DNA of 36,841 bases from Octopus bimaculoides (taxonomy: Eukaryota). The stretch lies in contig NC_068992.1 in NCBI RefSeq assembly GCF_001194135.2, forward strand, positions 15,108,013-15,144,853. The letters are read 5' to 3'. Below the pieces are notes generated by a model. The model had not been told where the DNA came from. It saw only the letters and a program-made list of their open reading frames with translations, and did no database searches. Position numbers and translations under genes: made by a program. Each line of letters starts with the position of its first letter. The first letter of the stretch is position 1. This document shows, piece after piece, positions 1 through 36,841 of the stretch.

Positions 1-369
1 ATATATATATATATATATATATAAACACATATATATTTATATATGCATGTGCTGGCATCAGGAAAAGGATTTTTGTAGTAGTAGTAGTAGTAGAATTATG
101 TGATGTTAGGTGGTGTTGTTTAGCACGGAGTCATTCTGAATGAATAGACCAAGGCTATGATAAAAGGCTGTCCAAGACTATGGTAAAAGGCTGTCTAAGC
201 ATGACCATCACGTCTTTTCAAAGAATGCTCTATTAGAATACATCTTGATCAATTTTTTTTTTCTTTAATACAGTAAAGTAGTATCAGAAAATAAAAGATT
301 TAGCTGCTGTTTCTAACAGTTTGAGTAACCCGATAGAGATTTCCCCATTGGTTTGGTGTGTAGCAGTTT

Positions 370-1018
370 TGGAAGTATTATTGTTGTTGTTGTTGTTGTT
401 GTTTGTGGTGGTGTTGGCAGCAGTGGTGGTGGTAGTTGTATCTGTGATGTCAGTGGTAACAGTGTTAGTTTTACTAGTAGTAGTAGCAGTAGTAGTGTTG
501 ATATTAGAGACAGTATAATTGATAGTGTCGTTAATATTGCCGGTCCTAGTGGTGCTGATAGTTTCAAGAGTACAGATTATAGTATTGGTAACAGTGGTAG
601 TGGTGGTGGTGGTGGTGGTGGTGGTTTGTCGTATTGATAGCACAACAAATGATGATAGTATTGGTAATGGTAGACATTGGTGAGAATAACAATAGTGGTG
701 ATAAAGATGATAGTAGTAGTAGTAGTAGTAGTATAGCCGTGGCGGTGGTGGTGGTAGTGGTGGTTGTGGTGGTGGTGGTGGTGGTGGCGGTAGTGGTGGT
801 GGTGGTCATGGCATTGGTAATAATGGTTGTAGTGTGTGTGTGTGTGGTAGCAGTAGTAGAAATAATACCAACAACACTAGAAACACCAGTTGCAACAGTG
901 CTGCTTGTGGTAGTAGCTGTTGTAGTAGTAGTAGTAGTAGTAGTATTTGCATTAGTAGCAGTGGTGGTGGTGGTGGTGGTGGTGGTGGTGGTGGTGGTGG
1001 TGGTGGTATTCAATCTGG
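370..1018. repeat. Compound G/T-rich trinucleotide microsatellite (GGT/AGT/TTG)
   Basis: Long imperfect runs of GGT, AGT and TTG; source of the poly-Thr/Val/Gly pseudo-ORFs in the track. Confidence 0.95.
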
Positions 1019-1129
1019 TGTTAATGATGTGTAAGCTTGGGAAGTCTACTCTGCCTAGCGAAGCAGCTTTTTCCTCTGCAATATAGCAGTTGAGTAGGAA
1101 CCAGATAGTGTTGGCAAAACGGTTCTAGT

Positions 1130-1451
1130 ACAGCCGCTGCTGCCACTGCTGCTGCTGTTACCACCAGAGATTGTACCCCTATTACTACCACCACACCACG
1201 ACCACCACAACTTCCGACTACCACCAGCACTACTACCACTACTGCTGCTGCTATTACGACTACTATTACAACAGCTGCTGCTGCTAATACTATAACTACT
1301 ATAACAACAACAACAGCTGCTGCTGCTACCACCACCACGACTACTACTACTTGAACAGCTGCTGCTGCTGCTACTACTACTACCACCACCACCACCTCTA
1401 CCACCACCACCTCCACCACCACCACTACTACCCTGCTGCTGCTGCTGTTAA

Positions 1452-1492
<41 letters not shown>
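1130..1492. repeat. Compound C/A-rich trinucleotide microsatellite (ACC/ACT/GCT)
   Basis: Runs of ACC, ACT and GCT ending in a perfect (ACT)n at about 1453-1492. Confidence 0.95.
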
Positions 1493-1495
1493 TTG

Positions 1496-1835
1496 ATTTT
1501 AAATTCTGGCGCAAGGCCTGCAGTTTGGGAGCAGAGAGTAAGGTCGGACCCCAGTGCTCAACTGGTACTTATTGTTAGTATTCTGCGCAAAATGCTTAGC
1601 GGCATTTCGTCTGCCTTTATGTTCTGAGTTCAAATTCCACTGAGGGTTGACTTTGCTTTTCATCCTTTCAGGGTCAACAAAATAAGTACCTGTCGAATAC
1701 TGGGGTCCATGAAGGCAGAGTGCCATGAAAGGCAAAGTTGATCGCAACAGAATTTGAACTCAGAACATAAATAGGGACAAAATGCTGCCAAGCAATTAAC
1801 CTGACATGCTAACGAATCTGCCAGCTCGCTGCCTT
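1496..1835 (-). mobile_element. Family A SINE split by a nested opposite-strand family A copy
   Basis: Minus-strand 3' half at 1496-1573 and 5' half at 1726-1835 (with the TGGCAG A-box-like head), interrupted by a 5'-truncated plus-strand copy at 1584-1707. All align by eye to the copy at 16792-17013. Confidence 0.8.
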
Positions 1836-1865
1836 TATATAATAATAAAAGTAATAACGATAATG

Positions 1866-2084
1866 AGGTCAGAGTCTTGCACAAGACCAGTGATTTTAGC
1901 AGGTGGGTGAATGTTGATCCGATTGACCCTTCTGTTCATCAGATACTTCATTCATTGACACCCAAAAGGATGAAAGGTCAAGTAGACCTTGGCATCGTTT
2001 GAACTCAGAATGTAAGGTCAGGTGAAATGCGTGAAGCATTTTACTCTGGCATGCTAATAATGGTTCTGCCACTCTGCCACCTTA
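1866..2084 (-). mobile_element. Family A tRNA-derived SINE, diverged near-full copy
   Basis: Contains ...aaaggatgaaaggtcaagtagacc...tttgaactcagaa...ttctgccactctgccacctt, the reverse complement of the family A body, B-box and head; (AAT)n follows. Confidence 0.8.
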
Positions 2085-2109
2085 ATAATAATAATAATAA
2101 TAATAATAA

Positions 2110-2663
2110 GATGCCCTGATGCAGTGCCAGGCAGTGGTTCTCATGGCTTCTGATCTTAATTGATTGGAAGTGTTATCATGTACATTGTTTTGTCTTGGTA
2201 TAAAAGATAAGCTACAGCAAATATTCTGCTCAATACCACAGATTTGCTTGTCAGTTGTTTAACCTTAACCAGTTGAGCATGTCCCTTGGTGGCTGACTAT
2301 ATGTGCATCTCTGATCATGAGCAGAAGTAGTGGGGGAGCATCATAGTCATGTGTTGAGAGGAATTCTTTGGGGTTTGAATAATTCACCTTTGGAAACATG
2401 GGTGTTTTGCTCAACATCCTTAAACAAACCTTATTCAGGGACCTTTTGAGCGGGATGGGCTCCTTGACCTGAAGAAAATTCTAACTAGGCTCCACCTGTG
2501 AGGTCATGCGCTGTTTATTTTGATATGAGATCACCATGTCACGCACATATGGTTGTGATGCATGCTGGTGTACCCTTATCAGACAGGTAGTCATGATGGG
2601 TATGCAGGGTTTCGTAAATTTTACCCCAGTGTCACTTTGATGGCATGCACTGCTCTCTCACTC
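2110..2663 (+). mobile_element. Unclassified ~554-bp interspersed repeat embedded in (AAT)n
   Basis: Highly similar to 23410-23862; flanked on both sides by (AAT)n; no ORF, TIR or tRNA head seen. Strand is inferred from left-end truncation of the second copy. Confidence 0.85.
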
Positions 2664-2707
2664 AATAATAATAATAATAATAATAACAACAATAATAATA
2701 ATAATAT

Positions 2708-3292
2708 AATGTAATGATTCTTTGGGACTTCCCAGTATGTATAGACTGGACCATCAAAGCAAATAAACCAGATATAATTGTGAAAGACCAAAACAATAAA
2801 GTCCGTTTATTGATTGACATGAGCATACCCTGTGACCATAATATCTTGGCAAAAAATTAGATGAGCTCAGAAAATATAAAGATTTGCTATTTGCAATCGA
2901 AAATATGTGGCATCTCAAGTCAGTTACAATGCCAATGATTGTAGGAGCACTTGGAATGATCAAAAAAAGAATCAAAAACTATTTAAGAATGATTCCTGGC
3001 TTACCATCCATTCAGGAAGTGCAAAAGATTGTCTTAACTGGTATGTCATGCGTACTGAGAAGAGCATTGTCATTGTGAATTTTCTTTCCCTTTCCCCTTT
3101 ATTTTCTTTGTTTACTTTCTTATTTTTTAATTTTTTTCCCTCTCTCTGTCTTTCTTCCCCTCTTTCTCCATCACGACTTTGTAAATGAACAATCTGATGT
3201 GTTTATCTTAATGGCCTGCCAATGTATACAGTGAGCTTCACTGCCATAAGTGTCAGAAAGACAAGAAATGGAAACAGAACTGAAAGAAAATG
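2708..3292 (+). mobile_element. 5'-truncated R4/Dong-type non-LTR retrotransposon (restriction-like endonuclease C-terminus + 3' UTR)
   Basis: Translates with one frameshift near 2870 as ILWDFPVCIDWTIKANKPDIIVKDQNNKVRLLIDMSIPCDHNI...KYKDL...MIVGALGMIKK...VQKIVLTGMSCVLRRALSL*, the PD..D REL domain and LGT..LR.VL-type tail of R2/R4/NeSL-group LINEs. Stop at 3078; (AAT)n on both sides. Confidence 0.9.
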
Positions 3293-3327
<35 letters not shown>

Positions 3328-3426
3328 CCTTTCTACTAAAGGTACAAGACCTGGAATTTTGAGTTAGGGAGCTAGTCGATTAAATTGACCCCAGTACTCA
3401 ACTGGTATTTATTTTATTGACTCCGT
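3328..3426 (-). mobile_element. Family A SINE, 3' half
   Basis: cctttctact...gtacaagacctggaa...tcgattaaattgaccccagtactcaactggta is the reverse complement of the family A tail; abuts (AAT)n. Confidence 0.8.
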
Positions 3427-3694
3427 AAGTTACAATAGAGGGACAAGCACAAGTGTCTTGTCATAGAGAAGATACAAGTCTACCCAACATTAATTAAGGG
3501 TGGATGGGAATAGTCGAGAAGAAGATAAAAGAGGGTACTGATGGAGTACCAGAGCAAGATCTCAAGGCACAAGAAGGTGAGTATAAGAGAGGTTTCAAAC
3601 AGATGGCCATGGTAGGAGAAGAGGAGAGAGAGCAGATGCTTTCATAAGTGTGTGAGGGGAGAGTAACTGATGATTACAAATATAATGATAATAA

Positions 3695-3902
3695 TTTTTT
3701 TATTTAGGGGTAGAAGCTAGTTGTTACCATCAATCCCAGTATTTCAAAGGGACTTAATTATATCAGTTCTGCAGGGAGGGGGGGATAAAGACAAAGTTAA
3801 CCTTGGTGGGATTTGAACTTGAACTCAGAACACAAAGAGTCAGAATGAATAGGTATATGGTATTTTGTACCTTGCTCTAATGATTCTTGCAATCCGCTGC
3901 CC
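3695..3902 (-). mobile_element. Family A SINE, diverged copy
   Basis: Retains aaagacaaagttaacctt..tttgaactcagaac and a degenerate head. Confidence 0.65.
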
Positions 3903-3951
3903 AAGGAGGACACATAATTAGTAACAGACAGGAATAGACAGAAATGAGAAA

Positions 3952-3953
<2 letters not shown>

Positions 3954-4030
<77 letters not shown>
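3954..4030. repeat. (GA)n microsatellite
   Basis: Direct. Confidence 0.97.
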
Positions 4031-4031
<1 letters not shown>

Positions 4032-4240
4032 ACAGAAGAAAACGGTAGAGAAAAGAAGAATTAAAAGACAGAAATATGATGGCAGAAGCAGTCGTAGATA
4101 AAAGATAGATAAGGAAGACAGAAGAAAGAAGTGAGGAGAAGATGAAGTCAAAGGATAGAGAGAAGAGAAAAGAAGAGAAGAAGAAATAATAGGAGAAAGA
4201 AGACTGAAAAGAAAATACAGTGAATAAAGTGGATGAATAA

Positions 4241-4433
4241 GCACCTATTACACTCTTGGAATGGTTGGTATTAAGAAGGGCATCCAACCATAGAAAACAT
4301 GTCAAAACAGACTGGCGTCTGGTGTAGTCCCTCAGCTTGCCAGCTCTGGTTAAACCATCCAACCCATGCCAGCATAGACAACAGACACTAAATGATGATG
4401 ATGATGAGGATGATGTTGATGATGATGATGATG
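4241..4433 (+). mobile_element. 3' fragment of a SINE/LINE tail ending in (GAT)n
   Basis: aagcacctattacactc..gaagggcatcca...tccaacccatgccagcat..taaatgatgatg; recalled as a common octopus retroposon 3' end. Single copy in this window. Confidence 0.6.
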
Positions 4434-4781
4434 AAAGGAGTTCAAGACCAGCTGCATAAGGAAGTTTCTATATGCTGTTCTTATAGCAGAAACTATGGAC
4501 CAGTGAGTTGTTCTCAACTGGGATCCATATGGTCCTTGTGGGGTCCATTTAAAGATTTTGTTAAAATTCATGTGAAATAAATTGGTTAAACTTCTAAAAT
4601 ACAGAAAATGCTTTAATAGCTTTTAATACAATTGGTAATAATTTTAACTTATAAAAATGCAATAGGATCTTTTGAAAAAAAAAAATCAAATGGTTATGAG
4701 GGTCCAATAGAATAGAACAGGAATCAAAGGGATCCACAGGCCAAAAATGGTTGAATGATTGCAGAAATGGAAGCCAAACCT

Positions 4782-5369
4782 GGAGCTAGACTGTCAAAGA
4801 ATTTAGAATTCCTATGTGTCTGGTGCGCAGGTGAAATTATCAGTAACTGAAGAGGTTCTGAGAAGACTCCTTAAATGAAACTAATTGCTTTTCCGCATTG
4901 GTAAATCTAATTATCAGCAGAGGAGGATGTGCCGAAAGCATTGTTGACAGAGTTAGAACAGAGTGGGAAGAGATCTGTGAGCCGTAACACAGTTTCATTC
5001 TTAGAATGAAGGGCAAGTTGTATGATGTTAGGGTAAGAACTGTAATGCTGCATGATAGTAAGATGTGGACCTTAAATGAGTTAAATTTGGAATAGATGTA
5101 GAGGAATGAAGTGAGCATGGTCCACTGGATGTGAAATGTGTGTATAAATGGGAGAAAAATTGGGTGTAATATCCAGGGTGTACATTCCGGGTGTGCTTGG
5201 TGTGCACTGCCCACCCATAAAAAACGGTAACTTTTTTACTCTTTTACTTGTTTCAGTCATTTGACTGCGGACATGCTGGAGCACTGCCTTTAGTCGAACA
5301 AATCAACCCCAGGACTTATTCTTTATAAGCCTAGCACTTATTCTATCAGACTTTTTTGTNNNNNNNNNN

Positions 5370-5401
<32 letters not shown>

Positions 5402-5835
5402 CAACGTGCCTCTTCCAGTTTCTGCCTACCAAATCCACTCAAGGCTTTGGTTGGCCCAAGGCTATAGTAGAAGACACTTGCCCAAGGTGCCACACAGTGG
5501 GAAATTCATTATAAATATTAATCTTGCTCATTAATTTAATCCCACATCTAATTTATAGCTTTTGTTATACCACTGCTTGAAATTTGGTAGCATTGTGTGT
5601 AGCAGCAGACCCAGTATGACAACCACCACACACCACTGCATACCATGTAAGGAGCAAGAGAGAAAACTGCTCTGATGAGGGCCCGTGAGGTCTATGGAGA
5701 ATGTCAGTGGTTTAAAGAAAAGCTGAGCTCTTGAAGTGGACGGAACTTGTGGAGGAAGAAGGCTGACGAAGACTAACCTCAAGATGCTGGACCATACAAA
5801 GGATGACAAAGAACCATAATGATTGGTGATACACC
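4782..5835 (+). mobile_element. Decayed RTE-clade LINE ORF (RT C-terminal region), interrupted at about 5180-5640
   Basis: Translates with stops as RLSKNLEFLCVWCAG...SRGGCAESIVDRVRTEW...LRMKGKLYDVRVRTVMLHDSKMW...RNEVSMVHWM; after the insertion EQERKLL**GPVRSM...EVDGTCGGRRLTKT..LKMLD..MTKNHNDW. These match RTE motifs (KG.LY..CVR..MLHGSETW; ERRLRWYGHV; G.RGRGRPRKTW). Confidence 0.8.
5232..5502 (-). mobile_element. Family M SINE (CORE-like segment + internal (TA)n + AAAAG(T)A tail), spans a 10-N gap
   Basis: Reverse complement ccttgggcaagtgtcttctactatagcc..accaaagcc..agtggatttggtag matches 7773-7866; the tail catg..cgcagtcaaatgactgaaacaagtaaaaga matches 12887-12990 and 21258-21409. Confidence 0.85.
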
Positions 5836-5940
5836 AATAAAGAATCAAAATTATTAACAACAACAAAAATAAAAACAATTCTGCCAGCAATTTTAATGGG
5901 AAAATGTATTTGCATTGGGAGCCCTTCGCATCGAAGATCG

Positions 5941-5999
5941 GTGATTGTCACATGCTGACGAAGGGTAAATACCCAGAAACCCGGGTCCGTGCATATCAC
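5941..5999 (+). ncRNA. Type I hammerhead ribozyme motif (minimal, palindromic stem III)
   Basis: CUGACGA 5955-5961; stem II GGGU/ACCC 5963-5974; GAAA 5976-5979; stem III ACCCGGGU 5979-5986; GUC cleavage triplet 5985-5987; stem I CAUG/CGUG plus GUGAU/AUCAC. One non-canonical feature: A.A at positions 10.1/11.1. Confidence 0.75.
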
Positions 6000-6646
6000 G
6001 TCAGATCGACGATGGGAAGGATGACTTCCCTTTGCAAATACCGACAGGGCACGGAAAGTGTGTCAATAGCCAGCTGGAGGAGATGTTCTCCTGGGGCTAC
6101 AAGCTACAGTAGCATTCACCCTTAGTGGTTAGCTGCATTTAAGTGGCAAATATACTTCCCAAATTACAATAAACAATAGTGAAGAATGGGAGGTTATAAA
6201 ATAAGAATCAGAACCAAGAAAAAAGTACAAAATTAAAAAGGGAGAAAGCAATGTGAGATCTTTTAAATTGTGTCTTGACCTGCTAGAAAATAGCAGCTTA
6301 GTTTCCTTTAGATTACATTCTGCTGTCTTTCAAAAGAGGATACATTTGGTAGTGTAGTCCTAGATATGCCTGAGAGATAGAATGAACGGGTGGTTTTGGC
6401 TGTAATACTTTTTCTGAACATTAACTTTGCTCTCAGTAAGGTATGGATGAGCTAGGGCTAAACAATAAGGAGAAAGAGTGGAAAGGAGAGGGAGGGGGTC
6501 AGAGAGAGAGAGTGAGAGAGAGAGAGAGATAAAGGGAGAGGGAGGGAAGGAGGGATAGAGAGAGATTGGTGTTAATAAAGCTAAGTATGCAACAGCCAAT
6601 ACGTTGACGGAGGTGAAAGCAAAACTGAAGGTTGAGGAACACGCCA

Positions 6647-6736
6647 ATCCATCCATCCGTCCATCCATCCATCCATTCATCCATCCATCAATACGTACAT
6701 ACATACATGCATACATGCATGCATACATACATACAT
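6647..6736. repeat. (CCAT)n/(TACA)n tetranucleotide microsatellites
   Basis: Direct. Confidence 0.95.
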
Positions 6737-7772
6737 ACGGCCAGCTAGCCTTCCAACAATTACGGGCAACTAAGTAAACAAGCAACTCGCCGAGCAAGTA
6801 AGCTAGCAAGCTGTCAATACAATTCGGTTCTACCCTGAGAGTAAATACATTATTATATAGACAGTTGCTTGTCTACCTGGTTGGCGAGACGGCAGGTGGT
6901 TTAATTGCTTGGCTGGCTGGCTGGCTGGCTGGCTAGTCTGTTGGCAAACACACATAGACACACATTCACACATACATACACACATACATACACACATACA
7001 TACACACACAAACACCTCTGATCGATATATCGATTGATACTTTCAGCGTGACGTGACGTGACGTGACGCTTGACGCAAGCAGCCGGTCGTAATGATAAAG
7101 GTGGCAGTAGTGGTAGGAGTGGCGAAATTAGAGAGAGTGAGGGAGGGAGGGAGGGAGATAGAGAAAAAGAGAGGGGGTAGAGAGAGAAAGGTTGTGGGAG
7201 GTGAAGGAGTTATTAAGTGTCACCTGAAACCCCTAGACAGGCAATTCGACCTGTTAGAAATAGCACCCAATTCGAAATAAAAACAAGTCACATAATATTG
7301 ATAGAAATACAAATAAATATTAAAAAGAAAAAACAGGACAGATATTGTAGCGAAATATGACCCGAAAAGGACGAGGATGGTCACGTGTGTTTGATCGGTC
7401 AATAAATCTAGGTAAGATTTGGGGCTCAACCATAACAACAACAACAACAACAGCAACAATAACAAACATTTCAGTTTCTTTCTACACACACACACACGCA
7501 CACACGGATGTGTACGTATACACGTGTATGTGTGTGCGTGCCCACGCGAGTGTTTGTGTGTATGTATGTATAAATGGTTAAAAGTATATGCGTATGTATG
7601 TATGTATATATGAATATATAAATGAATACACACACACACACACAGACACACACATAAGTTTGGTGATGCAAAGAGGCAAATAGAACAGAAAACATGAGTA
7701 TACATACATACATACATACATACATACATAAATACATACATAAATACGCACACACACACACACACATATATA

Positions 7773-7863
7773 GCAGAACCTTAGGCAAGTGTCTTTTATT
7801 ATAGCCACGGGCCGACCAAAGCCTTGTGAGTGGATTTGGTAGACGGAAATTGAAATTAGTCCG

Positions 7864-7925
<62 letters not shown>

Positions 7926-8085
7926 TTATGTGTGTGTATGTGTGTTTGTTGCCCCCCCCCCGCATTCGCTTGACAGCCTATGCTGGTATGTTTATGTCCC
8001 CGTTACTTAGCGGTTCGGCAAAATAGGCCGATAGAATAGATACTAGGCTTAGTAAAAATAAGTCCTGGGGTAGATTTCTTTCGAC
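7773..8085 (+). mobile_element. Family M SINE, headless, with internal (TA)n(TG)n
   Basis: CORE-like ccttaggcaagtgtc, (TA)n at about 7866-7912, then gcttgacagcctatgctgg...cttagcggttcggcaaaa..ccgatagaata..tactaggctt..aataagtcctgggg. Confidence 0.85.
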
Positions 8086-8157
8086 CCTTGAGACAACCTT
8101 TAATTTGATTGTTAATAACAAAACACATACACACACACACATACGAACACACAGAAA

Positions 8158-8160
8158 GAT

Positions 8161-8191
<31 letters not shown>
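8158..8191. repeat. (GATA)n microsatellite
   Basis: Direct. Confidence 0.95.
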
Positions 8192-8559
8192 TGTGTCTTT
8201 ATTGGCCACATAGGGCTGAACACAGTAGTGACAAAATACAAAGAAGAGCTTTTCTTTTGGGAAGGAAAGTAAAAAAGGAAGGGGGTAGAATTTCGATCAA
8301 AAAGGATCGTGGAAAAACAAAAAAGGAAGAAGCCGATCAATAGGAATCGTGTATCACAGAAACGTTATAATGTAAAAGGGGGAACAGATTAGATTTATCC
8401 GTGGAAAGAAAAGCCTACGGAAAAGACCACCGCAACTTTGGGCAATAATGTCATGCAAAAAACGCATTACAGTAAAAGTGACCGACGATTTTCTTTTAAG
8501 AATTTAAGATGTATAGTCGGGGGAAATCGCAGATACGCGCTGTGCAAGATGTACTCGAG

Positions 8560-9265
8560 CTTTGTCCAACTTTCGCAAAACTGACTGGAAATCCATTCCA
8601 GAAGAAATCCTGACACGGAAGGAACTAGAAAGTTTCTCTACGCCTGACAATGCCATAAATCTCGAGCAGTTTATGTCGATAAAGTAAGCCTTGTGCATTA
8701 GATATGTTTGAGAATGAAAAAAAAATATATAATTGCTAGAAAATGGAATGTTCTTAGGAAACGTTGAGCAAAAATTTTGAATCGGTTAAACGGTCAATAT
8801 AAGGCAAGAAGACCACAAGAGAGACGAGGACTATCGAGAATATAGAATCGACACCACAGTTCTACAAAGGAAAAGGGTAACCATCGATTATTTGGACATA
8901 AATGCGGAAGATGTAACATCGACCGTTGATAACATCCACAGGCCCCAGTGGATTTCTAGCAAGCCTCCTAAAAACATGTAAACAGGCTTTAGATAATCCA
9001 CTCCCTATACTTTAAGGAAGTTTCTCATCAAGTTAGAAATCTCTTTAAATGTTGAAGGATGGCATTAATATACCCTTGGCATGAAGGAGAAAGCAGAGTA
9101 GATGCTAGAAATTACAGACTTATCTGTCTTATTACGTTCATCAGCAAAGTCATGAAACGGATTATTAGAGAAAAGCCGATCACGTTTTTTAAAGAGAATA
9201 ATTTGTTTGCTAACAATCAGCATGATTTTCGCCCAGGAAAAAGCTGCTGTACACAGTTACTGTTC
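8560..9265 (+). mobile_element. Decayed CR1/L2-group LINE ORF2 (tether region + RT N-terminus)
   Basis: NFRKTDWKSI... then GPSGFLASLLKTCKQAL..PL...ALIYPWHEGESRVDARNYRLICLITFISKVMKRIIR...ENNLFANNQHDFRPGKSCCTQLL, matching the NYRPISL..KV.ERI / QHGFR.GRSC.TQLL RT motifs. Confidence 0.9.
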
Positions 9266-9279
9266 GCTCTGAAGTTAAC

Positions 9280-9455
9280 TATGCTACCACCTATCTAACA
9301 GTGTTTCTTAATTCTCTGCGTTCCATTGGTGTCCTTGTTTCACAATCTGCAACGGAAGACCAGAGCACCCAATACGCTGCAATGGGATTTGGACGCACCA
9401 AATCTCTGTAACGGTACAAGACTGGCTGTCAAAACTCTTATTGTCCACATGACTA
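9280..9455 (+). mobile_element. Helitron PIF1-like helicase fragment
   Basis: YLTVFLNSL..GV (frameshift) HNLQRKTRAPNTLQWDLDAPNLCNGTRLAVK matches the Helitron motif YP.EFLNSL..G.P.H.L.LK.GAP..LLRNL..P.LCNGTRL.VK. Confidence 0.85.
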
Positions 9456-10656
9456 ATACTGCTGTAGCGAAGCCTAGAATCGAAACTTTGTGAGCCTGGT
9501 AACGAGAAATAGGTGACAGGATATCAGGTAACTTGTTTTGAATTCTAACCAACCATATTTCTGCAGCGATCGTTCGATCGTGTGTAGTTTTGTGGAATTT
9601 TCCATCATTTTCCCCTTAAAACATGGCTATGAATATAGAAGCGCGCTTCAACGACAGCGAGGTACCAGCGTTCCGGGAGGAGAAAGACTTCTTGTTCGCT
9701 GTTTGATCCAAAGTTAAAAGATGTCGATGGTCCACCACGAGCATTTAATTTTCCCGCCTCTCACAGCATGAATAAAAAGCCGTTAATTTCTTAGCCAAAA
9801 GTACAACGTCTATTCATGTCCCTCTCCTTGTAAACAGTAAAACAGCCGTCAATAAATAACTGCTGTAAATATAGTAAAGTGATGTGGAAATAAGTGATTT
9901 TATTAGAAATCTCAGTCGATTCGGTTGTATATGGGGAAACAGCACGCAGCCAAATTTAACCCAACCAAACAATCGTTCATCACACCCATCCAACGAGAAC
10001 CAGCAATGGTGACCCCAATAGAGAAAGGCTAATAACCAAAACCTTCTACAATGGTGACCCACGATTGTTCAACAAGTTACCGACACGCAATGTTTATTCA
10101 AGCTACACTGGGGACCAAGATGCTAGAAATTGCAATCAAAGCAAGCTACGTTGATGAACAACGTCTTCCGAGTCAGAAAATCGACGACTGGTCTGCTCGA
10201 AATGGCAGCTAATACCGACAGTTTATAAACAAAGAAGAGTTTGTCCAAAACTTCTAACTTATAGTATCGAAGTGAACTTCATTCGATGCTTTTTGAATGC
10301 TGTTACAGAGACTGTCGGTATTTGAGATTTTTCCATTGTTTTTTCCTTGTGACATTTAAAATTATTTTTACTACGGAACATCAGCCTCATCCTCTTTTAC
10401 TGCAGCCACCGCAGATCATAGAAGTCCGCTATGAAGGCTGCGTCTCTTATTCTGTGCACCCAACTAGACAGGAAATACAGAGGTTCGGTTGGCACAGCTC
10501 AAGGTGCACTTCTTGATAAACGGACGGGCGCCAACTTCATTTTCTCGTTTGAGTCCTTCCTTTTGTTCTAAGTAGTGTGGTCTAGGTAGCCTCCCCAAGA
10601 ACTCATACTGAATAAACACATATCCTCATCACAATTATCATTAAAGAAAAAAACAA

Positions 10657-10852
10657 AGGCGGTGGGCTGGCAGAATCGTGAGCACGCCGGGCGGTATTTC
10701 GTCCGTCTTTACATTCTGAGTTCAAATTACACGTAGGTCGACTTTGCCTTTCATCCTTTCGCGGTCTGTAAAATAGACACCATTCAAGTGCCATTTGTTC
10801 CTCCCCTCAATAACGGCTGACCCCGGAGCCAAAATTTGAAACCATTATTATT
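10657..10852 (+). mobile_element. Family A SINE with short internal deletions
   Basis: aaggcggtgggctggcagaatcg (A-box) ...gagttcaaatt (B-box) ...ggtcgactttgcctttcatcctttc; ATT tail. Confidence 0.85.
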
Positions 10853-11244
10853 GTCAGCGATATCATGCCTTAGAAGAGCTGTTTCAAATATTACGGGAGA
10901 TAGATAATTATTTGTTCTTTCATTGCTTCTTGTTTAAATATGTTGAAACTCATAAAATATTGAAGTATTATGCTATATGACTCAGATTCTTAATTTCTTT
11001 TTATGAAATTTGAAATATTTTCAAACATTGCAATACCTATTAAGGTTCCGATTGAAGGAGTAATAAACTGGAATATTTCAGAAATAAAAAAACAAATTTG
11101 GATGCGAAACAACGAAATGATAAATCGCTTTCTATAATCCGTTGTATTTAAAACTAAGCACTAGTTGAAGGGTAATTCTAACAACTATGGATATACGATG
11201 TCTTTATGCTCCCCACCTCTCTCTCTCTCTGTCTTTATAACAAA

Positions 11245-11382
11245 TATGTATGTATGTATGTATGCATGTTTGTATGTATGCATGTATGTATGTTTGTATG
11301 TATGTATGTAGGTATGTATTGTATGAATGCATGCATGTATGTACGTATGCATGTACGTACGTATGTATGCCTGTATGATTTA

Positions 11383-11438
<56 letters not shown>

Positions 11439-11567
11439 AACACACATTCACACCAACACACCCACACATGTACTGTCCCTTTTCTCTTCATAGCGAGCAT
11501 GTATGTATATGCGTATGTATGTGTGCTTTAATGTATGTATGTACATGTATATACACACACATACGTA

Positions 11568-11623
<56 letters not shown>

Positions 11624-11625
11624 TC
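11245..11625. repeat. Compound (TATG)n/(TA)n/(TG)n microsatellite
   Basis: Direct. Confidence 0.95.
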
Positions 11626-11937
11626 TACACATACATAAGCATTCAATAGATATACGCAGATACGTACACACGCACACAAAAATAATATATACCCACTTGT
11701 TTTCAAGCATATCCATATATTAAATGTCGTACACACACACACACTACATATATGTACACATGGAGACACACATATAGATGAACCAGCAACCTTTCTTTCT
11801 CTCCCCACCTTCTCGTCGTCGTCGTCGTCGTCGTCGTCGCCAGAAATATCGACAAAATATTGACAAAAATTAGGATTATTATTGTTGCTGCATCACTTGT
11901 TACACTTTTTTTTTCCTCTTTTGTCTTTTCTCTTTAG

Positions 11938-12128
11938 ATATACTGCCTCCCTGCAATGGGCCCTATGATATAATGTCTCCCTGTAATGGACCTGATGTGA
12001 GAGACATATGCCAGGTTGAAAAGACCGCTACTTCCTCTACCGAGCATCAATACCACTTCAATAGGATACGGAGACGAGGATATACCTATTGCTGTAGTGA
12101 AGGTGTCACCGTGTGTTTGTGGCAGTAA
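11938..12128 (+). CDS. Candidate coding exon of an unidentified Cys-rich peptide (partial gene)
   Basis: Strong acceptor (about 30-nt pyrimidine tract + TAG, AG at 11936-11937). Frame from 11940 is open: ILPPCNGPYDIMSPCNGPDVRDICQVEKTATSSTEHQYHFNRIRRRGYTYCCSEGVTVCLWQ, ending at TAA 12126-12128 or at donor CA|GTAAGA (12125). An internal 30-bp duplication keeps PCNGP through three synonymous changes. Confidence 0.5.
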
Positions 12129-12886
12129 GAAGCTTATGTCTTGACTCACGCTAGAAAAAAAGAAATGGGCTGCGCAGTAAGCGAATTCATATCAAATTTT
12201 ACTGTGCCGAACGGTTGTATAACACGGCCACCGCCCTCTAAACGTTTGAAGCTGTTAAGCTTGTTGTGTAGTAAGCTCTTACGTCAATAAAAAGAAAGAG
12301 AAAAAGCAAGAAGGATTAGATAAGAGTACACTTCTTCCTTGCACATTTGTATATACAAAAATATACACATATCTCACACACGCACACACTTATATTGTAT
12401 ACACATTAATGGATGGCCGTTGGCCTTGTTGGGTTTATCTGCTGCTTTGGCAGGATGTCCTAAAATCAATCTCTTCACCGTTCGCGCTTGGTGGGTTTGC
12501 CGGTTTAGTGACCAACGATCCAAACATGCAACAGATTGCATAGAGTTGCATGATACCAGCAGTGCTCATGAGTCACCCACCACTGTTTGTCTTTGTCTCA
12601 GTTAGAAAGACCCCTTTATTGTTAATACCCTGTAACTGTTTGTCTATAATTTTTATCGCAGTTTTATATCTCTGTGCGCTGTGCAAGTCACAATATTTAA
12701 ACCAATTTTATTTCAGATCTTTGCCCTTGGACTTTCCACACGAGTGACGTCCTGCTTTTAGCGCTGAAATTTTAATGACTCTGGACGAAAAAGATAATTC
12801 ACTAAAATGGATGAATCCATGTTTATTTTATTTGACCCTTCGCTAGTTTCTTCTATAAGTCTTTCAATATGTTTCGAAAGTGGGTG

Positions 12887-12990
12887 GGCAAAAGAGACCG
12901 ATAGCGTCAGTACCAGGCTAAAAATTCTTCATGGTGGTGCCCTAGCATGACCGCGGTCTAATGACTGAAACAAGTAAAAGATAAAAGATA
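12887..12990 (+). mobile_element. Family M SINE 3' fragment
   Basis: ggcaaaagagaccgatag..tagcatgaccgcggtctaatgactgaaacaagtaaaagataaaagata. Confidence 0.8.
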
Positions 12991-13754
12991 TATAAATATA
13001 TATATATATATATACACACACACATACACACACTCACACACACAAGCATACACGTACATACACACACACACACCCATAGATACTTAGGGTGGGGAACTAT
13101 TTCTAAATAATTCCCCAACTGAACGGTAAAGAAGAAATTTTTAGCACGAGGGGTTAAAACCTTTCAACGGATGGGAAGATTGTACCAGCAGACTTGTCCT
13201 TTTTGATTTCTCCTATATCTATAGTCCCATCGCAAGTTTTCAGAAAAGCATTTCTTCTTAAATGTTCATTCTAAAATTGTTAGCTGAAGTCTCAGCTTAT
13301 TTAGTAATCGAATTACTAAACGTGCGTCTAGAGTGATTAGATACAGATGTGACAGATGTAATGCAGACGATCTGAAAGGTTATGAGTAGTATATACGGAA
13401 CTAACAATATAATGCTAAGTTCAATAACTATTTCGAAATATTTTCGCTCAAAATCTTTTTTCTTTTTTTTTTTTAATATAATGACTAGGGTATCAGCTAT
13501 TATTGGTACCGTTTTCACTCTCATAAAACCTTGCTTATTTTCCCTTTCGGATTTCGGTCGTACACTAGCTTTTCAACCTCTGTCTCCCAGCGAAAATTTA
13601 ACCTGAACCGAAGGAAATATTCATCAACCTGTTCAAAAATATCTTTCCGGATTTTATGATTTCAGAGCGGTTCGTTTTGGCCCCGTCTCTCAGCAAAGAT
13701 CAGCATGTTTCAGGGTATCATAATTAAACTGGGAAATTATTTTTATGCAAATAG

Positions 13755-14690
13755 AATTTATATTCAGTTTTGCATGTGGGAGTGTCTGCATATTATCGAG
13801 TAGATACACCTACCTACTTATTCATGTCTCTCGATATATTATGTCTTTTGCAAGGACTAGGCAGCCGGAAATGAACTGGTCGATTGTTTCGTTACGTTGA
13901 TTACATTGTCTGCAGTTCACGTTAGACATCTTGTTTTATTATTTTAATTTTGGTAGTTCTTTGTCGTTAGATATTGATTTTATGCCACTAAAATCAAACC
14001 TTCCATTTCTGCTTTTGTGTCACTGCTGGCTTTTCATACTGACACAGTTCTCGACTGTGTCCAGTCTTCCAGAGTACTGTCAGAGAAGTTTTTCTCTCCA
14101 TTTATCATTTAACATTCTTTTGAGATTCGTTTCGTTTCGAATTTTATTCCTTTTCTTTCTCTTTATTTTTCTGTAACTTTATTCCTATCTAAAGCTTTTC
14201 TTTTCCCTCGGTACAATTAACTCATAGATTATATACAAGGAAATACTAGAAAGCAGAGAAAAGTCTTTGGTGGTTTTTCCTTTCTAATTCTTCTATTATA
14301 TTAATCAGTCTACACTTGCTTTCTTTTAGGTATTTTTGAAGAACAACTCTAGTTACTTTGTTACAAGTTCTTTGTAATAAGTTCTCTATTTGTCTCAGAC
14401 TCCCCCAACCCTGCTTCCTTTGCGTACACATAAGATATATACCAGATTTCAGTAGTAGATTTTTCCGTTTGTTTTCCCACCCATGCTCTTCGTTTCTCTT
14501 AACTTCCAATTTATTATATAATGTATCAATAATCCTATTTCTGTTATTAAGTCTAAACTTTCCATATTACAGTTTTTCTAATTTTTCCTTTCCTTGTTTT
14601 TGCATTTCGTAACAATGACACAAAAGTAAGTAATTGAATCATCTTGTATAGGCGGTTCTATGTCTAATTCTCATATTATCTTGCTATTAA
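13755..14690 (-). mobile_element. Old R4/Dong-type LINE fragment (RT C-terminus to CCHC knuckle)
   Basis: Minus-strand remnants with frameshifts: LNNRNRII..., RKQGWGSLRQIE...LQKYLKES, KWREKLL, KAEMEGLILVA*NQYLTTKNYQ, CRQCNQRNETIDQFISGCLVLAK, YIERHE*VGRCIY..IC. They occur in the order expected for R4/Dong ORFs. Confidence 0.75.
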
Positions 14691-14694
14691 CTTT

Positions 14695-14764
14695 TATTAT
14701 TATTATTATTATTATCATTATTATTATTACTATTATTACTATTATTATTATTATTATTATTATT
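14695..14764. repeat. (ATT)n microsatellite between two Dong-type fragments
   Basis: Direct. Confidence 0.95.
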
Positions 14765-15125
14765 CTGAAAGACTCTCGGATAGTTCTTTATTACCGATTA
14801 TTTTTTACTTGAAAGCAGGATACAACAAATCACCAAAGGTTTCAAGTAGTGCCTTCTCCTGTGACTCAAAGAGACAATACTCTCCTTAGAATGCTAGTTG
14901 TACCCAACAGTTCTGTCTTCTGGATCACTTCGAGCCTGACAGCAGCTCCGATATTTTTTATATTTTTTCAAAGCCTTTGGAAATTGCTCCTAATGCTCCA
15001 ATTACCACCGGTGTCACTATTACTTTCCTCATGCCCCATAACTTTGCTATGTTGTCGCGAATTGGCTGGTATTTCTCAATCTTTTCTGTTTCCTTACATT
15101 TCACCCGCGAATCGCCTGGTATTGC
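14765..15125 (-). mobile_element. R4/Dong-type LINE 3' end (REL domain end + short 3' UTR); upstream part lost in gap
   Basis: AIPGDSRVKCKETEKIEKYQPIRDNIAKLWGMRKVIVTPVVIGALGAISKGFEK (frameshift) IKNIGAAVRLEVIQKTELLGTTSILRRVLSL*; stop at 14866-14868; followed by (AAT)n in element sense. Confidence 0.9.
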
Positions 15126-16046
15126 NNNNNNNNNNNNNNNNNNNNNNNNNNNNNNNNNNNNNNNNNNNNNNNNNNNNNNNNNNNNNNNNNNNNNNNNNNN
15201 NNNNNNNNNNNNNNNNNNNNNNNNNNNNNNNNNNNNNNNNNNNNNNNNNNNNNNNNNNNNNNNNNNNNNNNNNNNNNNNNNNNNNNNNNNNNNNNNNNNN
15301 NNNNNNNNNNNNNNNNNNNNNNNNNNNNNNNNNNNNNNNNNNNNNNNNNNNNNNNNNNNNNNNNNNNNNNNNNNNNNNNNNNNNNNNNNNNNNNNNNNNN
15401 NNNNNNNNNNNNNNNNNNNNNNNNNNNNNNNNNNNNNNNNNNNNNNNNNNNNNNNNNNNNNNNNNNNNNNNNNNNNNNNNNNNNNNNNNNNNNNNNNNNN
15501 NNNNNNNNNNNNNNNNNNNNNNNNNNNNNNNNNNNNNNNNNNNNNNNNNNNNNNNNNNNNNNNNNNNNNNNNNNNNNNNNNNNNNNNNNNNNNNNNNNNN
15601 NNNNNNNNNNNNNNNNNNNNNNNNNNNNNNNNNNNNNNNNNNNNNNNNNNNNNNNNNNNNNNNNNNNNNNNNNNNNNNNNNNNNNNNNNNNNNNNNNNNN
15701 NNNNNNNNNNNNNNNNNNNNNNNNNNNNNNNNNNNNNNNNNNNNNNNNNNNNNNNNNNNNNNNNNNNNNNNNNNNNNNNNNNNNNNNNNNNNNNNNNNNN
15801 NNNNNNNNNNNNNNNNNNNNNNNNNNNNNNNNNNNNNNNNNNNNNNNNNNNNNNNNNNNNNNNNNNNNNNNNNNNNNNNNNNNNNNNNNNNNNNNNNNNN
15901 NNNNNNNNNNNNNNNNNNNNNNNNNNNNNNNNNNNNNNNNNNNNNNNNNNNNNNNNNNNNNNNNNNNNNNNNNNNNNNNNNNNNNNNNNNNNNNNNNNNN
16001 NNNNNNNNNNNNNNNNNNNNNNNNNNNNNNNNNNNNNNNNNNNNNN
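15126..16046. other. Assembly gap
   Basis: N-run. Other gaps: 5360-5369, 23904-24005, 26659-27246, 29036-29396. Confidence 1.
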
Positions 16047-16132
16047 ACACACACATCGTAAACGAAGGAATGAAAGTAATGGTATACATATTTTTAATCA
16101 GTGAAGCTCGTTTGAATAATAAGTAGAGTTTA

Positions 16133-16338
16133 AGTAGAATTTTATACATCAATCAACATGATGAGTTATGCATATAAATTATATGAATCCCTATGATATT
16201 AAATGAAACTTCTACTAATCATTTCTCACCTTTATAATTCAATATGAAGAAATAATTAGTAGAACTTTCATATTAGATAGATTTACATAATTTATATGCA
16301 TAACCCATCATGTCGATTGATGTTTAAAATAGTTCTAC
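16133..16338. repeat. AT-rich imperfect long inverted repeat (foldback/MITE-like)
   Basis: Left catcaatcaacatgatgagttatgcatataaattat...atgaaacttctactaatcatttct pairs with right agaaataattagtagaactttcat...ataatttatatgcataacccatcatgtcgattgatg. Confidence 0.85.
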
Positions 16339-16599
16339 TGATTATTAGAACGATCATAGCTGATTAAAAAAACAAGAAATGTAATATAATCCTCTTTATA
16401 CCGTATTTGTATATTTACGTTAAATGTGCTAACACCATATTCGTCTGGTTTTTACAAGCTTTACAGTTTGTGATTAATGTTATTTGGATTAACGGAGTAT
16501 TGTTGTAGAGACATTACGCCAATAGCAATGGTTTCAAATGTTAGCACAATGCTGGTAATTTTGCGGGAGGGGTTAAATCGACTACATGAGCCTCAGTAC

Positions 16600-17013
16600 T
16601 CAGTATTTCGTCTGTCTTTATGTTCTGAGTTCAAATTCTGCCGAGGTCGTCTTTGCCTTTCATCCTTTCAGGGTCGATAAATTAAGTACCAGTTGCATAC
16701 TGGCTTCAATCTAATGGACTGGCTCCCCCCCCCCCACACCACCAATATTTCGGAACTTGTGCCTAGAGTAGAAAATATTATTATTATTATTAAGGCGGCG
16801 AGCTGGCAGAATCCTTAGCATGCCGAGCAAAATGCTTATCAGCATTTCGTCTGTCTTTACGTTCTGAGTTCAAATTTCGCCGAGGACGACTTTGTTTTTC
16901 ATCCTTCAGGGGTAGATAAATTAAGTACTAGTCAAATACTGGGGTCGATGCGATCGACTATCTTCCTCCCCACAAATTCCAGGTCTTGTACCTATAGTAG
17001 AAAGGATTATTAA
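16600..17013 (+). mobile_element. Two head-to-tail family A SINEs (16600-16790 5'-truncated; 16792-17013 full) joined by (ATT)n
   Basis: Full copy: aaggcggcgagctggcagaatcc (A-box), gagttcaaattt (B-box), body, ...cctatagtagaaaggattatt. Confidence 0.9.
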
Positions 17014-17118
17014 TTTCATCATTTATCATCCTCTTTCAGTTGTTTCCATTTCTTGCGGAGTGTCTTCCTGACACCTAGAGCAGAGAAACTCATTGTATAC
17101 ATTTGTAGGCCATTAAAA

Positions 17119-17207
17119 TTGCTGTTGTTGGCACTCCGTCGCTTACGACGTCGAGGGTTCCAGTTGATCTGATCAACAGAACAGCCTGCTCGTGAAATTA
17201 ACGTGCA
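17119..17207 (-). mobile_element. Family B SINE, 5'-truncated 3' end
   Basis: Nearly identical to the reverse complement of the last ~90 nt of 18410-18796, including the (AAC)n tail. Confidence 0.9.
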
Positions 17208-17674
17208 CACACACACACACACATACACACACACACACACACACATATACATAGATACATACATGCATACATACGAATACGTGTTTTTAGAAGCATAACA
17301 TTTCTGAACATTAACCAAAGAAAGAAGTTTCTTCATGTGTAGATTTGGATATTAACAATTTTATTGACAGTAACCTCGACAATTTGCCAGTAGATGGCGT
17401 GATCCATCTGACGTCGCTCACTTCTGGCAATATTTCGAAGCCCCGTCTGTGTGTGTGTGTGTGCGTATGTTTGTGCTAGAAAGTGTATGTATGTGTATGT
17501 ATGTGTATGTAAGTGTGAGGATATTTAATTTATCTGAATGCTATTTTCATAATCCAGAAGTTGCAATATTACTAGAATAAACAGTAAACTCGACCATTTA
17601 TTACCATTAGATAGTTAACTCCACAAGTGTTCGGAAAACAATTTCTTTGTGTGTGAGAGAAGGGGGAGAAGGAG

Positions 17675-17711
<37 letters not shown>

Positions 17712-18409
17712 AGGAGAGATGGATAGATGGTGCAGTTAAAATTACGTTAAGTATGTTATTTACCTCACTTATGTTGTCCAGTAACATCTTGGGAGCAAAC
17801 GTTTATAACGTGACAATGTTTTGGTAACGTTAACGCAATACCGAAGCATCACAGTCTTTTGTTTGTCTTTTGCTGTTGGCGCCTTGTTTACTGAACACCA
17901 CTTGCTCTCTGGTAATTAATTTGTAGTCCTTGGGTGAGAAAGTCAATGACCAAAGTAAACTATCTTTTTTCAGCTGTGATAGCAATGTCATATCAGATAA
18001 CTAATTAGAGTATTTACTATTGCAAACATGGTCGGTAAACAAACTTCGAGATTATTTATATTATTTTTGTCTTAATGTATTTACTATTCAGTAATTTTCC
18101 TTTTTATATTCACATTCTTAAAAAAATGTTTCTGCTTCTTAAAAATAATTCAAAAAAATAACGAGAAGAGGAAATTAAGTGCTTGATTCTTTCTTTCTCT
18201 CTCTGTAAATTTGTGATAACATATTGTTGCGAAGTAAGAATTGATTTGTTATGGCTAAAAAGTATTCAGATTTACACAACGGTTGCGTGAATTCCTGGTA
18301 AACTGCATTTGGGATTATCGAGATTGAGTGTGTACCGAGTGTGTCTACAGAGCTGCGTCGTGCATAACACTTCTAAAATAATATTTCTGCATCTATATAA
18401 ATGAGTGTT

Positions 18410-18796
18410 GTGGAGGCGCAATGGCCCAGTGGTTAGGGCAGCGAACTCGCGGTCATAGGATCACGGTTTCGATTCCATGACCGGGCGTTGTGAGTGTTTA
18501 TTGAGCGAAAACACCTAAAGCTCCATGAGGCTCCGGCAGGGGATGGTGGCGAACCCTGCTGTACTCTTTCACCACAACTTTCTCTCACTCTTTCTTCCTG
18601 TTTCTGTTGTGCCTGTAATTCAAAGGGCCAGCCTTGTCACACTGTGTCACGCTGAATATCCCCGAGAACTACGTTAAGAGTACACGTGTCTGTGGAGTGC
18701 TCAGCCACTTGCACGTTAATTTCACGAGCAGGATGTTCCGTTGATTGGATCAACTGGAACCCTCGACGTCGTAAGCGACGGAGTGCCAACAACAAC
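18410..18796 (+). mobile_element. Family B tRNA-derived SINE, full length, (AAC)n tail (probably one of the described Octopus OR/OK SINEs; not verified)
   Basis: A-box TGGCCCAGTGG 18422-18432, B-box GGTTTCGATTCC 18465-18476; 12-bp TSD ataaatgagtgt 18397-18408 / ataaatgaatgt 18797-18808. Confidence 0.95.
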
Positions 18797-20207
18797 ATAA
18801 ATGAATGTGCATACGTGTGTGTGTGTGTGTGTCAGTAGACATGTGTGAGAAAATGTGCGTATTATACAAGACATGTAAATGCAACATGCATGCAAATATG
18901 TCTTTACGTGTATACTATTATTATTGTCTCGCGCGCGCGTGTGTGTGTGTGTGTGTGAATGGCTATATGTGAGAAAACACGTGAGTTAACACAGACATGC
19001 AAATTCAAGATTGATATAACTGTATTCCTACGTGTATCTCCACTCTCTCTCTCTCTCTCTCGTGCGCGTGTATCAACATCCATACTTTCATCTTGTAAAT
19101 TTATTCATATAAATTCTCGAATACTAATATTTTACGTTATCTCAAAATGGTCTTATTTAATATTCCTGGTTTTACAAACGACTGCACACTTTCGTATGTT
19201 GTAAATGATTCTCCAATCTTATTAATGCTTAAACATGTCTTTGACTACGACAGAGTAAATTCCGAAATCTCTTCATGGATTTTATTTTAATCCTCTGCCA
19301 CAATCTCTTTTAGATGTCAGTCTTTTGCAGGTAACATTCTAATTTCAAATTCCATTGATTCTTCATCCATTTGAGTGCCTCTTATGTGTTGGTGGTCAGC
19401 TGTGGTTTAATAGTTTTAAGTCAATGAGAATAAATCTCTACCACAAGATAGAAAATCTTATTATAAAGCTCATAATGACCTTTGAGTAGCTTGCCGGATA
19501 CCTAATCTATTCGGCTATTTGAAAATGAAATCCCTGTCATCATCTCGGAGCGGTAAACGACCTATCAGTGATTATTTAATGACATTTAAACAAGTTGCCA
19601 AATATTTAATCCACTTGGTTTGTTGACATTTCCAAGACAATAAAATTCAACATAAGAACACTTCAACGCCAAGACCATTCCCGCAAAACTACATTTGGTG
19701 TTAAAAATATAATCTAATAAAATAAAATAGAATAACAAATTTTGGAATTATAATAATCTATTGAGATACAAAAATGTATACACTCACCATTATCATCATT
19801 ATCTATATTATTATTGTTATTTATTTTTTAATCTGCACGTTTGTTGCAATCACTTGCCGAGACACACCCAGCGCCCTCTGGCAAGTGAAGGATAAAAAAT
19901 GTTACAGTATAACTGGAAGCTTGAGGAGGGGAAATAGCAGGAGCAGTAGCGAAATTTCTATCAGTATTATTGTTATTTTTAGTTGAATAATTTTTACAAA
20001 TTAATTTTATTTCTGTAGTTCAATTTGGGTGGCAGATATTATCTGTCGTCCGGTTTAAAAACTACAACGAAACACTGGGTGATTATAGCAGAGTCCATTC
20101 TGTTGCAACTATTTAAATCAGCTTTCCGATTTGAGGATGGTTTCTGCTCATCCTATCACCACTCTCGGTGGATCTATAAGGAGACATGTGTAATCCTTTC
20201 TGATTAA

Positions 20208-20498
20208 CCCATTACCTACCAGTGATCTCATATGAGATCACTTAAAAATTACAAATTTCGTAATTATCTGTCAATATTTACACATATCTAACCTTTTTGC
20301 TATATCTACTAGGTATATTTCTCTGATATTCAAATGGGGTTTGCTAATTTTCCACCCAATATCTCGCTTATTTCTAATTAAAATGTTATTTTGAAATGTT
20401 ATTTTGATCATTCCAGCGTGTTTCTAAGGCTGTTTTATGCTAGAAATCAAAGTTTCATAAAAACAATTCCAGTTAATAGAATTATGGGAGGTAATGGG
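20208..20498. mobile_element. piggyBac-type MITE (291 bp)
   Basis: TTAA at 20204-20207 and 20499-20502; 14-bp TIRs cccattacctacca / tgggaggtaatggg (1 mismatch). Confidence 0.8.
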
Positions 20499-21257
20499 TT
20501 AAAGGATAACAAAAAACTAAAGCGAAAAAGAATGAGGTATGCCTATTTCATAGACAAAACCGATTTTCTTCCCCATCATTTGTTTTGACTGCTATATGAG
20601 CTCTTTGAACAATTAGAATGCTTAGGAACATCTTCGTTCCCCACCCAAAGACTTAATATTTCCTTTTTTGTATCATCCTGCTTTAATGTGAGAAAAATCT
20701 ATAAACTCATAAAAGGTCGGTGTATTTATGCATCAACGATACATGAATACCTTGATACAACCATTCACATGGATTAATAATTAATCTTTAGTAAATCTCT
20801 TTGGACCCAGACAAAAATATCTCGTGATTCTAGATTAAACAGAATCATTTCCATAATGGCTCAGACAGTAACGGATCAACATGCCATCGAAATAATTTGT
20901 TAATCCTTGTGACTTTGGAGTTGTTACAACTAAAGATTTAAAGGCCTAAAACGTCAGATGGTACAAAACATAAGTTATCTAAAAACGAAAATATGTTCCC
21001 GCATAGTGACCAGTATGATATAAATTCTGAATCTTCCTCCATACGCTTTACGTGAACTGAAAGAAACACCGTACTAGCTAGGGTCCCACTTTGAAATAGT
21101 TTTAAAAGCAATTATGAATGTTCGTGGCAATATAAAAGAGTCATGGTTTTGGGCTTAAGAACCCAATTAAAATTTTAAAATGTTCTTGAGCGTTCTTTTC
21201 CATGGATTTCCAAGTTGAATATATATATATGTGTGTGTGTGTGTGTGCGTGTGTATA

Positions 21258-21409
21258 ACTTGGTGGTTTGGTATAAGTGACCGATAGAAAAAGTACTAGG
21301 CGTTACTTTAAAAATTTAAAAACTCACGTCGATTCTTTCAGCGGAAACCTTTCTAGGAGGTGTCCCAGCATGTCCGCAGTCGAATGACTGAAACAAGTAA
21401 AAAATAAGA
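21258..21409 (+). mobile_element. Family M SINE 3' fragment preceded by (TA)/(TG) tract
   Basis: gaccgatagaaaaagtactaggc...ccagcatgtccgcagtcgaatgactgaaacaagtaaaa. Confidence 0.75.
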
Positions 21410-22437
21410 CATACAATAAAGATACACATAAATATATACGTATATACATACACATATACAAACAATGCATACATTTGTGTGTATGCGTGTGTGTAGTGTA
21501 TACCTATGAGAGATAATAATGTTAGTGCCTATATATATATGATTGGAAAATCGGAAAAGCACGATCTTCACAAATCATATAAACACAAAGTGGATAGGAA
21601 TGTTGTGGGACTACTTTAAACACACCATCTACATCTACTCACCGTTTTTGCTAGTATTCTTAAAGGAGATGAATATTTTTCGCAGCATAAAAATGAAAAC
21701 ATTCTCCTACCTTCGTCACTGACAGAATAGAAATCTAAGCCAAAAGAATTTGCTGATGAATGTTACATGTAAATGTTGTTGTTACACAATATCATTTACA
21801 TTAACAGGTAGTGGAATTAATTTACCATATCGTTTTCTTCGACGGTGAACAAAACTTTGGGAGGAAAATTGCTGTTGCTTCGTCTATGAGAGACAGTTTT
21901 TGTTTCTTGGAATACGGAATACAATCCTCGGGGTATCATTAGAAGCACTGACCCTCACACGAATATTTGGAAGTTTCTGCTTCATTGCAGATACAACTAG
22001 TTAAAGCAAACGATTTTGTTACGTGACATTTTCCCATAAACTTCCATTAATGTGAATGCGACCTTTGCATTTTTATTCTGTACAATGCAGAAACTCTTTA
22101 CCAATTCCATATATTCAATCTAAGCGATAGCAAAATTCATTTAATAATAAAAATTTGTTTTCACCTTTTTTTCCTATAAAAGCCTCTCCAAAGGGATAAT
22201 TTATTTAGTTTTAACTTCGTAAAAGATTGCAGCAAATAGTAATCTAAACTGTGTGCTGGCTTAAAAAAAGAATATTAATATTTATTTGAAAAGAATACAA
22301 CACTGTTCCACAGCAAGCATATTAAGATTGAACACGCGCACACACGCTCACGCACACAGATATTTACTCAAGACTGTCGGAAAAATTCGCATTAAAGACA
22401 ATATTTGAAGAAAGATTTTCATAAATTAAACATTATC

Positions 22438-22478
<41 letters not shown>

Positions 22479-22886
22479 TTTCGAAACCCCGGGATAACAC
22501 CAATGTTATGGAACAAGGTTTTTGTGCTGTGTTAAGTTCTTTCCGCTCTTTTCAGTTTTTCAAACACACGTATTATCAGTATACGATAATATATGATAAT
22601 GTAATACGTCCGTCTATCCATCCATCCATCCATCCATCCATCCACACATCCATACATCCACATACATACATACATACATACATACATGCATGCATACATA
22701 CATTCATGCATGCATACACAAACCAGTCGATTAGCAGACTCACTAGGGTGTCAGAATACGTTCCTATATCTGTTTTGGCTCTGTGTCCAAATAACGCTAA
22801 GGAGATCTTTGACTTTCAGTGATTCGGGATCAAAAAAATTTACAAGCCCCAAAACTGATGCTAGTAATAGTAGTAGTAGTAGTAGT

Positions 22887-23102
22887 AATGTTTGCGAATT
22901 TTTGCGCAAGGCCATCAGCTACGAGGGAGGGAGTATATCAATTATATCGACCCAGCACTCAAGTAGGACTTATTTTATCGACCCCGAAGAGATGAACGGT
23001 AAAGTCCACCTCGATCGAATTTGTACTCAGAACGTGATGACGGACAAAATGCCGCTAAGCATTGTGCTCGGCATGCTAACAATTCTGCCAGCTCACCGCC
23101 TT
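22887..23102 (-). mobile_element. Family A SINE, full length
   Basis: Reverse complement of head, B-box, body and tail; (AAT)n at 23103-23145. Confidence 0.9.
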
Positions 23103-23154
23103 AATAATAATAATAATAATAATAATAATGAAAATAATAATAGTAATATTCTGC

Positions 23155-23210
23155 TCTGAGTTCTAATTCCGCCGAGGTCGACTTTGCCATTCATCCTTTC
23201 GGGATCGAAT
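23155..23210 (+). mobile_element. Family A SINE central fragment
   Basis: tctgagttctaattccgccgaggtcgactttgccattcatcctttcgggatcga. Confidence 0.85.
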
Positions 23211-23409
23211 ATTAATAACATATAATATATAATATAATATTAATAATGTTGTATATTGTCAACTTAACGTGACAGTCCCAATAAGGGAATATACTACTGC
23301 TGTTTAGCCCTAGGAAGCTGGACCGCTTCCTGTCGGCCTTGACACATTTCCTATGTCCTTATGTTTGCGGGGGAAAGAAATGTGTTATTTCTAATATTAA
23401 TAATATTCT

Positions 23410-23862
23410 GCAAATATTCTGCTCAGTACCACGGATTTATTTGTCTGTTTTTTTTTACCTTAACCAGCTGAGCATGTCCCTTAGTGGCTGACGATATGTG
23501 CATCTCTGATCACGAGCAGAAGTAGTGGGGGAGCATCATAGCCATGTGTTGAGAGGTATTCTTTGGGGGTTTGGATAATTCACCTTTGGAAACATGGGTG
23601 TTTTGTTCAACATCCTTAAACAATCCTTATTCAGGGACCTTTTGAGCGGGATGAGCTACTCGACCTGACGAAAATTCTAACTGGATCCCACCTTCATGGC
23701 CATACGCTGTTTATATTGATATGAGATCACCATGTCACGCACATATGGTTGTGATGCATTTTTCTAGTGTACCCTTATCAGACGGGTAGTCATGATGGGT
23801 ATAATGGGCTTCGTATATTTTACCCCAGTGTCATTTTGATAGCATGCACTGCTCTCTCATTC
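23410..23862 (+). mobile_element. Second copy of the ~554-bp (AAT)n-associated repeat, left end truncated
   Basis: Colinear with 2217-2663; same right end followed by (AAT)n. Confidence 0.9.
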
Positions 23863-23897
<35 letters not shown>

Positions 23898-24006
23898 GGA
23901 TCTNNNNNNNNNNNNNNNNNNNNNNNNNNNNNNNNNNNNNNNNNNNNNNNNNNNNNNNNNNNNNNNNNNNNNNNNNNNNNNNNNNNNNNNNNNNNNNNNN
24001 NNNNNA

Positions 24007-24347
24007 TTGTCTTATTTCGATAATTTCTACTAATCACTGACGTCTATTCAGTTGAAAACAGTTAGCGCTGTAACGGTGTATATCGTATTAATCCCCTAAC
24101 CCTAACCCTAACTAGACTGTTAACTGTAACCGTAACCCTAACCCTAACTCTAGAATCCGAACTCTAAAATTGTTACACACATAGATATGCACAGCGTAAT
24201 TTATTATATAAATAATATATGCGTATAAATTACGATTAAACCGGATGAAATATGTCACAGGGAATAACATTTTTATGACCGCCCAGCAGTAACTCTATTC
24301 AGCTGAATAGACGTCAGTGATTGGTTGAAATTACAGAAATACGACAA
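24007..24347. mobile_element. MITE-like element with ~70-bp imperfect TIRs and internal (CCCTAA)n
   Basis: ttgtcttatttcgataatttctactaatcactgacgtctattcagttgaa... versus ...ttcagctgaatagacgtcagtgattggttgaaattacagaaatacgacaa; five perfect CCCTAA units at 24094-24147. Left flank is a gap. Confidence 0.75.
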
Positions 24348-24364
24348 CTTTAACATGGAATAAC

Positions 24365-24412
24365 TTGCGAATTCGCCCGACGTTCTAACGATTCGGCCAG
24401 TTCGCTGCCTTA
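24365..24412 (-). mobile_element. Family A SINE head fragment followed by (AAC)/(AAT)n
   Basis: cccgacgttctaacgattcggccagttcgctgcctt. Confidence 0.7.
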
Positions 24413-24432
24413 ACAACAACAACAACAACAAC

Positions 24433-24466
<34 letters not shown>

Positions 24467-24687
24467 TGCATATTCAGTAGTGTATTAACAGCGGGAAGAA
24501 ACATAAATGATCCCGTTTATTCATACGTGTTTGAATGCACGATATGCTGGACCACGTGATGTAGCCGAGAGATATTGGATATCCTATACGAAATTATAGA
24601 TCGAGGGAAACAGTGATATGCTGTACTTTAGACTAATTTAATCCATGTCAGCATGGAATATTGGACGCTATGATGACGTTGATAACA

Positions 24688-24724
<37 letters not shown>

Positions 24725-24977
24725 CGACGACGATGCCGCATTTTTACGAGAAGAATTGAATTTGTTTTTTAGAGATGTCGATTTGAATTTACTTGAATCT
24801 CGGCCGTACCAACAATATCTATTGTTACAAATTCCGCATTCACTTTGTTTTTCCGAGTAGGTGTGGTTAGAGGTTGAGAAATTCAATATTTCAGAAGATC
24901 GGATTTTTCTTGGCACTGCAGAATAGATGTCAGTTTAGAAATACGCGTTTTTCTTTGTGCCTCCCTGTGCGAATGTA

Positions 24978-25013
<36 letters not shown>

Positions 25014-25526
25014 GTTTCATTATAAAAATGGTAAAATCCAAGCAATATTGATATCGATTCTGTTTAGAAACACACAGAGCAAAATCGTTGCGGGGAAAAG
25101 ATTACTGCAAAGTAATGGACTGCAGTGTAATGCAATAACTAGGACTCATTTCATCCGGGATGAGCAATAAGAATGAGAAAGAACTAAATGGATGAAAACT
25201 AAAGGTATTTTTTTCAATCGGTTTCGAAAGGGATCGCTTCTGATTCATGAATTTTCAGTGTTTTCGAGACTGGTGAGAGGCAAGGAAGATGCTACCCTCA
25301 AACCGGGGTTCCGGTGTGAATGCTTGCGTTATCATGAGGTTCTTATGAGCAAAGGGCCACCCATTTGTAAACATGTTGTGTGACCGATTAAATCGCTTCA
25401 CTTGACTTTGTAGTTTGCAGTTACTTATCTTGCCGACACTGGCTGGATTTGAACGCAAGACTAAGTGATGTAACAAAATAATGCAAGGAATCTAGCTCGT
25501 GTTTATGTTAAGTTTGGAAGGAAACG

Positions 25527-25836
25527 GTGGAGGCGCAATGGCCCAGTGGTTAGGGCAGCGGATTCGCAGTCAGAGGATCGCGGTTTCGATTCCCAGACTG
25601 GGGGTTGTGTGTGTTTATTGAGCGAAAACACCTAAAGCTCCACCAGGCTCCAGCTGGGGGTGGTAGCGACCCCTGTTGTTCTCTTTCACCCCAACTTTCT
25701 CTCACTGTTTCTTGAGTAAAGCTGCGATAGACTGGCGTCCCGTCCAGTTGGAGGGGGGAACACATACGCCATAGAAACTGGGAAACCGGGCCCATGAGCC
25801 TGGTTAGGCCTTAAAAGGGTACAAATAAAAATAAAA
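25527..25836 (+). mobile_element. Family B' SINE: family B head and body with a different 3' half
   Basis: First ~180 nt colinear with 18410 onward, then gctgcgatagactggcgtcccgtccag...aaaccgggcccatg..., tail aaataaaaataaaa; 13-bp TSD ttggaaggaaacg 25514-25526 / ttggaaggagacg 25837-25849. Confidence 0.9.
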
Positions 25837-26457
25837 TTGGAAGGAGACGACTGGGCGCAGTTGACTGGGCATTCGAACTGCTTTGGCGATAGAATGTTTT
25901 GGCGTGGGAGAGGGGGAAACTCACCCCTATCCATAAACACTCATGTACACACACGCGTGCAGAGAAATATAGACATACAGATACAGAACGTGAGAGAGGG
26001 GTAAAAAGAGTGGAAGAGAGAGGGAATGAAAGAGAAGGCGAAAGAGGAAAAGAGAGGGAGAGAGAGAGAAGAAGAGATAGGGACAAAGACATTTCACATA
26101 CATACAAAGACAACTGGATGTTCACACATATAAAGAGAAAGAGAGAATGAAAAGAGATTACATTATAGATACATAAAGCATAACTAGATGCTCTCACAGA
26201 GAGAGGGGGAGAGAAGGAGACAGAGAAAAATATTAAAATGTGTAAAACATTAATGTCCGATGTCAAATAAGTTTGCTTTGAATGAGCGACGCCAAATATT
26301 CGGTGCCATAACGGCTGTGCCAAAACGTCTCATATCGTTTTTTTGTCAGTTCATTCTCAATAAAATAAGTATCAGTCAAGTACTAAATTCATCACTTAAA
26401 AAAGAGAACGAAATATGAGACACATGCCTTTATTAATAACTATTATTACTAATGCTA

Positions 26458-26650
26458 AAAAGCGGCGAGCTGGCAGAAAATTAGCACGCCGGGCGAAATG
26501 CTTAGCGGTATTTCGTCTGTCTTTATGTTCTGGGTTCAAATTCCGCCGAGGTCGACTTTGCCCAGTTACATTCTGGGGTTGATCTACTCAAGTGCCTCCC
26601 CACTCCTCCCAAATTTCGGGCTTTGTGCCTAGAGAAGAAAAGATAATTAC
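26458..26650 (+). mobile_element. Family A SINE with internal deletion
   Basis: gcggcgagctggcagaaaattagcacgccgggcgaaatgcttagcgg...gggttcaaattccgccgaggtcgactttgcc. Confidence 0.9.
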
Positions 26651-27246
26651 TAGTGTTANNNNNNNNNNNNNNNNNNNNNNNNNNNNNNNNNNNNNNNNNN
26701 NNNNNNNNNNNNNNNNNNNNNNNNNNNNNNNNNNNNNNNNNNNNNNNNNNNNNNNNNNNNNNNNNNNNNNNNNNNNNNNNNNNNNNNNNNNNNNNNNNNN
26801 NNNNNNNNNNNNNNNNNNNNNNNNNNNNNNNNNNNNNNNNNNNNNNNNNNNNNNNNNNNNNNNNNNNNNNNNNNNNNNNNNNNNNNNNNNNNNNNNNNNN
26901 NNNNNNNNNNNNNNNNNNNNNNNNNNNNNNNNNNNNNNNNNNNNNNNNNNNNNNNNNNNNNNNNNNNNNNNNNNNNNNNNNNNNNNNNNNNNNNNNNNNN
27001 NNNNNNNNNNNNNNNNNNNNNNNNNNNNNNNNNNNNNNNNNNNNNNNNNNNNNNNNNNNNNNNNNNNNNNNNNNNNNNNNNNNNNNNNNNNNNNNNNNNN
27101 NNNNNNNNNNNNNNNNNNNNNNNNNNNNNNNNNNNNNNNNNNNNNNNNNNNNNNNNNNNNNNNNNNNNNNNNNNNNNNNNNNNNNNNNNNNNNNNNNNNN
27201 NNNNNNNNNNNNNNNNNNNNNNNNNNNNNNNNNNNNNNNNNNNNNN

Positions 27247-27503
27247 TTCTCGGGGGTATTCAGCGTGACACAGTGTGACAAGGCTGACCCTTTGAATTAC
27301 AGGCACAACAGAAACAGGAAGTAAGAGTGAGAGAAATTGTGGTGAAATAGTACAGCAGAGTTCGCCACCATCCCCTGCCGGAGCCTCGTGGAGCTTTAGG
27401 TGTTTTCGCTCAATAAACACTCACAACGCCCGGTCTGGGAATCGAAACCACGATCCTATGACCGCGAGTCCACTGCCCTAACCACTGGCCATTGCGCCTC
27501 CAC
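27247..27503 (-). mobile_element. Family B SINE, 3' part lost in gap
   Basis: Reverse complement of the first ~255 nt of 18410-18796. Confidence 0.93.
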
Positions 27504-28749
27504 AACCGAGGTCGATGTAATCCTCCTTTAAAATTTGCTGGTATTGTGTGCCAAAATTAGACAGAATTATTCTTGTTGTTATTAAGACTTGACTAAGTTC
27601 AAATTCTTCCAAGGTCGCCGTTTTTATATTCATTTTATTCTTCTGGAGGACCAATGAAACTAGGGGCAAGACAAGCATATGATATGATTCAATATATAAT
27701 GCATCCGTTTATTTATCATCATATTTGTTATTATTTTATAAAGGTCCATATCAATATAATTGAATAAGGAATCGTTATTAAGTCCTCTACGATCTGAATT
27801 CAAACTTCACCATATTTAAGCCTGCAGCTATATAACTAAACAATATGGCATAGTAATTATTATTTCCAACAGCGTTGTACTGTTAGAGAACGGACTTTTT
27901 CAATTATCTTAAACAATATTTCAGGAAATAACACCAGCCAATATTTCCCTCTCTAAATTTTAATTTATTTAGTATTTTTGTTTTACTTCTGTGCTAAAAT
28001 AAATAGAATAAATATAATATATATAAAATAGCCAGAAGATTTCAGTTGGTGAGGTTAGAACGAATGTATTTTACTTCAGTTACAATATGAAGAAACATTA
28101 TCGAGAGAGAGAGAGAGAGAGAGAGGTGTCACCCGTTTTAATAAACCATCTGATCTGTATTATTTATTTCATTGGTTTTGTTTCGTGCTGTTGTTTTGTT
28201 TTTCGAATATTTATTCGCAGTCGCTGTCACTAGGTGGCAGTTTCTTTGTTAAATATAGTAGTTTTGTCTTTTAATATTTTGTGACTTAGAAATATGGTTA
28301 TCGAAATGGCGACAACGTTGAAGATTTTGACGAAAGAGAAAGAGGACTGTAGTTGTGGAAAATGGTTATGGCAGTGTTTCATTGTCAATGACGACTATAT
28401 CGATGGTGATGATAATGATGATGTCGTAGTTTCTATCGACTAAATTCACTCAGCCATTTCTGAGATGCAGAGGCCATTGTGGTAGCGGTAGCAAAGGTAC
28501 AGAACATGAACACAACACTCACAACAACATCTTTACTTCAGCAAGTATAGAATTTTCTATGGAATTCTCAGAACGTCTTAGAATCCAAGCGCATGCGTAG
28601 TTCGTTGTTGTTTATTGCATAATTCTGAGTCTGATGACCTTCAATCAAGTCAATCAGATTATTTGTAAGGAATCTCTCTATTGAACGGAAAACTCACTGA
28701 TTGGCTACATTCCATTTCATTCCAGTATATTCTCTTTCTGTCACCCGCT

Positions 28750-28957
28750 TATATATATATATATATATATATATAACATATCGCACAAACATTCTCTCTT
28801 CGACAAGGCACACTTGAACAAATCACACATATATATATATATATACATACATACATATATATACATATATATATATATATACATACATACACATATATAC
28901 ATACATACACATATATATACATACATATATACATATACATACATACACATATATATA

Positions 28958-29035
<78 letters not shown>

Positions 29036-29712
29036 NNNNNNNNNNNNNNNNNNNNNNNNNNNNNNNNNNNNNNNNNNNNNNNNNNNNNNNNNNNNNNNNN
29101 NNNNNNNNNNNNNNNNNNNNNNNNNNNNNNNNNNNNNNNNNNNNNNNNNNNNNNNNNNNNNNNNNNNNNNNNNNNNNNNNNNNNNNNNNNNNNNNNNNNN
29201 NNNNNNNNNNNNNNNNNNNNNNNNNNNNNNNNNNNNNNNNNNNNNNNNNNNNNNNNNNNNNNNNNNNNNNNNNNNNNNNNNNNNNNNNNNNNNNNNNNNN
29301 NNNNNNNNNNNNNNNNNNNNNNNNNNNNNNNNNNNNNNNNNNNNNNNNNNNNNNNNNNNNNNNNNNNNNNNNNNNNNNNNNNNNNNNNNNNNNNNNTACA
29401 TACATACATATATACATACATACATATATACATACATATATATCTATATATATACATACATACATATATATATATACATACATACATACATATATATATA
29501 CATACATACATACATATATATATACATACATACATACATATACATACATACATACATACATATATATATACATACATACATATATACATACATACATATA
29601 TACATACATACATACATATATACATACATACATATATACATACATACATACATACATATATACATACATACATATATACGTCTAGAATTATATATATATA
29701 TATATATATATG
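28750..29712. repeat. Large compound (TA)n/(TACA)n microsatellite spanning a gap
   Basis: Direct. Confidence 0.97.
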
Positions 29713-29768
29713 ACGTATTGAAGGTTATAATTCAAGATAGTTGTTATATCATATCATAGAAGACTTAC

Positions 29769-29862
29769 TGCTTATTAATAGGAAACTTAGTTTACTGGTG
29801 CTTCCACCCTACCAGCCTGCTCGGCTGCTCGCTCTATCATCATCACAATCACAATCACCACC

Positions 29863-29896
<34 letters not shown>

Positions 29897-29936
29897 TCGC
29901 TGTCATCGTCGTCATTGCTGTGTCAAAATTTATCTT
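29769..29936 (-). other. Candidate non-coding (UTR-like) exon
   Basis: Minus-strand acceptor ctttattttacag and consensus donor GCA|GTAAGT bound a 168-nt segment with stops in all three frames. Confidence 0.3.
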
Positions 29937-30610
29937 CTGTAAAATAAAGCTTCCTTCATCAAGGTTCATTGTTGTAAGCGCAGTATTAGAATTACTAAAT
30001 CGACCTTTCTTTAAAACGAAAACGTTTGAAATACTTCATTGAATAAACGTAAATAAAAAGTTTTCGGCTCGCATTGATTATCATTTTAAAGTTATTCACA
30101 CACACAGACACAGACACAGACACGCATGCGCATGCGAGTACAATACTTATATACATTCTTTTACATAACTACGAGCACAAATTAGCATATATGCAAGTGT
30201 GCGTTATGTTACATAATCTATGCAAATACGCCTTCGTACATTCGCGTATCTATGTATGTGTGCATATATAAATGTGTATGTGTGCATATATAAATGTGTA
30301 TGTGTATGTATTTGCGTGCGTGTGTGTGTGTGTGGTTGAGTGTGATTGTGTTTGAGCCTTGCGACGTATCTTAATCAGAAATTCGTTTGTTTGTTCTTAT
30401 TCTGATTGGTTATTACTGTGATTTGTGTACGTTACAGAAAGATGAGAGAGTAAAATTATATTTCAAAAAGAAAACTTCAATTATTTTCGGAAGTAGTTTG
30501 AAAATAAATTTGTTATTTTAGACAAAATAAAGATATAAAAATAATATCGATTCTGGTAGAAACAAAGGTATGAAACAAAACACACTCACAGACACCTAAA
30601 TGTTCATACA

Positions 30611-30659
<49 letters not shown>

Positions 30660-30792
30660 AAACACAAATACACATATATACTCAGTATCTATGTATACAT
30701 GTGTATATATGTGTGTGCGTGCGGTCGAATGTGTCTGTATATTCATACACACACATATGTATGCACGCATATATTAGTTTTATATTATATAT

Positions 30793-30825
<33 letters not shown>

Positions 30826-31124
30826 CCGAGTAAGTTATATGTGTATATTTTTTACAAATGTTTATATGTATATATCTATGTATATATACACACACACGCA
30901 CACACACAAACGCATAAATATTATGCAAAAACGAAGCAGAAATATAAAGTATAATCGAAAACCATTTACATATTTGATTTATCTTTCCGTTTTGTTATTA
31001 CCAACAGCAGTTAAACGATTCGACATAAAAATGATGGATAATGCTTCATCATGGCGACTACATAACATTCGCAAAAAACGATTTTTCGTCACCCTTTCAC
31101 TCTTGTACTTCATCAGAAGTTTGT

Positions 31125-31319
31125 TGTTTAGTCTTAAGTCTTATAAAATTGTGTAGAACTGTAAGCAAACGTATATCTAAGACTGCAATGTTAAAGATGT
31201 CCGTTGGATGAAATTTAGTTACTATACTTAGCAAGCGTGGCTGTATGGCTAAGAAAGCTCGTTTCAAATTTTGACACAAGGCTAGAAATTACGGGTGGAG
31301 AATGTAGTGGATTAAAACG
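31125..31319 (+). repeat. 195-bp direct repeat, left copy (putative TSD)
   Basis: Matches 31709-31903 with 7 substitutions and no indels. Confidence 0.95.
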
Positions 31320-31708
31320 TTGTTGTTGTTGGCACTCCGTCGCTTACGACGTCTAGGGTTCCAGTTGATCCGATCAACGGAACAGCCTGCTCGTGAAATT
31401 AACGTGCAAGTGGCTGAGCACTCCACTGACACGTGTACCCTTAACGTAGTTCTCGGGGATATTCAGCGTGACACAGTGTGTGACAAGGTTGGCCCTTTGA
31501 AATACAGGCACAACAGAAACAGGAAGTAAGAGTGAGAGAAAGTTGTGGTGAAAGAGTACAGCAGGGTTCATCACCATCTCCTGCCGGGGCATCGTGGAGC
31601 TTTAGGTGTTTTCACTCAATAAACACTCACAACGCCCGGTCTGGGAATCGAAACCGCGATCCTATGACTGCGAGTCTGCTGCCCTAACCACTGGGCCATT
31701 GCGCCTCC
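31320..31708 (-). mobile_element. Family B SINE, full length
   Basis: Reverse complement of 18410-18796 from GGAGGCGC to the (AAC)n tail. Confidence 0.95.
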
Positions 31709-31903
31709 TGTTTAGGCCTAAGTCTTATGAAATTGTGTAGAACTGTAAGCAAACGTATATCTATGACTGCAATGTTAAAGATGCCCGTTGGATGAAATTT
31801 AGTTACTATACTTAGCAAGCGTGGCTGTGTGGCTAAGAAAGCTCGTTTCAAATTTTGACACAAGGCTAGAAATTACGGGTGGAGAATGTGGTGGATTAAA
31901 ACG
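31709..31903 (+). repeat. 195-bp direct repeat, right copy (putative TSD)
   Basis: See left copy; continues into the rest of a family A fragment (to about 31965). Confidence 0.95.
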
Positions 31904-31973
31904 ACTCCAGTGCTTAACTGGTACTTATCGATCCCGAAAGGATGAAAGACAAACTCGGTGGAATACAACCACT

Positions 31974-32193
31974 AAATATTTGTTTCAAATTCTGGCACAA
32001 AGTCAGCAATTTCGAGGAATGAGGTGCGTCGATTAGATCGACCCATCCCCCGAGTTCAACATGTACTTATTTTATCGACTCCGAAAGGATGAAAGACCAA
32101 AGTCGACTTCGACAGAAATTGAGCTCGGACGAAATGCTCCTAAGTATTTAATCCGGCCTGTTTACAATTACAATTCTGCCAGTTCATCGCCTT
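31974..32193 (-). mobile_element. Family A SINE, full length
   Basis: Reverse complement of tail, body, B-box and head (ttctgccagttcatcgcctt). Confidence 0.88.
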
Positions 32194-32223
32194 ATTTAGG
32201 TTCCTTTGCATCTGGTAGAAATT

Positions 32224-32452
32224 AAGGCGGCAAACTGGCAGAACCGTTAGCATGACAGGGCAAAAGGCTTAGCGGCATCTTGTCTGTCTTCACGTTCTGA
32301 GTTCAAACTCTGCCGACGTCCACTTCGCCTTTCTTCCATTTCGGGATCGATAAAATAATTACCAGTTGAGCATTAGGTTCGATGTAATCGACTTAGACCC
32401 CACCACCCACTCCTGAAACTTCTGGCTTTGTGCCAAAATTCGGAACCAATAT
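32224..32452 (+). mobile_element. Family A SINE, full length
   Basis: aaggcggcaaactggcagaaccgttagc...gagttcaaactc...gtgccaaaattcggaaccaatatt. Confidence 0.9.
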
Positions 32453-33169
32453 TTCTTTAGAAATCAGAAAGACAGGTTAAAGTTCTGTCAGGAATTTGGT
32501 CTAGTGCGCCGCTGCTCTTGCTAATACGTCACTCTCATTTCTTTCTGCGTCATGTGCTTTTGTTTTTATTATTATTATTCCAGATATTTGTTTTAAATAT
32601 TTTATTGCTATTTCAGTTAATAGAATATAAAGGTTATTTGATAAAATCAATAACAATAATATACTTATTATTTAAGCAACAATGCCTCTTCCCCCGCGAA
32701 TATTCGTTTCGTGTATTGTAAAAATAAAATAAGAGAACAGCGTATTTACAACCTTAATGCATCTTAGATAATGTAGCATTTAATAATGTACATTGGTACG
32801 AGTGCAGGGTTATCTACTATTCTGTATAAATATCTCTGATATTTTATGAAGCTAATTTCATATGTAGCTCTTGTTGTGTCTTTATGACCTACCTACCTGC
32901 AGAAACCTCTCAAATTAAGATAAGCTAAAGTTTGGAAACATGTAAAATAGATAACAAGCAATCCAGCTGAGCAGACAACAATACTGGAATCTTCTTTCAT
33001 CGCGACAACTTTTGTTCGTGTTAAATATCTAAGTTCAAATACCGTTGGGAAAACAGTGTTGGTATGTTGTTGAAACCAATAAAAGAAATGTACACTAATA
33101 CGACAAAATGGACTAGGGTATGTTTTTCACAAGTCCTTAATACAATTTATTAGACTACGCAATGTTTAT

Positions 33170-33459
33170 TCATAAAGAATCATTACCACACTGGAGACTG
33201 TTACCCAAGACATGTTGCAGCATGTTTGGGAGGAACTGGACTACCGACTTGACGTGTATCGTGTCTCAGGCGGTGAGCATATTGAACATTTGTGAAATCG
33301 TTCATGGAATCCACATTCCTTTGAATTTCTCATTCAAATTTGGAGGAATAAATCTTATGTTGCTCAACATTAAGCCTGTTCAGTTTCATTTGCTTTGACT
33401 ATGTAGTTTCTATGATATTTACATCTCAAATGATATCAAATTTTTTGAAACACCCTGTA
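33170..33459 (+). mobile_element. Tc1/mariner-superfamily transposon 3' end
   Basis: 33176-33295 encodes RIITTLETVTQDMLQHVWEELDYRLDVYRVSGGEHIEHL*, a typical mariner-like transposase C-terminus. TIR-like end ttttgaaacaccctg followed by TA. No matching left TIR seen. Confidence 0.85.
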
Positions 33460-33645
33460 TATATATATGTGTGTGTGTGTGTATGTGTGTGTGTGCGCGT
33501 GTGTATGTGTCTGTGTGAATATATATATTTGTAAATATATATATAAATTTGTACATATATGTGTATGTATTTATACACACGCATATGTATATGTGCATGT
33601 GTAAAGGTATATATTTACACACACACATACACATACACACACACG

Positions 33646-33692
<47 letters not shown>

Positions 33693-34506
33693 GTAAATAT
33701 ATGTGTACATGCATGAATACAATCATGCGTATATAACACACGTAACTGTATACAAATGTCTTCGAATCTTTATAATTAAATAGAAAATAATTTCGAATCT
33801 GCTAGAAATAGTACGTAAATGTATTAATAGCACAGAATATTGACCAGCAATGATTTCGCGTTGACACTAGAATTTGATTAACAAATTGGATCCCCACCCC
33901 AAATGACCTTTCACACTTAAATCTTATGGGAGCCTTTTTAACCGAAACTCTTACAGGATTATCTATAATTTTTCTCTCGTTAATTACACTTTGTTTTAAA
34001 ATTCTATAAATACACCAAAAGGATATTCAAAGAACCAAATTTGGCGTTAATGGCAGACTGTTCGATAAAAGCTGCATTTATTTACAATGTTGGACTTTTT
34101 AAAAATACACTTCCATTAATACGCATACATAGATATGGAAGTTTCCATACACACGAACATGCACACATACACACACATACACACACACACAAGCACAACT
34201 GAACGAAACACAAAGATCACAACTTAACAGCACACAACTAACATATCATGATAGATTGTACACGCAGCCTTAATACAGCAAACATATAGATTACAAACAA
34301 TGATATATACGCACAGCAGACACAACACACATACACACATAAGCACACATGCACACACATACACACACATGCAAATGAAGAAGACACAAGCATACACAGC
34401 ACATAGACGCACTCAGCTACATTGAATCTAACCACAACCACACATGCACAGCACATACAACCATAATACAACGACAAACATACATAGCGTACAAATATAC
34501 ACACAC

Positions 34507-34558
34507 GGTGGCACACACATGGTGGCACACACATGGTGGCACACACATGGTGGCACAC
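34507..34558. repeat. 14-bp minisatellite (GGTGGCACACACAT) x3.7 within a CA-rich tract (about 34140-34790)
   Basis: Direct. Confidence 0.9.
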
Positions 34559-34828
34559 TGGCACACAGTATCATACATATACACGTACAACGTATATAAA
34601 CGCATACAGCTGCATGAACACTGCGCACACAAGACATACACACATACACACGCAAGTGTTATACAGCAACAATGTTACATATCAGACGATACGACCAACA
34701 ACATAGTGGCACCATACACATTCCATAGCACACATAAATATACACACGTACATACAACATCAAACACACACACACACACACACACAACGTGATCTAGAAA
34801 CAGAACAACAAACAAAACATATAAGACT

Positions 34829-35035
34829 TTCACCAAGAGGCATGGGGGGGGGGAGTAGGGAAGTCGATTGACTCAACGCTCAGTGCTCAACTGGTACTTA
34901 TTTTATCGACCTCGAAATGATGAAAGGCAAAGTTGATCTCAGCGACATTTGAACTCAGATCGCAAAAGCGGACGAAATGCCGCCAAGAGTTTTGCCCGAC
35001 GTGCTAACGATTCAATCAGCTCGCCGCCCCTTGAG

Positions 35036-35079
<44 letters not shown>

Positions 35080-35552
35080 CCTTTCTACTGCAGGCATAAG
35101 GCCATTTAATTTTGGGGGAGGGGACTAGTCGATTACATCGACCCTAGTTTTCAAGTGGTACTTATTTTATCGACCCCAGTGTTCAACTGGTACTTATTTT
35201 GTCGACCTCGAAAGGATGAAAGGCAAAGTAGACCTCGACGGAATTTGAACTCCGAACACAAAGACAAATGAAATGCCGCTATGCATTATGTCTGGCGTGC
35301 TAACGATTCTGCCATCTCACCGCCTTTGATGCATTTAATAATAATATTTTGTGATTGAAGCACACGACCAACAACTTTGAAGAACAGAGGTTAGTGGATA
35401 CTATTGACCCCGGTACTGATATTTAATTTAATCGATATTGGGGTGCCGAAATGCAAAGTTAAAAGTGGCAGGATTTGAATTCTGAATATAAAAGGCCGGA
35501 AGAAATTCACCATTTTTTTACCCTGACGCTCTAGCGATTCTGCCAGCTCACC
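34829..35552 (-). mobile_element. Three head-to-tail family A SINEs (34829-35032, 35079-35326, ~35345-35552) separated by AAT tracts
   Basis: Each shows the reverse-complement body, B-box and head. The middle copy has a 32-bp internal duplication (35137-35168 / 35169-35200). Confidence 0.85.
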
Positions 35553-35740
35553 GTTTTCGCTAAATATAAACACTTTGTTTCTAATAAAACCCAAAGCCTG
35601 AAGACGGGGAGAGGGCAAGTTGAGTGCTTCAGTCTGAATACGCCACTGCTTCTCTCCCAGGTTTCCTTCCAGTCCGCTGGACACCAACCCAGCATTTCTT
35701 AGGGCTCGTGCTATTGCCAGAGTGGTAGGAGATGATAAGA

Positions 35741-36081
35741 GAAGGCGCACGGCTCTGTGGTGTGAGCGTCGGGCTCACAATCACGAGGTAGTGAGTTCGA
35801 TGCCCAGATCGGACTGCGTGTTGTGTTCTTGAGCAAGACACTTTATTTCACGTTGCTCCAGTTCACTCAGCTGTAGAAATGAGTTGCAACTTCACTGGTG
35901 CCAAGCTGTATCGATCTAAGCCTTTCCTTTGGATAACTTCGGTAGCGTGAAGAGGGGAGGCTGGTATGCATGGGTGGCACCTGATCTTCCATAAACAACC
36001 TTGTCCAAACTTGTGCCACGGAGGGGAACTTTCTAGGTGCAATCCCATGACATCCATGACCGAAGGGGTCTTTACCTTTTT
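35741..36081 (+). mobile_element. Family C tRNA-derived SINE with CORE-like central segment
   Basis: gaaggcgcacggctctgtggt head, gagttcgatgcc B-box, tgtgttcttgagcaagacactttatt...cagctgtagaaatgag (resembles the CORE motif of MIR-type SINEs), tail ggtctttacctttt. Possible degenerate TSD taggagatgata / taggaagtgata. Confidence 0.8.
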
Positions 36082-36129
36082 TAGGAAGTGATACTAGGAA
36101 GGTATTGTTAACTGAACTAATGTTACTAT

Positions 36130-36410
36130 TGGACAGGGTAAGATGATGGTGATGGGGTCGCATTATTACCTTACCCGGCTAGGGTGATGAAGGTGGTGGT
36201 GGTGGTAGTGACAAGTGGTGGCAATGGTGCTGGTTGACTTAGCGCTATTACTTTATAGGGATGAGATAATGAAGATGATGATGGTGGTGGTGGTGGTGGT
36301 GGGCGCGACTCGATTCCGTTACCTCACAGGAATGAAATGACAACGGTGTTGTTGTTGATGATGACGATGATGATGATGACGATGGTGTTAGTGGTGGTGG
36401 TTGGCTGACT
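36130..36410. repeat. Degenerate GGT/GAT trinucleotide tract
   Basis: Direct. Confidence 0.85.
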
Positions 36411-36506
36411 TAAAACTAACTGGGATCCACAGCAAAAAAAGGAAATTAAAAAACATTGTAGTTAATTCTTCTTATCATGTAGATCTCTCTCTCTCCCTCT
36501 CCCTCT

Positions 36507-36560
<54 letters not shown>

Positions 36561-36841
36561 TCACACACACACACATCAGCAGCAACATATTGTGCTTATG
36601 TACGCAAACCAATTATAGCAAGAAATTATTGGGTTCTCAGATATTTTCGTTCCTTTGTTTCCAGTGTTGTTTGAATTAACAAGAAAAATGGTTTTATCTT
36701 TGTAATTTAGGTTCTTCTTCGGTTTGCTCTTCCTCTGCAACTTTCGTTTATCGTTTTTGAAATTTGAATAAATTTTATCTCTTTTCAGACTACGATGTGC
36801 AAAGCACAAAAAAAAGTTAGGAAAGAAAAAACCCCCAAAAG

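What the first reader, a model, noticed from the sequence alone, without database searches (positions are those of the whole stretch)
31125..31903. SINE insertion with a 195-bp target-site duplication
Seen: a full-length family B SINE (31320-31708) is flanked exactly by 195-bp direct repeats (7 mismatches, no indels). The duplicated segment cuts through an older family A fragment that resumes only after the right copy, so the pre-insertion site was single-copy. A sibling copy (18410) has only a 12-bp TSD. Established: most TSDs are under about 20 bp, but C. elegans RTE-1 is known for ~200-bp duplications, and (CAA)n-type tails are typical of RTE-clade elements. Inference: an RTE-driven SINE that duplicates host DNA on insertion, with a very wide TSD range; a route to copying regulatory or exonic sequence.
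Basis: partly seen in the sequence, partly recalled or inferred. Interest (0 to 1): 0.75.

Follow-up and report, generated by a model that had tools for sequence, protein, structure and literature searches.

The report
SINE insertion with 195-bp target duplication
A 389-base mobile element (a SINE) sits exactly between two copies of a 195-base piece of host DNA that was single-copy before it arrived, which is best read as a rare but already known outcome of retroelement insertion, not a new mechanism.

Summary
A 389-nt SINE lies on the minus strand at 31320-31708. Its (CAA)4 tail is at 31320 and its head, with A- and B-box motifs, is at 31708. It is flanked exactly by 195-nt direct repeats, 31125-31319 and 31709-31903, with 7 mismatches and no indels. 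An older family A SINE runs without a break across the right repeat into the flank but is cut at 31319 in the left repeat, so the site was single-copy before insertion.

The best explanation is one target-primed reverse-transcription event whose two strand breaks were 195 bp apart (confidence about 0.75). Both inferred nick sites read AAACR^AC in the same register on opposite strands (p about 0.004 to 0.02, post hoc). This hints that a sequence-preferring nuclease made both cuts.

The RTE partner, the "very wide TSD range" of the family and the C. elegans RTE-1 precedent could not be tested. Only two copies in the window have both flanks; the other has an 11/12 12-bp TSD. No octopus data were reachable.

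L1 duplications over 100 bp are documented, at up to 10% of de novo events in HeLa cells. This is therefore a new example of a known kind. Interest is low to moderate.

The parts
31125..31319 (.). Left copy (A1) of the 195-nt duplicated host segment. Its last 59 nt are the 5' part of an old family A SINE, cut off at 31319.
   Evidence: repeat; family A broken here
31320..31708 (-). Family B SINE, 389 nt, sense on the minus strand. 5' end GGAGGCGCAATGG at 31708, 3' end at 31320.
31320..31331 (-). (CAA)4 3' tail of the SINE, read TTGTTGTTGTTG on the + strand. It abuts A1 directly.
31688..31698 (-). A-box match TGGCCCAGTGG (SINE positions 11-21).
31644..31655 (-). B-box-like GGTTTCGATTCC (SINE positions 54-65; one inserted T relative to GGTTCGANNCC).
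31709..31903 (.). Right copy (A2) of the 195-nt duplicated segment. The family A SINE continues from it into the flank without a break.
31845..31975 (+). Old family A SINE copy that spans the A2/right-flank boundary. It marks the ancestral, uninterrupted arrangement.
31899..31905 (+). AAACG^AC: inferred first-strand (priming) nick site on the + strand, between 31903 and 31904 of the pre-insertion site.
   Evidence: position inferred from the tail/flank junction
31123..31129 (-). AAACA^AC on the minus strand (GTTGTTT on +): inferred second-strand nick site, between 31124 and 31125. It also resembles the SINE's (CAA)n tail.
18397..18808 (+). Sibling family B copy (18409/18412-18798), with a 12-bp TSD at 18397-18408 and 18797-18808. 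Used for comparison.

Best explanation
A single retroposition event by target-primed reverse transcription (TPRT). The pre-insertion site was L-A-R, with one copy of the 195-bp segment A. Step 1: the + strand was nicked at the A|R boundary (...TTAAAACG^ACTCC). Step 2: its 3' end primed copying of the SINE RNA from the (CAA)n tail. Step 3: the opposite strand was broken 195 bp away at the L|A boundary (minus strand ...CTAAACA^ACAAAC), not the usual 10-15 bp away. Step 4: second-strand synthesis and fill-in of the two long single-stranded stretches duplicated A on both sides of the new copy. Shown: the exact anatomy, the nesting in family A, and the single-copy ancestral state. Inferred: the order and position of the nicks, and that one event made both junctions. 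The shared AAACR^AC motif suggests, but does not prove, that the element-borne endonuclease made both cuts at cognate-like sites. The enzyme probably came from a LINE with a (CAA)n tail, possibly RTE-clade.
For: The repeats abut both ends of a full-length SINE to the base, with no extra or missing bases. Family A is colinear across A2|R and interrupted at the A1|tail junction, so A1 is the derived copy and the site was single-copy. The insert has the marks of retroposition: A and B boxes, a simple-repeat tail and a slightly truncated 5' end. It belongs to a dispersed family whose other complete copy has an ordinary 12-bp TSD. A1/A2 divergence is K2P 0.037 (95% CI of p 0.015-0.073). That is the same order as the SINE's private divergence (about 13/352 = 3.7%), so the duplication is neither clearly younger nor clearly older than the insertion. 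Both inferred nick sites read AAACR^AC in the same register on opposite strands. The 7-mer occurs once per strand in the 995-bp empty-site model, each time at a nick. The empirical p is 0.0036 for the fixed register and 0.022 for any 7-nt window. TPRT insertions with TSDs over 100 bp are documented for L1.
Against: This is one locus in one assembly, with no reads, no empty allele and no orthologue, so a single event is inferred and not observed. The sibling copy's nick site (CATTTAT^ATAG) lacks the AAACRAC motif, so a general endonuclease preference is not established and the motif match was found post hoc. The age comparison has wide error bars and the SINE consensus rests on 3-5 copies. No partner LINE was found.
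Confidence: 0.75

Rival explanations
1. Unequal homologous crossover between two haplotypes (or sister copies) that carried independent family B insertions in the same orientation. One would lie at the L|A boundary and one at the A|R boundary. An exchange inside the SINE would give L-A-SINE-A-R.
For: The product would be structurally identical to what is seen, short TSDs included, so the sequence cannot exclude it (reasoning). Family B is frequent here, with 5 copies or fragments in 35 kb.
Against: It needs two independent same-orientation insertions within 195 bp, on different chromosomes, plus a crossover inside a 389-bp element. From the local density (about 1 copy per 7 kb), a second same-orientation copy within 200 bp is expected at only about 1-2% of copies, before the crossover is required. 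It does not explain the matching AAACR^AC motifs at the two boundaries any better than two ordinary insertions would.
Confidence: 0.06
2. A 195-bp tandem duplication (A-A) existed first, and the SINE later inserted exactly at its junction.
For: None specific. Tandem duplications are common, and the duplication's age cannot be separated from the SINE's age.
Against: The insertion would have to hit the junction to the base and make no TSD of its own. No short repeat beyond the 195-nt copies flanks the element, whereas the sibling copy made a 12-bp TSD.
Confidence: 0.03
3. Assembly artefact: the structure does not exist on one molecule and results from mis-threading through a repeated SINE in a gapped short-read scaffold.
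For: The window is a scaffold with five N gaps, and one other family B copy is cut by a gap, so SINEs do trouble this assembly.
Against: There is no gap within 1.7 kb. Both novel junctions (A-end|tail and head|A-start) must exist in reads. A simple heterozygous insertion with a short TSD cannot generate the head|A-start junction. The two A copies differ at 7 sites spread over the whole 195 nt, which is unlike a duplicated contig end.
Confidence: 0.06
4. Same event, but the distant second break was not made by the element's endonuclease. It was a pre-existing nick or end (a replication or repair intermediate, for example an Okazaki-fragment end or a linker-DNA nick one nucleosome away) that was used to finish integration.
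For: For L1, large TSDs are attributed to use of a distal, unrelated nick, and they become frequent when nucleotide-excision repair is defective. The length, 195 bp, is close to one nucleosome repeat or one Okazaki fragment (own knowledge, not tested).
Against: The second break lies in a motif that matches the first nick site in register, which a random nick would do only about 0.4-2% of the time.
Confidence: 0.25

Closest known systems
LINE-1 insertions with large (>100 bp) target-site duplications (Gilbert 2002/2005 and Symer 2002, as summarised in PMC5223499)
   Same: A TPRT insertion flanked exactly by a long direct duplication of the target. It is explained by a second-strand break far from the first. 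The literature recognises it as a way to duplicate host DNA.
   Different: Those are L1 events recovered in cultured human cells, with up to 10% over 100 bp in HeLa and most in NER-deficient cells. This is a fixed or segregating germline copy of a non-autonomous SINE with a (CAA)n tail in a mollusc-type repeat landscape.
RTE-clade LINEs and their SINEs with (CAA)n tails (RTE-1_EC / SINE2-1_EC, RTE1_LA / AFROSINE-2; PMC6007223)
   Same: Short simple-repeat (CAA)n tail, hairpin-capable sequence just upstream of it, and an ordinary TSD of about 12 bp in the sibling copy.
   Different: No shared LINE 3' end was shown. The reported RTE-type TSDs are 7-15 bp. That survey only looked for TSDs of 10-49 bp, so it could not have seen long ones. 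The first base of this TSD is C, not the A usual for (CAA)n elements.
   Same: If that recollection is right, the length class would be the same.
   Different: Not verifiable here, because the papers are not held. The lead comes from memory only.
Octopus tRNA-derived SINEs OK, OR1, OR2 (Ohshima & Okada 1994) and octopus RTE LINEs (RTE-2_OV; PMC9115989)
   Same: SINE with A and B boxes in a repeat context typical of octopus genomes. Active RTE-clade LINEs are reported in Octopus.
   Different: I could not compare sequences. Which named family B is, and even the species, were not established with the tools.

Membership tests
SINE (pol III-transcribed non-autonomous retroposon) | Internal pol III promoter (A and B boxes) in the 5' head | tested here: met
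   Exact A-box match TGGCCCAGTGG at positions 11-21 and B-box-like GGTTTCGATTCC at 54-65, in both full copies.
SINE (pol III-transcribed non-autonomous retroposon) | Head recognisably derived from a tRNA (cloverleaf) | tested here: inconclusive
   ARAGORN finds no tRNA in the window. Rfam finds no tRNA match even at E<=10. Only the box motifs and a GGAGGCG acceptor-like start remain.
SINE (pol III-transcribed non-autonomous retroposon) | Short, non-coding, dispersed copies with unrelated flanks, a simple-repeat 3' tail and TSDs | tested here: met
   Five copies or fragments, 88-96% identical to this copy where they overlap it, with different flanks and tails (CAA)3-4. The sibling copy has a 12-bp TSD. 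No ORF longer than 72 aa.
RTE-clade-mobilised SINE | 3' end shared with an RTE-clade LINE of the same genome | not testable with these tools
   The window holds no LINE with this 3' end. The 89-nt fragment at 17119-17207 abuts a microsatellite. Three protein-database searches, two metagenome scans, one genome scan and a transcriptome supplement gave nothing.
RTE-clade-mobilised SINE | Microsatellite-like tail of the kind seen in RTE LINE/SINE pairs | tested here: met
   (CAA)4 tail. (CAA)n is listed for RTE-1_EC, RTE1_LA, RTE1_Pca and their SINEs. It is suggestive but not specific to RTE.
RTE-clade-mobilised SINE | 3' stem-loop upstream of the tail, conserved by covariation | tested here: inconclusive
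   Two hairpins are predicted and the differences among copies fall in a loop or give a G-U pair. However, z = -1.4 and there are no compensatory changes with 3 sequences.
TPRT insertion with a long target-site duplication | Direct repeats of host DNA abut both ends of a complete retroposed copy, to the base | tested here: met
TPRT insertion with a long target-site duplication | Duplicated segment was single-copy before insertion | tested here: met
   Internal evidence only: the family A SINE is continuous across A2|R and interrupted at A1|tail. No other copy of A exists in the window. An orthologous empty site could not be obtained.
TPRT insertion with a long target-site duplication | Both junctions lie on one DNA molecule (not an assembly artefact) | not testable with these tools
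   No reads are available. Only indirect arguments apply.
Element family with an intrinsically wide or bimodal TSD length range | Several independent copies with TSDs over 50 bp | not testable with these tools
   Only two copies in the window have both flanks, with TSDs of 195 bp and 12 bp. No other SINE in the window is flanked by long repeats.

The most novel reading that the evidence does not exclude
The LINE that drives this SINE may habitually produce a second, nucleosome-scale (about 150-250 bp) class of target-site duplications, by cutting both strands at cognate AAACR^AC-like motifs whenever no site is available nearby. (CAA)n-tailed elements in octopus would then be a regular engine of local 0.1-0.3-kb duplications. 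Standard TSD surveys, which cap the search at under 50 bp, would have missed this class.
Probability: 0.1. Interest if true: 0.55.

Novelty: new member of a known kind. Interest (0 to 1): 0.3.

Why it matters
If real, the locus is a clean natural example of a SINE insertion duplicating about 200 bp of host DNA in the germline. The ancestral state can be read from a nested older repeat. The matched nick-site motifs give a testable clue to how the distant second break is chosen, which is the least understood step of TPRT. One locus changes little by itself. Long TSDs and their potential to copy functional DNA are already described for L1, and the DNA duplicated here is non-coding repeat-rich sequence.

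Tried and rejected
1. I searched for the same locus or other family B copies elsewhere. Three protein-database searches used ORFs from segment A, the SINE antisense strand and the SINE 3' region, and found no candidates. Two exact-product look-ups found nothing. Exact-pattern scans of metagenome contigs (twice) and genome contigs (once) gave 0 matches. The O. vulgaris transcriptome supplement of PMC9115989 gave 0 matches. No empty site, TSD survey or partner LINE could therefore be obtained.

2. tRNA and Rfam detection of the head gave nothing.

3. Pfam on the two LINE-like ORF tails gave nothing directly. They were classified only through library hits. They end in (AAT)n, so they are not the partner of family B.

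4. I considered 3'- or 5'-transduction, meaning an insert of SINE plus one copy of A brought from a source locus. I rejected it because it needs a paralogous A next to a source SINE and reinsertion exactly beside the original A. The (CAA)4 tail also lies between the SINE and A1, not after A1.

5. I considered A as an LTR-like part of a composite element. I rejected it because A has no other copy in the window and its right end is an arbitrary point inside a family A SINE.

6. I looked for microhomology at the 5' junction and found none (CCTAAACA|GGAGGCG).

7. The RTE-1 papers from 1996 and 1998 are not held. Papers citing them gave only short RTE TSDs.

Full report
**Observation**

A 195-nt direct repeat lies at 31125-31319 (A1) and 31709-31903 (A2), with 188/195 identical bases, 5 transitions, 2 transversions and no indel. 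These two copies are the only occurrences of the segment in the window. They are also the only long direct repeat in the window that is neither a simple repeat nor a transposon copy.

Between them lie 389 nt, at 31320-31708. Read on the minus strand, this stretch begins GGAGGCGCAATGGCCCAGTGG and ends GGAGTGCCAACAACAACAA. Similarity between the repeat copies ends exactly at the element's two ends. The nearest assembly gap is 1.7 kb away.

**The insert**

The insert belongs to a dispersed family, called 'B' here. The other members in the window are:
- a full copy at 18412-18798 on the + strand, 94% identical;
- a copy cut by an N gap at 27247-27501;
- a head-only fragment at 25529-25713;
- an 89-nt 3' fragment at 17119-17207.

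The head carries an exact A-box match (TGGCCCAGTGG, positions 11-21) and a B-box-like GGTTTCGATTCC (positions 54-65). Neither ARAGORN nor Rfam recognises a tRNA. It is therefore a SINE with a pol III-type head, but its tRNA origin is not demonstrated here.

Other copies start (T)TGTGGAGG, so this copy lacks about 3 nt at its 5' end. Tails are (CAA)3-4. The last 90 nt can form two hairpins, but the support is weak: z = -1.4 and no covariation with three sequences. The sibling copy has an ordinary 12-bp TSD, ATAAATGAGTGT at 18397-18408 and ATAAATGAATGT at 18797-18808.

**The ancestral state**

A diverged family A SINE starts at 31845 inside A2 and runs without interruption across 31903/31904 into the right flank. 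It is colinear there with three other family A copies. The same family A sequence inside A1 stops at 31319, where the SINE B tail begins. The A2|R junction is therefore ancestral and the A1|tail junction is derived. Segment A is not an element with ends of its own.

**Mechanism**

The SINE is on the minus strand, so its cDNA was primed by the + strand. The tail's complement, (TTG)4, follows A1 directly. This places the priming nick on the + strand between A and R: ...GGATTAAAACG^ACTCCAG. The SINE's 5' end is joined to the minus-strand end at the other side of A: ...GGCCTAAACA^ACAAACTTC. This places the second break 195 bp away. Fill-in of the two single-stranded stretches then gives A on both sides of the insert. 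These steps are inferred from the anatomy and from the established TPRT model. They were not observed.

**A detail not in the finding**

The two nick sites match in register, AAACG^AC on the + strand and AAACA^AC on the minus strand. In 200,000 random pairs of opposite-strand positions in this window, 6 of 7 matches in that fixed register occur with p = 0.0036. The figure is p = 0.022 for any 7-nt window within 20 nt. In a 995-bp model of the empty site the motif AAACRAC occurs once on each strand, each time at a nick. This suggests one sequence-preferring nuclease cut both strands.

Three cautions apply. The match was found post hoc. The sibling copy's nick site (CATTTAT^ATAG) does not share the motif. 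The same minus-strand bases (AACAACAA) also resemble the SINE's own tail, which allows a different reading, namely tail-target pairing that exposes that strand. I record it as a clue and nothing stronger.

**Ages**

A1 and A2 differ by K2P 0.037 (95% CI of p 0.015-0.073). The SINE copy has about 13 private differences in 352 comparable sites (3.7%) and differs from its sibling by 5.7%. The SINE is CpG-rich (21 CpG) and the consensus is thin. The figures are therefore compatible with the duplication and the insertion being the same event, but they do not prove it. They do argue against a trivially recent artefact such as a duplicated contig end.

**Rivals**

- Unequal crossover between two haplotypes carrying independent same-orientation insertions on either side of A would give an identical product and cannot be excluded from the sequence. 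It needs a coincidence of about 1-2%, judged from local copy density, before the crossover is even required.
- A pre-existing A-A duplication hit exactly at its junction, with no TSD of its own, is less likely still.
- Misassembly is possible in a gapped scaffold. However, both novel junctions must exist in reads, and a simple heterozygous insertion cannot create the head|A-start junction.
- A sub-variant of the main model, with the distal break being a pre-existing nick, is the explanation favoured for L1 large TSDs. It remains open at about a quarter.

**What is known**

TPRT normally gives TSDs under 20 bp. RTE-clade elements mostly give 7-15 bp. The RTE papers I could read report 6-20 bp. 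L1 events with TSDs over 100 bp are documented, at up to 10% of recovered events in HeLa cells. They reach 5.3 kb and become the majority in NER-deficient cells. Their potential to duplicate exons has already been pointed out. (CAA)n tails are listed for RTE-1_EC, RTE1_LA, RTE1_Pca and their SINEs, and active RTE LINEs are reported in Octopus. The large RTE/SINE TSD survey searched only 10-49 bp, so long TSDs would not have been seen there. The claim about C. elegans RTE-1 could not be checked.

**Limits**

No octopus sequence outside the window could be reached. As a result there is no empty site, no read support, no partner LINE and no family-wide TSD distribution. The 'very wide TSD range' rests on two copies.

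**Verdict**

The long-TSD reading is the best explanation, at about 0.75. The RTE attribution is plausible but untested. This is a new example of a known, rare outcome of retroposition, with one modestly interesting mechanistic clue.

Noticed in passing
window 2860-3331 (+) and 14700-15125 (-): Two 3' remnants of a non-LTR retrotransposon. Each has an ORF tail with the motif ...KY..L...I..(M/L)W......V.P.VIGALG..., followed by about 200 nt and an (AAT)n tail. The first matches 918 library proteins. The long ones among them carry RVT_1 and zf-RVT with the match at their C-terminus. The (AAT)n tail means this is not the partner of the (CAA)n SINE.
   Followed up: partly
window 31123-31129 and 31899-31905: The 195-bp duplicated segment is bounded by an imperfect 7-bp inverted repeat (GTTGTTT ... 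AAACGAC), that is, AAACR^AC at both inferred nick sites. The left one also equals 8 nt of the complement of the SINE's (CAA)n tail.
   Followed up: yes
window 17100-17131 and 31308-31331: Two of three family B 3' junctions have TTTTAAT directly after the tail: ...CAGCAA|TTTTAATGG at 17119 and ...CAACAA|CGTTTTAATCC at 31320. This may be a target preference (primer strand ATTAAAA), but the sample is far too small.
   Followed up: no
window 16600-16971, 31845-32135, 34881-35324: Family A SINEs occur as head-to-tail pairs about 80% identical (spacings 239, about 137 and 296 bp). The second copy starts right after the first copy's (AAT)n tail. This suggests repeated insertion into tails or dimeric units.
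   Followed up: no
window 26659-27246 and 27247-27501: One family B copy is truncated by an N gap, and four other N runs are present (5360, 15126-16046, 23904-24005, 29036-29396). The assembly is a gapped scaffold in which SINEs break contigs, which bears on how far any repeat structure here can be trusted.
   Followed up: partly
window 280-1500: More than 1 kb of compound trinucleotide repeats ((GGT)n, (AGT)n, (GCT)n, (ACT)n types) gives long spurious ORFs on both strands.
   Followed up: no
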